Positions 1 to 64,000 of a DNA stretch of 64,000 nt are shown one piece after another (positions within the stretch are counted from its first letter, which is position 1; each line of letters begins with the position of its first letter). The DNA is from an uncultured Planctomycetaceae bacterium (GTDB taxonomy: Bacteria; Planctomycetota; Planctomycetia; Pirellulales; Thermoguttaceae), in the NCBI GenBank assembly GCA_963760935.1, contig CAVXFB010000002.1:54716-118715 (forward strand), written 5' to 3'. The position numbers were made by a program, and so were the translations under genes. A model generated the notes under the pieces. The model saw nothing but the letters and a program-made list of their open reading frames with translations, was not told where the DNA came from and did no database searches.

Positions 1-147
1 GTACCCGACCGGATCGTGAATGAGCCCAAGCTGGGCGGCGCATCCATCACGCAGTTCATGATCGACGATGGCTGGATCGGCGTAGCCCTCGGCCCGAAGC
101 GCCCCGTCGAAACTACTGCCCGCCGTCCGCACTGGGGCCTGTGGTAA
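1..147 (+). CDS. C-terminal end of an unidentified protein (gene starts upstream of the window)
   Basis: Frame 1 is open from base 1 to TAA at 145-147 (...ITQFMIDDGWIGVALGPKRPVETTARRPHWGLW*). Convergent with greA. Too short to assign a family. Confidence 0.3.
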   Translation, partial: VPDRIVNEPKLGGASITQFMIDDGWIGVALGPKRPVETTARRPHWGLW

Positions 148-178
148 GCGACCGGCCGCTGCCGGCGACAGGACACGC

Positions 179-655
179 TCACTCAAACCGAATGTCAAGA
201 ATCTCGAACTTCAGCGTGCCCTGCGGCACGACGATTTCGACCCGCTCGCCCACCTTCTTACCGACCAGCCCGTGTGCCAGTGGACTGGTAATCATGATCT
301 TGCCGCTGTCGTAGTCCTCTTCGCCTGCACCGACCAGCGTAAACTCTTCTTCATCGCCAAACGCGAGGTCTTTCACCTTGACCGTCGCCCCAAAGGAAAC
401 CTCATCCTTGGGTACCTGCGACGGGTCGATCAGCACGGCACGCGCCAGCTTGTCGCGCAGCACATTGATCCGCGCTTCCATCATGGCCTGGCTCTCTCGT
501 GCGCCATGGTATTCCGCGTTCTCGCTCAGATCGCCTTCGCCCCTGGCCGTGGCCAGCCGCTCCAATATCTTGGGCAATTCGACCGTATGCAGATGATCGA
601 GGTCTGCCTTGATCTTATCGTAGCCCGTCCGGGTCATGGGGATGCGTTCGGACAT
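179..655 (-). CDS. greA: transcription elongation factor GreA
   Basis: 158-aa ORF. N-terminal coiled-coil with [14 protein letters not shown] and a C-terminal FKBP-like domain (ISxxSPLAxGLxGKKVGE), typical of the GreA/GreB family at GreA length. Confidence 0.95.
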
Positions 656-779
656 GAGAGCACCATCTTTGAAAAACAGAAGGGGGAAGAAAGAGTGGCG
701 AAGAGAGAAAGCGACGATCCGCTCATTCTCTCTTCGCCGCTCGCTCTTCTCCCTTCAACCGTACTAAATTATACCCAAG

Positions 780-821
780 TGGAGCGGAGGAGGGGCAAAC
801 TCCCGACCTCTGCACTGCAAA
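780..821 (-). repeat. 3'-terminal fragment of tRNA-Ala (direct repeat of 8397-8438)
   Basis: Hand alignment gives 38/42 nt identical to the 3' part (acceptor, T-arm, start of anticodon arm) of the intact tRNA-Ala at 8397-8469, in the same orientation. No D-arm or 5' acceptor follows. Confidence 0.6.
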
Positions 822-1241
822 AATACCCCAGCCCACGATCACCGACGCGAATGGCCCCGACGTTTGACGCTATTATACGGGTTTTCACAGCCTTTGCAAC
901 TCGTCACATAATGTCGGCAGGAGAACTGCAAGGTCCGGGGTCTGGTCCATCGTTTGGCTCAAACATACGGCGATGGCTGTTGCCTCGACTCCGAAAACAT
1001 GGACCTGACCCCTTCGCGCCAGGACTTTTCAGTTCTCCCAATATTATGCTGCGGGACTTCGCTGGCTTTCGCGGTATCGCCGAACGCGAGACGGTATGTG
1101 TACAATGAGGAGGAAGCCCGCCCGGCAGAAGGCGCGCAAGTGCGATTGCACTTGTTGCTGTTGCGCGATGCTGATACGATGGCCGCGATTTCTTTGATAC
1201 GACTTCACCGGGGAGTGCCGGCCTCCTCGGTCGACTTATGA

Positions 1242-3758
1242 ATGACGACCGCTTCGGGCGCAGCACTCTTGGCTCTTAGGCGTGGACGGATGCGCCAACC
1301 AACAATCACAAAGATCGGACCAAACGTACACGTCTACGCCGGCCTGTTCGTCGTCAGCTTTTCGGCCCTCGCGCTCGAAGTGGCGTTGGTGCGGCTGTTG
1401 AGCGTCACGACGTGGTACCACTTGGCGTTCTTCGCCATCTCGACAGCCATGCTGGGAGGCACAGCAGGGGCGATCAGGGTCTACCTTCGCCCGGGCGCGT
1501 TCCCTCGCGACAGTCTGGACAAAGTCGTCAGCGTATATTGCGTCTACTTGGCATTGAGCATTCCGGCGACGCTCGTGATGCTCTGTCTCATCCCGTTGTC
1601 GCTCGACAAGACCATCATGAGTCTATTGGCGATGCTAGCCACGACGGTCGCCTGCGCGTTTCCCTATTATTTCGTCGGCACGGTCGTTTCCGCAACCTTA
1701 ACCAGGTCCGACCTGCCAATTGGCAGGCTCTATGCGAGTGACTTGATCGGGGCGTCGCTGGGCTGTCTGTTCGTCTTGGGGGCGCTTGAGTTTCTGGACG
1801 TTCCCAGCCTGATTCTTCTATGCAGTTGCACGGCCGCCTTGGCTGCTTTGATCTTTGCAATGCGAACCACGTGGAGGCGCCGCCTGTTACTGGCCGGCCT
1901 TTCCGCAGCAATGCTGGCCGGGACGATTCTCAACTCGCTCAGCCTCAAGGCAATCAGACCCCTGGTTCTCAAGGGCACCGTCATCGAACCGGCCTTCCGC
2001 TACGCGATCGACCGCTGGAATTCGTATTCCCGCGTGACCGTCTATCCGTCCGTGTGGTGCGCACCGCAATACTGGGGCCCTAGCCCTTGGGCGCCGTTGG
2101 ATCCGGTGAACCAGCGCGTAATGACCATTGACGGCGGCGCGGCGACTGTGATGCGGAGATTCGCCGGCTACGGCGACATCGAACATCTGCGTTACGATGT
2201 GACGAACTTCGCCTATCATCTGGGCAGAAAAGGCGAAGCATGCATCATCGGTGTCGGCGGCGGCCGCGACATTCAGAGCGCGCTGCTCTTCAGACAGCAG
2301 CACGTCACCGGCGTCGAGATCAATCCCATCTTCATCGATCTCCTGGAACATGAATTCCGCGACTTTGCAGGACTGGCCGGCCGCCCCGATGTCACTCTCG
2401 TGACGGCCGAAGCGCGACGGTATTTGTCCCGCGATCCTAAGAAGTACGCCGTGATTCAAATGTCCCTGACCGACACCTGGGCGTCCACGGGCGCCGGGGC
2501 CTTCTCCTTGTCCGAAAACTCGCTCTATACCGTTGAAGCATGGAGCGTCTTCTTCGATCGGCTGGCCGACGACGGGATCTTCACCGTTTCGAGGTGGCAC
2601 AACCCCGAAATGCTGGGCGAAACGGGGCGCCTGGTGGCGCTGGCCTGCGGCGCGTTGCTGCGACAGGGAATCCAAGACCCATCCAAACACTTGGCGCTAG
2701 TCAGCACCGAGAACCTCGCGACCTTGCTTGTAAGCCGGCGGCCCTTCACCCAAAGTGATGTCGATAAGATTCGGAGCATCTGCCGGCAATATGGCTTCCG
2801 CCCCGTGTTAATCCCGGGACAACAACCGACCATAGCCCTGCTCCAACGAATTGTGTCTGCCCGAACGTACGACGATTTGTTGGCGGCAACCAGCGGCGGA
2901 GAGTACGATTGCAGTCCGACGACGGATGAAAACCCCTACTTCTTCAACATGCTCCGCCTTGGCCACCTTTCGGCGGCATTCGCGGGCATTGGCGGCACCG
3001 GTGTCCTCAACGGCAATCTGATCGCCACGCTGACGCTCATCGCGCTTTTGGCGATGCTCCTGCTAACCGTGTTTGCGGCAATCGTCGTTCCCCTGTTGCT
3101 CCGAGAGCGCTACGAGACGGACGTCGCCGGTGTTGCCGGCAATCCGTGGTGGGGCGCAATCTATTTTTCGTTGATCGGCGGGGGCTTTATGCTGGTCGAG
3201 ATCGCCTTGATCCAGAGACTCACCGTGCTGTTGAGCCACCCAACCCAGGCGTTGGGAATCCTGCTGTTTACGATTATCGCCAGCACCGGGGTGGGCAGCC
3301 TTCTCAGCGGCCGCTGCTTCGTCATCCGACCGCCTTGGATCTACGTCTATCCGCTGGCGATGGCAGCCCTGATTGTCAGTGTGCGCTTTGTGCTCGGCCT
3401 GTTGCTGCGCGAGATGATCGCCGCCAGCCTGCTGTGGACGATTGCCGCCTCGGTCGCCGTCATCTTTCCTCTCGGACTCCTGATGGGCATGTTCTTTCCG
3501 TCCGGCATGCGGCTGGCACAAGCCGTATGCCCCTTGCATACGCCCTGGTACTGGGCGCTCAACGGCATCTTCGGCGTCCTCTGCTCGGCCGCGGCGGTGT
3601 TCATCTCCATCTATGTGAGCGTGTCGACGAACTTCTACCTCGCGGCCGGTTGTTATCTCGCCGCACTCGTGCCGCTTGCGGCGATGTGCAAGCAGGCTGG
3701 TTCGGCGGCCTCTGCGGTCCAACAATTCGAGCAAAAAGCGGGTGTTGCGAGTGGCTGA
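1242..3758 (+). CDS. fused multi-pass membrane / spermidine-synthase-like (class I methyltransferase fold) protein
   Basis: 838-aa ORF with an ATG start. Hydrophobic N- and C-terminal multi-TM blocks flank a soluble core with a GxGxG-type motif (CIIGVGGGRD) and VTGVEINPIFIDL...VIQMSLTDTW...DGIFTVSRW, as in spermidine/spermine synthase-like proteins. Confidence 0.7.
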   Translation: MTTASGAALLALRRGRMRQPTITKIGPNVHVYAGLFVVSFSALALEVALVRLLSVTTWYHLAFFAISTAMLGGTAGAIRVYLRPGAFPRDSLDKVVSVYCVYLALSIPATLVMLCLIPLSLDKTIMSLLAMLATTVACAFPYYFVGTVVSATLTRSDLPIGRLYASDLIGASLGCLFVLGALEFLDVPSLILLCSCTAALAALIFAMRTTWRRRLLLAGLSAAMLAGTILNSLSLKAIRPLVLKGTVIEPAFRYAIDRWNSYSRVTVYPSVWCAPQYWGPSPWAPLDPVNQRVMTIDGGAATVMRRFAGYGDIEHLRYDVTNFAYHLGRKGEACIIGVGGGRDIQSALLFRQQHVTGVEINPIFIDLLEHEFRDFAGLAGRPDVTLVTAEARRYLSRDPKKYAVIQMSLTDTWASTGAGAFSLSENSLYTVEAWSVFFDRLADDGIFTVSRWHNPEMLGETGRLVALACGALLRQGIQDPSKHLALVSTENLATLLVSRRPFTQSDVDKIRSICRQYGFRPVLIPGQQPTIALLQRIVSARTYDDLLAATSGGEYDCSPTTDENPYFFNMLRLGHLSAAFAGIGGTGVLNGNLIATLTLIALLAMLLLTVFAAIVVPLLLRERYETDVAGVAGNPWWGAIYFSLIGGGFMLVEIALIQRLTVLLSHPTQALGILLFTIIASTGVGSLLSGRCFVIRPPWIYVYPLAMAALIVSVRFVLGLLLREMIAASLLWTIAASVAVIFPLGLLMGMFFPSGMRLAQAVCPLHTPWYWALNGIFGVLCSAAAVFISIYVSVSTNFYLAAGCYLAALVPLAAMCKQAGSAASAVQQFEQKAGVASG

Positions 3759-3822
3759 CGATGCAGACGGTGACGGGAGCAAATCTCGCCCGAAACTAGG
3801 CCTTGCTGGAAAAGGCGAAAAC

Positions 3823-3897
3823 GTCATCCTGAGCGCAGCGAAGGATCTCTTCCGAGGCCGGGAAAGCTCGCAGATTCTTCGCTGCGCTCAGAATGAC
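3823..3897. repeat. inverted-repeat element (GTCATCCTGAGCGCAGCGAAGGATCT ... AGATTCTTCGCTGCGCTCAGAATGAC)
   Basis: ~26-nt arms, nearly complementary, separated by ~23 nt in the intergenic region after the 838-aa gene. Belongs to the widespread SAAKDL/RCAQ-translating palindromic repeat type. May act as a terminator. Confidence 0.7.
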
Positions 3898-4086
3898 AAT
3901 TGGGAGGTTCCGGTGTTTTCCGACAAAGCCTAGGACTCGATACTCGCTTTGGCCGATGGAACGGATGGTCTGGCAGGTCCGATGAGACATGCCGCTTAGA
4001 AATTTGCCGAACCATTCAACGTATGCCACAATTGATAGTTGCCGACCCACCCCGCCTCGCTGCCAAACTCTTCCGGAATCGAAGCG

Positions 4087-5934
4087 ATGAACGCACCGCC
4101 GGAAATCAACTCACCTAGGCACGCGCGCTGGAAGGTCGTGGCCATCTGTGCGTTCTTGCTGTTTGCCGTTGCGTTGGTATTCAGCGGCACGGTCCGCTTC
4201 CAATTCATCAACCTCGACGATTACCTGTGCGTGCTTCAGAATCCGCACGTCTCGCACGGTCTAACCTGGCACGGCCTGCGTTGGAGCTTCACCAACCGGC
4301 TTGTGGGCAATTCGGTCCCGCTTACGTGGATCACCCACATGCTCGACTGGCAACTCTATGGCGACAATGCCGGGCTGCACCATCTCACCAACGTCTTGCT
4401 GCACGCCGCGACTGTGGTGTTGCTGTTTCTCGTCCTGTGGCGCATGACCGGGCGTCTATGGCTAAGCGCCTTGGCGACGGCCCTGTTCGCGATCCATCCC
4501 ATGCGGGTTGAATCGGTGGCCTGGGTGACATCGCGAAAAGACGTCCTCAGCGGTCTGTTCTTCGTCTTGACTCTCGGCGCGTATACGAGCTACGTACGGC
4601 ACCCCTTTTCCGTGGTCCGATACATGGTTGTCGTTGTCTTCTTCGTGTTGGGGCTCATGTCGAAACCGATGTTGGTGACGTTGCCGGCCGTGCTGCTTCT
4701 GTTGGACTACTGGCCGCTCGGACGATTGCCTGTGCAACAGAGCTTCCGGGCCGCGATGCGACTTGTTGCCGAGAAGATTCCGCTGTTTCTCATAGTGGTT
4801 GCCTGCTGTGTGATAACCATCTGGGCGCAGTTCGTCTCCACTTTTCAATGGCGGCCTTGGCCGTGGCGGATCGGCAACGTCTTGCTCTCCTACGTCGCCT
4901 ACCTGGGCCAATTCTTCTATCCGGCTGGCTTGGCGCCGCTTTGCCCGCTCCGCGGCCCCGACTTGCCGCTTTGGCAGACGGTCGGTGCGGGCGTGCTTCT
5001 GTTCGGCATCACATCGGCCGCATTGGTGTGGCGACGCAAGTGCCCTTATCTGTTCGTAGGCTGGCTGTGGTACTTGGGAACATTGGTGCCGGTGATCGGG
5101 CTGGTGCCGTTCGGCGCGGAAATCGCCGCCGATCGTTTTACGTATCTGCCGCAAATCGGCCTATGCATTGCCCTGGTGTGGGGAGCGGCCGATCTGTGTC
5201 GCACATGGCCCTATCGTCGCTGGATTTGTGGATTCTGCTCAATCGCAATTCTAACGGCCCTTATTGGGTGCGCATGGATTCAGACATCCTATTGGCACGA
5301 CAGCGTGACGCTCTGGAACCGCACGCTGGCCTGCACTTCGAATAACTACTTGGCACACGATGCGATGGGAGGCGCGCTAATCCTCCAAGGTCGCATTGAC
5401 GATGCGCTAGCAGAGTACCACAAAGCACTTGAAATCGAACCGAACTACGCCGGGTCGCACTACAATCTCGGTGTTGCCGCAGCCAGTCGCGGCCAATTGT
5501 ACGAAGCCATCGCACATTATGAGAAGGCGCTGGCGGCAAATCCGCGCCTCATTGCCGCTCAAAACAATCTCGGCAATGCTTTGCTTAGTTGTGGCCGACT
5601 AAAGGAGGGCATGAAACACTGTCGCGAGGCGTTGCGGCTCGACCCGGACCTTGCGGAAGCGTCGTACAACCTTGGCAATGGCCTGTATGCGAGTGGTGCG
5701 CTGGACGAGGCCATCAAAAACTACCGCGATGCGCTAAAATCCCGCCCTGACTACACCGAGGCACATTTCCATCTTGGGTTGGCCTTGGCAGCCCGCCGCC
5801 AATTTGATGACGCGCTATCCCACTACCGGACGGCCCTGAATCTGGCAGTGCGACAAGATCAGCCAGGGTTGGCCGACGCCGTGCGCGTGCAGATCGCCCG
5901 CGCTGAATCGGCGAAGCGTTCGTCTCGGCCATAG
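4087..5934 (+). CDS. TMTC-like membrane protein: GT-C-type multi-TM domain (DUF1736-like) fused to C-terminal TPR repeats
   Basis: ORF 4039..5934; the first ATG is at 4087 (MNAPPEIN). Motifs HLTNVLLHA...AIHPMRVESVAWVTSRKDVLSGLFF resemble the DUF1736 region of TMTC O-mannosyltransferases. The C-terminus has about six TPR units (YNLG/NNLG...A...Y..AL...P). Paralog of 47364..49592. Confidence 0.8.
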   Translation: MNAPPEINSPRHARWKVVAICAFLLFAVALVFSGTVRFQFINLDDYLCVLQNPHVSHGLTWHGLRWSFTNRLVGNSVPLTWITHMLDWQLYGDNAGLHHLTNVLLHAATVVLLFLVLWRMTGRLWLSALATALFAIHPMRVESVAWVTSRKDVLSGLFFVLTLGAYTSYVRHPFSVVRYMVVVVFFVLGLMSKPMLVTLPAVLLLLDYWPLGRLPVQQSFRAAMRLVAEKIPLFLIVVACCVITIWAQFVSTFQWRPWPWRIGNVLLSYVAYLGQFFYPAGLAPLCPLRGPDLPLWQTVGAGVLLFGITSAALVWRRKCPYLFVGWLWYLGTLVPVIGLVPFGAEIAADRFTYLPQIGLCIALVWGAADLCRTWPYRRWICGFCSIAILTALIGCAWIQTSYWHDSVTLWNRTLACTSNNYLAHDAMGGALILQGRIDDALAEYHKALEIEPNYAGSHYNLGVAAASRGQLYEAIAHYEKALAANPRLIAAQNNLGNALLSCGRLKEGMKHCREALRLDPDLAEASYNLGNGLYASGALDEAIKNYRDALKSRPDYTEAHFHLGLALAARRQFDDALSHYRTALNLAVRQDQPGLADAVRVQIARAESAKRSSRP

Positions 5935-5976
5935 ACGGCCGCTTCGTGCTGAGCAAGAACAGAGTCCTCTTGGACC

Positions 5977-6307
5977 ATGTGTTAATGTAGTATATATACT
6001 ACATTAACACATCGTTCCTTTCGGTCACGCAGCTTCTGTGGAATGGTATGCCTGCTTGTAAAGGACTGCGCAGAATGGTGTTAGGTCACGTGGCGGTCGC
6101 GAAGGGCAATAGAGCCGTGGTGTGATTGCGGCGTAGTATATATACTACGCCGCAATGATACCCTGCTTGCCGTCCAACCGTCGTGCGCAGTATGTATACT
6201 GCGCACGACGGTTGGACGGCAAGCAGGGACGAGCCCGATAAGCCTGCAGGGCTATGGTTGCTCAATTACGTAGTATATATACTACGTAATTGAGCAACCA
6301 TAGCCCT
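5977..6307. repeat. array of four perfect palindromes with a shared AT-rich core: P1 5977-6012, P2 6125-6156, P3 6161-6228, P4 6248-6307
   Basis: Base-by-base check. P1 is 36 bp, P2 32 bp and P4 60 bp, all perfectly self-complementary. P3 is 68 bp with only the central G.T pair mismatched. Cores are tGTAGTATATATACTACa, cGTAGTATATATACTACg, gCAGTATGTATACTGc and cGTAGTATATATACTACg. Arms outside the core are unrelated to each other. Confidence 0.9.
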
Positions 6308-6322
6308 CAAACCATTCCGCCG

Positions 6323-7219
6323 ATGATCCGATTAAAGCGAGACCTCATTTCTAAGACTCTTCGAAAAACCAAAACGAACATCTTCATGTTCGCCCAGCTT
6401 TCACCGTTGCTCCAGGAGCACGTTCACGAGTGGGCTGTCGACAACGAAACTGAGTTACCAGATGCTGAGTTGATCACGCCAGAGTCGCGCGGGGTGAACG
6501 CGTTAATAGAAGCGATCGTAAGAGCCGGCATTTTGAAGAAAGCAGTTCTGCCATTCCCTTACCGAGAAGACATACGCTATCTCTTTGGAGAGATCGATCT
6601 ACTCGACTTGGTCCAATCGCTCAGTAATGTCGGTTATTTCACGCATTTCACAGCCATAAGCCTGAACAATCTTACGGAACAGATTCCCAAAACGATCTAC
6701 TTCAACGTCGAGCAACGCACATCTGGCGGCATGGGACAGTTAAGCCAAGAGGCTCTGGATCGCGCCTTCAAGGCTAAACCTCGCCTTTCGTCGAACGTAG
6801 TGGAGTATAAAGGTACGCGAATCGTGAAGGTCAATGGCAGAAACACCAGCAGTCTCGGGGTATCCATAAAACGGCGCGCCGACGCTGGAGCATTGAGAGT
6901 AACGGACTGCGAGCGCACATTGATCGATGCCACGGTTCGACCGGCTTACAGCGGCGGAATCGCAGTCGTAGCAAGGGCGTTTGAGCTTGCCAAAGACTTC
7001 GTATCCATTAACAAGCTCACCGCCTACCTGCGGAAGCTTCGCTACGTGTATCCCTATCACCAAGCCGTGGGATTCTACTTAGAGCGAGCCGGCTATGAGG
7101 AGCCTCTGCTGAAATTGCTGGAGCAGTTTCCTATCGAGTATGACTTCTATCTGCAGCATGACATCAAGTCGCCAGTGCTCAATAAGAGGTGGCGGCTATA
7201 TGCTCCAAAGGGATTCTAA
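6323..7219 (+). CDS. AbiEi-like (type IV toxin-antitoxin antitoxin / COG5340-type transcriptional regulator) protein
   Basis: ORF 6290..7219; the first ATG is at 6323, 16 nt after palindrome P4. The C-terminal region has TDCERTLIDATVRPAYSGGIAVVARAFELAKD...LRYVYPYHQAVGFYLERAG, resembling the conserved AbiEi C-terminal domain (ERTLLD...GG...; QR.GYLLE). Called from remembered motifs only. Region is AT-richer by eye. Confidence 0.55.
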   Translation: MIRLKRDLISKTLRKTKTNIFMFAQLSPLLQEHVHEWAVDNETELPDAELITPESRGVNALIEAIVRAGILKKAVLPFPYREDIRYLFGEIDLLDLVQSLSNVGYFTHFTAISLNNLTEQIPKTIYFNVEQRTSGGMGQLSQEALDRAFKAKPRLSSNVVEYKGTRIVKVNGRNTSSLGVSIKRRADAGALRVTDCERTLIDATVRPAYSGGIAVVARAFELAKDFVSINKLTAYLRKLRYVYPYHQAVGFYLERAGYEEPLLKLLEQFPIEYDFYLQHDIKSPVLNKRWRLYAPKGF

Positions 7220-8065
7220 CATCCCGCATCTTTCCACCACGTAGTTGTAGTAGAAGTCGAACTCCTGGAGTTCAAAGTCAGGGCGAACCGTTGGCGCGAT
7301 CGAAACAAAATCCGGCCGATGAAACTCTCTCGTTGCCTCATCGCTGATCTTGGCAAGAAGTGTGACGTCAACACGTTTTGCTTGAAATACTTTTCGTACG
7401 GTCTGATGGAAACTACTATTTGCGAAGTCCACATTGACGTAGGTTGAAACCGTGTGAATATCGAAAAAGTCCCTTCCTCGCGGAGTCGCATGTTTCTTCA
7501 ATTGCTTTGAATATTCCGGCATTTGCTGGCAAACCGCCCGGAGTTTTTCGGCAACGAACATCTGCGGCGAGTAGGCAAACACCGTAAACCCATCAACCAG
7601 TTCACTCACTCGTTCGTCAAGGTACTCGTGTTTGCTTATATCGATCGGAAACTTCTTGCCGTTGTGGCCGATCACCGTCATGGCGGCCATATGCCGTTTC
7701 CGTTGATCCGTGGTTTGTATTCTATAGGTCTCACTATCAACAATCTTGAATGCAACCTTGTAGCCACCCCAAAAACTGCGGCACTCCTCCGTAAGATTTC
7801 GCGGTTCTTCGACGAGTGTTACGTCAAATACCACGTAGCCCTTCTGTTCGAACCAATGGAAGAGAGCTCTTTCGATCAATCTTCTGAATGTCTCTGCATT
7901 CTCGACATCTCCGCAAATCGAAAGATCAATATCCTGTGATGGGCGCGTGGAGATGCCGTAAACAACATCAAGAAGATTACCGCCCTTAAGCACCAATCGT
8001 TGCATCAGGGAGTTATCGGCAAACAGAGCAAGGATAACCTCGCGTTTTAGATCGCTAATGGTCAT
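7196..8065 (-). CDS. nucleotidyltransferase AbiEii/AbiGii toxin family protein (DUF1814)
   Basis: 289-aa ORF with LKGGNLLDVVYG...RPSQDIDLS (the nucleotidyltransferase G-x-S/D.D motif context typical of DUF1814) and a downstream FAEKLRA motif. Convergent with, and overlapping by 24 nt, the AbiEi-like ORF. Confidence 0.8.
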   Translation of the reverse strand: MTISDLKREVILALFADNSLMQRLVLKGGNLLDVVYGISTRPSQDIDLSICGDVENAETFRRLIERALFHWFEQKGYVVFDVTLVEEPRNLTEECRSFWGGYKVAFKIVDSETYRIQTTDQRKRHMAAMTVIGHNGKKFPIDISKHEYLDERVSELVDGFTVFAYSPQMFVAEKLRAVCQQMPEYSKQLKKHATPRGRDFFDIHTVSTYVNVDFANSSFHQTVRKVFQAKRVDVTLLAKISDEATREFHRPDFVSIAPTVRPDFELQEFDFYYNYVVERCGMLESLWSI

Positions 8066-8396
8066 ACCACGTCACGGACGCCGAGGTCCAAGCCCTTGTG
8101 CGTCTCGAACTTGCAATCTGATGGCGCCGTGAGCCACGATTCAATGGAATGAAGCTCAAACACTGGGTGAAAACCCAAGGCTAGTGATTGTTTTGCCAAG
8201 CACTGGTCTTTTCAAGACGTCGCCAAGCCGCCGAAACACCTTCCCAATCGGCAACGCTAAATACAACGCTGTAGGCAACGCCGCACACGTCGCCCCATAG
8301 TCTCCCATGATTTCCTATGAACTCTGAAGCCATCACGACGTGCTACCTTAGGAATGCATATACGAGAATAGGCGGGCTAGCGCCCACCTATTCATG

Positions 8397-8469
8397 TGGA
8401 GCGGAGGAGGGTCGAACTCCCGACCTCTGCATTGCGAACGCAGCGCTCTCCCAACTGAGCTACCGCCCC
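8397..8469 (-). tRNA. tRNA-Ala (anticodon CGC)
   Basis: The reverse complement GGGGCGGTAGCTCAGTTGGGAGAGCGCTGCGTTCGCAATGCAGAGGTCGGGAGTTCGACCCTCCTCCGCTCCA folds as a cloverleaf. G3:U70 Ala identity pair present; anticodon loop TTCGCAA. CCA is not encoded. Confidence 0.95.
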
Positions 8470-8644
8470 AGCTTGGTTTCCATTCTACGAACTTGCCGAA
8501 CGGTTAGCAACGGCTCCTGGCGCGAAGGGCAAAGGGGTGCAAGTTGTACATTTCAGGGGCGCTTACGCCTCTTCTCTGCCGACGGCGGCATCAGTCCGGG
8601 CCGTGTACGCCGCATCCGGAGCACATGGTCCGTGGCGAATGGTC

Positions 8645-8667
8645 AGGCCCGTTTCCGGGCCTTTTTC
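8645..8667 (+). terminator. rho-independent terminator-like hairpin (AGGCCCG-TTTC-CGGGCCT followed by TTTTC)
   Basis: 7-bp GC stem, 4-nt loop and a T-run on the + strand, in the 390-bp gap between tRNA-Ala (minus) and lysS. No annotated + strand gene lies upstream of it. Confidence 0.4.
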
Positions 8668-8831
8668 CGGCTGACGGGCAGGAAGTCCGCAAGCGGATGC
8701 AACAGGGCGCGGTAATACCGAATGGATTGACGCGGCAACAGGGCAGGCCATCGCGTGCAACGACGCATCCTAGCCATGGCCGCCGCATTCATTCGGCCCG
8801 CTTTTCCAACCGTTTTCGCTCCGAGTTGACA

Positions 8832-8859
8832 TTGACCCGGCCCCCCTTTCCACTAGAAT
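8832..8859 (+). promoter_or_regulatory. sigma70-like promoter candidate for lysS (TTGACC - 16 nt - TAGAAT)
   Basis: Near-consensus -35 and -10 hexamers with a 16-nt spacer. The -10 overlaps the upstream ATG at 8858, which favours the ATG at 8912 as the lysS start. Confidence 0.3.
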
Positions 8860-8911
8860 GCCCGCCACCGCATCGTCTGCACCTCTTGCACTTCCTCACC
8901 CTAAACGACGT

Positions 8912-10627
8912 ATGACCGAGCCAACCCCGCAGCAACCGGCAACCACCGAGGCGGCCCTCGAAGCCGCCCGCCGCGAGAAACTGCGCAAAATAAGCGACAT
9001 GGGCATCGACCCATGGGGCGCGCGATTCGATGGCCACCAGCCGATCGGCCAGATCCGCGCCCGCGAAGGCGAAATCGTTGCCGAAGTGGCAACGGAGGCG
9101 TCGAAAGGGGACAGTCCCATTTTTGCTGGCACGAAAATTGGGACAGTTCCCCCGCCCGAACAGCATGGCCCAAAGGTCCGCGCGGCAGGCCGAATCGTCT
9201 TGCGTCGTCCCTCAGGCAAGGTCAATTGGCTGCAAGTCCGTGACTGGACCGGCACCATCCAGGTAATGATTGGCAAGGCCCAGGTCGGTGACGAGAACTT
9301 CGCCCTGGCCCAGTGCTTCGACCTCGGCGACATCGTCGGCGTCGATGGCGAGTTGAAACGCACCCGGACCGGCGAACTCACGATTTTCGCCGAGAAGCTG
9401 ACGTTCCTCACCAAGTCGCTGGCCACACCGCCCGAGAAACACAAAGGGCTGGCCGATCCCGAGCTTCGTCAGCGGATGCGGTATCTCGATCTGATCCACA
9501 CCGAAGGCGTGCTCGAAACGTTTCTCCGCCGCATCAAGATCGTGCAATCGATCCGCAACACGCTGGCCGCCCGAGGCTTTGCCGAGGTCGAAGGCCCCAC
9601 GCTCCACGCCATCGCCGGCGGGGCGGCCGCGCGCCCCTTCACCACGCATCACAACGCGCTCGACATCGACCTATATCTGCGAATCGCTTTGGAACTACAC
9701 CTCAAGCGGCTGTTGGTCGGCGGGATCGAGCGCGTGTACGAGCTTGGCCGCGTCTATCGCAACGAAGGCATCGACGCCCGGCACAATCCCGAGTTCACCA
9801 TGCTCGAAGCCTACCAGGCCTACGGCAACTACGAGACGATGATGGACCTCACCGAGGCCGCCATCGTCGACGCGATCCGGGCGATGACGGACACGGCCGG
9901 CAATAGTCCCCTCTCTCTCCGGGAGAGGGCTAGAGTGAGGGGGGCGGACGATCAGATCGGCCCTCACCCCCTGCCCCTCTCCCAAAGAGAGAGGGGCGAC
10001 ACATTTGTGCTCCCCTGGGCCGACACCGAGATCGATTTCACACCCCCGTTTGCGCGAAAGACCTACGACGAGCTATTTGCCGAGCACACCGGCGTGCAAC
10101 CCGACGACACGAAGGCCATTGCGAAACTGGCCGAGCAGATCGGCTTCAACACGGTTGGCAAGCACCCGGACGTCATCAAGAGCTTTGTCTTTGAAGAGAA
10201 GGTCGAAGACGCCCTGATGGGCCCGATCTTTGTGCTCGACTACCCGGCCAGCATCTGCCCGCTCACAAAGCGCAAGGCCGGCAATCCGGCCGTGGCCGAA
10301 CGGTTCGAGCTGTTCATCCAGGGCATGGAAGTGGCCAACGCCTATACTGAGCTGAACGACCCCGACATGCAGGAAGAGCTTTTTTCAAAGCAACTCGCCG
10401 GGCTGCCCGACGAGGAGTCGATGGCCAAGATGGACCACGACTTCATCCGCGCCCTGCGCCACGGCATGCCCCCGGCCGGCGGTCTAGGCATTGGCATCGA
10501 CCGACTAGTGATGCTCCTGACCAATTCCCAAAGCATCCGTGAAGTAATCCTCTTCCCGCTGTTGCGCCCGGAAGCGATTGATGAGCGGCCTCTTCCCCGT
10601 CCCCCGTCCCCCGTCCCCGGCTCCTAG
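8912..10627 (+). CDS. lysS: lysine--tRNA ligase (class II), carrying two in-frame repeat-element insertions
   Basis: ORF 8858..10627; the likely start is the ATG at 8912 (MTEPTPQQ...). N-terminal OB-fold region (VRAAGRIVLRRPSGKVNWLQVRDWTGTIQV). Class II motifs (FAEVEGPTLH; YLRIALELHLKRLLVGG; YELGRVYRNEG; FELFIQGMEVANAYTELNDP; GMPPAGGLGIGIDRLVML). Confidence 0.93.
   Translation: MTEPTPQQPATTEAALEAARREKLRKISDMGIDPWGARFDGHQPIGQIRAREGEIVAEVATEASKGDSPIFAGTKIGTVPPPEQHGPKVRAAGRIVLRRPSGKVNWLQVRDWTGTIQVMIGKAQVGDENFALAQCFDLGDIVGVDGELKRTRTGELTIFAEKLTFLTKSLATPPEKHKGLADPELRQRMRYLDLIHTEGVLETFLRRIKIVQSIRNTLAARGFAEVEGPTLHAIAGGAAARPFTTHHNALDIDLYLRIALELHLKRLLVGGIERVYELGRVYRNEGIDARHNPEFTMLEAYQAYGNYETMMDLTEAAIVDAIRAMTDTAGNSPLSLRERARVRGADDQIGPHPLPLSQRERGDTFVLPWADTEIDFTPPFARKTYDELFAEHTGVQPDDTKAIAKLAEQIGFNTVGKHPDVIKSFVFEEKVEDALMGPIFVLDYPASICPLTKRKAGNPAVAERFELFIQGMEVANAYTELNDPDMQEELFSKQLAGLPDEESMAKMDHDFIRALRHGMPPAGGLGIGIDRLVMLLTNSQSIREVILFPLLRPEAIDERPLPRPPSPVPGS
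9107..9152. repeat. ~45-bp palindromic MITE-like element (GGGGACAGTCCC-ATTTTTGCTGGCACGAAAAT-TGGGACAGTTCCCC) inside lysS
   Basis: Near-identical, in reverse-complement sense, to 40715-40759. Translated in frame as ...KGDSPIFAGTKIGTVPPP... in the N-terminal extension of LysRS. Confidence 0.8.
9908..9996. repeat. composite palindromic element of the CCCCTCTCCC...GGGAGAGGGG / GTGAGGG family inside lysS
   Basis: Reads CCCCTCTCTCTCCGGGAGAGGG...GTGAGGGGGG...CCCTCACCCC...CCCCTCTCCCAAAGAGAGAGGGG. Translated in frame as [31 protein letters not shown]. Related copies at 22787, 23864, 23914, 41030, 43940 and 44075. Confidence 0.8.
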
Positions 10628-10632
10628 CCTCC

Positions 10633-12177
10633 ATGTACAAACTCCTCCTCTGCTGGCGATACCTTCGCACGCGCTACATCGCCCTGGCGTCGATCATCAG
10701 CGTCATGCTTGGCGTGGCCACGATGATCGTCGTCAACAGTGTGATGGAAGGCTTTTCCACCGAGATGCAAAATCGCATCCACGGGATTCTCTCGGACGTG
10801 ATCGTCGAATCGCAGAGTTTCGAGGGCATGCCCCACGCCGATTGGCAGCAGGAGCGAATCCGCCGCGCGGTCGGCGATGACGTCGAGGCCATGTCACCCA
10901 CGGTTGCGGTACCGGCGATGCTCAATCTCCAGTGCAACGGCCGCTCGATCACCAAACCCGTGCAACTCATCGGCATCGACGAAAAGACGCAGGGCAGTGT
11001 AAGCGATTTCGGCGAGTATCTACAACACCCGGCGAACCGGGAAGCGATGAGCTTCGATCTCCGCGAAGGCGGCTACGACACTCACGATCATCAAAGCGGC
11101 GCTGAAGCCCCGGAGCGTCCACAGATGGGCCAGGCCGGTTGGGAGTATCGGCGCGAGACGGCTCGCATCAAGAAATATCGGGACGAGTATCGGAACGCCA
11201 GCGCCACGCAGCAGCCCGCGTCGGCCTCGCAAGATCCCGTCGCTAAGGATTCGCCGCCAGCCAATACACCGGCCGCCGATCCTTTCGCCGGCCATCAACC
11301 CCCTGAAAACGTCTTTGATCCCGAGAAACAGCAGCATACCGGCATTGTCCTGGGCATCGCCGAGGCCAGCTTCCGCACCTCCAAGGGCGAAGATATGTTC
11401 TACGCGATTCCGGGCGATGACGTGGTTGTGATGACGGCCACCGTCGGCGACCGGCCACAGGCCACGGGCGACCGCTTCACGATCGTCGACTTCTACGAAA
11501 GTAAAATGAGCGAATACGACTCGCAGTTCGTATTCGTGCCGATCCGCAAACTTCAGCAACTCCGCGGCATGATCGACCCCACAACGGGCGATGGAAACGT
11601 CAATGCCATCCAGATCAAGCTCAAGCCCGGCGCCGACGCCGACGCCGTCCGCGACAAGCTCCGCGCGGTCTTCGAGCCGCAACTCTTCGGCGTCTACACT
11701 TGCGCGACAAGCAAGGGCCCCTGCTGGCCGCCGTGCAGATCGAGAAAGCAACGCTCAACGTCTTGCTGTTCCTGATCATCGCCGTGGCCGGTTTCGGCAT
11801 CCTCGCCATCTTCTATATGATCGTCGTCGAAAAGACCCGCGACATCGGTATCCTCAAATCCCTGGGCGCACCCGGCCGCGGCGTGATGGGCATCTTTCTC
11901 GCCTACGGACTCTCCCTGGGGATCGTCGGCTCCGGCGTGGGCACGGCAATCGGCCTCCTTATAGTCCACTACATCAACGAAATTGCCGCCGGGCTCGGTT
12001 GGATCATGGGCCAAAAGGTCTTCGACCCATCGATCTACTACTTCTACAAAATCCCCGCCATCATCGTGCCCCAAACGCTCGCTTGGATCGTGATCGGGGC
12101 GCTATGCATCGCGGTTGCGGCCAGCATCTTGCCGGCCCGCCGCGCCGCACGCCTGCATCCCGTGGAGGCCCTGCGCT

Positions 12178-12185
<8 letters not shown>
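10633..12185 (+). pseudogene. lolE: LolC/LolE-family lipoprotein-release ABC permease (FtsX domain), reading frame broken at ~11700
   Basis: ORF 10633..11775 has a LolE-like N-terminus (MYKLLLCWRYLRTRYIALASIISVMLGVATMIVVNSVMEGF). ORF 11700..12185 in the -1 frame carries the FtsX C-terminus ending ...HPVEALRYE. The join is at GTCTACACT|TGCGCGAC; one extra base there would give ...VYTWRDKQGPLL.... The periplasmic domain also has a ~100-aa low-complexity insertion. Confidence 0.85.
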
Positions 12186-13014
<829 letters not shown>

Positions 13015-13020
13015 AAGCAA

Positions 13021-13094
13021 GGGGGCTAGGGATTAGGGGCTAGGGACTAGAGACCCCGGCCTCTAACCTCTAGCCCTAACCCCCAGCCCCTAGC
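13021..13094. repeat. imperfect hairpin built from CTAGGG/ATTAGGG oligomers (lolD-ilvE spacer)
   Basis: GGGGCTAGGGATTAGGGGCTAGGGACTAGAG...CTCTAACCTCTAGCCCTAACCCCCAGCCCCTAGC. Same oligomer family as 35432-35465 and 35681-35707. Confidence 0.7.
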
Positions 13095-13100
13095 TCCTCC

Positions 13101-13958
13101 ATGTCTCTCAAGATCTACATCGGCGGAAAGCTGTACGACAAAGAAGATGCCAAGATCAGCGTCTACGACCATGGCCTCCTTTATGGCGACGGCGTCTTCG
13201 AAGGCATCCGCAGCTACGGCGGCCGCGTGTTCCGCATGGCCGAACATCTCGACCGCCTTTGGAACTCGGCCAAGGCCATCTGGCTCGAAATCCCCATGTC
13301 GAAGGTCGAGATGGCTGCCGCCATCGAACAAACGATCTCCGTCAACGGCATAACGGACGGCTATATTCGCGTCGTGGTCACGCGCGGCGTCGGCACCCTG
13401 GGCCTCGATCCCAATCGTTGCGACAATCCCCAGGTGATCATCATCGCCGACAAGATTTCGCTCTACCCCGATGAACTTTATCGGAAGGGTCTGGAGATTG
13501 TCACCGTAAGCGTCGCGCGGAACCATCCGGCGGCGCTGAATCCGCGAATTAAATCGCTTAACTACCTGAACAATATCCTCGCAAAGATCGAAGGGCTCCA
13601 GGCCGGCTGCATGGAGGCCCTGATGCTCAACCACAAGGGCGAGTTGGCCGAGTGCACCGGCGATAACATTTTCCTGGTCAGCCACGGCCGCGTACTTACT
13701 CCGCCCAATGATGCCGGCATCCTTGAAGGCGTCACCCGCGACGCCGTGATCACTCTGGCGCACGACATGCAGTTTGAAGTCCTGGAGAAGCCGCTAACAA
13801 AGCACGACGTTTATATCGCCGACGAATGCTTCCTGACCGGCACGGCGGCCCAAGTGGTGCCGGTCGTAAAGGTCGACAGCCGCACCATCGGCGACGGCGT
13901 GCCCGGCCCCATCACCAAAACACTGATGGCCGCCTTCCGCGAACTCACGCGGAAGTAA
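13101..13958 (+). CDS. ilvE: branched-chain amino acid aminotransferase (class IV PLP aminotransferase)
   Basis: 285 aa. DHGLLYGDGVFEGIRSY..RVFRMAEHLDRL, ...IKSLNYLNNILAK..., ...ECTGDNIFLV...GILEGVTRD..., typical of the class IV fold family. Confidence 0.88.
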   Translation: MSLKIYIGGKLYDKEDAKISVYDHGLLYGDGVFEGIRSYGGRVFRMAEHLDRLWNSAKAIWLEIPMSKVEMAAAIEQTISVNGITDGYIRVVVTRGVGTLGLDPNRCDNPQVIIIADKISLYPDELYRKGLEIVTVSVARNHPAALNPRIKSLNYLNNILAKIEGLQAGCMEALMLNHKGELAECTGDNIFLVSHGRVLTPPNDAGILEGVTRDAVITLAHDMQFEVLEKPLTKHDVYIADECFLTGTAAQVVPVVKVDSRTIGDGVPGPITKTLMAAFRELTRK

Positions 13959-14082
13959 CCGCCTCTGGGTAGCACGCCCTGAGGTACAAAGGGCGTGGTG
14001 TGTTGCGACATTGCCGATCCACCACACCTTACGCCGGGACTCACGGACGTACTAAACAAGCCGGAACATCGAGACTATTTTC

Positions 14083-14727
14083 ATGGAATGGCTCCAGTTC
14101 TTCTTCGATGTCTTTCTCCACCTCGACAGACATCTGGGCGAGGTGATCAAGGACTACGGCACGTGGACCTATCTCATTCTTTTTGTGATCATCTTCTGCG
14201 AGACCGGGCTTGTCATAACTCCGTTCCTGCCGGGCGATTCATTGTTGTTTGCCGCCGGTGCACTGTCTGCTACCACCGGCGCACTCAATCCCTGGTGGCT
14301 GTTTCTGCTGCTGAGCTTCGCCGCCATCGCCGGCGATACCGTCAACTACTGGATCGGCGCCTACGTCGGTCCGCATGCCTTTAGCGGCAACGTCCGCTAT
14401 CTGAAGAAGGAATACCTCGATCGCACCCACGCCTTCTATGAAAAATATGGAGGCAAGACGATCATTATCGCCCGCTTCGTCCCCATCGTGCGGACCTTCG
14501 CCCCATTCGTTGCCGGCATCGGCGCGATGAACTACGCCCGCTTCATCGTCTACAACGTGCTGGGCGGTATCGCCTGGGTGGCCCTCCTCGTCTTCGGCGG
14601 CTATAGATTCGGCGACCTCGACTTCGTCAAGCAAAACTTCTCGCTGGTCATCATCGTCATCATCATCATCTCGGTCATGCCGATGGTGATCGAATATCTC
14701 CGCACACGCCAATCGCGAGAAAACTGA
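14083..14727 (+). CDS. DedA family membrane protein
   Basis: 214 aa. TPFLPGDSLLFAAGAL, ...YEKYGGKTIIIARFVPIVRTFAPFVAG..., the SNARE-associated/DedA signature. Confidence 0.88.
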   Translation: MEWLQFFFDVFLHLDRHLGEVIKDYGTWTYLILFVIIFCETGLVITPFLPGDSLLFAAGALSATTGALNPWWLFLLLSFAAIAGDTVNYWIGAYVGPHAFSGNVRYLKKEYLDRTHAFYEKYGGKTIIIARFVPIVRTFAPFVAGIGAMNYARFIVYNVLGGIAWVALLVFGGYRFGDLDFVKQNFSLVIIVIIIISVMPMVIEYLRTRQSREN

Positions 14728-14856
14728 GGGGCGACTCTCAACTCAACTTCCAAGTCTTCGCCATTTCGCGATTTCGCGATCTCTTGAGCAAACACCGTCA
14801 GCCCAAAGTCACCGCAAGAACACATTCGTCATTCGTCATTCCGCCTTCGTCATTCC

Positions 14857-15627
14857 CTAAAACGCCACCGGCAACCCGATCGCTTTCGCCAGCCGCTCCA
14901 AATACTTCTCGCGTGGAATGACGGTCGCCCCGAGTCTGGCCGTGTGCGGCGTCAACTGCTGAATATCCATGAGCGTGAACCCTCGCTCGCGAAGATGCCC
15001 CACAAGGCTTGCTAAAGCCACCTTCGACGCGTCCCGCACCCGATAGAACTTCGACTCGGCCGAGAACAGGCCGCCGACGGCCACGCCATACACGCCGCCG
15101 GCCAATTCATGCTCGTGCCACACTTCAACGCTATGGGCGTAGCCCAGTCTGTGAAGATCTGTATAGGCCTCGATCATTTCCGGCGTCAGCCAGGTTTGGT
15201 TCATCCGCCCCGGCGACATGGCACAACCGCGGATCACGTTCTCGAACTCCGCATCGCGCGTCACCTCGAACTTCGCGCTGCGACACGTCCTCCGTAGCCG
15301 CCGCGACACGTGAAAGCGGTCGAACTCAATCACCGCCCGCGGGTCGGGCGACCACCAAGCCACCGGCGCGTCGAAATCCGTGATTGGCCAAGGGAAGATG
15401 CCGTGCCGATAAGCGTCCAGCAGCCACTCCGGCGACAATTCCCCCCCGAATCCAACCAACCCTTCGGGGTCGGCATTCTCAGCCGGCGGAAAATAGGGAG
15501 ATGGTGCCAACACAGCCGTTCGCCAGAAAATAGCATCTCGCAATAGTAGTCCAACTCTCAGTTTAGCCGCTACATTCCGATCCTGGCAATGAGGGGCGAC
15601 ACGGGGGCGCAGTTTGGCAGCCAGCAT
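14857..15627 (-). CDS. aat: leucyl/phenylalanyl-tRNA--protein transferase
   Basis: ORF 14857..15720; an internal ATG at 15627 is more plausible. LLDAYRHGIFPW...WWSPDPRAVIEF..., GYAHSVEVWHEHELAGGVYGVAVGGLFSAESKF aligns with E. coli Aat. Confidence 0.88.
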   Translation of the reverse strand: MLAAKLRPRVAPHCQDRNVAAKLRVGLLLRDAIFWRTAVLAPSPYFPPAENADPEGLVGFGGELSPEWLLDAYRHGIFPWPITDFDAPVAWWSPDPRAVIEFDRFHVSRRLRRTCRSAKFEVTRDAEFENVIRGCAMSPGRMNQTWLTPEMIEAYTDLHRLGYAHSVEVWHEHELAGGVYGVAVGGLFSAESKFYRVRDASKVALASLVGHLRERGFTLMDIQQLTPHTARLGATVIPREKYLERLAKAIGLPVAF

Positions 15628-15818
15628 CGTGACCTGACAATAGCCGGCGGCTACCTGCCGCCGGATGTTCGCCCACCTAGCTTGACCAAAAGGTGTTGCT
15701 GGGCCTATTGATAGCGGCACGGCATCACGAGCAGCCAGCAGCGCCCGTCATGGTAGATCGGTCGAGCCATACGTCCGCAGTCCGCGAACAGGGCCCCAAC
15801 CGTTTTGCGCTGCTGACG

Positions 15819-18800
15819 CTACGCCACCTTCTCCGCCGGCGTTGGCCGCGCCACCGGTGGCCACGGCACGCTTGCCCGATCGTCCGCCGCAACCGGCAGC
15901 GGCAACTGGATCGATCGCACGTGGACGTCTTGCTGCGGATACGCAATTTCAATGCCCGCCCCGCGAAATTCTCGGTCGATCGCCATGTGCAACTCGTGAA
16001 TCACCGTGCCCCGATTGTCCATGTTCGGCAGAAAGCACCGCAGCACAAAGTTCAGTGCGCTGTCGCCAAACGACTCCAACGACACGGCTGGCGGTGGGTC
16101 GTTGGCCACAATGGCATGCTCGTTCGCAACTCGCAAAAGAATCTCCGCGGCCTGTTGCGTGTCGGAGCCGTAGGCGACTCCTACACGAATCACCACGCGG
16201 TTGACCGGGTCCGTGAGCGTCCAGTTCAGCACGCGGCCTGTAATGAACTCCTTGTTCGGAACGATCAACTCCTTGCGATCCCCGTCGGTAATCGTGGTGG
16301 CCCTCATACGAATTCGCGACACAACCCCCGTTACGCCGTCAATCGTAACAACGTCGCGCACCCGCACCGGGCGCTCGATAAGTATGATCAGGCCGGAAAC
16401 AAAATTGGCAAAGATCTCCTGCAAGCCAAAACCAAGTCCCAAGCTCATGGCCGCTACTAGCCATTGCACTTTCGACCAGCCCACGCCCAGTGCCATGCAG
16501 CAAGACAGCACACCGACAAGCGTAATTAGATAGCGACAGACCGTGGCCACGGCGTACCGGGCGCCGGCATCGACCGGCAAGTGCTGAAGCACGGCCATTT
16601 CCAGCAAGCCGGGAATATTCTTCGCCGCAATAACCGTCGTGGCCAACACGATAATCGCCATGCACAGGTCGGACAACCTGACAAATCCGTCCACCTCGTC
16701 GCTCTTCCATGCAACCTGGCCGTCTGGCAAGCTCACTTGCTGCCTTACGGTTATCTTCGTTGGCCAAAGTTCGTAATTGATGTTGCCCAAGGCTGGCAGC
16801 ACGTTAATCCACGCGCCCCATATGGCCAGTGCGCAGGCGACGGCCAATGCGTATTCGACTAGGCGGCGCGTTTGCGTGTTGATCGTCGCCAAGTCGCGCT
16901 CCGCAACGGCTGCGACTGGCAAATCGGCGGCCGACGCGTCGTCGCCCGCATTGTTTTCCAGCGCGGCCGCGCGTCGCTGCCGAGCCTGTTCGATCGCCAG
17001 TTTTCGCTGGCTCACCAAGATCCACCGCAGCAGCAACGCCCGCAACACGATCACGCCCACCAACACGTAGGTCATCACGACCAGTCGCGTGGCCAGTTGT
17101 TGGGCCGTGTAGTAGTAACCGGCGGCAGCTAGAATCGCCAGACTGGCAGGAATCATCACCCCCAGCGGATACCAGACGTAGCGGAGTCGTTCGAGCCATC
17201 CACCGCGCCGCGCAGCAACCAGTGCTTGCGACACGGCCCCGCCCGGCCGAAAAATCCTCTGTAGAAACAGCGCGAAGCCGGTCAGCGCAGCCACAAAACA
17301 CACGCGACCCAACGTATTGTCCCGGTTGCTCGTCTCTTGCACGCTCATGGTCGCTGCGATACACACTAATGGCAACACCGGCAGAGTAAGCCATCGCAGA
17401 TTCTGCCGCATCAGCTTCAATGCCGAGGCCGGCCAGCCGAAATGGGCTTCCCCCAAACCGCCAACGCCACACGTGTGCCGCAGCAACTCCAACACAAAAT
17501 ACACACGCGCCGCCACCGTTAGCCCCGCACCCACCGCCTTGCATAACTCCGAAGGCGAAGCCGCCGCACCCAACCGCCAGCCGATGTACCAAACCAATCC
17601 CGGCCATGCCGCCGCCATAAGCGTCGCGAGCGCCCACGCCTCCAGCGTCGGCAGGAAGCGGTAACAACTACCCCGGGCCGCCTTCTCGCCCACCTGCTGC
17701 ACGCGCGCGCGAAGCCGACGCCGCCAATAGATCAACAGCACGAAAAGTCCCAATGACAGCGAGGTCAGAGCCCGATTTCTTCCCGCGTCTACACACAATG
17801 TCGAGCCCATCTCGACCCAGGACTGCGGACCAGCCAGCCACCATAGTGCATCGCCGGCTCTGCGCATCGCCCACGCCCAAGGGCGTTGTGCTCGCAATCC
17901 ACAGCACCCGCTCGTCGATATACCGGGCGTAACGCTCCGTTTCCTTGATGAGCAACTGCTCCGCCGCGTAGAGATCGACGAGCTTCGAGTAGTATTTGTC
18001 GTAGTCGATGTTCAGCGCATCGAGGTAGTCCCGTCGCGTGCTCAGCGCCTGTCGGACCGCCGTCGCCAAATCGCTCCGCTCGTCGCTCTGTTCGATCAAA
18101 TGCTGCCGCCGAAGCTCGACCTGCGTTTCCGCTTCCAAGTCGGCCAGCGGTCGCCGCTCGTCGTATAACTTCATCTGTTCGAGTTGGCCCTGGCCGATCG
18201 TCTGCTGCTGCAACGCCGCGTTGCGACGCAACTCGCGAACGTTCGGCAATGTCTCCCGCTTGTTTCGTAGCAGCAAGCCAATCTCGTTCGTCAGCCCAAC
18301 CGTTTCCACCTTCTGCTGTACGCTCGTGAAATTTTCCTTCAGCGCCGTCAGTTGCCCTTTTACCTCCTCCAATCGGGCGGTCGTCTCAGTAATACTTGCG
18401 ACCAGCGACTTCCGCATTTCTGCCAGCTCGGCGTTGCGCGCGGCCAGCGCCTTCACCACCGGATGGGCCTGCCCGGCCTGCCGCAAAGCCTGTCGGGCTT
18501 GCTGCTCCGCCTCCTGCTTGCGGCGCCGATTGGCCACTTCCTGCCATTGTTTCAGTTCTTGCTCGGCCAAAGCAACCTGCCGGGTATCCAGGTCACGACT
18601 GGCCGGCAGCAATTCGGTCCGCGCCTCGTAGGCCCGTAGCTCTTTCTCGCAACACGATATCTCTTGCTCGGCCGTCCGTCGCCGAACGATGAGCATCGCC
18701 CGGCTGGCCAAGCCGGCAGGGTTGCCGTCGTCGCCCCCTCCCGCCGCCTGCAATTTTGAATTGATGTCGGCCAACCGCTCTTTTGCGGCGCTCGTCTGTT

Positions 18801-19288
18801 CCGGAATTCGCGCCCGCCGAGCAGCACGCCCCTTCAACTCTGTCTCAACATCCAAGAGCGCCTTTCGCCGTTCTTCCAGCCCGGCCTCGTGCGTCGAGAC
18901 CTCCTGCTCAATTTGCGGCAGTGTCAATTGATCCGGGATCGCCTCGCACACCTGCGCCGGCGGTACGGCCAATGCCGCCCTTGTCTTCTTCAGTTCCCCA
19001 GGGGCCTCGGCCGCAAGCCTCTCAAATTTCTGCGCCTTTCTCTGTCCAGCGCTTCACCGCTTCCATCTCGCCCAACGCCTGCTGGTACACATCCTTGATC
19101 TTCGCCTTCGCCGCATCGTCCAAATCCCGCAGCTCGTCGACCTGCTTCATCCGCGATTGCAGCAGCGTTACGATGTCCGTATCCGACACCGATTTTGACG
19201 GCCCTTCGCCAAGGGCCAGCGTCGCAACCAACATCGCTGCCGCAACTTGCATCACAAGCAGGGGAATATGCACAGTCCGTTGATTCAT
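15819..19288 (-). pseudogene. MscK/KefA-like large mechanosensitive channel, split into three ORFs by two frame changes
   Basis: 19288..19022 encodes a signal peptide plus the start of the periplasmic coiled-coil. 18972..17668 encodes a long coiled-coil. 17897..15819 encodes multi-TM and the MscS domain (GLGFGLQEIFANFVSGLIILIERPVRVRDVVTIDGVTGVV...). The joins read through at ~19022-19032 (GCAGAAATTTGAG) and ~17850-17870. Confidence 0.8.
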
Positions 19289-19430
19289 GTTCTACTCGGA
19301 TTGCAGGGCGTGCAAAGAAGTGCGCAGAATCAGCCGGAAGCCGACCAGAGTTAGCGGCTAAGTGAGGCGACTTGTACCGACATCGGCCGCCCGTGACAAG
19401 GCCAATCCCCCGCTTGCCTGCCGTCGAAAC

Positions 19431-19937
19431 TCAGCAATTCGCCAACGGAAAGGCATTCGATATTTCTGCCGGAATCCGCGTAGGCTTGCCGGTGGCGTAG
19501 CTGATAAACGCCCAATGCGTCTCGGCCTTGGCCAGCAGCTCCCCGTCCGCCAGACGGCAGGGGACTGGTCCATTTTTCGGCGTGACAACGCATTCGGCGG
19601 AAACAGGCTGGCCGAAAACATGGACCTGTCCGCTTCCCGGGCCGCGGCGGATGATGCGATACAGCCGCGTCGATGTCGCCCGCTTCATGTCCGCCACGTG
19701 CGTCTGCACCACGATCTCATCCCCTTCATAGGCTGGCCGAATGTATTCGATCGTGTGCCGCCGCGCCACCCAACCCATCCCCAATTCGAGATACCGCTGG
19801 GCCGTCCAACCCAGTGTCGCCGAATGTGCGATCGCCGCCGCCTGCATCCACGCCACGTACACCACGTTGTTGGCATGCCCCTGCTCGTCGATCTCCTCGG
19901 CCGTGACGGTGTGGGGATAGGCAAAGATGTTTGTCAT
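19431..19937 (-). CDS. acyl-CoA thioesterase, hotdog fold (YbgC/4HBT-like)
   Basis: 168 aa from the ATG at 19937 (MTNIFAYPHTVTAEEIDEQGHANNVVYVAW...). The longer ORF to 20348 overlaps tyrA and is rejected. Confidence 0.75.
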   Translation of the reverse strand: MTNIFAYPHTVTAEEIDEQGHANNVVYVAWMQAAAIAHSATLGWTAQRYLELGMGWVARRHTIEYIRPAYEGDEIVVQTHVADMKRATSTRLYRIIRRGPGSGQVHVFGQPVSAECVVTPKNGPVPCRLADGELLAKAETHWAFISYATGKPTRIPAEISNAFPLANC

Positions 19938-20118
19938 GGCGCGATCTACCAATTGGACAGAGTTTCCCGCCATGATACGACGGCACACCAACCCCAGCAA
20001 TCCAGTGCAGCCCAATCGACCGCCCCCCACTCCAATCCACGGCCGATTTGGTACAATACTCGGTTTCACGGGGCCCGATGATCGGCGTCGGGCAGTCGGC
20101 TCCTGCCTGAAAAACACC

Positions 20119-20964
20119 ATGAAACAGTGGGATACAGTCGCCATCGTGGGGGTCGGATTGATCGGCGGATCGATCGGGATGGCGCTGCGCGAGAGGAAAC
20201 TTGCCAAAAACATCGTCGGCGTCGGTCGCCGCCAAGCCAGTCTCCGTGTTGCACGCCGCGTGGGCGCGGTCACCCACACCACCATTGATCTCAACAAAGG
20301 CGTGGCCGACGCCGAACTGGTCATCGTCTGCACGCCCGTCGGCCACATCGTCGATCATGTTCGTCAGGTCGCCCAACATTGCCCCGAGCGCGTGCTGATC
20401 ACCGACGCCGGCAGCACCAAGCAGGCAATCGTTGCCGCTCTCGATAGTGGCCTGGGCCACGGCTGTCGCTTTCTCGGCAGCCACCCGCTCGCCGGCAGCG
20501 AAAAAGCCGGCGCCGGCTGTGCCACGGCCGATCTGTTCGAAGGCCGCATGGCCATTCTTACGCCCACCAAGAACACCCGGGCCGAGGATTTCGATGCCCT
20601 CGAACAGTTTTGGCAATCGCTCGGCTCCGTCGTCGTGCAAATGTCGCCCGAGGAGCACGACGAAGCGCTCGCGCTGACCAGCCATCTGCCGCACGTCGCT
20701 GCCGCGGCGCTCGCCTTGACGCTGCCCGAAAAGTACTTCCGCCTGACCGGCGCCGGCATGTTGGATATGACGCGCATAGCCGCCGGCGACCCCGAACTGT
20801 GGCGGCAGATACTCCAAATGAACCGCTCGAACATTCTGAACGCGTTGGAGCAATTCGGGGCGCAATTGGCCGCCCTGCATTCTCTGCTGCGCGACGACAA
20901 ACAGGATGAAATCGTCCGCTACCTCACCCACGCCAAGAAAAACCGCGATGCTCTGGGAAGTTGA
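20119..20964 (+). CDS. tyrA: prephenate/arogenate dehydrogenase (TyrA family)
   Basis: Start at the ATG at 20119 ([20 protein letters not shown], Rossmann GxGxxG). ...[12 protein letters not shown]..., ...[16 protein letters not shown].... Confidence 0.88.
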
Positions 20965-22786
20965 TATCTACGCCCGTGAAGGTCAGCCCGACCTCGGCGC
21001 CCGCGACGTGGCTACTGCCGCCGCCGAATTACATCTGGCCAACGATCTGGCCGTCACCTCCGCCCGAGGCTACCTGATCCAAGGCGATCTCGACCATAGC
21101 CAAGTCACGCGGATTGCCGACGAGCTGTTGGCCGATCGCGTGGTCGAGCGAACCATCGTTGCCGCGGCCGGCGATAGCGCCCTAACGCAACTGCCCCACG
21201 GCCATGCCCATTGGATCCATGTCCTTCCCAAGCCCGGCGTCATGGATCCCGTGGCCCAAAGCGCGATGGAGGCCATCGCCGACTTCCGCCTCCACGCCGA
21301 TGCCGTCCGCACGCTCAAAAAATACGCCGTCGGACCGCTGCCGCCCGACCGACTCGCGCTCCTGTGCTCGAAAGTGTTGGCGAACGACGCCATCGAGCAA
21401 GTGATCGTCGGGCCGCTCGACTTCCAGCACCTCGAAGTCGGCTCGCCGTATCAATTTCGCCTTGTCACCGTGCCGATCCGTGCGATGGATGACGCCGCGC
21501 TCGAACGCCTCAGCCGCGAAGGCCAACTCTTCCTCTCGTTGGTCGAAATGCAAACCATCCAGGCCCATTTTCGCTCGCTGGACCGCGACCCGACCGACGT
21601 CGAACTCGAAACCGTCGCCCAAACATGGAGCGAGCATTGCAGCCACAAAACGCTGGCCGGCCGCATCCACTACCGCGAGCCCGGCGGCGAGCGGCATTTC
21701 GACAACATGCTCAAGGAGACGATTTTCGCCGCCACGCAGAAGATCCGCAAAGACCTGGGCGACCGTGATTGGTGCGTCAGCGTCTTCGCCGACAACGCCG
21801 GTGTCATCCGCTTCGACGACCAGTACAACATCGTCTTCAAGGTCGAAACGCATAACCATCCGTCCGCCCTCGAACCCTACGGCGGCGCCAACACGGGTCT
21901 CGGCGGCGTCATCCGCGACCCGATGGGCACCGGCATGGGCGCCAAACCAATCTGCAACACCGACGTTTTCTGCTTTGCCCCGCCCGATACCCCGGCCGAC
22001 TCGCTGCCGCCCGGCGTGCTGCATCCGCGCCGCGTGATGAAAGGCGTCGTCTCCGGTGTCCGCGATTACGGCAACCGTATGGGCATTCCCACCGTTAACG
22101 GCGCCCTGTACTTTGACGAGCGCTATCTGGGCAACCCGCTGGTGTTCTGCGGCAACATCGGCCTGATTCCCCGCGACAAGTCGTTCAAGCATCCGCAGCA
22201 AGGCGACTTGATCGTTGCCCTCGGCGGTCGCACCGGCCGCGACGGAATCCACGGCGCCACCTTCAGTTCCGCCGAATTGACCAGCCAGAGCGAGACGCTC
22301 TCCGGCGGCGCCGTGCAAATCGGCAACGCCATCACCGAGAAAATGCTGTTGGATGTGCTCATGGTTGCTCGCGACCGCGGCCTCTATAGCGCCGTCACCG
22401 ACTGCGGCGCCGGCGGCTTTTCCAGCGCCGTTGGCGAAATGGGCGAAAAAATCGGCGCCGAGGTCTGGCTCGAACGCATCCCGCTCAAGTACGAGGGCCT
22501 GTCCTATACCGAAATCTGGATCTCCGAGGCCCAAGAGCGCATGGTCGTCTCTGTGCCTGAAGCGAAATGGGACGCGCTCGCCGCCTTGTGCGCCTCTGAA
22601 GGCGTCGAAGCAACCGTGATCGGCCGATTCGAGCCCACCGGCCGCCTGGTTCTGAAATACGGCGACCAACAAGTGGCCGACATCGCCATGCAGTTCCTCC
22701 ACGACGGCCGCCCGCCAGTCATTCGCGACGCCATCTACGTCCCCTCGCCTCTCCCATTGGCCGAGTGCCGGCGCAAGGACATCTCA

Positions 22787-22950
22787 CTCCCCTCTCCCTT
22801 TGGGAGAGGGGCCGGGGGTGAGGGCGTGTGCCACTGGCTCGGCCAGTGCCATCTCGGGTGCCACTGGCTTGTCCAGCAGTGCCCCTGCTGCCACTGCCAA
22901 TGCGTCCAACCCGTGTGCCACTGGCTCTGCCAGTGCCTCCGATCGTGCCA
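22787..22950. repeat. repeat insertion in the purL interdomain linker: a CCCCTCTCCC/GGGAGAGGGG/GTGAGGGC element plus three diverged GCCACTGGC...GCCAGTGCC units
   Basis: 22787-22825 matches the element family seen at 23914-23953. 22829-22950 holds three ~30-nt units related to the intergenic CAGTGG oligomer family. The first purL frame change maps here. Confidence 0.75.
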
Positions 22951-23439
22951 CAGCCTCATCCAACGGCAATTACACCGACTCGCTCCTAGCGATCCTCGGC
23001 TCGCTCAACGTTTGCAGCAAGGAGTGGGTAATCCGTCAGTACGACCACGAGGTCCAAGGCGGAAGCGTCGTCAAACCGTTGGTCGGCGTCACAAACGACG
23101 GGCCAAGCGACGCCGCAGTCGTGCGGCCCGTGCTGAACAGTCGCCGCGGAATCGTGATCTCCTGCGGCATGAACCCTCGCTACGGCGATTTCGACACCTA
23201 TTGGATGGCCGCCAGCGCGATCGACGAAGCCGTGCGCAACTGTGTGGCCGTCGGCGCCGATCCCGATCGTATCGCCATCCTCGACAATTTCTGCTGGGGC
23301 ACAACCGATCGACCCGAAACGCTCGGCTCGCTGGTCCGCGCCGCGTTGGCCTGCTATGACATGGCGATCGCGCTCGGCACGCCGTTCATCAGCGGCAAAG
23401 ACAGCCTCAACAACGAGTTCCGCCCGACCGGAAAAGCAA

Positions 23440-23518
23440 GCGGAAAAGGGGACTGTCCCCGTTTGCCTGAACGGCCCGAAGGGTGCTTGGCACCAACGGG
23501 GGCTGTCCCCTTTTCCGC
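23440..23518. repeat. 79-bp inverted-repeat element (GCGGAAAAGGGGACTGTCCCCGTTTG ... CAACGGGGGCTGTCCCCTTTTCCGC) inside purL
   Basis: The arms are nearly complementary, and each contains the GGGGAC(T/A)GTCCCC mini-palindrome seen in the lysS and hicA elements. The element is inserted between conserved [12 protein letters not shown] and [10 protein letters not shown]. The second purL frame change maps here. Confidence 0.8.
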
Positions 23519-23863
23519 GCAAACGCGCCCATCTCCATCCCGCCATCGCTCCTGATCAGCGCCCTCGGCCAAGTCGACGACGTCGGCCGTTGCGTGACGA
23601 TGGACCTCAAAGCGCCCGGCAATCTCCTCTATCTCGTCGGCCAGACGAAAGATGAACTCGGCGGCTCGCACTTTGCAATGGTCGAAGGCTTCATCGGCGG
23701 CGAAGTCCCCAAAGTCGACGCCGTGCTAGCTAAGAAGACCTTCGCCGCGATCCACAAGTCCATCACCGCCGGCCTCGTCCGCTCCTGTCACGATCTGAGC
23801 GAAGGCGGCCTCGCCGTCGCTGCTGCCGAAATGTGCTTCGCCGGCGGCCTCGGCGCCAAACTT

Positions 23864-23953
23864 CTCCTCCCCTCTCCCACCGGGAGCGGCTCCGCAGGTG
23901 AGGGCGCTTCATATCTCCCCTCTCCCTTTGGGAGAGGGGCAGGGGGTGAGGGC
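23864..23953. repeat. two tandem copies of the CCCCTCTCCC...GGGAG(A/C)GG...GTGAGGGC element inside the purL 3' part (in frame)
   Basis: Translated as [32 protein letters not shown]. This is the same reading ([13 protein letters not shown]) as the copy at 22787. Confidence 0.75.
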
Positions 23954-24472
23954 AGCGAAGCGTCCGATCCCGCCATCCTCCTCTTCAGCGAATCCAACAC
24001 CCGCTTCCTCTGCGAGATCGAACCGGCAAACGCCGCAGCCTTTGAAGCCGCCTTCGCGGCCATTCCCCACGCCCGCATCGGCGAAGTAACCGGAAGCGGC
24101 CGGTTGGAAATTCTCGCCGATTACGCGGCCGTCATTTCTGCCGACATTTCGGCGTTGAAAGCAGCATGGCAAAGCCCGTTGCAGTGGTGATTAGAACAGA
24201 CTGCACTCACGCACCAGCGTGAACATCACAGGATGCAACGAGGATATTGTTGCTCCGGAGTTGGCTCAAAGATAGAATGTGCGCGGGACAAGGGGACAAA
24301 GGGGGGCAGGCGCACTTTTTGACGCGAACTCATGATCCCAAAAATAAGCGCCTGTTCCCCACGAAAAGAACGAGACTTCGCGAAAATAGAAACTCCCGCC
24401 CCCATCATTCCTCTTTATTCCTTTCCCCCTTATTCCCGACCCGGCAGGAAACCCTGTCTCGGCTCGAATCGG

Positions 24473-24538
24473 GCACCCCGTGACTCACCCTGCGACTATG
24501 ACACCCTGTGACCGAAATGATCCCTGGCACCCTGCGAC
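24473..24538 (+). repeat. four direct repeats of CACCC(T/C)G(C/T)GAC upstream of the regulator gene
   Basis: Copies at 24473-24484, 24485-24496, 24501-24512 and 24527-24538, followed by the 12-bp palindrome GATACATGTATC at 24561-24572. Confidence 0.6.
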
Positions 24539-24701
24539 CCAGCCATGTGAGACCGAGATAGATACATGTATCGTTTCGGTGCCGAGTATCCATCCCACGA
24601 AAGCCTCACGAATGTTGCACTATTCGGAGCTAGCCCGATAATTAGCGTTAGCACACCGATACATGCTCGCCGCCCACCAATACCAGCTCGATTGCTGACG
24701 C

Positions 24702-25862
24702 ATGAGACAAGACTTCGCTGTCCGCTGTCCGCTTCCTAGATATCGCGCCGCAGAATCGCTTCGGCGGCAATTGATCGAGTACATGCTTTCGAACGGGCTT
24801 CATGAAGGCGATCCTTTCATGTCGGATCGCCAACTCATGGAGGCCGTCGGGCGGAGTCGTACGGCCGTGCGGCGAGCACTCGAACAACTGAAACGTGAAG
24901 GATGGATTGAACGGCGCGGCGGCGTCGGCACGTTTGTCGGTCCACGAATCGACATGCTCGGGTTTCAGCACGTGGCGTGTCTGCAAGGCGGAAAGCGGCT
25001 CGTTCGCCTGGCGGCCGTCGCTGCCGGATTGGGGCGGCTGCGGCATGACTGGTACAGCGGAGCGATGCTGCAAGGCATCGACGAAGCCTCGGACGAAGAA
25101 TGCATCACCGTGGAGTTGCTGGGCGATCATCACACCAAGCCAGGCGTCTTGCGCGCCGGCTAATGCATGGCCGTCCAGACGCGTTTGTTTGCCTGGGCCC
25201 GCCAATGGCTCACATTTCGGTGATTGGCGAAGCTGGCCGACTAGGCATTCCTTGTATCTTGGCGGGCATCCGCGCTAGAGCTTCGATTGCCCAACGTGTA
25301 CGAAGACAGTGTGGCCGCGGCCGCAATCGCCGTCACGCATCTGGCCGAGGCGGGTCACCGCCGGATTGGATTTGTTCAGGTGACCAGTGTCGGCTGGTGG
25401 ACGTTTGATCGTCACGAAGGCTATCTGCGTGGCTTGGTGCAGTGCGGAATCGAAGCGGACGAGGGTCTGGTGTTGTGGCTGCCTCCGGAACCCACGGTAG
25501 AAGGCTTTGAAGCTCTACGAAGCTATCTCGTCCGACAACGTCCCACGGCGGTGTTGTTCGGCTGCTGCTGGGTAGCGGCCTACCTTCAACGGCTGGTTGC
25601 GACAGGCGACTTGCGGGTTCCAGACGACCTGTCGACAGTCACCTTCGATCAACATCCCGAAGTGAAGCAATGGTGGGGCGGGGCGTGTCCTGCAACAGTC
25701 GAGTTGCCGCTACATCAAATCGGCCGTACTGTAGCCGCCATGGCGCGAAAACTTGCTGAAGGGCGCGAAGTGTCCGCCGATACGGCACTACCCTGCAAAT
25801 TCACGCGAGGCGAAACGATTCATCGATGTCGTTCCCATAGAAATAGGAGAGTAGCCTTATGA
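24702..25862 (+). pseudogene. transcriptional regulator: GntR-type wHTH fused to a LacI/PBP1-type sugar-binding domain, frame changes twice (0 -> 2 -> 0)
   Basis: 24702..25163 has the wHTH (MSDRQLMEAVGRSRTAVRRALEQLKREGWIERRGGVGTFVG). The middle part is in ORF 25100..25408 (RPDAFVCLGPPMAHISVIGEAGRLGIPCILAGI). The rest is in 25287..25862 (LPNVYEDSVAAAAIAVTHLAEAGHRRIGFV...). The switches occur at GCGCGC-type runs at ~25148-25155 and ~25271-25280. Confidence 0.75.
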
Positions 25863-27061
25863 GTACCACTCGCCGCTCGTTCATGCGTTCTTTGGGCCTC
25901 AGCTCCATTGGCACCGTTGCGATGGGTGGAGCCCTGAAGCGGGCCGCGGCGCAAACCGGCCTGGACGAAAAGATTTATGGTGCGCACGGCAACGCCACCA
26001 CCGCGAGGCCCGAAGGAGTCTGGCAGTCTGTTTCCGATCGCAAGATCCGCATCGGCATCGCGGGCGGCGGTTTTGGCTTGGCATTCGCGTTTGACAAGCA
26101 TCCCAACGCCACGGTCACAGCCGTTACTGACCTGATTCCGGGGCGTCGTCAGGCGTTGGCAAAAACATTTCGTTGTGACACCGTCTATCCGTCCCTGGAA
26201 GAAATGGTCAAGGACGACACGATTGAGGCGATCTTTGTGGCCACTGACGCTCCCGGGCATGCCCAGCACTGCATCGACGTGCTGAAACACGGCAAGTATG
26301 TGGCTTCCGCCGTGCCTGCCGTGTGGGGATCGATGGAAGACGCCTACAGACTCCTGGAAACGGTCAAATCGTGTGGGGTGGAGAAGTACATGATGTTCGA
26401 GACATCGGCCTTCCACGAGGACTGCTACGCGATGCGGCAGATCTACCGTGCGGGCGGCTTCGGCAAATTGATCTATACCGAGGGTGAGTATTATCACTAT
26501 ATGCCCAAGCCGCTCCACTCATATAAAGGTTGGCGCACTGGCTTGCCGCCACAATGGTATCCCACACATGCCGCCGGGTACTACGTCTGCGTGACCGACG
26601 GCAGCTTCACGGAAGTGTCTTGCATGGGCATGCCGAGCGTTATCGAGCATCTACAAGCCGCCAACAATCGCTACAAGAATCCGTTCGGCTCCGAGATCGC
26701 ATTGTTCAGGACAAGCGAGGGCGGGATGGCACGCATGGCCATGAGCTGGGACGTATTCGTTGCTCCTAGCGAAATCGGCCGTGTACGCGGTGAGCGCGGC
26801 ACGATGACTGAAATGGCATACAAGGGAATGGAGAATAGACTGCCGAAGCTTGGTCGTCCGCCCTTGCCGCCGGACCTCGAACCGGGCGGCCATGGCAGAT
26901 CGCACGGCCCCTTGGTGAACGAGTTCGTCACGGCGATGCTCGAAGCTCGCAAGCCGATTGTCGATATCTGCGCCGCGCTGAATATGACGGTTTCCGGCAT
27001 CGTCGCCCATCAATCGGCGTTGAAGGACGGCGAACTTCTGAAGATACCGCAATTCGCCTAA
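25859..27061 (+). CDS. Gfo/Idh/MocA family oxidoreductase with twin-arginine signal peptide
   Basis: 400 aa. The ATG overlaps the regulator stop (ATGA), with an AGGAGA SD. Tat motif TRRSFMRSLGL. Rossmann segment IRIGIAGGGFG. Confidence 0.85.
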   Translation: MSTTRRSFMRSLGLSSIGTVAMGGALKRAAAQTGLDEKIYGAHGNATTARPEGVWQSVSDRKIRIGIAGGGFGLAFAFDKHPNATVTAVTDLIPGRRQALAKTFRCDTVYPSLEEMVKDDTIEAIFVATDAPGHAQHCIDVLKHGKYVASAVPAVWGSMEDAYRLLETVKSCGVEKYMMFETSAFHEDCYAMRQIYRAGGFGKLIYTEGEYYHYMPKPLHSYKGWRTGLPPQWYPTHAAGYYVCVTDGSFTEVSCMGMPSVIEHLQAANNRYKNPFGSEIALFRTSEGGMARMAMSWDVFVAPSEIGRVRGERGTMTEMAYKGMENRLPKLGRPPLPPDLEPGGHGRSHGPLVNEFVTAMLEARKPIVDICAALNMTVSGIVAHQSALKDGELLKIPQFA

Positions 27062-27071
27062 TTGTCGACGT

Positions 27072-27123
27072 CCGGAATTCCCGGAATCCCGAATTCCTCC
27101 GAGGAGGAATTCCGGGAATTCCG
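27072..27123. terminator. GGAATTCC-rich imperfect hairpin between convergent genes (possible bidirectional terminator)
   Basis: CCGGAATTCCCGGAATCCCGAATTCCTCC-GAGG-AGGAATTCCGGGAATTCCG. The arms pair with one 7-nt bulge. Confidence 0.45.
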
Positions 27124-27199
27124 CGATTCTTGACGAGGGAAGGCGACTGTGGATTGGGTATTATGATTCTCCGTAATTCTCGGAATTCGACACTCCAGA

Positions 27200-28048
27200 T
27201 CAGAAAACCCCGTCGGCTCGGTCATAGCCCCAGTCTATCGGGGGAATAATCCTCCACGACACGTTGGGGAGATCGAATCCCTCGTACGGCAGATCAAGGC
27301 TGCGGAGCAATTGCTCGCGTTCGGCTGAAGGGAGGTCTTTTTCCGCCAGAATTGCGTGGTGAAGTTCCTTTAAGTTTCCTTCAAACTCGTGCTTTTCGAG
27401 CTTGCCGTTCTCGTCGAGGTACCGAATATGGGCCTTGAACTTGTCCTTCCCGAGGTTCTGAATCGTCATCGAATCGAAGGTTTCCTTACTCGTCTCTTTC
27501 TCGCTGGACTTGGCTTCCGGGCTCATCCTCTGCGCCATTCGCCCACGTAGCATGCGTCCCATGCCCATCGGCATGTTGCCTTGCATCATGCCACGGGGCA
27601 TGTTCCCTATGGGAGGTCCGGCACACGTCAGATCGTGACTGCCGAGGGTCACCTTGATCTGTTCCGGTTTGTCGCTGCGAAGGATGGTCAGCGTGACCTC
27701 GTGCCCAGCCTTGTCACTGCGGACGAGCCCCAGCAACTGCCGCGGCGCAAACAACTTCTGGTCACCGTAGGACATGAGGATGTCGTGTGGTTTAATGCCC
27801 GCTTTCTCTGCGGGGGAATCGGCGGCAACGGCCACGACCAGCACGCCTTGTCCCTGGTGGAACGTTTCGGGCAGGTGTTGGACGAGACTAGGATCGACAG
27901 CTTCGATCCCAACGCCCAAGTATGCCTGATGCACCACGTGCTCCGTTTTCGCCATTCCGCCTTGCTCCGCAGCGAACAGCCGCGAGGCACCGATCCACAA
28001 CACACTCACAAGCGACACCGCTAGCGCGGTCTTCCAAACCGACAACAT
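27200..28048 (-). CDS. secreted PDZ-domain protein with Met-rich linker
   Basis: 282 aa. Signal peptide, then PDZ (YLGVGIEAVD...GVLVVAVAADSPAEKAGIKPHDILMSYGDQKL...VTLTILR), then MPRGMMQGNMPMGMGRMLRGRM. Confidence 0.75.
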   Translation of the reverse strand: MLSVWKTALAVSLVSVLWIGASRLFAAEQGGMAKTEHVVHQAYLGVGIEAVDPSLVQHLPETFHQGQGVLVVAVAADSPAEKAGIKPHDILMSYGDQKLFAPRQLLGLVRSDKAGHEVTLTILRSDKPEQIKVTLGSHDLTCAGPPIGNMPRGMMQGNMPMGMGRMLRGRMAQRMSPEAKSSEKETSKETFDSMTIQNLGKDKFKAHIRYLDENGKLEKHEFEGNLKELHHAILAEKDLPSAEREQLLRSLDLPYEGFDLPNVSWRIIPPIDWGYDRADGVF

Positions 28049-28099
28049 GACATTTTCCTTTATAGAAGGGTTGTTTTACGCACCGACGAACCGTTTCGA

Positions 28100-28885
28100 T
28101 CAATGGTGGCCTAACGCAATCCATATTCTGCCGTTCGTTGCCGCGCCATTGAGTAAGATCGAGAATCCGAGCACGAGCAGAGCAACCAGCGACACAATGA
28201 TCATATTGTGGCCGAGCACGCCCAAGATTCCCAGAATCACAACTCCTATTCCAATCAATACTTGAGCCCCAGCGGCCGCTAGTGCCGCCTCGTGGGCCAC
28301 CTGGCGAAAGGCTTCGCTCTTCCCGGTGATCACACATTCGACGTGACACAACTTCGCCCTCAGACAACTGCTACACGTCAACGATGCACCAAAGACAATG
28401 ATCGCGGCGGGCACCAGAATTGGGGCTGCCACGCCAAGCAGGGCCAAGAGTCCCAATACCACCCCCACGGCGCCGGCTAGCAACTCGCCGCTCAATCCTC
28501 CCATGAGTTGCGGAGGATGGCATGCTTCGTCGGCCGTGCATAGAACCATCCTCGCGCAACGCACCATGAGCGAGCATCCTTCATCCAAAAGTGCTACGCC
28601 GACAATGATTGTCAGAATGGCGAGCATATACGGATTTTGGATCCCCGCTAGGCCGAGAATCGCCAGGATGACGGTTGCCGCGCCGGCGATGGGCTCGACA
28701 AAAGAGCTGCCCATGCCCCGGCACACCTGCCTTTCGGACTTGCCGGACTGACACGGCGTTGCACCGGCCTCTTCGCATGTCGCTGAGATTTGCGTTTCAC
28801 CACGTTCTGGTTCTGCGGTAGACATAGAAAATCCCTCCCGTAACATTGAAGATTCTTTGGCCGAGCCTGCGGCCATGGTCTCCAA
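28100..28885 (-). CDS. multi-pass membrane protein with three internal glycine-zipper TM-hairpin repeats and Cys-rich loops (unknown family)
   Basis: 261-aa ORF; start uncertain. Repeats are GAATVILAILGLAGI..., GAVGVVLGLLALLGV... and GAQVLIGIGVVILGILGVLG.... The loops contain C-x4-C and C-x2-C-x6-C-x3-C patterns. Confidence 0.55.
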   Translation of the reverse strand: METMAAGSAKESSMLREGFSMSTAEPERGETQISATCEEAGATPCQSGKSERQVCRGMGSSFVEPIAGAATVILAILGLAGIQNPYMLAILTIIVGVALLDEGCSLMVRCARMVLCTADEACHPPQLMGGLSGELLAGAVGVVLGLLALLGVAAPILVPAAIIVFGASLTCSSCLRAKLCHVECVITGKSEAFRQVAHEAALAAAGAQVLIGIGVVILGILGVLGHNMIIVSLVALLVLGFSILLNGAATNGRIWIALGHH

Positions 28886-29151
28886 CGAGTTGATTGCCTC
28901 GTCCTATTCGCCGCGACATCGGGCTGAAATCGACAACGCGCCGAATCTTATCTCCTGGAGGCATCGAAAAGAAGTCGGGAGAACCTCGAAACGTTATTGC
29001 TATATTCGTCTAACCCAGGTAGCGGGCATCTGGTGGAGGGCGTCACTTGGTGCGCAGGGCTATCGCACTAGTTTAGGTACATTGGGCTACGCTGGTCGGC
29101 GCATTTGCGGGTAGACTCCTTCGAGGACCACGAGTTCACGGAGGAATTCCC

Positions 29152-29379
29152 ATGTGCGAGGATGCCGACTCCAACCCCGAGCCGGCTCGGATTTTTATCG
29201 TTCAATTTTTTGAGGACATGCCCGATCCGCGGGCGGGTCCCAACGCCGTTCACAAACTGATCGACATCATCGTGATTGCTGTGTGTGCGGTTATCGCTGG
29301 TTGCGAAGCGTGTACCCAGATGGCCGGGCGAATAAAGGGGACATCACTGATTTATTCCCAGACGATAAAGAGGGAATAA
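29152..29379 (+). mobile_element. remnant of an ISAs1-family transposase N-terminus (truncated)
   Basis: FFEDMPDPRAGPNAVHKLIDIIVIAVCAVIAGCE matches the DDE_Tnp_1-associated N-terminal domain (F..l.DPR....h.L.dil.ia..Avl.G). No DDE catalytic domain follows; the ORF runs into a GAATAAGGG repeat. Confidence 0.6.
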
Positions 29380-29466
29380 GGGAGACAGGCGCGCTTATTG
29401 ACGAGGGAAGACGAATGTGGATTGGGTCAATCGCCGGTGCCGTCGAGCGAGCGAGCGCTGCCCGGC

Positions 29467-30360
29467 TCAACGACCGACCTTGAACTCGGTGAAGGACAGC
29501 GAGCCGCTGGCCGCCTTGACCACGTCAATCTCGAACCGGTCGAGTTCGCCCATTTGGCTCATCTCGTCCGATACGACCGTCTGACTGTTGATCGACACCG
29601 TGACGAGCCCGTTGTCCCGATCGATCCGCAGAATTCCGGTTGGCTGACTGACGGCAAGTTCGCCGGCCGCGCCGTCCGGCAGCCTGATGCTGTGATAATA
29701 CTTCTTCGCAAACAACGACGATCCGACCAGATCGAGCCGAGCCGTGTCGTTTCCGTAACGAATCACCCACTGGATGACGTACTTCGCGCCCTGACTGTCG
29801 ACGAAAACAACCCGGCTGCCGACCGGCTCTCTCCACCAGCCCATCAGGCCGCGCGTAACCTCAGCCATCGCGGCCGAATAGCGACATTCAAAGCAGAAAT
29901 GGTTGGGAAGCCGCAGCGTCCGGCCGACGGCGTGCGTTCCATCAACGTACGATACCAACCATTTGCGACGATCCAGCCCGGTCTTTACCGCCGTGCCTTG
30001 CCCCCAATCCGTCGCCGCTCCTTCTCGATAACGCGCGAAATTCTCGTAGAACAAGATCGGTCCGACAGGAATCGACCACGGCAGACCGCCACCCTTCGTA
30101 CTCAGTGCAGGTTGGTGTGCGTCTTGTGAGGGCGCAATAGACAATAGCGTCGCACCGCTCGGCGGCGCAATTTCCTTTCGCGCCTCCATCGCAATGAACG
30201 ATGGGCTGCTCGGCGCCACAGCGGTCGGAACGGCTTGAACCGCGCTGCCTTCGCCGGTCTGCGCCGCTGGGCGAGAAGTTCGCATCGCCGGATTCGTCAC
30301 CCACCATAGAATGAGTCCGCCCGCCAGCGTCGCGATGGTGCTTTCCAGCACCCGCAGCAT
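29467..30360 (-). CDS. hypothetical membrane-anchored protein with a beta-rich C-terminal domain
   Basis: ORF 29467..30450; probable start is the ATG at 30360 (MLRVLESTIATLAGGLILWWV = TM anchor). No family recognised. Confidence 0.5.
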   Translation of the reverse strand: MLRVLESTIATLAGGLILWWVTNPAMRTSRPAAQTGEGSAVQAVPTAVAPSSPSFIAMEARKEIAPPSGATLLSIAPSQDAHQPALSTKGGGLPWSIPVGPILFYENFARYREGAATDWGQGTAVKTGLDRRKWLVSYVDGTHAVGRTLRLPNHFCFECRYSAAMAEVTRGLMGWWREPVGSRVVFVDSQGAKYVIQWVIRYGNDTARLDLVGSSLFAKKYYHSIRLPDGAAGELAVSQPTGILRIDRDNGLVTVSINSQTVVSDEMSQMGELDRFEIDVVKAASGSLSFTEFKVGR

Positions 30361-31005
30361 GGTGCGCTGCCGCCGCAAAGCTCTAGCCCGCCCCGCCATC
30401 TGCACTCCGTCTTCCGCCTTCGCAGGTCTATGCCGCGCTCGACATCGCAAACGTGTTATGACGCGATTTCACTTGTGGTGTGCGCGTCTCGCCTGCACTG
30501 GCCGGGCAGGCAACCGGCAGCCACGCCCATCCGGCAATAACGATGGTAGCGGTCAAAACATGTTCCGCCCGTTATGCATAACGATCCGTTCTGCTAGCAT
30601 CGGCGACAGCAGCCGCTATTCCTAACGCCGACACTACGTCGCCGCAATTTTGCTCCGCCCGCGTGTCGGATTAGAAGAGATTTTTTGAAGAAAGGCATGA
30701 CGTCAAGAAAACAACCTTGCCCGTAGAAAGCAGGCCTGGAAGCGCCCTTCAGTAAACGGCTGCCCGCTTCAGCGGGCAGCGCGGCCGCGATCCGGCCACG
30801 CGGGCCATTTTAGGCCCTTCTCGGACGTCGCCCAATTGGCCATTTCCCGCAACAATTGGCAGTCTTTCCGCAGCCGTCCGGATATAACAGGACGGTGCAG
30901 TTCTCCCATCCCAAAGCCCTGGCAGAATGAGATCACGCCGAGTAAACTGCATCACTCGCAAGCAGCCTAACCACTAGCCACTGGCCACTAACCACTCGCC
31001 CCTCA

Positions 31006-31755
31006 ATGCCCCGACCCAACGTCCTTATACTCCGCGCCCCCGGCACAAATTGCGACGCTGAAACCGCGTTTACGTTCGACCGGGCAGGTGCGAAGGCCGA
31101 AACCCTGCATATCAACCGCCTGCTGGAAAAGCCAGCCCTCTTCCAGCAGTTCCAAATCCTTTGCATCCCCGGCGGCTTCAGCTACGGCGACGACCTCGGC
31201 GCCGGCCGCATCCTCGGCAATCAGATTCAACACCACCTGGCTGAGGAATTGATCCGCTTCAAGGCCGACGGCAAGCTCATCCTCGGCATCTGCAACGGTT
31301 TCCAGGTTCTGATGAAGTCGCCGGTCTTGCTCGATCACGACAACGAAAGAGGCCCGGCCGCCACATTGACGCTCAACGATTGCGGCCGCTATCAAGACCG
31401 CTGGGTACGCCTGGAAACGCATGGATCAAAATGCGTCTTTCTCGGTGGCATCGAACGCATGTACCTGCCAGTCGCCCACGCCGAGGGCAAGTTCATTACC
31501 CGCGATGACGAGATGTTGCGACAATTAGACGCCGCCGACCAACTCGTCTTGCGTTACGTCCACGAAGACAATCCCAACGGCGCGATGGCCGACGTCGCCG
31601 GCGTCTGTGACGCTACCGGCCGTGTCTTAGGCCTGATGCCGCACCCGGAACGCTACATCGATCCAACTCAGCACCCTCGCTGGACCCGTGGCGAAGCCGG
31701 CCCGGTGGGCGACGGCCTGAAGGTTTTCGAGAACGCGGTCGCATATTTTGCGTAG
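31006..31755 (+). CDS. purQ: phosphoribosylformylglycinamidine synthase I (glutamine amidotransferase subunit PurQ)
   Basis: 249 aa. VLILRAPGTNCDAE..., IPGGFSYGDDLGAG..., nucleophile elbow LGICNGFQVL, and C-terminal MPHPER. Confidence 0.92.
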   Translation: MPRPNVLILRAPGTNCDAETAFTFDRAGAKAETLHINRLLEKPALFQQFQILCIPGGFSYGDDLGAGRILGNQIQHHLAEELIRFKADGKLILGICNGFQVLMKSPVLLDHDNERGPAATLTLNDCGRYQDRWVRLETHGSKCVFLGGIERMYLPVAHAEGKFITRDDEMLRQLDAADQLVLRYVHEDNPNGAMADVAGVCDATGRVLGLMPHPERYIDPTQHPRWTRGEAGPVGDGLKVFENAVAYFA

Positions 31756-31860
31756 ACGCGCCACGATTGGCTAACCACTGACCACTCCCACCCCCATTAA
31801 GATCGGTACTCACCGCCGCCGGCGCCCCCTACAATTCAGTGGTTCGATAGGAGGTGCGCA

Positions 31861-32067
31861 ATGTACGACGAACCGAGGCTTTCCGAGGCCGAGTGGCACC
31901 TAATCGTGGAACTGCTGGAGCGCGAGCGCGGCGAATTGCCGGTCGAGATCCATCACTGCCAAAACGATCGCATCCGTACGCAGTTGCATCACCGGGCAGA
32001 GTTAGTGCAGGGACTACTCGACCGCCTAAGGACGCCGGTGGCGGCGGAAACCGCTAAAGCACTGTAG
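31861..32067 (+). CDS. small hypothetical protein (68 aa)
   Basis: ATG preceded by TAGGAGGTG at the proper spacing. Helical, charged sequence (LSEAEWHLIVELLERERGELPVEIHH...). The 3' end overlaps the convergent gene by 14 nt. Confidence 0.45.
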   Translation: MYDEPRLSEAEWHLIVELLERERGELPVEIHHCQNDRIRTQLHHRAELVQGLLDRLRTPVAAETAKAL

Positions 32068-33199
32068 TCGCCCACAATACGGCTAGCGGGCACGCTGTAA
32101 TCAGAAGCAGCCCTAGCCCCACAAGGTTGCGACGCACCGTGCATTGCCGTTCGAAAAGCCTCCGCGGATTCTCAACCGGTTCGCAAGCGGGAACTTCGCC
32201 AAGCACCGGCACGCCGGCATCCGCCCGCACCTGCCCAATGCTGCCGCAGACCGGACGAATGGAACTGCCAAGGGAGACGAACCCGACACCAAAGGCCATT
32301 AGCGTCCCAGCAAGAAGCGGCATCCATCCTCCGGGCGATCTCTCCTCAGGCATGAGCGAATCGGCGGTCACGCAGGCGCGCACCACGGAATACTGTGGCG
32401 CGGGCCCATCAACGGCCGATTGCCGCGCATCGGCCTCGTCGCACTTCCGCCGGCTCGCCTCGACGGCTGCCATCAGTTCGGCCAGCCGCTGCTTCTCCTG
32501 CTCCGTGGGCGGTGATTCATCTGCCTGCGGCTGAGAAACCGTCTGTGCGTCCGGGGCCGCTATCGTCCGCTGTACCCCCGCCATCTGCTGTTTCACGTCA
32601 TCCATCTGAGCCGTCACGTCCTGCACCGCCGGGTGTAACGGCGTTCGATCAACCAACAGCTTCGCTCGCTGCTCGGTCAGCGTGGCCAATCGCCCTTCCA
32701 ATTCGATCCACACTGGATTATCGACGGTTGCCGCCGTTGTTGCGGGCTGCGACGTCTCTCTGGCACTCTTCGCGGCGGCCATTTGTTTTCGAAACTCTTC
32801 CAGCCATGCCTCATCTTCCTCTAGCTGCTGATGTGCCAGCGCGGCGGCCTCGACCTTAGCAGAACGAACGCCGTCCATTCGACGCTTCCACTCAATGCGA
32901 CGGTCCTCGACATACCGCTCGGCCAATGTATTCGCAACGTCCTCCGCTCGGCGGGAATCTGCGCCGGTGTAGCTCAGCGGGATGCGAACCTCGCTCGCCC
33001 CCGCCTTCGCCGCCGGCTCAACAACATAGGCCGTCGCCGTGTACGAGAGCGGCGCGGCCGCCGGCGTCCGGTCCATATTCACGTAGCGATACGTAATGCC
33101 CGCAGTCAATCCAAACGCCAACAGCGCGAACGCGATCGAACGACCACGGCCCGACCAGCCCGCAACGGTCGCCGGCGAACAAGTAACGGTTTTCGACAT
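32054..33199 (-). CDS. Wzz/GumC-like polysaccharide chain-length-determinant (PCP) family protein, no kinase domain
   Basis: 381 aa. An N-terminal TM and a C-terminal TM flank a long coiled-coil region with LTEQRAKLLVDRTPLHPAVQDVTAQMDDV (PCP-like ...hP.v..l...i motif). Confidence 0.5.
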   Translation of the reverse strand: MSKTVTCSPATVAGWSGRGRSIAFALLAFGLTAGITYRYVNMDRTPAAAPLSYTATAYVVEPAAKAGASEVRIPLSYTGADSRRAEDVANTLAERYVEDRRIEWKRRMDGVRSAKVEAAALAHQQLEEDEAWLEEFRKQMAAAKSARETSQPATTAATVDNPVWIELEGRLATLTEQRAKLLVDRTPLHPAVQDVTAQMDDVKQQMAGVQRTIAAPDAQTVSQPQADESPPTEQEKQRLAELMAAVEASRRKCDEADARQSAVDGPAPQYSVVRACVTADSLMPEERSPGGWMPLLAGTLMAFGVGFVSLGSSIRPVCGSIGQVRADAGVPVLGEVPACEPVENPRRLFERQCTVRRNLVGLGLLLITACPLAVLWATTVL

Positions 33200-33346
33200 A
33201 ACGACCCCCCCAATAGCGCTCAGCGCGCATACGGCTCCCTATCTTCACATCGACCCCCAGGCAGTGGCAGCTTGAGGCACGGAGATTGAAAATGGCCCCG
33301 GCATGGTACAATGGCTTTGCAGCGTTGCCTGTAGCGGAGGATCGCT

Positions 33347-34003
33347 ATGTTTCAAATCAAGATCTGCGGCATCACCAGCGTTGAGGATGCGCTATCAGTC
33401 GCCCAGGCTGGAGCCGACGCCATCGGGCTGAACTTCTTCGGCCGCAGTCCCCGCTGTGTAGCCCGGAGCACGGCTCAAAAAATCGTCGCCGCGCTGCCTC
33501 ATAATCTTGTCAAGGTAGGCGTCTTCGTCGACACGCCGGCGACCGAGTTGTGCGAACTCTTCGACGCACTGCACCTCGACCTGATCCAGCTGCACGGCGA
33601 CCAGCCCCCCGAGTTCGTCGGCCAACTCGGCGGCCGTCCCGTGATGAAGGCATTCCGAATTGGCCCCGATGGGCTGCCGCTGGTCGTCGACTATCTACAG
33701 GCCTGCCGCGCGCACGGCTCATCGCTGAAGATGGCAATGCTCGATGCAGCCATCACTGGCGAGTACGGCGGCACGGGCCGAATTGCCGACTGGAGCGTCG
33801 CCCAGCGCTATGTCACAGACATCGCCACCCCACCATTGGTGCTTGCGGGTGGGCTGACGCCGGACAACGTCGCCGATGCTATCCGCGCCGTTCGACCTGC
33901 CGCCGTAGACGTGGCCAGCGGTGTCGAGTCTCGCCCAGGCCGCAAGGACCCCATCGCCGTCACCTCGTTTGTCGAAGCTGCCCGAATGGCGTTCAGTTGC
34001 TAA
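33347..34003 (+). CDS. trpF: N-(5'-phosphoribosyl)anthranilate isomerase
   Basis: 218 aa. MFQIKICGITSVEDA...AGADAIGLNFF..SPR, ...IQLHGD..., ...LAGGLTPDNV...VDVASGVE. Confidence 0.9.
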   Translation: MFQIKICGITSVEDALSVAQAGADAIGLNFFGRSPRCVARSTAQKIVAALPHNLVKVGVFVDTPATELCELFDALHLDLIQLHGDQPPEFVGQLGGRPVMKAFRIGPDGLPLVVDYLQACRAHGSSLKMAMLDAAITGEYGGTGRIADWSVAQRYVTDIATPPLVLAGGLTPDNVADAIRAVRPAAVDVASGVESRPGRKDPIAVTSFVEAARMAFSC

Positions 34004-34112
34004 CGCGTTCCGCGCGGCCACCCCTTCTGCCCCTTCCAACTCTCGGCAAAAGGTCCTATCATAGACGCCTGTCTCGAGTACGAATCCCGTCAACGTCCAA
34101 GGAGGAGCCGAG

Positions 34113-35429
<1,317 letters not shown>

Positions 35430-35431
35430 AC

Positions 35432-35465
35432 GGGATTAGGGATTGGGGACTAGGGATTAGAGGTC
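35432..35465. repeat. ATTAGGG/CTAGGG oligomer block, left arm of an imperfect inverted pair with 35681-35707
   Basis: GGGATTAGGGATTGGGGACTAGGGATTAGAGGTC versus the reverse complement of GACCTCCAATCCCTAATCCCTAATCCC. The pair brackets ~215 bp between ahcY and the DUF1015 gene. Confidence 0.65.
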
Positions 35466-35719
35466 GACATGCGGCGAGCGATAACGGTCATTGCGATAGT
35501 CGCGGGCTGCTTGGCATTTTCCTTCCTGGGAATTGTCGTCCGTTCACCTTATCCGCCGGTCTCAATCTCCCTGTGTACCGCTTGTCTCCTGGTGAGTCTC
35601 TCGTGTTACCTGTATTTGCTGGGCACTGTCACGCGGCGAACAAAGTCGAAGCGTGGTTGTCAGACAACGGATCTGTCCTCGACCTCCAATCCCTAATCCC
35701 TAATCCCTCCCTCTCCATC

Positions 35720-37024
35720 ATGCCAGAACTCCAAGCGTTCCGTGGGATCCGCTACAACCTAGGCCGCGTCGGCGCGCTCAGCGACGTCGTCACTCCGCCC
35801 TACGACGTGATCGGCCCCGAGTTGCAGGAGCAGTTCTACCAGAGGCATCCCAACAGCTTCATTCGCATCGACCTGAATCGCATTGAGCCGGCCGACGATG
35901 ATGAGGTTAGCAACCGCTACACCCGGGCGGCACGCTACTACCGCCAGTGGCGCGACGAAGGAGTGCTCACGACCGAAGCCGATCCGGCCATCTATGTGTA
36001 TCACCAAGAGTTCAATTATGCGGGCAACACCTACGTCCGTCGCGGCTTCATGGCGCGACAGCGCCTCACGCGGTTTGGCGAGGGCCAGGTGTTCCCGCAC
36101 GAGGAGACTCTGCCCGCGGCGAAGATCGATCGGCTGATGCTGACCGTGGTGACAAAGGCTAATCTGAGCCCGATCTTCGGACTGTATCCCGATCCACAGT
36201 GCGAGGCGCAAAACCTGTTGGACACCGCCGTCGCCGACAAGACGCCGTTGGTGGCCTCCGATCATCTGGGCGTCGTCCATCGCCTCTGGCCGCTTACCGA
36301 CGTGGGCGTGATCTCCAAGTTGTCGGCCGTCATGGGCCCAAAATCAATCTTCATCGCCGATGGTCACCACCGCTACGAAACGGCGTGCAACTACCGTGAG
36401 CAGGTCTATGACAGCGGCTTCCTCTCGCCCGAACATTCCGCCAACTACACACTGATGATGTGCGTGGCCATGGACGATCCCGGCCTGATCGTGATGCCCA
36501 CGCACCGCTTGTTCCGCGGCGTTCCGGCTATGACCAGTGCGGAACTGGCCGCCAAATTGACGCCCTGTTTCTCGACCCGGCCGGCCGGCGAAGGCCCGGA
36601 GAAGGCCGTCACCGTTTGGGAGGATATCGAGACAGGCGGCGACCAGTCTTCGATCGGCCTCTACACGCAAACCGATGGACGCTGGCTGATCGCCACATTG
36701 ACCGACGCCGGCCGCGCTCGCATGGCCGAACTCTCGAAGGATCATACCGAGGCATGGCAGGCACTTGGCGTGAGCCTCTTGCACCGGCTCGTCGTCGACG
36801 ATCTCTTGGATTGCAAAGAGCTGCCCAAGCCGACCTACGTTCATCTGATCGAAGAAGTGGTCGACGGCCTACGGTCCGGCGAATATCCGCTGGCGGCTGT
36901 CGTCATGCCGGCAACGGTCGAAGACGTCCGCACTATCAGCCTGGGCGGCGAACGCATGCCCGCCAAGAGCACCTACTTCTATCCCAAGCTCCTCAGCGGG
37001 CTGGTCATCAATCCGCTCGAATAG
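35720..37024 (+). CDS. DUF1015 family protein
   Basis: Start at the ATG at 35720 (MPELQAFRGIRYNLGRVGALSDVVTPPYDVIG, the characteristic DUF1015 N-terminus). ...IADGHHRYETA.... Confidence 0.85.
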   Translation: MPELQAFRGIRYNLGRVGALSDVVTPPYDVIGPELQEQFYQRHPNSFIRIDLNRIEPADDDEVSNRYTRAARYYRQWRDEGVLTTEADPAIYVYHQEFNYAGNTYVRRGFMARQRLTRFGEGQVFPHEETLPAAKIDRLMLTVVTKANLSPIFGLYPDPQCEAQNLLDTAVADKTPLVASDHLGVVHRLWPLTDVGVISKLSAVMGPKSIFIADGHHRYETACNYREQVYDSGFLSPEHSANYTLMMCVAMDDPGLIVMPTHRLFRGVPAMTSAELAAKLTPCFSTRPAGEGPEKAVTVWEDIETGGDQSSIGLYTQTDGRWLIATLTDAGRARMAELSKDHTEAWQALGVSLLHRLVVDDLLDCKELPKPTYVHLIEEVVDGLRSGEYPLAAVVMPATVEDVRTISLGGERMPAKSTYFYPKLLSGLVINPLE

Positions 37025-37100
37025 TCAACTGAGAGCAAGATGCATAAGAACCCGTTCCAAGTCCAGCGGGGATGGCTGTCAGTGTCTGCGCCGCTTGCCC

Positions 37101-37116
37101 CGTTCCACGTGAAACG
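37101..37116. promoter_or_regulatory. parS-like site CGTTCCACGTGAAACG (14/16 to TGTTNCACGTGAAACA)
   Basis: Direct match to the ParB-binding consensus, in the spacer after the DUF1015 gene. Confidence 0.6.
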
Positions 37117-37138
37117 GCCGGCGGTGCCGTGGTTCCTG

Positions 37139-37921
37139 ATGCGTAGCCAAGCATCAAGAAGCATCATGGCAACGCCGGTGACAAGCGAATCCGAGACGGC
37201 ACCAGAATCGGTCCCTCATCTTCAGGTGCCGCGCCTCGCCACTAGGCATGTGATTGTCTGGCTCATCACCGCCACTATGCTTTGGATGGTGAGTACCGGC
37301 GTGAACGTGGTGTTTGGCCGGACGGTGCAGCAGGTAGGCCCGTGGACAACATTTGTGTTGGATGGTCTCTCGGCCGCAGTTTTGGCAGCCGCTTTGGTTG
37401 GGGCGGCGATTCTGATCCGCTCCTTGCGTTCAGCCCCAGGCAGACTCCAGCCGGGGCACTGGATGCTCATCTACATCGCGATTAGCAACCTTCTCTTCAT
37501 GCTGACATCTCCGATCTGGCGATCACACGACTCAGCCGGCCCAATTATGATTGTCGCGGCATTCTGGAGTTTGATCTCGGGAGCTTTCTATTGGTGCGCT
37601 GCGATCCGTTTGAAAGATGCCAAAAAGTGGAAAATAGCATTCGCCTGGTACACCGCAACGCTGCTGCTTGGAGGTGGAATGGAGCTGTTGATGTCCCTTA
37701 GAGATCTCGCCTTCTGGCTGCCGGGCCTCTTGTTCGTTGTGATGCCGCTGACATTGTTGTCCGTGTTGATAGGCTTGTTTTCGTTCATCTCTGCAATCGC
37801 AACTGACGTGCGAAGTCGGCTACGCCGTGATTGGCTGCATTGGGCGGGTGTCGTTGTCGTCATCATGCCCGTGTTTGAAGGGATCGCAATGCAATTCGCT
37901 CGGTGGCTCGCTTTGCCCTGA
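37139..37921 (+). CDS. hypothetical multi-pass membrane protein
   Basis: ORF 37040..37921. ATG candidates at 37139 and 37166 lie downstream of the parS-like site. About six hydrophobic helices; no family recognised. Confidence 0.5.
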   Translation: MRSQASRSIMATPVTSESETAPESVPHLQVPRLATRHVIVWLITATMLWMVSTGVNVVFGRTVQQVGPWTTFVLDGLSAAVLAAALVGAAILIRSLRSAPGRLQPGHWMLIYIAISNLLFMLTSPIWRSHDSAGPIMIVAAFWSLISGAFYWCAAIRLKDAKKWKIAFAWYTATLLLGGGMELLMSLRDLAFWLPGLLFVVMPLTLLSVLIGLFSFISAIATDVRSRLRRDWLHWAGVVVVIMPVFEGIAMQFARWLALP

Positions 37922-37956
37922 CGTAGGATGCGGTTCGCACGACTCGTGAAACTGCG

Positions 37957-37972
37957 TGTTTCACGTGAAACA
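37957..37972. promoter_or_regulatory. parS centromere site, perfect consensus TGTTTCACGTGAAACA
   Basis: 16/16 match to the canonical ParB/Spo0J binding palindrome, ~140 bp upstream of parA. Confidence 0.9.
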
Positions 37973-37992
37973 GGTAGTTCGCGGCGAGAATC

Positions 37993-38008
37993 GGTTTCAT
38001 GTGAAACG
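37993..38008. promoter_or_regulatory. degenerate parS-like site GGTTTCATGTGAAACG (13/16)
   Basis: Second palindromic half-conserved site 21 nt after the perfect parS. A further CGTGAAAC half-site lies at ~37945-37952. Confidence 0.5.
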
Positions 38009-38109
38009 TGACGACTCCTCGCGATCAAACTGGCATTCCCGCGCACATCGCCTCCCTGCTAGAATCTGCACCGACCTAGGCAGTGCCATTGGTAGCAAGG
38101 AGGCGCTAA

Positions 38110-38856
38110 GTGGCCCGGACCTTCTGCGTGGCCAATCAGAAAGGTGGCGTGGGCAAAACAACCACCGCCATCAATCTGGCGGCTGCGCTCGCGCGATCCG
38201 GCGCCCAAACCCTCCTGGTCGACCTCGATCCACAATGCAACGCCACGAGCGGCTTGGGACGTCAACCGCTGCAAAACCACCCGCTGGTGCAGTGCGCGCC
38301 GATCCGCCAAGGCGTTCAGGCAACCGATGTGGCGCGACTCGATCTGCTGCCGGGCTGCCGCAGCTTTCACGATATTGAACTATTGACGCGGGACAATGCC
38401 CAGGAGTCGGCCCGACTTCGCGACCATTTGACGACCGGTTTCAACTCGTACGACTTCGTGCTGATCGATTGCCCGCCATCGCTGGGACCACTGACGAAGA
38501 CGGCGCTCGGCAGTTCGACCGAAGTTTTCATGCCGATCCAATGCGAGTATTTCGCCATGGAAGGCCTGACGCAAATGATCGAGGTGATTCGCGACGTAAT
38601 GCAGCAAGAGAGCAATCAACTGCAGTTCGGCGGCATTGTCTTGACCATGTACGATCACTCCCTGGAGCTGACGCACGAAGTCGATGAACAAGTCCGGGAA
38701 TTTTTTGGCGATATCGTCTTTCAGACGGCCGTGCCGCGCGACGTAGCGGTTGCCGAGGCACCCAGCCACGGAAAGTCGGTCCTCGACTACGATCCCCGCT
38801 CGCGGGGGTCACGTGCGTACGTAGAACTTTGCATGGAGGTACTGGAACGTGAGTAA
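38110..38856 (+). CDS. parA: chromosome partitioning ATPase ParA/Soj
   Basis: 248 aa. GTG start after an AAGGAGG SD. Deviant Walker A NQKGGVGKTTTAINLAAAL, ...LLVDLDPQCNAT..., ...DFVLIDCPPSLG.... Confidence 0.93.
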   Translation: MARTFCVANQKGGVGKTTTAINLAAALARSGAQTLLVDLDPQCNATSGLGRQPLQNHPLVQCAPIRQGVQATDVARLDLLPGCRSFHDIELLTRDNAQESARLRDHLTTGFNSYDFVLIDCPPSLGPLTKTALGSSTEVFMPIQCEYFAMEGLTQMIEVIRDVMQQESNQLQFGGIVLTMYDHSLELTHEVDEQVREFFGDIVFQTAVPRDVAVAEAPSHGKSVLDYDPRSRGSRAYVELCMEVLERE

Positions 38857-39994
38857 AGAACGACGACTTGGACGCGGCCTTGAGGCGTTGCTCGGGCAAG
38901 TGCTGGCCCGCAACGAATCGACGATGCCCCCTCCGCAACCGCGGCCGGCGACGCCCCCGGAAGCAAACGATGAGCCGCAGGTCGCTCAGTTCTCGGTGCC
39001 ACCGGCGCCGTCGGCCGTGCCGACCGATCCGCTGTTCCGTCTCGACGTGCCGCACACTGGCCTGGCGCAGATGGGTCCGCCCCATCATCTTGGCGGCAGT
39101 GCGCCTATGTCGTCCGAGGCGGCAATACCGGTGCCAGCAATCGGCGATCCGCCCACGACGCCGAGCGAACCAGAGCCTCGCATGCCGACGCGAGTCAGCG
39201 TCGACGAGATCGATCGAAACCCGGCCCAGCCCCGGCAGGACTTCCCGGCCGACGAGATGCGAGCATTGTCCGAAAGCCTCGCGGCACACGGCCTGTTGCA
39301 GCCGGTTGTCGTCCGGCGGATGCACGATCGCTACCAACTCGTGGCCGGCGAGCGGCGGCTGCGGGCTGCCGTTCAGGCCGGATGGGTCGATGTGCCGGTC
39401 AACGTCATCGAGGCCGACGACCGTCAAATGGCCGAACTGGCCATCGTCGAGAACCTGCAACGGAAAGATCTCAACGCCCTGGAGAAGGCAGCCTCATTCC
39501 AGAAGTACCTCGACGAGTACGGCTGCACTCAGGAAGAGTTGGCGGGCCGCTTGAAGCTCGACCGCTCGACAATCGCCAACCTGATCCGGCTGCTCGAACT
39601 GCCCGAAGCGGTCCAAGATGCCCTTCGCCGTGGCCGCATCACCCAGGGGCATGCACGCGCACTACTGCCTTTGGGTGATGAGCAAGAGCAGATCGAGTTC
39701 TGCCAGCGAATCCAGCGCGAGGGCATGAACGTGCGGCAGACCGAGGCCCTCGTTCAACAGATAATCGACGCTGCCGATCGTGAGCCGCTGGCCACGGCGG
39801 AAGCGCCTGCGAGGCCGTCGCGCTCTTCCCGCACGAAAAGCGAGCACATCGTCGCCCTGGAACAGCAATTCCGCACCGCGTTGGGCATGAAGGTCAAGAT
39901 TACGCACAATGCCCGCGGCCGCGGAAAGCTCGTGGTGCAGTTCCGCGATCACGAAGAGTTCGATCGATTGAAGAAGCACATCTGCGGCGGATGA
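38849..39994 (+). CDS. parB: chromosome partitioning protein ParB/Spo0J (with a long Pro-rich N-terminal insertion)
   Basis: 381 aa. MSKERRLGRGLEALLG N-terminus, ParB box LLQPVVVRR...YQLVAGERRLRAA, HTH GCTQEELAGRLKLDRSTIANLIRLL. Overlaps the parA end by 8 nt. Confidence 0.93.
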   Translation: MSKERRLGRGLEALLGQVLARNESTMPPPQPRPATPPEANDEPQVAQFSVPPAPSAVPTDPLFRLDVPHTGLAQMGPPHHLGGSAPMSSEAAIPVPAIGDPPTTPSEPEPRMPTRVSVDEIDRNPAQPRQDFPADEMRALSESLAAHGLLQPVVVRRMHDRYQLVAGERRLRAAVQAGWVDVPVNVIEADDRQMAELAIVENLQRKDLNALEKAASFQKYLDEYGCTQEELAGRLKLDRSTIANLIRLLELPEAVQDALRRGRITQGHARALLPLGDEQEQIEFCQRIQREGMNVRQTEALVQQIIDAADREPLATAEAPARPSRSSRTKSEHIVALEQQFRTALGMKVKITHNARGRGKLVVQFRDHEEFDRLKKHICGG

Positions 39995-40107
39995 GGGAGT
40001 GGTCAGTGGCCAGTGGCGAGTGGTCAGTGGTGAGTGGGGTGGCAACCGGCGGCCCCGCGTCCCCCTTCTTTTCCGCGGCGGGCAAAGCTGATACGATAGT
40101 GGACACA

Positions 40108-40184
<77 letters not shown>

Positions 40185-40217
40185 CGCGGAATCTGGTGAT
40201 TGTCGAGGACAATTCTA

Positions 40218-40466
40218 ATGAGCGAAGCGGCAATCCGACTGCATGTTGAGCCACTTGAGCAAGGCGGCTATCTGGCGACGAGTCCCGACGTTCCGGGGCT
40301 TGTAGCCGAGGGCCGCAGTGTCGTCGAGGCAGTGGAAATTGCACAAGGTCTGGCCCGCAAAATTGCTGAATCGTGCATCGAGCACCACGATCCCCTGCCG
40401 CCTGCGCTCGCACGACTTGTCGATGGTGGAATGAGCGACTTTGTCGTGCCCGTAGGGACTCTGTGA
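40218..40466 (+). CDS. hicB: HicB-family antitoxin (type II TA)
   Basis: ATG at 40218 (MSEAAIRLHVEPLEQGGYLATSPDVPGLVAEGRSVVEAVEIAQ...), a UPF0150/HicB N-terminal fold motif. The stop overlaps the hicA start (TGATG). Confidence 0.75.
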   Translation: MSEAAIRLHVEPLEQGGYLATSPDVPGLVAEGRSVVEAVEIAQGLARKIAESCIEHHDPLPPALARLVDGGMSDFVVPVGTL

Positions 40467-40710
40467 TGGGCCGGTTGGCCGGATTCAAGTACCGAGAGGT
40501 CGCCCGACGTTTGAGGGCGTTCCGCTGGTCGTTTGATCGCTCCGGCCCAGGCAGCCATGAAGTATGGCGACATTCGGCAACGGGCGTCACGTGACCCTAC
40601 CGCACCATGCGCGGGACATGGCCGAGGGCACTCTGCGAGCAGTGTTGCGGGAAGCCGAAATCAACGTTGAGGACTTCCTTGACACGCGAAATAATACGAG
40701 CCAGCCATGA
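40466..40710 (+). pseudogene. hicA: HicA-family mRNA interferase toxin, frame broken at a GGG run (~40583-40590)
   Basis: MGRLAGFKYREVARRLRAFRWSFDRSGPGSHEVWRHSATG, then TGA. The -1 frame continues RHVTLPHHARDMAEGTLRAVLREAEINVEDFL..., completing a canonical HicA. One extra G would restore the frame. Confidence 0.75.
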
Positions 40711-40714
40711 TAGC

Positions 40715-40759
40715 GGGGACTGTCCCAATTTTCGTGTCAGCGAAAATGGGACTGTCCCC
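40715..40759. repeat. 45-bp palindromic MITE-like element GGGGACTGTCCC-AATTTTCGTGTCAGCGAAAAT-GGGACTGTCCCC
   Basis: The reverse complement is near-identical to the element inside lysS (9107-9152). Here it is intergenic, between hicA and the DUF2283 gene. Confidence 0.85.
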
Positions 40760-40769
40760 TTTGCCAGCC

Positions 40770-40967
40770 ATGAAAGCGATCTACGACCCGAAAACCGATA
40801 CGCTATCTCTTGAACTGAAGTCGGGGCCCGTGGCAGAGAGCGATGAAGATATGCCCGGCGTAATCCTCGATTACAACGATGTCGACGACCACATTGCTAT
40901 CGAGGTGCTTGACGCCTCGAAACGGGTGGCCGAAACACGGACCATGCAGTTTCAAATCGTCGCGTAA
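40770..40967 (+). CDS. DUF2283 family protein
   Basis: 65 aa from the ATG at 40770 (MKAIYDPKTDTLSLELKSGPVAESDEDMPGVILDYNDVDDHIAIEVLDAS), the typical DUF2283 pattern (YD...D.L.i.l......e.....vi.Dy...g.i.giEil.as). Confidence 0.7.
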   Translation: MKAIYDPKTDTLSLELKSGPVAESDEDMPGVILDYNDVDDHIAIEVLDASKRVAETRTMQFQIVA

Positions 40968-40974
40968 TGCAAGC

Positions 40975-41022
40975 CTGGTTTGGGACCAGAAAGCCGGAGG
41001 TTCAAGTCCTCTCGCCCCGACT
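40975..41022 (+). repeat. 3' half of tRNA-Pro (45/48 nt identical to 40137-40184): duplicated attachment-site-like scar
   Basis: CTGGTTTGGGACCAGAAAGCCGGAGGTTCAAGTCCTCTCGCCCCGACT runs from the anticodon arm to the 3' end. No D-arm or 5' acceptor precedes it. Confidence 0.8.
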
Positions 41023-41190
41023 GCTTCTTCGGTCCCCTCTCCCGCCGGGAGAGGATCCGGGTGCGGGCCGGGACTTCGCAGACGGCCGTTCGGCGAGAAG
41101 TTCGGACGGCTTTCTCCATATATGCCAGAGACTTCCGTCGTCAAGGTGAAAGTCCCAACAGAAAAACGGTTCCTGACACCATTTCTTGCC
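41012..41190 (+). repeat. ~180-bp direct repeat, copy A (pairs with 44060-44235)
   Basis: Hand alignment is collinear from TCGCCCCGACT (tRNA-Pro 3' end) through ...CCATTTCTTGCC, roughly 85-88% identical by eye. Contains a CCCCTCTCCC/GGGAGAGG element. Confidence 0.8.
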
Positions 41191-41274
41191 CTTAGGTGCC
41201 CCCGTTGCGACCGATCGCCGATGTTCCGCCGCTACTGAGGCACTTGCTGGTTAGGGCAGAAATCTCTCGTATCT

Positions 41275-42591
41275 TCATCTTTCTCCTTTGTTTCCCTGAG
41301 CGCTCCTTGCGGGCTTGGCAACCGGCGGGCCAATTCCCACATCGCTGTTGGATGGATAACTGATTTTTCCACCATCGTCCTTCAAGTTTACACCGACCGA
41401 GTAGACCAGCCAGCCTTGCGGTGTGTTCTTGACGTGCAATGGCTCACCAGTAAATGGATCGCTGATTGTCTCGGCAGGCAAGCCAAGGTCCGTGAGTTTC
41501 GGGGTTTCCTTGCTGCCCGCCGACACATGCGTCTGCAAGGCATTGAGCACCCGCAGACAGCGTATCTCGGCTTGCGCCCGTGTTAAGACTTGGATTGTTG
41601 TGTGCATCGGTAGGCCAATAATCCGTGAATCTCCTTCGCCAAGCACTGGCGAAGTCTCCGCTTCAACCTTGTGGATTGTCTGGCTCGCCAGGTTGTACGA
41701 AGGCAAATTGTGAGACAGCACGAGCAACGCCTGCGATTCATCGAGCAATGCGGACTGTCGCCGGTTCCACAGCGCGCGTCTAATGAGCCAGAAATTACGG
41801 TTTTTGGAATTCCGAATAAGTTCCAATTCAAAAGCCCGATTGCTCTTGATCGCCCAGTTATATCCGTCCATGCGTTCCTGGATGGCCAACTCCGCATCCA
41901 AAGCTTCCCGCGATTCCTTTGATACAGGCCCCATTTGCAGCGCCACATTCGCGGTATCAATTGCCATACTGCGGAAGGCAAACGCCGGGAAAAATGCAAC
42001 GTCTGTAGGATTTCGATCAAAATGCCTGGCGAGCCGAAAGATGACTAAGCTGGTTCGTATGGCCTCGTCGCGGCTCCCCTCATTCGCAAGCAACAAGGCA
42101 CGAGCATCAAGTACCAAAATGGCAGAGCGGGTCTTCTGTATGACATCAATCAACTGCATGTTGAAATCGTGTGGGGGCAGAGTGTAGTCCAACTGAGCGT
42201 CGTAATCCGGGCAAGCCGCTGCGCGCTCAAGAAGTGGTATCGTTGCGGGGTACGCCTGTAGTGCCGATTTGATCGCATTTCGATCTTCGGAAGTCATTGC
42301 CGGCAAGGGGGACACCCAAATACTATGCACGTTGGCCAACTCTCGCTGAATTCCTGCCACGTCTGCCTCGGCTCGCCGAAGATACGTCGCAGCATTCTTT
42401 TCTGGCGCGATCGGCTTGGGAGCCAAGTCGGCCAGCGTCAACGGATCGCCGGCCGCGCGTATTGCCGCCAATTGTTTCTCAAGCCGTGTGCCGGTAGTCC
42501 AGACCCACCAGGCGTTAGCAACCAGACCCGCCGCTACTAGCCCGCCCAGGATAACCCCGGTCCATTTTAGAGTGTTTTTGAGGCATTTCAT
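41275..42591 (-). CDS. hypothetical membrane-anchored protein (438 aa), last gene of the ECF sigma operon
   Basis: N-terminal TM (WTGVILGGLVAAGLVANAWWVW) followed by a helical soluble domain. No family recognised. Confidence 0.55.
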   Translation of the reverse strand: MKCLKNTLKWTGVILGGLVAAGLVANAWWVWTTGTRLEKQLAAIRAAGDPLTLADLAPKPIAPEKNAATYLRRAEADVAGIQRELANVHSIWVSPLPAMTSEDRNAIKSALQAYPATIPLLERAAACPDYDAQLDYTLPPHDFNMQLIDVIQKTRSAILVLDARALLLANEGSRDEAIRTSLVIFRLARHFDRNPTDVAFFPAFAFRSMAIDTANVALQMGPVSKESREALDAELAIQERMDGYNWAIKSNRAFELELIRNSKNRNFWLIRRALWNRRQSALLDESQALLVLSHNLPSYNLASQTIHKVEAETSPVLGEGDSRIIGLPMHTTIQVLTRAQAEIRCLRVLNALQTHVSAGSKETPKLTDLGLPAETISDPFTGEPLHVKNTPQGWLVYSVGVNLKDDGGKISYPSNSDVGIGPPVAKPARSAQGNKGER

Positions 42592-43018
42592 TGTCGGGTT
42601 CCTTGGAAAGGATAGACGAGTTGTCGATAAGTCGTCTTAACAGGTTGCTGTATGCGTCGTATGCTCCCAGTTCATCGTCAGATGGACGCACGGCGGCAAA
42701 TTGATGATATACCCACCGGGCAACTTGGGTATTGGTGGCTTTCTCCACGGCACTGGCCATCTCCATCGCCTGCTTTGAGACCGGTGGGGGACCGAAAAGC
42801 TGGGCCAAACAACGTTCGGCCGTTTTACTCGCCCAAATGTTCATTGCGATAGCCACCAATATCGACGCTGCTACGACTAGGGCAGATCGTCGTAGCCACT
42901 GTGAACCAGACTCAACCTCCAATTGACTTGCCACCGCCACGAGCACCTGTGGGCGCAACTCTGGGCGGACACCACGAGGTGTTAATTGTCCGAGTAGTTG
43001 TTCGATGTCGTCGTACAT
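42515..43018 (-). CDS. putative anti-sigma factor (single-pass membrane protein)
   Basis: The ATG at 43018 overlaps the sigma-factor stop (TGATG). Short cytoplasmic N-terminus, one TM (SALVVAASILVAIAMNIW). Position immediately downstream of the ECF sigma gene. Confidence 0.55.
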   Translation of the reverse strand: MYDDIEQLLGQLTPRGVRPELRPQVLVAVASQLEVESGSQWLRRSALVVAASILVAIAMNIWASKTAERCLAQLFGPPPVSKQAMEMASAVEKATNTQVARWVYHQFAAVRPSDDELGAYDAYSNLLRRLIDNSSILSKEPDNEMPQKHSKMDRGYPGRASSGGSGC

Positions 43019-43542
43019 CAGGGATGCCTCGCAAACCAAGTCTGCATTTGTGCCAAGGCCAAACGGTAACGGGTTGCTACCGTCCCTTGTGGAAGCCTGG
43101 TCACTTGGCCAATCTGCTGAAAGGTTAGCCCCGCATAAGTTTTCAATTCCACGATTTCCCGTAGGTCATCACTCAAATGACTCATGGCAGTCGCCACAGT
43201 CTCGGCAGCCTCTTGGGTATTGGCATCACTCGAATGACAGCAGAAGAGGTCCGCACTTTCCAGCGGCCTTTGCTTTCGTTGCCGACGAGCATTGCTGGCT
43301 GCCAGTCGTGCGGCCTCGTTCCGAACGATGGTAAAAATATAAGCGTCAAGGTCGTCCACTTTCGCTAGCTCGCGCCGTACGCGAGCCAAACGGCAAAACG
43401 TTTCCTGCAAAACGTCGTCAGCATCATCCCGCGAACTCAAGCGAACCAGCAGGTAATGGCCCATCCGGTCGGCATAGGTGTCGTACAGTTCGGCAAACGC
43501 GGCTTGGTCGCCTCGGGCCAATCTCGCCTGGAGTGTTGCCAT
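43018..43542 (-). CDS. ECF-type RNA polymerase sigma-70 factor
   Basis: 174 aa. Region 2 (FAELYDTYADRMGHYLLVRL...DADDVLQETF) and region 4 HTH (LREIVELKTYAGLTFQQIGQVTRLPQGTVATRYRLAL). Confidence 0.9.
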   Translation of the reverse strand: MATLQARLARGDQAAFAELYDTYADRMGHYLLVRLSSRDDADDVLQETFCRLARVRRELAKVDDLDAYIFTIVRNEAARLAASNARRQRKQRPLESADLFCCHSSDANTQEAAETVATAMSHLSDDLREIVELKTYAGLTFQQIGQVTRLPQGTVATRYRLALAQMQTWFARHP

Positions 43543-44059
43543 GCCGTTGCTCGTTTTGGTTGACGCATCCTATAAGGAAGACCCGCGCGGCCCGCAGATT
43601 TATTGAAAAATCTGTCGAGTTTTTCAGAAAACTTCAGAATACCAAGATTGCGAGGACTTTTCACCCCTATCGCGGGGTGGGTATTCTGGACGAAAACAAC
43701 GATTAGCCGTTGGACATGCGGCTCGATGCCACACCTTGAGACCTACGTTGTGGGACGACCGAGGGGAACCTTGCCCCAGATGCCGCAAGATCAAGAAGGC
43801 CAACTGCCAACACCTGCCTTACGGGGCAGATCGGGGCGGCGATTGCCCGGCAGACGGGACGTGGCGGCACGGCGGGGTTGACCGGTTGGGCAAGGCCGGC
43901 TCTAATTCTGGGGTGGGGTGCGATGGACGACGCGGCCCGCCCTCACCCTAACCATCTCCCGGAGGGAGAGGGGACTTTGGGACGAAGGCAAGAATTAGGC
44001 GTCGGATATGGGCGTCGATGGACGCGGCACCCTGCAAAAAAAGTTTCACTGGCGTCCAG

Positions 44060-44235
44060 TCGCCCCGACTTCTTCGTTCCCCTCTCCCTTCGGGAAAGGA
44101 TCAGGGTGAGGGCCGGGACTTCGCAAGCGGCCGTTCGGCGAGAAGGTCGGACGGCTTTCTCTATACATGCCAGAGACTTACGTCGTCAAGGCGAAAGTCC
44201 CAACATCCAAACGGCTCCTGGCACCGTTTCTGGCC
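44060..44235 (+). repeat. ~180-bp direct repeat, copy B (pairs with 41012-41190)
   Basis: Begins with TCGCCCCGACT (the last 9 nt of tRNA-Pro plus 2), then is collinear with copy A. Confidence 0.8.
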
Positions 44236-44349
44236 ACAGACCCTTGAACGAGGCTGGCCAAGTAAGTACGATGTCCATCCAGACGCTCGGCAGCGTAGTC
44301 GAGTGCAGGTCGGCTGAGAAATGTCGATTGAAACAAGGGGATCTTCCAA

Positions 44350-45759
44350 ATGTCCAACGAATTGACAGAAGAAAAGACAGTGAGCAAGAAAACCCGGCGA
44401 TGGTGGATCGTGTGGGCCGTGGTCGTGGTGTTGTTCTTGTTGGGACTTGCGCTGCCGGTGTCGAATCTGGTGTTGGGCAGAACCTACGTCAAAGTTGAAA
44501 ACGACGACGCGCAGTTTCAGAAGATCTCCCGGCTGCTTCAACTGAACTGTGCCGATTGCCATACGCCCGATCTGACGCATCATCCGCTGTACTTCGATTT
44601 TCCCGTGGCGTCGAGCATTATCGCCGCGGACATGGAGCAGGCGAAGGTGCACATGGTCATCGAGGTGGATCAGTTCAACGGGAAGAAGCCGTTCAACGCC
44701 GTGGAAATGGCCAAGATCACCCGCGTCTTGGAAAACCACGCGATGCCGCCGTTGAATTATCGCGCCATGCACTGGAACACCGGCCTCAGCGACGAACAGC
44801 GGGACGAGGTTTCGGCGTGGTTCGAGAGCATCCCGGGCGGCTATGGCCCGCTGCCCACTCCCGACGTCAATCCCTTCCATCCCAGCCCGGACAAAGTGGC
44901 GCTGGGGGAAAAGCTCTATCATGACACGCGTCTGTCCGGCAACAACACCATTTCGTGCGCCACGTGTCACGATCTGGACACGGGGGGAGTGGACCTGAAG
45001 GTCGTCTCGACGGGCATTGATGGCAAGAAGGGCTCAATAAACTCACCGACCGTTTACAATGCGGCCTTCAATTTCGCCCAGTTTTGGGATGGGCGAGCGC
45101 ACGATTTGCAAGAACAGGCAGCCGGGCCCGTGGCAAACCCCGTCGAGATGGGCGCGACTTGGGACGCGGTCGTCAAAAAGATCTCCGGGGACCCAGAGTA
45201 CGTCGCCGAGTTCAAGAAGGCCTACAACGGGGTCATTTCGAAGGACACTATCACCGACGCGATTGCCGAGTTCGAAAAGACGCTGCTGACGCCCAATTGC
45301 CTATTCGATCACTACCTGCGGGGCGACAAAAAGGCGCTCACCGACGAGCAACTCCAGGGCTACGAGCTGTTTGTTGAGCACGAATGCGCAACCTGCCACA
45401 CGGGTGTGATCTTGGGCGGGCTGACCTTCGAGCGCATGGGACTGACGCGTGACTACTTCAAGATGCGCGGCGGAGAAATCACCGACGCCGATCTCGGACG
45501 CTATAACGTCACGAAGAAAGAATACGATCGCCACAAGTTCAAGACCCCGACGCTCCGCAACATCGCGCTCACGCCACCGTATTTCCACGATGGCTCGGCC
45601 AAAACGCTCGACGAGGCCGTGCGCATCATGGCCGAGGTCGAGACCAACAACCCGTTGTCCGAACACGAGGCGAAACGGATTGTTGCCTACCTCAAGACGC
45701 TCACGGGCTACTATCAAGGAAGGTTGCTCACCGACGCCCCGCCGACGCCCTCCAAGTGA
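44350..45759 (+). CDS. di-haem cytochrome c peroxidase (CCP/MauG family) with an N-terminal haem-binding extension
   Basis: 469 aa. N-terminal TM plus CADCH motif, then CCP motifs CATCHDLDTGG, FWDGRAHDLQEQAAGPVANPVEMG, CATCHTG, PTLRNIALTPPYFHDGS. Confidence 0.88.
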   Translation: MSNELTEEKTVSKKTRRWWIVWAVVVVLFLLGLALPVSNLVLGRTYVKVENDDAQFQKISRLLQLNCADCHTPDLTHHPLYFDFPVASSIIAADMEQAKVHMVIEVDQFNGKKPFNAVEMAKITRVLENHAMPPLNYRAMHWNTGLSDEQRDEVSAWFESIPGGYGPLPTPDVNPFHPSPDKVALGEKLYHDTRLSGNNTISCATCHDLDTGGVDLKVVSTGIDGKKGSINSPTVYNAAFNFAQFWDGRAHDLQEQAAGPVANPVEMGATWDAVVKKISGDPEYVAEFKKAYNGVISKDTITDAIAEFEKTLLTPNCLFDHYLRGDKKALTDEQLQGYELFVEHECATCHTGVILGGLTFERMGLTRDYFKMRGGEITDADLGRYNVTKKEYDRHKFKTPTLRNIALTPPYFHDGSAKTLDEAVRIMAEVETNNPLSEHEAKRIVAYLKTLTGYYQGRLLTDAPPTPSK

Positions 45760-46222
45760 CGCGCGCGAAGAAGGCGATTCCTGACCATTGGCGGTGTATC
45801 GCGAAAGACCTGCCAATTGGGTGCGTGGGTGGGCATCTGCATCCGTCCGCTGTGGGAGTTGAAAAGGGGACGCAGCTTCTATGGGTCCGCGGGCCAAGTC
45901 GTTGCGATTCCCGTTTTGTGGCCCGCATCAAAGCAATAACGCGCCCTGCTGGAAAAGACAGCAGTGGCACACTGCAACAGTCGGCATCCGAGCGGCAATG
46001 GCAAAGCCGGCCCCACCCTGAGTTGTTCTTTGTCCTTACCTCGCACCAAGGGGGACATTTCTATCTGTGAGAAAGAGGGAACATTTCTACCTCCGGACAG
46101 CACGAGTACGCCGAGGGGCTTTCTCATTACGGGAACAAGAGTTACATTGGCCGTGAGGCCGGTCCAATCGTTTTTCGCGTCCCTCTTGCATTGCTAATCG
46201 GAGACATACCGTCTCGCGGGTA

Positions 46223-46654
46223 GTGCCCATGCAACCGATTGCTTTTTGGTTCATGCTTCTGTTCGTCGCCATCGGGCTTCTTTTCATCGGGCTGTCGGTG
46301 CCGCTGGTCCGGCATCGGGTGAAGCCGAATCGCTGGTATGGATTCCGTACCCCCAAGACCCTGAGTGGCGAACATGTTTGGTATGAGGCCAACGAATTTG
46401 CTGGGCGAATGGGCGTGCGAGCCGGCATCGTCTTGATCGTGGCAGCAATTGTGCTCTACTTCGCCCTGCAAGCGAACTTCATCGCCTACGCCATCGCGTG
46501 GTCGATAGTGCTGTTGACCACCAGTGTGATCCATCTCTGGCTGAGTTTTCGTCACTTGCGGTCACTTGGAGGCGAAATCGCCCCTTTGACCTTGGAACTT
46601 GGCTCAAATCTGCCGCGTCACGGACACTGCGAGACTGCAGGAAGTGGGTTATGA
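46223..46654 (+). CDS. SdpI/YhfL-family membrane protein
   Basis: 143 aa (GTG 46223 or ATG 46229). RVKPNRWYGFRTPKTLSGEHVWYEAN between TM helices is the SdpI family hallmark. Confidence 0.7.
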   Translation: MPMQPIAFWFMLLFVAIGLLFIGLSVPLVRHRVKPNRWYGFRTPKTLSGEHVWYEANEFAGRMGVRAGIVLIVAAIVLYFALQANFIAYAIAWSIVLLTTSVIHLWLSFRHLRSLGGEIAPLTLELGSNLPRHGHCETAGSGL

Positions 46655-47148
46655 GAGACTATGAAGCACCGTGGGGCTTGTCGCTAATCATCATGTCGTC
46701 GCTGGCGACCGTCGTGTGTCTCGGAGTCGCGATTGCGCTGATCTTCTTGCCCAATCACGCGGGCGTGCAGTGGCTTGCGTTGTTGCCCGTTGCAATTCTG
46801 TTTGGCGGGGCCCTATTTACGATTCGTGGCTACACCGTCACATCTGATGCCATCCTGGTTCACCGGTTGTTCTGGGCCACGCGATTACCGCTGGCTGGCC
46901 TGCAATCGGCGCGGATCGAGCCGGATGTCATGCGCCGCAGCCTCCGCACCTGCGGCAATGGCGGATTGTTTTCGTTCACCGGTTGGTACCGCAACAAGGC
47001 GTTGGGCAACTATCGTGCGTTTGTCACCGATCCGCATCGGACAGTAGTATTGCGATTCTCTCGACCTTCTCAGCGCACCGTTGTCCTTTCCCCCTCCCCG
47101 TCCGACGATTTCGTTGCCAAAATTGGCTCTATGAGTGCCGCTTCCTAA
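46651..47148 (+). CDS. bacterial PH (bPH) domain membrane protein
   Basis: The ATG at 46651 overlaps the upstream stop (ATGA). Two TMs, then TIRGYTVTSDAILVHRLFWATRLPL...GNGGLFSFTGWYRN..LGNYRAFVTD, typical of bPH-domain proteins. Confidence 0.65.
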   Translation: MRDYEAPWGLSLIIMSSLATVVCLGVAIALIFLPNHAGVQWLALLPVAILFGGALFTIRGYTVTSDAILVHRLFWATRLPLAGLQSARIEPDVMRRSLRTCGNGGLFSFTGWYRNKALGNYRAFVTDPHRTVVLRFSRPSQRTVVLSPSPSDDFVAKIGSMSAAS

Positions 47149-47363
47149 CACGTCCGCCGGACCAGTAGTTATAACCGGGAGCCGTTGGCGCCCGGCCATT
47201 GCGGTACATTTCTTACCTTCGTTCCAGATTCGCCCCTTATGGATTCGCCGCAATCCGTTACCGCACCCGTCGTTCTTGCCCGTGTTGACCGCAGTTTTTT
47301 ATGTGGATAGGCTGAAAGGGTCTTCGATCGCCAATTGATCCGGAACGCATAGGATGGAAATTG

Positions 47364-49592
47364 ATGACAGGGCAACCCCTTACACAAGCCGCGATGGGTT
47401 CGGGGTGTGCCCAATCGGACAGTGCCACGGTGGCCGATCGGCCCTTCGCTCCGTGGGAATGGGTGCTGATGGCCGGCTTGGTGGTCGCGGTATTCTTGGT
47501 CTATCAGCCGGCCTGGCGCGGGGGAGTGCTCTGGGACGATGACGGGCACATCACACGTCCCGATTTGCGGTCGTGGGATGGTCTGTGCCGCATTTGGGTC
47601 GAACCGGCGGCTACTCAGCAATACTACCCCGTCTTGCACAGCGCCTTCTGGATCGAACATCGTCTGTGGGGCGATGATACGCTCGGCTATCACTTGGTGA
47701 ACATCCTGCTGCACGCGATGGCGGCGGTGATGGTGGCATTGATTCTGCGTCGACTTACCGTTCCCGGAGCCTATTTGGCGGCTGCCATCTTCGCCCTGCA
47801 TCCGGTACACGTGGAGTCGGTAGCGTGGATCACGGAATTGAAGAACACCTTGTCGGGCGTGTTCTACCTGAGCGCGATGCTGGTCTACCTGCGATTCGAT
47901 CAGACACGAAAAAGGCCGTTATACTTTTGGGCATGCGGACTATTCGCGCTGGGGCTGCTGAGCAAGACCGTCACCGCCACACTGCCTGCGGCCCTATTGG
48001 TAATCTTCTGGTGGCAGCGGAACAAGCTGTCTTGGAAGCGAGACGTCTTGCCTCTGATCCCCATGTTCGCCATGGGAGCGTTGGCCGGGCTCTACACGGC
48101 CTTTCTGGAGCGCACCGAGATCGGCGCCGAGGGCGCGGAGTTCAACTTTTCGATTATCGAGCGTTGCCTGATCGCAGGCCGGGCAATCTGGTTCTACCTT
48201 GGCAAGCTCGTTTGGCCCACGGACCTGATCTTCATCTACCCGCGTTGGAATATCAGCGGGACCGATTGGCGGCTATATCTCTATTTGGCAGCAGCACTTG
48301 TGTTGTTGGCAGCGGCGTGGATGGTGCGGCGGCGATGGCGTGCGCCGCTGGCCGGCTTGCTATTCTTTATCGGGACGCTCTTCCCGGTGCTGGGCTTCTG
48401 TAATGTGTATCCGTTCATCTTTTCGTTCGTGGCCGATCATTTCCAATACTTGGCGAGTCTGGGCGTGATCGCGCTGGTCGCGGCCGGAATCGCATTATTG
48501 CTGAAGCGCCTTGGGATTTGGGGTCGTCCGGCCGGCAACCTGCTGTGCCTGGGGCTGTTGGCAACGCTGGGCGTCTTGACCTGGCGCCAGAGTCATATAT
48601 ACGTCAACGCTGAAGTGCTCTACCGAACGGTCATCGCCGGGAATCCTGAGTGCTGGATGGCTCACAACAACCTTGGCAAGGTCCTGCAGGAGAAGGGCCA
48701 AACCGAAGAGGCGATTGCCGAGTTCAGGCGGACTTTGGAGCTTAACCCCACTACGCACAATTGCGAAAAGGCGTATAACAGCCTGGGATTGGCCCTGCAG
48801 TCGCAGGGAAAGTTTGATGAGGCACTTGCCTGGTATCGACGGGCCATAGATCTCAACCCCGGCTACGCCACGCCCTACAACAGCTTGGGCTTGGCTCTGG
48901 CGCAGATGGGCAGGGTCGAGGACGGAATCGTCGAGTTTCAGAAGGCCATCGAGATCAAGCCGGCCTATCCTGAACCCCATTTCAACATGGGCCTTGCCCT
49001 ACGCCAGTTGGGAAGGAATGAAGCAGCGATTGCGGAGTTTGAGCAGGCAGTCCATTTCAGGCCCGAGTATGTGAAAGCTCGCCTTCAGCTTGGTTTGGCA
49101 CTGGCAGACGGCGGAAGGCTCGACGAAGCAATCGTGCAGTTTCAGATACTGCAACAGATCAGCCCCAACGCGGCCGAGGTACAACAGATCCTGCGGAGCA
49201 TTTTGACCGCATACGACAATGTGCGGAAGGGAATTGCCCAGAAGTGCAAACTGGTCCGTTCGCGTCCCGACGACGTTGTTCTCTTAAACGAAACGGCTTG
49301 GTTGCTGGCAACTAACCCCAACAAATCGCTTCGCAACGGCGCCGAGGCCGTTAGAATGGCCGAGCGGTCGTCAAAACTCTCTGGCGGCAATGAACCGGCA
49401 GTCCTCGATACGTTGGCTGCCGCTTATGCCGAAGCCGGACGATTCAACGATGCCGTCGAGACCGCTCAGAAGGCTCTCAAACTGGCGACGCAGCAGGGCA
49501 AACATACGCTTTCGGAATCGCTCAAGGCCCGAATTCGACTCTACAAATCGGGCGTTCCGTTTCACGAGACGCCGTCCCCGCCAAGGTCGTAG
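47364..49592 (+). CDS. TMTC-like membrane protein (GT-C/DUF1736-like domain + TPR repeats), paralog of 4087..5934
   Basis: 743 aa. HLVNILLHAMAAV...AAIFALHPVHVESVAWITELKNTLSGVFYL. C-terminal TPR array (YNSLGLAL...A...Y..AI...P, multiple copies). Confidence 0.8.
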   Translation: MTGQPLTQAAMGSGCAQSDSATVADRPFAPWEWVLMAGLVVAVFLVYQPAWRGGVLWDDDGHITRPDLRSWDGLCRIWVEPAATQQYYPVLHSAFWIEHRLWGDDTLGYHLVNILLHAMAAVMVALILRRLTVPGAYLAAAIFALHPVHVESVAWITELKNTLSGVFYLSAMLVYLRFDQTRKRPLYFWACGLFALGLLSKTVTATLPAALLVIFWWQRNKLSWKRDVLPLIPMFAMGALAGLYTAFLERTEIGAEGAEFNFSIIERCLIAGRAIWFYLGKLVWPTDLIFIYPRWNISGTDWRLYLYLAAALVLLAAAWMVRRRWRAPLAGLLFFIGTLFPVLGFCNVYPFIFSFVADHFQYLASLGVIALVAAGIALLLKRLGIWGRPAGNLLCLGLLATLGVLTWRQSHIYVNAEVLYRTVIAGNPECWMAHNNLGKVLQEKGQTEEAIAEFRRTLELNPTTHNCEKAYNSLGLALQSQGKFDEALAWYRRAIDLNPGYATPYNSLGLALAQMGRVEDGIVEFQKAIEIKPAYPEPHFNMGLALRQLGRNEAAIAEFEQAVHFRPEYVKARLQLGLALADGGRLDEAIVQFQILQQISPNAAEVQQILRSILTAYDNVRKGIAQKCKLVRSRPDDVVLLNETAWLLATNPNKSLRNGAEAVRMAERSSKLSGGNEPAVLDTLAAAYAEAGRFNDAVETAQKALKLATQQGKHTLSESLKARIRLYKSGVPFHETPSPPRS

Positions 49593-49909
49593 CAGCCCTT
49601 TGAAAAATATGCAGGAGTGTCTCCGCGCGCCAATTGGGTCACCGAATATTGCAATTGGCGGTCAAGATAACAGACTGTCCGGCGAGGCGTTGGAATGGAT
49701 GCCTTCCTTGGATTGCGCATATTGGGAACATGCCGTCCGAAGCGGATTGTGGGCGGACAACCGTGGTGCCCCGACCACACCGTATGGCCCAGACGGTCCG
49801 GAAATTCTATTATTCCCTGCCCGTCAGCACACTTGTTCGGGCGACTCACTCGAACACAAGCACTGCCGGTTGGCGTCTGGCACACAAACCAAACCGCGAG
49901 GAGAACGGG

Positions 49910-50884
49910 ATGAAGAGCCATAATCGGGTGACCCGGCGAGCAGCCGTGCAAACCATCATCGGCGGGGTGTCGGCCGGCGGACTTGCCGTCGGTCTCGGAT
50001 CGTTTGAGGGCTCGGCCGCCGCTGCATCGACGCAAGAGATGAAGATGCCGACGCGGCCGTTGGGAAGGACCGGCCATCAGGTGTGCTTATTCAGTCTCGG
50101 CGGCCAAGCCACGCTCGAACAGCCCAACCGCGATGCCGAGGCTGTGCCGATTATCAATCGGGCGATTGATCTTGGCGTCAACTATATTGATACGGCGGCC
50201 GCATACGGCAATGGCGTCAGCGAGACGTACATAGGCAAAGTGATGAAGACGCGGCGTAAGGAAGTGTTCCTCGCATCAAAGACGCACGATCGTAGCTACG
50301 ATGGTTCGATGCGATACTTGGAGCGGTCGCTCAAAAATCTGCAAACGGACCACCTCGATCTGTGGCAGCTCCATAACGTGACTCGCGAGGACGAATTGGA
50401 GAAGATTTTCGCATCGGATGGGGCGCTCAAGGCGTTGGAAAAAGCCCGCGATCAGAAGATGGTGCGTTTTCTGGGCATCACCGGGCACTTCGATCCGGCC
50501 GTGTTGAAGCACGGCATCGAGCGATATCCGTTCGATTCGATTCTGATGGCCCTGAATGCGGCCGACAAGCACAACCACTCCTTCATCGAGGGTCTTCTGC
50601 CGACCGCCGTGGAAAAGAAGATGGCCATCATCGGCATGAAAGTCGTCGCACGGGGCAAGATATTCCGGTCCGACGGCCTTTCCCGCATGCAACAAGCGAT
50701 GCGCTATGTTCTCACCTTGCCGATAAGCACCATCATCGTGGGCATCTCAAAGCTGCCCGAGCTTGAAGAAAACGTCCAGATCGCCAAGACGTTTCAGCCT
50801 TGCTCGAACGACGAGTCGGTCGCGCTTGAGGAGCTTACACGACCGTATTTCGCGGCCGCCACCTATTTCCGCCGGAAGACCTAA
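49910..50884 (+). CDS. aldo/keto reductase with Tat-type signal peptide
   Basis: ATG at 49910 after a GAGGAG SD. VTRRAAVQTIIGG signal. AKR motifs INYIDTAAAYGNGVSE, FLASK, DLWQLHN, VRFLGITGH. Confidence 0.85.
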   Translation: MKSHNRVTRRAAVQTIIGGVSAGGLAVGLGSFEGSAAAASTQEMKMPTRPLGRTGHQVCLFSLGGQATLEQPNRDAEAVPIINRAIDLGVNYIDTAAAYGNGVSETYIGKVMKTRRKEVFLASKTHDRSYDGSMRYLERSLKNLQTDHLDLWQLHNVTREDELEKIFASDGALKALEKARDQKMVRFLGITGHFDPAVLKHGIERYPFDSILMALNAADKHNHSFIEGLLPTAVEKKMAIIGMKVVARGKIFRSDGLSRMQQAMRYVLTLPISTIIVGISKLPELEENVQIAKTFQPCSNDESVALEELTRPYFAAATYFRRKT

Positions 50885-51084
50885 GCCCGTCACAGCTTAC
50901 ACCCCATTGAAACAAGCGACCTTCTCGGTCGGCCGGGAGAAGGAATCGGCGGTGTTTTTCGCTATTGCACTTGGCCTGAGATACGCTGAGAATGCGCGTT
51001 AACGGCAGGGCAATACCGTATGGTGATCCCCGGGGCCGGCTTTACATGCAGGTTGCGTTTTAATCGATTACCACGGATGGACTG

Positions 51085-53454
51085 ATGTCGGAACGGCCGC
51101 CGGAACAATTGGTTGCGTTGCTCGATCGCCTCGGCTTGGCCGCGGCAGCCGATATGGCGCGCGTAGGGCGGCGGGTGAGGCGGCTGGCTCGCGATTTGCC
51201 GCGGTTCGAGTCAATCTGGGTGGATGCCCTATTGCAGGCCCGGTCGGTTACGCCGTTTCAGGCCGCAGAAATCAACGCCGGGCGCGGTGAATCGCTGCGT
51301 CTGGGGCCATTTCTGCTTTGTGAACGCCTGCCACAGCCCTATTACGTCGCGTGCTATAGGGCACGAAACGTGGACTCGCAGCAGATGGTGCGGCTGGCTG
51401 TGGCCGACAACGTTGGCCCTCAGGCCGAAGCAATTTTGTGCCAGCTTGAATCACTCGTAAGACGCGTGAAGCGCACCGCGGGCGAAGCTGACGGGCAGGG
51501 AACGGTGCAGGTTCCCTGTCATGCCGGCACGGATGGCAAACGAATCTATGCTGCCGAAACATGGACCGAAGGACGCACCGCGGCCGAGTGGATGGTTCAC
51601 CATGGACGATTTTCGCCAGTGGTCGTGCTGGAGATCGCCAGGGCGATGCTGGTCCGGCTAATCGAGTTGGAGCAACAGGGAATTTGCCACGGCGACGTGA
51701 GCACAGCGAGCCTCGTCTTGAGGGATGACGGCGGCGTCGCGCTTTCGCTGGCGGGGCTGCGAGGGATTTTGCGGCCGGAAGAGGGCTACGCCCACGCCGA
51801 TCTGCTGCCGGAGGCGTATGACAGCATGGCCCCCGAACGCATATCGGCCGGCACGCCGCCTGACGTGCGTAGCGACATCTACGCTTGCGGCTGCGTCTGG
51901 TGGCATTTGCTATGCGGGCGTCCGCCGCTGGTCGGTGGCAATAGTCTGGCGAAACTTCGCGCGGCCCAGGCGGCGGAGATTTGCGATGTGCGACGATATG
52001 CGCCGAACGTCCCGGCCCCACTGGCAGCGGCCATTTCGTCATGCCTGCAGCGAGAACCCGGCCGGCGGCCGGAGTCATTGGCGCAGCTTGCCGCCCTGCT
52101 CGGGCCTCCAACGCGAGGCGGAAAAGAGGCTTTAGCCGACTGTCTTGCCCGGGCCGGGCGTCCGACGATTCATTGGACGACGACAGTTCGCTCGATCCGT
52201 CGATCGAATCGCACACCACTGTGGATGGCCGGCACGGTCTGTTGCCTGGCCGCGATGGTGGCGCTCTTTTGGCCGATGTGGCAGCGGCAGGGCGAAAGCG
52301 TTCAGGCGCCGGTGCCGCAGGTTATAGCCGATGCAAAAACAGGGCATGCTCTGCCACCGGCACGGCCTGGTGCCCCAGCGCTCACACAGGATTCACGTCC
52401 GCATGGCGGACCATACGATCTGGCGGAAGACGACGGTGCTGTTGTTCCTGTTGCGTATCGGCAAGCTGCCAAGCTGGACGACCTTGTACTGGACGATGAT
52501 CGGCCGACCGTTGCAACGACGCTGACGGTGCAAGCCGATCAGTGCATTCGCGGACCCGCGGGCAGGCGTGCGACTGTCCTTGTTCCCCGCAGCGGCTGGA
52601 CGATCGATAAGGAGAACGTTCGTTTCGAGAACTTGGACTTCGTGTGGCATTCGGCCGAAGGTGCAAATGATTTGAATACCGCATTGCCGGCAATTGTGCA
52701 ACTCTTTGCAGGCCGCGCCGATTTTCGCGGCTGCTCGTTTGAGTGCGATCAGACAGGAACCACTGCGCCTTCCGCCATTCGCTGGACGCACCCGGCGCGG
52801 AAAGATCGGACGGAAACGTCGCTTCCCAACGGTCGGTTGCAGCTTGTCGATTGCGTGATGCGGCACGTGGCTGTCGGAATAGATTGCTGTACGGTTGGGG
52901 CCCTGTCACTCAACTTTAGAAACGTGTTGGTTGTCGAGGCCGGGCCAGTGGTGAGGCTCGATCATTGCCCGCGGGCCGACGAGCCGGTAGCCGTTGTGCT
53001 GGCCCAAGTTACGCTGCGCGACGGTGGACCGCTGTTGGAATGTCGCATGTCACGCCCCGAACTGGAGCCGGGCGCAATCACGATCCACTCAGCGGCTTGC
53101 GCATTTGTTCCCGCATCGGACACACCACTGGTTCGCATTGTCAGTGCTGAGATGCCCGGTCGGGTACCTGCGGCCATTCGATGGACAGGACAAGGAACGC
53201 TCGTCGCTCCGCAAACGGCGATTCTTGTATGGCACGGTTTGGCCGGCGACAAAAACGTTGTCGACGAAGCCTCGCTTGCTATCGCCGGCTTCGTGCGCAG
53301 CCAGGTGCAATTTGCGGGAGCAGCATCGGGTGACCCGGCAGCCAATCGGCTTACGCGCTGGCAAGCCCCGATACAGTCGGCCGACGCCCCGGGGATTGAT
53401 CCGCAAGCGCTGCCAGCGTTGTCCAGTGCGGGAACGCGGCCCGGGCGCCGGTAG
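51085..53454 (+). CDS. Ser/Thr protein-kinase-like protein with degenerate catalytic motifs and a large C-terminal domain
   Basis: 789 aa. Kinase-fold landmarks ICHGDVSTASLVL (in place of HRDLKPxN), SLAGLRG (in place of DFG), MAPERI (APE), SDIYACGCVWWHLLCGRPP. One TM (~aa 385-405), then ~380 aa with beta-helix-like repeats. Confidence 0.75.
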   Translation: MSERPPEQLVALLDRLGLAAAADMARVGRRVRRLARDLPRFESIWVDALLQARSVTPFQAAEINAGRGESLRLGPFLLCERLPQPYYVACYRARNVDSQQMVRLAVADNVGPQAEAILCQLESLVRRVKRTAGEADGQGTVQVPCHAGTDGKRIYAAETWTEGRTAAEWMVHHGRFSPVVVLEIARAMLVRLIELEQQGICHGDVSTASLVLRDDGGVALSLAGLRGILRPEEGYAHADLLPEAYDSMAPERISAGTPPDVRSDIYACGCVWWHLLCGRPPLVGGNSLAKLRAAQAAEICDVRRYAPNVPAPLAAAISSCLQREPGRRPESLAQLAALLGPPTRGGKEALADCLARAGRPTIHWTTTVRSIRRSNRTPLWMAGTVCCLAAMVALFWPMWQRQGESVQAPVPQVIADAKTGHALPPARPGAPALTQDSRPHGGPYDLAEDDGAVVPVAYRQAAKLDDLVLDDDRPTVATTLTVQADQCIRGPAGRRATVLVPRSGWTIDKENVRFENLDFVWHSAEGANDLNTALPAIVQLFAGRADFRGCSFECDQTGTTAPSAIRWTHPARKDRTETSLPNGRLQLVDCVMRHVAVGIDCCTVGALSLNFRNVLVVEAGPVVRLDHCPRADEPVAVVLAQVTLRDGGPLLECRMSRPELEPGAITIHSAACAFVPASDTPLVRIVSAEMPGRVPAAIRWTGQGTLVAPQTAILVWHGLAGDKNVVDEASLAIAGFVRSQVQFAGAASGDPAANRLTRWQAPIQSADAPGIDPQALPALSSAGTRPGRR

Positions 53455-53501
53455 TCAGGACGATCGCAGACACAGCCGGGATCGGCAACTGATGGCACCT
53501 C

Positions 53502-54017
53502 TTACAAGCGAGACATCTGGTAATAGAGTAGGCCGACGAGCGTCTTGGCATCGCGGATAGCGCCGCGGTGGACCATTTCGAGGGCCTCTTTCCAGGTGCA
53601 GTGCAGCGGCTGAATGTCCTCGCCAGCCTCAAGTGCGGTGGGACCGGGCTGCAATGACTGGGCCACGTAAAGGTGCATTCGTTCATCGAGAATGCCGGGC
53701 GACATGCAGAACGTGAGCAGGTGTTCGATTCGCCCGGCGCGATAACCGGTTTCCTCAGCTAACTCGCGGACGGCCGTCTCGGCGGGCTCTTCATTGGGCT
53801 CCAGCGTGCCGGCGGGTAGCTCAATTAGCGTCTGTGCCACGGCAACGCGATAGTTCTGCACAAAACAGATGCGTCCGTCATCGAGCAGCGGCAAAATCAC
53901 GACCGCTCCGGGATGTCGCACGATCTCGCGCACATGGCGGCTGCCATCAGGCATTGACTGCACGACGCGTTCGATACGGAACCGCTGTGATTGATAAAGG
54001 ATGTCGGGATCGCTCAT
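53502..54017 (-). CDS. NUDIX hydrolase (ADP-ribose pyrophosphatase-like)
   Basis: 171 aa. Nudix box LPAGTLEPNEEPAETAVRELAEETGY. Confidence 0.88.
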   Translation of the reverse strand: MSDPDILYQSQRFRIERVVQSMPDGSRHVREIVRHPGAVVILPLLDDGRICFVQNYRVAVAQTLIELPAGTLEPNEEPAETAVRELAEETGYRAGRIEHLLTFCMSPGILDERMHLYVAQSLQPGPTALEAGEDIQPLHCTWKEALEMVHRGAIRDAKTLVGLLYYQMSRL

Positions 54018-54277
54018 GGGAAATACGCTGTATTCGTTAATGTGATCGGTGGCTATTGCAAGCTGTGGAATTGATCAGCCCTTGTAGGCACAGATGCCAC
54101 GGTTTCGGTTTGGCTAACACGGCAGAGGTCAGTTTACAGCAGATGGTTCATTTCGCAACGCATTGAATCGTTCGCAGCGATCAAAGGCAGCATCATCCGC
54201 ACAGTCGTCATAACCGGCGATCTACAACGTTCGGGGCCCCCCACCTGGTTTGCCCAGGTGCGCGTTGTAAGGTATGG

Positions 54278-56056
54278 TTGTCGACAGAGCCCGCTACTTT
54301 CGCGATGTGGTCGACCACATCGTCATTCGATCAACGTGAGCGCCACATGCTAGCCTCCGAAGACCTGCTGGTTGTAAACGTCGACGCTGCGGTGGCACCT
54401 GCGCCAGCGCCACCCAATATTGGGTTGATGTCGTCGCTGGAGCGAGCGTTTGGAGTGCAATTCAGCATCCTGGACGGTCAAACCGGCGACGTGATTTGCA
54501 CGACGCCAAACCAGCCAAACTGCGATTGGGAAGCACGCGCAGAGCTGTGCCGTGAAGTGGCGCGACGTGGTCGTCCCGAGTTCATTGATGATGACGATCC
54601 GTGGTTGACGCTGGCCATTCCGCTGGTCGATGCGGCTGGAATGTCGCTGGTAGCGGTTGCGAGCTTCCTCACACGTCCTATCTCGGACGTGACAGACGTT
54701 GCCCAGGCCGCGGAGATGCTCGGCATTCGGCCGCATGATGCGATGGACTGGGCACAGGCTCAGGCACCCTGGACGGCCGAAGGATTGAAGCGGCTGGCCG
54801 ATCTGTTCCTCGATGATCTCGAGGCCAACTCGCGAGCCGCCGTCATACAGAGAGAAGCCGATTCGCTGTCGATCCATCTTGCGTCGACGTATGAAGAGAT
54901 CAGCCTTCTATATCGGCTGACGCAGAACTTACGACTGTCGAAGAGCGACGAGGATTTGGCTCGCGTAGCGCTGGAATGGCTACAAGAGGTTGTTCCGGCG
55001 TCTGGCTTGGTGATTCAGCTTGTGCCGGTGCCCGGCGCCGACAAATCGCTGACGCGCGCCGCGCGGACGCGGACGATCCTGCTTTGTCACGGCGACTGCC
55101 CGATCGAAAACGACCAATTTTCCGACCTAATCGCGCATCTGGGCGTACACCCACAACGCCAGCCGATCGTTGTCAACCGGCCGATCACACAGAAGATCGA
55201 CTGGCCTTGCCCACAGATTCGGCAGATGATTGCCGTGGCGCTGGCCGAAGGCGATAACGTATTCGGCTACATGGCAGCGCTGAATCATGTCGAAGGGGGT
55301 GAGTTCGGCACGGTCGAAGCGAGTTTGCTTAGCTCGGTGGCCGCGATCCTGGGAATTCACGGCGGCAATATCGAACTGTACCGCCAGCAGTCGGAGCTCT
55401 TGGCCGGAATCGTCCGCGCTCTGACCTCGGCCATCGACGCCAAGGACCCGTATACCTGCGGCCATAGCGACCGCGTGGCGCGGGTTGCCGTGCGTCTGGC
55501 CGAAGAACTGGGCTGCGATGCCAAGATGCTCAACATGCTGTATTTGGCCGGCCAGCTTCATGATATCGGGAAGATTGGCGTCAACGACAGCGTGCTGCGC
55601 AAGGAAGGCAAGCTCTCGGCCGAGGAGTATGAGCACATCAAACAACATGTCAGCATTGGCTATCGTATTCTCAACGATCTGGCAAAATTGGAGGATGTTT
55701 TGCCCGTCGTATTGCACCACCACGAATCTTGGGACGGTGCCGGCTATCCCCAGCATCTAGCGTCGCAAACCATCCCATTCCCAGCCCGCATCATGGCGGT
55801 CGCCGATGCTTTTGACGCCATGAGCAGCGATCGACCATATCGCAAGGGGATGCCGGACGAACGCGTCGACCAGATCCTGCGTGACGGAGCGGGCCAACAG
55901 TGGGACCCCGATGTCGTGGCCGCATTCTTCCGCGTCCGCGAGGACATCCGACAGATCTGCCACGCTGAGCAGTCGCCTGTGCAAATTCAGTTTAGCGCAC
56001 TGCCGTACCCCGCCGGAAATCAGCCTGCGGATACGGATGCGTGCGCAGTGACATAG
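54278..56056 (+). CDS. HD-GYP domain phosphodiesterase with an N-terminal sensory (GAF-like) region
   Basis: ORF from TTG 54278; ATG alternatives at 54305 and 54347. HD-GYP core GHSDRVARVA...LAGQLHDIGKIGV...HHHESWDGAGYP...IMAVADAFDAMSSDRPYRKGM. Confidence 0.85.
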   Translation: MSTEPATFAMWSTTSSFDQRERHMLASEDLLVVNVDAAVAPAPAPPNIGLMSSLERAFGVQFSILDGQTGDVICTTPNQPNCDWEARAELCREVARRGRPEFIDDDDPWLTLAIPLVDAAGMSLVAVASFLTRPISDVTDVAQAAEMLGIRPHDAMDWAQAQAPWTAEGLKRLADLFLDDLEANSRAAVIQREADSLSIHLASTYEEISLLYRLTQNLRLSKSDEDLARVALEWLQEVVPASGLVIQLVPVPGADKSLTRAARTRTILLCHGDCPIENDQFSDLIAHLGVHPQRQPIVVNRPITQKIDWPCPQIRQMIAVALAEGDNVFGYMAALNHVEGGEFGTVEASLLSSVAAILGIHGGNIELYRQQSELLAGIVRALTSAIDAKDPYTCGHSDRVARVAVRLAEELGCDAKMLNMLYLAGQLHDIGKIGVNDSVLRKEGKLSAEEYEHIKQHVSIGYRILNDLAKLEDVLPVVLHHHESWDGAGYPQHLASQTIPFPARIMAVADAFDAMSSDRPYRKGMPDERVDQILRDGAGQQWDPDVVAAFFRVREDIRQICHAEQSPVQIQFSALPYPAGNQPADTDACAVT

Positions 56057-56095
56057 ACGCTTGAGCCCAACGCGTCGGTTTGCCACTCAACTTGT

Positions 56096-57025
56096 TCACG
56101 CCGTTTCGGGCATGAATGTAGGCAGGTTCACTCCGCGGGACGAACGACTTGGGCCGCGGACCGAGCTGAGGTGCATTTCGCAATTCCGGGCACCCCACGC
56201 GTACGCCTGCTGAACCAGCTTCGTGCAATCAACCGGCAGCAGGAACATTGGTCGGCGACCGCGGTGTCGGTTCAGTTCCGCCAGCATCAGCGCCGCGGCT
56301 TGATCTTCGGTGCGTGCCACGCCCGGGCCAATCATATTGCAGCCGCAGTGGCCACACGAGGCCATAAAGCCGTCCAAAGCGCCAGCACGGCTTTCGCATA
56401 CCGAGAGATGCCAATAGCCCTCACGATTGTCGATAATATGGCGAAAGTCGGGGCCTCGGCAGATTCCGGAAAGCTCCATCTCAAGCGACTCGATGGCGTC
56501 GATATCGTCCGTGGTGCCCTCGCGAACGCCGACTGTCGCCGCCACCCCGTCGTTGAATCCCGATTCCGGCACCATGACATACATGTCTTGATACATTCGG
56601 TGAGGGACCAAGCCAGCCCGAGTGTACAGCGAAAACGAGTCGACATTCATCGCGCTGGAGACGACCCGAAGCGGTTTCTTCTGTTCGTCAGCAAAATCGA
56701 TAATGTACTGCAATAGGGCCCGGGCAGCACCATAGCCCGAATAGTTGGGGTGCACGTTCATGATTCCCAGCGCGACGTGCGTTTCACGAGGATGAAAGAA
56801 GCAGGAGCCCATTAGCCGGCCGGTTGTTGCGTGCTCGGCTACGATGCCGCAGCCCGGATCAAGAGTGTCGTAGACCTCGAAATACACGTCGGCGGCGGCC
56901 GGACCGCCTTGAAATCGGTCGGGTCTGCCCAACAGCCGAAAATGCTGGTTCATGGAAATACAAATTAAGTCGGCCACCTCCCAGCGATCGGCCGCAGTCA
57001 TCGTTCGCAGGCAGAGTTGTCCCAT
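56096..57025 (-). CDS. GNAT family N-acetyltransferase (two-domain, ~309 aa), tandem paralog 1
   Basis: Start at the ATG at 57025 (MGQLCLRTMTAADRWEVADL). Acetyl-CoA motif region HPNYSGYGAARALLQYIIDFADE. Collinear with the neighbouring paralog along its full length. Confidence 0.75.
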   Translation of the reverse strand: MGQLCLRTMTAADRWEVADLICISMNQHFRLLGRPDRFQGGPAAADVYFEVYDTLDPGCGIVAEHATTGRLMGSCFFHPRETHVALGIMNVHPNYSGYGAARALLQYIIDFADEQKKPLRVVSSAMNVDSFSLYTRAGLVPHRMYQDMYVMVPESGFNDGVAATVGVREGTTDDIDAIESLEMELSGICRGPDFRHIIDNREGYWHLSVCESRAGALDGFMASCGHCGCNMIGPGVARTEDQAAALMLAELNRHRGRRPMFLLPVDCTKLVQQAYAWGARNCEMHLSSVRGPSRSSRGVNLPTFMPETA

Positions 57026-57057
57026 GAGCGAGTGTCTCCAACTGCCGCGCGAGCCAA

Positions 57058-57984
57058 CTAGGCGCTTTCGGGCAGAAACGTAGGGAACTCCAGACACTGG
57101 GCTGTCGACGACGCGCCCCGAACCTGGCTAAAGTGGAGCTCACAATTCCGCGCGCCCCAACCATACGCCTGACGTACAAGTTCGGGACAATCGACGGGCA
57201 CCAGGAACACGGGCCGGCGGCCACGGTGATGATCGAGTTCGGCCAACAAGAGGGCCGCCCCTTGGTCTGGCGTGCGAGCCAGTCCGGGGCCGACAATGTT
57301 GCAGTAAGGGTGGGCACAAGAGGCCATGAATCCCTGGACCGTCCCGCCCTGGCCTTCATAAATAGAGAGTCGCCAAGAACCAGCGGCACTTTCGAGGAAG
57401 TAGCGGAAATCGGCCGGGCGGCCGATCCCCAAGAGTTCCATCTCCAGAGTGACAATCGCTTCGACATCTTCGCGGGTAGCGTCGCGAACGGCCGGGTCGG
57501 GCGCACCGCAGTCTAAGCCGGATTCGGGCACCGCCAGGAACATGTCCTGGAACGCGCGTCGCGGCACGAAGCCGGAGCGGTTGTAGAGAGAAAACGAATC
57601 GAGGTTCATCGCGCTGGAAACAAGCCGCACCGGCTTGTTGGTGCGATCGGCGAAGTCCGTGATGTGCCGCAAGAGGGCGCGTGCAACGCCATGCCCAAAA
57701 TAGTTGGGATGAACGTTCATGGTCCCCAGCGCGACATGCGTTTCGCGCGGATGAACGAAGCATGAGCCCATTAGGCGGCCGGTCTGCCGATTTTCAGCCA
57801 CAAGACCGCATCCAGGGTCGAGCGCTTGATAGACGTCGAATAAGACTTCCGTGGCCGCCGGCCCAGCAGGGAAAATGTCGGACCCGCCATGGGTTCGATA
57901 CCAATGGTTGGTAGAGACGCAGATCAGGTCGGCCACCTCGGAGCGGTCGTCGGCCAACATGGCACGAAGATGAAACTGATCCAT
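57058..57984 (-). CDS. GNAT family N-acetyltransferase, tandem paralog 2
   Basis: ATG at 57984 after an AAGGAG SD (MDQFHLRAMLADDRSEVADL). HPNYFGHGVARALLRHITDFADR. The C-terminus ...EFPTFLPESA parallels ...NLPTFMPETA of paralog 1. Confidence 0.75.
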   Translation of the reverse strand: MDQFHLRAMLADDRSEVADLICVSTNHWYRTHGGSDIFPAGPAATEVLFDVYQALDPGCGLVAENRQTGRLMGSCFVHPRETHVALGTMNVHPNYFGHGVARALLRHITDFADRTNKPVRLVSSAMNLDSFSLYNRSGFVPRRAFQDMFLAVPESGLDCGAPDPAVRDATREDVEAIVTLEMELLGIGRPADFRYFLESAAGSWRLSIYEGQGGTVQGFMASCAHPYCNIVGPGLARTPDQGAALLLAELDHHRGRRPVFLVPVDCPELVRQAYGWGARNCELHFSQVRGASSTAQCLEFPTFLPESA

Positions 57985-58182
57985 GGCGGATCTCCTTCCG
58001 CCAGAGTTTACCAGCTTTCCGCAACGCACTGCAACACGTTCGGCAGCCCGTGGGTGCCGCGACTGGCAACATTGGGCAAACTGCCGCTGCATTGACAAGT
58101 CGGGCGCGATTGCCTATAAAACCCCCGTTCGGGACCGATGTTTGGAAGTGATGAACAAACGGCCATGCGCCAGAGGGAAACA

Positions 58183-59448
58183 ATGACTGCTACTAGATCG
58201 CCATTGCGGTACGGGATTGTGGGTGGGGGGTTTATTGCGGGCTTCCAATTGGAGGCTTTGCGCCAGATGTCCGGTGTGGACATCGTCGGCTTTGTTTCCC
58301 GCGACCCCGTCGGTCATCTGGCGGACTACGTCCAGAAGCATGGCATGGGGGCGGGGCGGGTGTTCTCCAACATTAAGGAGATGGCGCCCCATTGCGACGT
58401 GCTGGCCATGTTCGTGCCGAACTTCGTCCGAGGCGAAGTGGTCGAAGAAATCGTTGACGCCGTGCGGGGCGGGGCGGAATTGGAGGCCGTCGTCGCCGAG
58501 AAACCACTAGCCCGCAATGTGGCGGAAGGTCGCCGTCTGATACGGCTGGTCGAGGAAGTCAACCTGCCCCACGTGTACTTCGAAAACCAAGTCCACATGA
58601 AGGCGATCCAAGCCGCACGCCGCCAACTTGGACCGGTGATCGCCGCCATGGGACCCTTGACCCTCGTTCGTTCCAACGAGGAACACGCCGGACCGCACAA
58701 GGGCTGGTTCTGGGATCCGACGCGGCAAGGCGGAGGAGTCATGAGCGACATGGGCTGCCATTGCGTGGCCGTCGGTTGGCACATGCTCACCCCGCCCGGC
58801 AAGCCGGTGCAGTTCCTGAAGCCGCAGTCGGTCAACGCCGACCTGTCGTTGCTGAAGTGGGGACAGCCGCGATGGCGGAAGGAGTTGAAGGCAAAGTTCG
58901 GCGTTGACTACGAGAAGACGCCTGCCGAAGACTTCGCCACCGGCATGGTCACGTACCGCAATCCCGAGACCAAGCAGTTGGTCCGCTCGCAATTCACCGT
59001 GTCGTGGATGTACGACAAGCTTGGGCTGCGGTTGTTGTGCGACGGGCTTGGCCCGGGATACGCTTTCGAGTTTAATACGCTGCGATCGCCGTTGGAGGTG
59101 TTTGTGGGTGATGGTGCCTTTGCCGAGGTCGCCGACAGCGAAGTTGCGCTGGAAAAGATGCAGGCCAGCCGCGGCCTGCTAACAGTGCAACCCAACGAAA
59201 CCGACCTGTACGGCTACACGGATGAGAATCTCGACCTAGTGACTGCCCTTGCCACGGGAGGGAAGCCCCTGTTGGATTGGCACTACGGCCTGGAGATTAC
59301 CCGGCTGACGATGGCCGCATACATGTCGGCCGAGCGCCGAAAGTGCATCGACTTGACCGACCCGGCCGTGTCTCGGGAGTTGGAGACCTACGTCCCGCTG
59401 ATCCAGCAAGGTCAAGGCGGCAAAGTGCTCGAAATGCCGCTAGGGTAA
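58183..59448 (+). CDS. Gfo/Idh/MocA family oxidoreductase
   Basis: ORF 58138..59448; ATG candidates at 58138, 58165 and 58183. LRYGIVGGGFIAGFQLEAL Rossmann N-terminus, and ...AEKPLARNVAEG (EKP motif). Confidence 0.82.
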   Translation: MTATRSPLRYGIVGGGFIAGFQLEALRQMSGVDIVGFVSRDPVGHLADYVQKHGMGAGRVFSNIKEMAPHCDVLAMFVPNFVRGEVVEEIVDAVRGGAELEAVVAEKPLARNVAEGRRLIRLVEEVNLPHVYFENQVHMKAIQAARRQLGPVIAAMGPLTLVRSNEEHAGPHKGWFWDPTRQGGGVMSDMGCHCVAVGWHMLTPPGKPVQFLKPQSVNADLSLLKWGQPRWRKELKAKFGVDYEKTPAEDFATGMVTYRNPETKQLVRSQFTVSWMYDKLGLRLLCDGLGPGYAFEFNTLRSPLEVFVGDGAFAEVADSEVALEKMQASRGLLTVQPNETDLYGYTDENLDLVTALATGGKPLLDWHYGLEITRLTMAAYMSAERRKCIDLTDPAVSRELETYVPLIQQGQGGKVLEMPLG

Positions 59449-59492
59449 AGACGCGAGTCACACTCCAAATCGGCGGCTTGGAGTCGACGCGC

Positions 59493-59798
59493 CTAGGGGG
59501 TTGGCGGCGGGCAGAGCGATTCAATTCGTGCCGTTAGGATTGCGCGATCCACCTCGCGAACAAGAAAACGCTTGCTGTGCGCCGTCTCGCCGGCAATTAG
59601 CACAATCTGCGACTTCTTCAGCCGGAGCATCTTGCTCAATAGCTCGACAATGGCCTTGTTGGCCTTGCCCTTCTCCGGAGACTGCGTGACGCAGACCTTC
59701 AGCGCGCCATCCTGGATGCCGCGAAGCTCGTTTCGCCGGGCGCCAGGCTGAGCTCGGATGGCCAGGATTGTGCCGTCGGGGTGTGATTCGAGAAGCAT
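59493..59798 (-). CDS. DUF167 (YggU) family protein
   Basis: 101 aa. ...LAIRAQPGARRNELRGIQDGALKVCVTQSPEKGKANKAIVELLSKML.. is the YggU signature. Confidence 0.85.
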   Translation of the reverse strand: MLLESHPDGTILAIRAQPGARRNELRGIQDGALKVCVTQSPEKGKANKAIVELLSKMLRLKKSQIVLIAGETAHSKRFLVREVDRAILTARIESLCPPPTP

Positions 59799-59833
59799 AA
59801 TTCGATCCGCGCAACGTTCTCAGGCAACCTGCT

Positions 59834-60544
59834 TCATTCAATTCCATCGAACAGAGCGGAACCGATGCGTACCAGAGTGGCTCCCTCTTCGACGGCGGCC
59901 TCGAAGTCGCCGCTCATGCCCATCGAAAGTTCGTCAAGCTTCATTCCGGTCGGGCAACGCTGTCGCAACTGATCGCGAAGTTCGCGCAGGGCGGCGAAGT
60001 CTCGCCGCGCAACGGTCGGGCCTCCCTCCAAGGCAGCCATGCACATCAGGCCGCGAAGCTCGACGTGGTCATAGCCCTGCAACTGGGCCAGCATTGGTTC
60101 GATGGCCTCGGGAGCGAAGCCGTGTTTGGCCGTCTCGCCCGACGTGTTGACTTCCAGCAACACTGGCAGGCGCGGCCGTGGGGCGCCAACGCTCAATTCC
60201 TCTTCGATGGCGGCCAATAGTCGGACGCTGTCGACCGAATGGATCATTGCCGTCAGCGGCAGCGTGCGGCGAATCTTGTTCCGCTGCAAATGGCCAATCA
60301 TATGCCAGCGAACGGGCAAATCGGCCAGGGCCGCAGCCTTGTCCCAAAGTTGCTGTGGCCGACTCTCACCCAAGTCAACACACCCGGCAGCAATGAGTGG
60401 TCGCACCAGATCTACCGTGACGTACTTCGTCACGGCCACCATCGTCACCTCGTTGGCCCTGCGGCCGGCCCGTGCCGCCGCGCCCGCGATCCGTCCACGA
60501 ATCTCGGCGACGTTCTCGGCGATTTGTGAGGCGATTTGAACCAT
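59834..60544 (-). CDS. yggS: YggS-family pyridoxal-phosphate homeostasis protein
   Basis: Start at the ATG at 60544 ([12 protein letters not shown]...). [10 protein letters not shown] (PLP lysine), [38 protein letters not shown]-like C-terminus. Confidence 0.88.
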   Translation of the reverse strand: [236 protein letters not shown]

Positions 60545-60577
60545 GTGATACGCGGGCTTGTGCGCCACAAACGAAAC

Positions 60578-61800
60578 CTAAGCTGTAGCTTCCGTCATCA
60601 CGTACGGTGCGTTCGAGAGCAGGATGCAAGACGGATGCCTTTGGACGAGCCGAACCAATTCGTCCGGCGCGGCCAATGGGATGATGTCCAACTCTTCGAC
60701 GACGCCTGCGTCGAGCCGGCTCAACAGATAGAGTTTGTGCTGTTCAAGAATGCGGGCGATCTGTGCGGCCGGCAATGCGTCGGCGGGCCGCTCCTTGCCC
60801 ATGTGCCGCAGGGCGGAATGTCGTGAGGAAGCGTGGGCCAGTCGTCGCAAGGCCGGCCCTGGACCGGCCGAAAGCTCGCAACACAGCGCGATCGCACCAT
60901 CTTCTTCAACATAGCGACCAGCCGCATCGAGCGCCCGGGCCAAGTTTTCCCACGTCTGCTGAGTGGCATCGCCTTCGATCGTGGCCACGACCAGGCTGGC
61001 GCGGTCGGCAGCGGGGCATTTCCAGACGTCCCGATACAGCTGCGCCCGCGCTGACGTACCAAGTCGCTTTGCCCGGCCAACACCGCCAGAGCGCGCCCGC
61101 CAGGACCGGGAACCAATTGGATTGTGAAGTTCAAGCCGAGCAGCCATGCGACGTGATCGACTTCGGCAGCCAACTCCCGTTTATGGGCGCCGTGCCCATT
61201 CAGGGTGCCAAGGCCGCGAAACTTCTGAATCGTCTTGGTGTCGGAAAAGGCGGGAAAGACCGAGCCATGAATGCCGAAGTAGCCCACGGCTTCCTCGGCA
61301 TGCAGGCATCCCACGGGCAGCACAACGTCGGCGTCGTGAATAGCCCTGTTAACGAGAATCGCTTCGCCCGCCTCATTGGCCGCAAGGTAAGCCAACTGCC
61401 GACGGTCGGCCGGGTCATGAGTCAGCAGCGTAACGCGGTCTCGCAGGACGGCGGGAAGCATGCGGCAAGGTTCTCCGGCCGCGACGCCGGGATTCGGTGC
61501 ACTCTGCAAAACGGTAATGCCGTCCGGATCGATGTCGGCATCGATCAACGCTTGAACAACCACCGCAATTACTCTCGCTACATCAGGAACGCCCTGCTCC
61601 ACGGCAAGCACGACGTGATCGGCGGGCGTAGTACAACGACAAAGCGGCGGATACTCGAGCGGCTCGTCGAGCGCGGCCCTCGTAGCAGCCACGAGATTGC
61701 CGAGCGGTTGCCGCGTCGGAACGCCGAACTCGCCCAGCGGATCGCCGTGGGTGAACTCTAGCTCCACTGTCGAGTTGTTGCCGTAACGCAGTACAGTCAT
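60578..61800 (-). pseudogene. LarA-like (lactate racemase N-terminal domain / DUF2088) protein, frame broken at ~61065-61078
   Basis: 61800..~61075 (MTVLRYGNNSTVELEF...VLPVGCLHAEEAVGYFGIHGSVFPAFSD...) continues in ORF 60578..61147 (...AKRLGTSARAQLYRDVWKCPAADRASLVVATIEGD...). The switch is at GCCGGGCAAAGCG. Confidence 0.65.
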
Positions 61801-61982
61801 TGAGTCAAATAGCACAAATAGGACGAATGGGCAAGAAGCCCGTAATTGCAGACTTCATTATCCCGACGTTTCAGCGTATGGTCAAGAAGTAGAGCTTTAC
61901 GTGGCGGACAGGTTCGCGAATAATGTGTGCCCAACATCTGCTACAATCAAAGAATCCACCGTTTTATGATAAGGATCCTGCG

Positions 61983-63254
61983 ATGCGACATGGTTCTCGG
62001 TTCAACATCGGTAGCCCGTTCCGGCGTGCTAGCATCGTAATCGGCTCGGTGGCGCTGGCATTGGCGCTCGGGTGCCAGAAGCCAACGTCAACGAATCCCG
62101 AAGAATCACAACCGACAGAGACGAAAACCGCAGCAACGGTGGTAAAGCCGGCGGCGCCGAAAGGCGACTCCGCACGCGAAGTGCTCCGCCGCATGATTGA
62201 CGCCTATCAAAAGGCATCGAGCTATTCCGATGAGGCGAAGTTGCGTTTGGTGGCCGAGGTGGGCAACGACAAGGTTTTCAACCAGACGATCGACATCGCC
62301 GTGGCCCTGGTTCGGCCAAATAAGTTGCACGTAACGGCCTATCAGGTGACGCTGGCCTGCAACGGAAAAACGCTACGCGCCGCGATTGCCAGCATTCCGA
62401 ACGAAGTGCTCGAAAAGCCGGCGCCGGCCAAAATCGACATGAGGGTGTTTCGCCGCGAGCCGCAACTGGCGATGAACATCGCCGATCTCGTCGGGTTGCC
62501 GCCCCAGTTGCTCTTGCTGCTGTCCGACGATCCGATGACCGGGCTGCTGCGAGAGGCCGAGGAACCCGAATTGGGCGACACAGGCCAGATCGCAGGACGC
62601 GATTGCTACCGGGTGAAGATCAAAGGTCCCGACGGCTCGGCCACGCTGTGGATTGACCAAGAGTCGCTCGTGCTCCGTCGCGTGGTATATCCGCCGGAAC
62701 TCTTGCGACAGTTGCTCGGCAACAATGCCCAGGCCGACAAATACTCGATCATCGCGGACTTTGCCAATGCCCAACTGAACGCGCCGGTTGATCCGAAAGC
62801 GTTTGAGTTTGAAATACCGCCGAAAGCGGAAATCGTCAAGTTCTTCGTGCCGCCGCATACGGCGCAATTACTAGGCAAACCGCTTCCCGATTTCGTCTTC
62901 CACGATCTCGACGGCAAGCCCATCACGCGGGAATCCCTAGCCGGAAAGGCCACCGTGTTGGACTTCTGGGCGACATGGTGCGGCTACTGCAAGCTGAGTT
63001 TGCCGGAACTGCAAAAGGTGTATCAATCCCGCAAGAACGATCCAGGAGTCGCGTTCTATGCAGTCAGCGTCGATGACCCTGAGGTAAGCAATAAGGAGTT
63101 GACCAAGGCATTCGAGGATCTGAAAGTCGACATTCCGATCCTTCGCGGCGATAAGAACGAGGTGGCGGCCGACCTGAAAGTAGGCGGCTACCCGACGACC
63201 CTTGTGGTCGACGCCAAGGGTATAGTGCAATACTACTTCCTTGGCGCAGGATGA
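61983..63254 (+). CDS. lipoprotein with C-terminal TlpA/ResA-type thioredoxin domain
   Basis: ATG at 61983. Lipobox ALALGC. Thioredoxin motif LDFWATWCGYCKLSLPEL, ...GYPTTLVVDAKG.... Confidence 0.8.
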   Translation: MRHGSRFNIGSPFRRASIVIGSVALALALGCQKPTSTNPEESQPTETKTAATVVKPAAPKGDSAREVLRRMIDAYQKASSYSDEAKLRLVAEVGNDKVFNQTIDIAVALVRPNKLHVTAYQVTLACNGKTLRAAIASIPNEVLEKPAPAKIDMRVFRREPQLAMNIADLVGLPPQLLLLLSDDPMTGLLREAEEPELGDTGQIAGRDCYRVKIKGPDGSATLWIDQESLVLRRVVYPPELLRQLLGNNAQADKYSIIADFANAQLNAPVDPKAFEFEIPPKAEIVKFFVPPHTAQLLGKPLPDFVFHDLDGKPITRESLAGKATVLDFWATWCGYCKLSLPELQKVYQSRKNDPGVAFYAVSVDDPEVSNKELTKAFEDLKVDIPILRGDKNEVAADLKVGGYPTTLVVDAKGIVQYYFLGAG

Positions 63255-64000
63255 AAAGCTGCCCGACGAGTTGCCGGAACTGCTCGACAAAGTGGTCGCC
63301 GGCAAGGACGTCTACCAGCCCTTGTTGAAACAATACGACGAGCAGCTCGATCGTTTGCGGGAATACGCCGAAAAACTCGACAAGATGGCGGACGAGCCTG
63401 TAGTCCGCGAGCAACAGATGCCCGAGACGAAGCCGGCGCCGCGAAGCGACCCGGCAACCATGAAGCTCACACAGCTATGGAATTCGACCGATCTGCGGTC
63501 GCCGGGCAACATCGTCGTGATCGCCGGCAAGGACGGCAAGCCGCATCTGGCGGTGGTCGAAAACTGGCGGTCCGTGGCCGAGGTCGGCCTCGACGGCAAG
63601 CTGATCGCCCTGCATAAGCTGGATATCGACGAAAAGGAAGCCGTGGGCAATCTTCGCACGGCGGTCGGCGCTGATGGGCGACGATATACGGTCGCTTGGA
63701 TGATCTCGCAGCAGCGATGCCACGTATTGGATGACAATTGGAACGTAGTGGCCAGCTATCCTGAAAACGCCCTGGAGAATCCACATAGCGGCATGGCCGA
63801 CGTCGAACTGGGTGATCTCGACGGTGACGGCAAGCTGAAAATATATATCGGCTATTGGGGCGTGGTGGGCGTGCAAGCGGCGTCGCTCGAAGGCAAGCGA
63901 CTCTGGAGCAACCGGTCATTGGCCCACGTGCTCGGGATGGCGATCGGTGCAGCCGACGACAAGGGCCGCCGCAACTTGTACTGCACTAACAGCAACGGAT
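63241..64000 (+). CDS. partial ORF (runs off the window) with an FG-GAP/VCBS-like motif; separate gene or frameshifted continuation of the TlpA-like gene
   Basis: Frame 1 is open from 63241 to the window end and is not in the supplied track because no stop is reached. ...AQDEKLPDELPELLDKVVAGKD...ADVELGDLDGDGKLKIYIGYWG.... First ATG in frame is at 63385. Confidence 0.55.
   Translation, partial: MAQDEKLPDELPELLDKVVAGKDVYQPLLKQYDEQLDRLREYAEKLDKMADEPVVREQQMPETKPAPRSDPATMKLTQLWNSTDLRSPGNIVVIAGKDGKPHLAVVENWRSVAEVGLDGKLIALHKLDIDEKEAVGNLRTAVGADGRRYTVAWMISQQRCHVLDDNWNVVASYPENALENPHSGMADVELGDLDGDGKLKIYIGYWGVVGVQAASLEGKRLWSNRSLAHVLGMAIGAADDKGRRNLYCTNSNG

Follow-up and report, generated by a model that had tools for sequence, protein, structure and literature searches.

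The four palindromes at positions 5977–6307 of the window (the whole 64,000-nucleotide stretch of DNA analysed here) probably constitute an autoregulatory array of operator/promoter sites in a mobile anti-phage toxin-antitoxin cassette of the AbiE type, with the symmetry of their arms being kept by intrastrand DNA pairing, a reading to which we would assign a probability of about 0.55. It is supported by the association of the palindromes with abiEi, the fold of the encoded protein, the position of the array, the symmetric co-evolution of the arms, the covariation of the core with the wing of the protein and the lack of strand bias among mismatches. In the proposed mechanism, the AbiEi-like winged-helix protein, whose gene begins 16 nt downstream of the array, would recognise each palindrome as a dyad-symmetric site by reading its invariant, AT-rich centre (GTATATATAC, inside GTAGTATATATACTAC). 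P4, the palindrome nearest the gene, would cover the −10 element and the start of the abiEi promoter and, consequently, binding at this site would repress abiEi; the distal palindromes, P1–P3, would add binding events, much as the Rv2827c promoter does with its four inverted repeats. The arms would not be read as sequence; they would stay exactly self-complementary because intrastrand DNA pairing matters. Under this proposal, the AT-rich perfect core would nucleate the formation of a hairpin or cruciform, hairpin-templated replication (template switching, quasipalindrome correction) would copy one arm onto the other, and selection would keep the stem from falling below about 14 bp.

Table 1. 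Palindromes of the array and genes of the adjoining AbiE cassette, in window coordinates.
Feature	Position	Strand	Size	Description
P1, distal palindrome	5977..6012		36 bp	core GTAGTATATATACTAC at 5987-6002 plus 10 perfect pairs per side
P2 palindrome	6125..6156		32 bp	core at 6133-6148 plus 8-bp perfect arms
P3 palindrome	6161..6228		68 bp	33-nt arms, 100% complementary; core variant GCAGTATGTATACTGC at 6187-6202
P4, gene-proximal palindrome	6248..6307		60 bp	perfect; core at 6270-6285 plus 22-bp arms
abiEi-like gene	6323..7219	+	298 aa	winged-helix N-terminal domain and AbiEi C-terminal domain; presumed palindrome binder
abiEii, DUF1814 nucleotidyltransferase toxin gene	7196..8065	-	289 aa	Pfam PF08843, E = 2.8e-23; PADLOC AbiEii

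All four palindromes described in an earlier, sequence-only reading of this DNA were recovered (36, 32, 68 and 60 bp; Table 1), as was the gap of 16 nt that it had reported between the end of P4 and the ATG at 6323. They have a GTAGTATATATACTAC-type centre in common, and in P3 two nucleotides (G and T) are left unpaired between the arms. P1–P4 are the four longest hairpin-type inverted repeats of the entire window. When up to three mismatches are allowed, the 16-mer core is found at four sites only in the 64 kb, which are P1–P4 themselves, and matches were obtained in 0 of 100 shuffled sequences. Folded as single-stranded DNA, the region 5960–6325 reaches −129.5 kcal/mol, compared with −51.4 ± 4.2 kcal/mol for shuffled sequence (z = −18.7). 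The claim that the P1–P2 spacer carries a decayed copy of the P3 arm (around 6051–6077) could not be sustained, as its local alignment score was matched by 123 of 2000 shuffles and is thus non-significant. Regarding the centre-to-centre spacings, helical phasing at 10.5 bp was non-significant (p about 0.17), and a weak signal at 11.5 bp is distrusted, as four periods were tested.

The product of the gene that follows P4 has, when read from the ATG at 6323, a length equal to that of its database homologues, and PADLOC assigns it to AbiEi (E = 3e-18). At the sequence level, no match was obtained in the Pfam, NCBIfam or PDB profile searches and, consequently, a fold search was needed to place it. 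Its AF2 model (pLDDT 92.8) had as best Foldseek matches AbiEi (6Y8Q) and Rv2827c (1ZEL), both with a probability of 1.00, the latter being ranked second yet having the highest TM-score (about 0.6). The protein has 534 homologues, some of them labelled “predicted transcriptional regulator of viral defense system”. Both the antitoxin fold and the adjoining DUF1814 toxin gene are those of AbiE (COG5340 AbiEi plus DUF1814 AbiEii). By contrast, the canonical AbiE bicistronic operon, in which the antitoxin gene precedes the toxin gene on one strand (PMC3985639), is not found here: abiEi and abiEii are convergent and their 3′ ends overlap by 24 nt, a convergent overlap that recurs in 49–51 related loci. 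This subfamily, with its convergent, non-operonic toxin gene, is a departure from the canonical AbiE order. Moreover, core palindromes were present 5′ of abiEii in 0 of 41 loci; the toxin gene thus appears to lie outside the control of the palindromes, unlike in canonical AbiE, and this counts against the operator explanation. The cassette occurs in differing genomic contexts, and its nearest relative among the matches listed is an uncultured Planctomycetaceae MAG, with 76% nucleotide identity across the cassette.

The link between the palindromes and the AbiEi gene, which the sequence-only reading had suggested, is stronger than its author could have known. In a metagenome sample from several phyla, picked by protein motifs alone, palindromes were counted within about 400 bp upstream of the gene; among the 55 loci whose upstream sequence reached 350 bp or more, 51 had one or more palindromes and 38 had two or more. 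Conversely, when genome contigs were scanned for the exact core (a scan in which copy numbers per genome are to be read as “at least”), a gene of the AbiEi subfamily starts beside the array in 62 of 80 hairpin-type loci among the matches listed, and 7 of the remaining 18, which have no adjoining AbiEi, are cut off near the end of the locus. Control 16-mers gave 37 matches with one hairpin only, and this lone hairpin lies in front of another AbiEi gene of the same subfamily. The search of public data for the core and for long palindromes, which had been recommended at the outset, revealed the same array before genes of the AbiEi subfamily across several phyla. The layout consists of 1–4 palindromes (mostly 2–3) with the invariant GTATATATAC centre and unrelated yet perfectly symmetric arms, and it recurs, with orthologous positions kept, in independent assemblies (well over 100) that come from different projects. 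In a literature search, the core sequence AGTATATATACT was found in no paper.

This recurrence at conserved orthologous positions in so many independent assemblies makes it highly improbable that the array is an assembly or fold-back artefact, a set of ordinary intrinsic terminators or part of a genome-wide REP/MITE family, even if a related contig (L100) opens with a 120-bp palindrome, possibly an assembly fold-back, and a consensus scan calls P1, alone of the four, terminator-like. As for intrinsic terminators, no T-tract enrichment is observed behind the hairpins: the mean number of T in the 10 nt that follow 150 hairpins is 2.4, and six or more T were present in only 3 of them. REP/RAYT palindromes were likewise discarded as a candidate, as the palindromes are undispersed in the window, with four copies in 64 kb, all in a single intergenic region and all with different arms. 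Neither the artefact nor the genome-wide REP family of which the sequence-only reading had itself warned is, thus, what the data reveal.

A similar judgement applies to the resemblance to hairpin telomeres and protelomerase substrates that was initially noted. In its broader form, this proposal would have the palindromes as substrates of DNA-hairpin enzymes, that is, replicated telomere junctions (protelomerase/ResT), HUH/RAYT nuclease sites or transposon footprints; it can hardly be correct and is already largely refuted. Perfect palindromes with a conserved axis would fit such substrates, as would the presence of the cassette in varied genomic contexts, and the GTAG/CTAC tetranucleotides recall the GTAG-tagged REPs (PMC3733652). 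However, the sites lie inside contigs that reach megabase length, they form arrays of 2–4 that are always before abiEi, and the GTAG is within the stem, beside the apex, and not outside it as in REPs. Four copies only were found in the 64 kb, in one intergenic region. Additionally, clustering of the neighbouring ORFs in 119 loci identified abiEi and abiEii as the sole conserved partners (about 60 loci), with no conserved protelomerase, HUH or transposase.

The combination of a conserved axis and unrelated arms, in which symmetry is kept while the sequence changes, is real. The P1 orthologues of two related loci (L210 and L151) are at the same position and have paired compensatory changes in both arms; the P2 arm is conserved, also with compensatory changes, in L210, L151, L209 and L207; and the spacing between the centres of P2 and P3 (50–55 bp) is retained in five relatives. 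Comparison of orthologous loci, therefore, revealed compensatory changes and not the asymmetric decay that the sequence-only reading had considered fatal to its view. Similarly, 30 of 34 two-mismatch cores are altered at mirrored positions. When there is a single mismatch in the core, it affects the central two bases in 5 of 8 cases, and the asymmetry of these two bases seen at P3 recurs in other loci. P3 provides the most variable case: its arm extends beyond the 12-nt AGTATNNATACT centre for 28 nt in the window, for 32 nt in L151 and for 29 nt in L209, these long arms being barely or not at all similar in sequence, and the P3 orthologues of L210 and L207 have arms of 5–6 nt only with the spacing unchanged.

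The mismatches indicate on which molecule this symmetry may act. In 219 distinct bacterial hairpins, the single mismatches were GT/TG in 10 cases, AC/CA in 11 and others in 12. As there is no strand-biased G·T wobble, pairing would take place within strands at the DNA level (by cruciform formation or template switching) and not in RNA, which points to a constraint on the arms that works on DNA rather than on the sense-strand RNA.

Since arm symmetry is not required of a duplex operator, the operator model by itself hands the most striking feature of the array to a second, unproven process; in this respect, the initial objection that a plain dimeric-operator model leaves the arms unexplained is upheld. 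It is, nevertheless, conceivable, if somewhat unlikely, that the palindromes are duplex operators in which only the core matters and that the perfect arms are a mutational by-product of template switching, with no selection for a hairpin or cruciform; the strong, AT-rich core palindrome would itself induce this switching during replication and so make any flanking sequence symmetric. Template switching can both create and maintain perfect stems, and it produces compensatory changes in one step (PMC8794818). With the arm of one orthologous site, P3, varying from 5 to 32 nt at constant spacing, arm growth would seem to replace flanking DNA instead of inserting new sequence, as expected for template switching, and this variation, together with the fact that arms carry almost no sequence information past 1–3 flanking bases, favours the core-only model. 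Mismatches, moreover, have no strand preference and are for the most part transitions, which is what recent single hits awaiting correction would give. By contrast, arm lengths beyond the 16-mer do not follow a geometric distribution but have a peak at 6–9 bp and a sharp lower limit, with few shorter arms. The arms of P1 and P2 are far better conserved between relatives (10–30% of positions changed) than the spacers, which are unalignable, and long arms recur at the same positions, P3 and P4, in the window, L151 and L209. Finally, we know of no such arm growth in other bacterial operators with palindromic cores, which also counts against a purely mutational origin.

In the operator/promoter interpretation, which we favour, position is informative. 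Across the family, the proximal palindrome is mostly 20–60 nt ahead of the start codon. −35-like TTG hexamers were observed 14–25 nt upstream of the proximal site in 25 of 63 cases when read in sense and in 13 of 63 in antisense, and at 15/87 and 20/87 distal sites. In the clade with an alternative core, there is a conserved TTGACA followed by a 16-nt spacer and a TATTAT located within the core. In the window, P4 holds a −10-like TATACT (6278–6283). From this element and the family-wide pattern, we infer that P4 overlaps the abiEi promoter and is the main operator. Against this explanation, the −35 upstream of P4 is poor (TGGTTG) in the window, and a generic promoter scan flagged only P1. As in autoregulatory operators, the inverted repeats are directly upstream of abiEi and over predicted promoter elements.

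Protein and DNA also vary together. A two-residue insertion in the wing (FPxPYKRExRY) is present in 10 of 10 loci with the core type ATTATATATAAT and in 3 of 106 with the AGTATATATACT type, a covariation that may stem from a single evolutionary event and that would lend indirect support to binding by the cognate AbiEi. On the other hand, about 75 residues at the N-terminus of the protein are poorly conserved and the DNA core is almost invariant, which would be awkward for the operator model unless the DNA is read by the conserved wing (F78 and R81; P79, R85 and G89).

The same 16-nt apex is not exclusive to these cassettes: in many uncultured phage contigs, which contain no AbiEi, it tops terminator-like RNA hairpins located just after presumed structural genes. 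Since PHROGs and Pfam gave no match for the conserved phage neighbour proteins, the role of these “structural genes” is a guess from size and order. The presence of the apex in contigs lacking AbiEi means that the motif can exist outside AbiEi autoregulation, which argues against the operator explanation. No homology was detected between the neighbourhoods of the phage hairpins and the non-AbiE bacterial hairpin loci, and a search of a cultured-phage database with the phage hairpin gave chance-level matches only. The alternative core had 101 matches in viral contigs, most of them attributable to chance in AT-rich DNA; hairpin-type matches in high-GC contigs numbered only four, none of them with AbiE.

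These phage copies have a sense-strand G·U bias (GT/TG 15 versus AC/CA 2), and several are followed by U-tracts, which would agree with a model in which the palindromes function as transcribed RNA hairpins with a conserved apex, be it as a 5′ leader, as small RNAs or as an RNA antitoxin or decoy for AbiEii, the phage copies being RNA mimics comparable to phage pseudo-ToxI. In type III systems, RNA antitoxin arrays precede toxin genes, and the location of the array upstream of the antitoxin gene is reminiscent of this layout; additionally, covariation in the stem with tolerance to asymmetry at the centre of the loop is the pattern of an RNA stem-loop. We nonetheless consider this model unlikely. 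The 219 bacterial hairpins lack wobble bias on either strand, for which reason the initial reading of the palindromes as dsRNA hairpins is disfavoured for the bacterial arrays, and no U-tract follows them. The −35-like elements would put the start site inside the proximal palindrome, so the proximal hairpin would not be transcribed whole, and the distal hairpins are unframed by promoter or terminator signals. Rfam searches with the window region and five phage loci gave sub-threshold, spurious miRNA-like hairpin matches or none. Neither a curated match nor, in the bacterial hairpins, strand-specific G·U covariation, the marks of a structured RNA family, was found.

A further proposal unites both sets of sequences. 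The palindromes might act as extruded DNA hairpins or cruciforms, instead of plain duplex operators, with an apex that copies a conserved phage structure, and phage copies, either as DNA or as RNA, might titrate AbiEi from the array, which would then be an infection sensor based on operator mimicry. As the nucleotidyltransferase toxin is kept inactive only while AbiEi is available, titration by phage copies would couple infection to toxin release. We regard this scenario as distinctly unlikely. The apex in common with phage hairpins makes the sensing or mimicry link testable.

AbiE is among the most widespread toxin-antitoxin/abortive-infection families, and what is defined here is a large cross-phylum subfamily of it, with more than 500 homologues, a gene order that breaks the canonical operon and a simple signature that can be searched for (a GTATATATAC centre flanked by arms of free sequence and perfect symmetry, at 1–4 sites). 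If the symmetry of the arms is selected, these would be natural operators dependent on DNA secondary structure and a handle on in vivo cruciform biology. If it is mutational, they would be an unusually clean natural record of the perfecting of palindromes by template switching, with hundreds of independent sites that have a fixed core.

Several known systems bear some likeness to the array. REPs, among them the GTAG-tagged palindromes (PMC3733652), are short and extragenic, with tens to hundreds of dispersed, near-identical copies and the GTAG outside the stem; here, by contrast, there are four copies in one promoter region, with the GTAG inside the stem and arms that are all different. Protelomerase/ResT sites are also perfect palindromes, and their symmetry arises by replication through the hairpin. 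However, such a site is single, on a linear replicon and beside a resolvase gene, none of which applies here. Supercoil-driven cruciform extrusion is displayed by palindromes with an AT centre (the ColE1 inverted repeat, for instance), and promoters controlled by cruciforms have been engineered. The array is similar in that its palindromes are perfect, measure about 28 bp or more and have a −10-like sequence in their AT-rich centre, and strand-neutral Watson-Crick symmetry suits a cruciform, because both strands must pair in it. To our knowledge, no natural repressor/operator system depends on extrusion. A different likeness is with quasipalindrome correction, of which the E. coli quasipalindrome hotspots are an instance. 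This template switching (Monttinen and Loytynoja 2022, PMC8794818) perfects inverted repeats and produces one-step compensatory changes, including indels, which fits the overwriting of P3 flanks without insertion. Such a process has, however, been described for RNA genes and mutation hotspots and not as a standing feature of an operator family and, for this array, it is a proposed process.

The closest systems are those of AbiE itself. Rv2827c represses its own promoter by binding four 23-bp inverted repeats that lie between −1 and −131 (Beck et al. 2020, PMC7319586), and these sites have graded affinities (PMC7319586). As in our array, several inverted repeats are upstream of the antitoxin gene and over the promoter. 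Nevertheless, a consensus runs through the whole length of the Rv2827c repeats, and 13 bp separate the two halves of each pair, while here the half-sites abut at the AT-rich centre, only the centre is common and the arms are unique to each site. In S. agalactiae, the abiE operator consists of IR1 and IR2 in a 23-3-23 arrangement that spans −35, −10 and +1, and it is bound by AbiEi in a negative autoregulation (Dy et al. 2014, PMC3985639). The similarities are a long near-palindrome before abiEi and a COG5340 winged-helix antitoxin, with the same fold predicted here. By contrast, in the S. agalactiae operator the outer 11 bp are perfect and conserved and the inner part is imperfect, whereas here the dyad centre is conserved and the arms are free but symmetric; the 23-3-23 layout, with its consensus along the repeats and its conserved outer part (PMC3985639), is thus replaced by halves that abut. 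Furthermore, S. agalactiae has one palindrome and a co-transcribed toxin gene, while here the palindromes are separate, number 2–4 and occupy up to about 400 bp, and the toxin gene is convergent and has no sites. Promoter-spanning long inverted repeats bound by AbiEi or Rv2827c are, consequently, documented AbiE operators (PMC3985639, PMC7319586), contrary to the initial belief that no related element had been described, and the array is a variant of this documented kind. What is new in it is the compensatory, paired evolution of the arms, the tolerance of asymmetry mostly at the central two bases, the lack of wobble bias and the convergent toxin gene.

The four palindromes described in the sequence-only reading are all present in the window, P3 being broken only at its G,T centre (see the table, where P1 is the palindrome distal to the abiEi-like gene, P4 is the proximal one, and the core is the 16-mer at the axis). 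Of all hairpin-type inverted repeats in the window these four are the longest, and their region folds far more strongly than shuffled sequence (z = -18.7). With up to three mismatches allowed, the core occurs only at P1-P4 in the 64 kb, and there were no matches in 100 shuffles. The decayed P3-arm copy suspected between P1 and P2 lacks significance, its score being reached in 123 of 2000 shuffles.

Coordinates of the palindromes, the neighbouring genes and related sites in retrieved loci (L-numbers; positions without a locus are those of the window)
Feature	Position	Strand	Description
ORF of 838 aa	1242-3758	+	Upstream of the TPR gene; matches no Pfam or NCBIfam model
TPR-repeat gene	3' end at 5934		Before the array
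P1	5977-6012		Perfect; axis GTAGTATATATACTAC
P2	6125-6156		Perfect; axis GTAGTATATATACTAC
P3	6161-6228		33-nt arms, 100% complementary; central G,T unpaired; core variant GCAGTATGTATACTGC
P4	6248-6307		Perfect; axis GTAGTATATATACTAC
abiEi-like ORF	6323-7219	+	298 aa; PADLOC AbiEi models, E = 3e-18
abiEii (DUF1814 nucleotidyltransferase)	7196-8065	-	Pfam, E = 2.8e-23
tRNA-Ala(CGC)	8396-8469	-
Alternative core GGTATTATATATAATACC	L240, L241, L246, L247, L254, L257		~330 nt upstream; goes with the two-residue wing insertion
Alternative cores GATGTATATATACATC, GTTGTATATATACAAC	L392 2773-2880 and L059		55-kb viral (prophage-like) contig bearing the cassette
Viral hairpins	L001-L047, e.g. L047 8446-8481, L001 6236-6263, L026, L030, L037, L048		Same 16-nt apex
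JAJRTN01 contig-end copies	L090, L099, L110, L136, L137, L146, L188, L199		Core-bearing repeat

The abiEi-like ORF, whose product matched no Pfam or NCBIfam model, starts 16 nt past P4 and converges on the toxin gene abiEii, with a 24-nt overlap. Convergent genes that overlap at their 3' ends by about 24 nt are found in the window (6323-8065), L118, L119, L143, L150, L208, L210 and about 45 other loci; as this overlap is kept across the subfamily, transcription of abiEi would enter the toxin gene antisense. GC content over 6-8 kb (6001-8000, the cassette) is 0.49-0.52, against about 0.58-0.64 in the surroundings. The tRNA gene lies on the same strand as abiEii, about 330 nt upstream of it, but in the nearest relative, L151, it is about 3.9 kb further off and must therefore be considered a neighbour outside the cassette.

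A genome scan for the core, with one genome per species, returned at least 119 loci, many of them from Planctomycetota, and those listed also include Zixibacteria, Ignavibacteria, Nitrospirota, Leptospiraceae, Anaerolineae and others. An assembly artefact is rejected on the strength of orthologous layouts in more than 100 independent assemblies. Among the matches listed, 103 of 171 cores are extended by 6-9 extra perfect pairs (with a tail up to 21 and, at one contig end, a case of 52), 2-4 cores are often grouped at distances of 50-300 bp, and the surrounding ORFs cluster into two conserved partners: a gene of about 290-310 aa with its start toward the array, and a second gene, of about 290 aa, that converges on it. 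These encode AbiEi-like and AbiEii proteins, 35-89% identical to the window's copies. An AbiEi gene was found in 62 of the 80 hairpin-type loci among these listed matches and, in 7 of the 18 without one, the motif lies 700 nt or less from a locus end.

The circularity of a core-based search was removed by collecting 80 metagenome loci with two peptide motifs conserved in the C-terminal part of the AbiEi-like protein instead. In this sample, whose loci were not de-duplicated, 51 of the 55 loci with at least 350 bp upstream had one or more palindromes centred on a GTATATATAC-like sequence, and 38 of the 55 had at least two. The array is thus near-universal in the 5' region of this abiEi subfamily. 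Additionally, about twenty palindromes of the same non-de-duplicated sample have very long arms, so that those of the window represent a recurring family trait. No core palindrome was found 5' of the toxin gene in 41 loci. The flanks of close relatives are unrelated (an MFS transporter, a beta-helix protein, redoxins, transposase fragments), and nucleotide homology between the window and L151 (76%) is confined to the stretch between the P4 core and the end of abiEii. The unit is a mobile cassette of a distinct, convergent AbiE subfamily; it travels with its own array, and the palindromes are one of its conserved components.

The arms have essentially no consensus in sequence, yet they are perfect. 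The earlier proposal that their symmetry is preserved while their sequence is free was borne out when relatives were compared, as arm changes are paired and core variants mirror-symmetric. The four-site layout is kept in the window, L210, L151, L209 and L207 (with P1 missing in L209), while L208 has two sites only. Centre spacings are shared (P2-P3, 50-55 bp; P3-P4, 75-93 bp), and the spacers are too diverged to align. The arms of P1 and P2 differ from their orthologues by paired changes only: against L210, G-C to A-T and A-T to G-C in P1 and C-G to T-A in P2, and against L151, several transversion pairs. Likewise, 30 of the 34 cores with two differences are altered at mirrored, complementary positions (GCAG..CTGC, GAAG..CTTC, GTGG..CCAC, CTAG..CTAG, ..TATGCATA..), and 5 of the 8 with one asymmetric difference, like P3 of the window, have it at the central two bases. 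Past a 12-nt centre, the P3 arm extends 28 nt in the window, 32 nt in L151 and 29 nt in L209, and the sequences of these three arms share little or nothing; in L210 and L207, where the spacing is the same, it extends only 5-6 nt, which indicates growth by overwriting of the flank rather than by insertion. Past the 16-mer, arm length peaks at 6-9 bp, with few shorter. A REP family is rejected, as the copies are not dispersed in the window and every arm is different. Two further occurrences of the core may be mentioned here. L100 (1-120) carries a core-centred perfect palindrome of at least 120 bp that reaches the contig start and is either an extreme family member or an assembly fold-back. Eight contig ends of the Hydrogenedentota MAG JAJRTN01 share a core-bearing sequence of about 66 nt with 3 extra pairs only, pointing to the terminus of a multi-copy insertion element that either uses the motif or bears it by chance.

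Symmetry of this kind could be maintained in RNA or in DNA. In 219 distinct AbiE-linked hairpins, single mismatches after which pairing resumes are GT/TG in 10 cases, AC/CA in 11 and other in 12; transition-type mismatches are thus enriched, without strand bias, unlike what a sense-strand RNA stem would produce. T-tracts are not enriched after these hairpins, so that terminators are rejected for the bacterial arrays, and the palindrome region has no Rfam match. A cruciform, made by both DNA strands, would require strand-neutral Watson-Crick symmetry, and copying during replication would leave it as well. What is shown is that intrastrand complementarity has been kept in the DNA itself during evolution. 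Arm symmetry would be kept by hairpin-templated replication, that is, template switching (PMC8794818), presumably alongside selection for a minimal stem. Either selection for extrusion or pure mutational symmetrisation may underlie it; some selection is favoured by the peaked arm lengths, by the retention of the P1 and P2 arms as compared with the spacers, and by long arms being found repeatedly at P3 and P4. The proposed likeness to hairpin telomeres did not hold, since the sites are internal arrays and no such enzyme occurs among the conserved neighbours in the matches listed; HUH or transposon substrates are rejected for the same reasons.

Modelling of the protein with AlphaFold2 from 26 family members gave a confident structure (pLDDT 92.8), and its top structural matches, both with probability 1.00, are S. 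agalactiae AbiEi (6Y8Q) and M. tuberculosis Rv2827c (1ZEL; TM about 0.6). These two antitoxins are winged-helix monomers, each of which represses its own promoter by binding long inverted repeats there (PMC3985639, PMC7319586). The N-terminal domain is variable, and its few (near-)invariant residues lie in the wing (F78 and R81, plus P79, R85 and G89). A two-residue wing insertion (FPxPYKRExRY) accompanies the ATTATATATAAT core at 10 of 10 loci, as compared with 3 of 106 with the common core, AGTATATATACT, a covariation that few independent events may underlie. The ATTATATATAAT clade has a conserved TTGACA followed, after 16 nt, by a TATTAT that falls within the core's left half; GTATATATAC is the only part common to all core types, sister clades included. 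The proximal palindrome mostly lies 20-60 nt from the start codon, and -35-like hexamers containing TTG lie 14-25 nt 5' of the core, in sense orientation, at 25 of 63 proximal sites, as compared with 13 of 63 in mirror orientation and with 15/87 and 20/87 at distal sites. With possibly few events behind the covariation and a weak -35 in the window, binding of the palindrome centre by the AbiEi-like protein and overlap of the proximal site with the abiEi promoter are inferences rather than findings.

The exact 16-mer is also present in 50 IMG/VR viral contigs, where 23 of 51 core matches are prolonged by 5-10 further perfect pairs whose sequences are unrelated; for two composition-matched control 16-mers, there were 37 matches, with a single such hairpin among them. 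As that hairpin adjoins, on the 5' side, an AbiEi gene of the same subfamily, it represents a third core type rather than noise. According to tblastn and a profile HMM, the subfamily is absent from all 50 viral loci, with no AbiEi near their hairpins, and from the non-AbiE genome loci. Each retrieved viral locus has one hairpin, 20-40 nt past co-directional genes without known family; imperfections oriented by gene strand are of the G.U type (15 GT/TG versus 2 AC/CA), a U-tract follows several, and a subset shares the consensus cuGUCYURN-apex-NYARGAUGG. These copies look like sense-strand RNA hairpins, probably terminators, and they matched nothing in Rfam or in cultured phages. Because an invariant apex is common to the operator of an anti-phage cassette and a phage hairpin, a sensor based on operator mimicry might be envisaged, although this is speculative. 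The viral locus L019 (about 2573-2608 and 315-380) has a separate 36-bp perfect palindrome, tacagtgtatacaGTGTATACACtgtatacactgta, as well as tandem partial core copies adjoining its exact match.

The array is a real feature and most likely a form of the AbiEi inverted-repeat operator. Inverted-repeat arrays 5' of abiEi are the known operator type of this protein family: in S. agalactiae, a 23-3-23 near-palindrome with perfect outer 11 bp spans -35, -10 and +1 (PMC3985639), and Rv2827c recognises, with graded affinities, four 23-bp repeats located between -1 and -131 (PMC7319586). The core sequence did not occur in the literature searched. Nothing in known AbiE operators is comparable to the behaviour of the arms, and the combination of a conserved dyad centre with free, perfectly symmetric arms is previously undescribed, as are the several dispersed sites and the convergent toxin gene. 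The apex also has a counterpart in phages. Canonical AbiE systems are bicistronic operons with the antitoxin first, whereas the genes of this subfamily are convergent.
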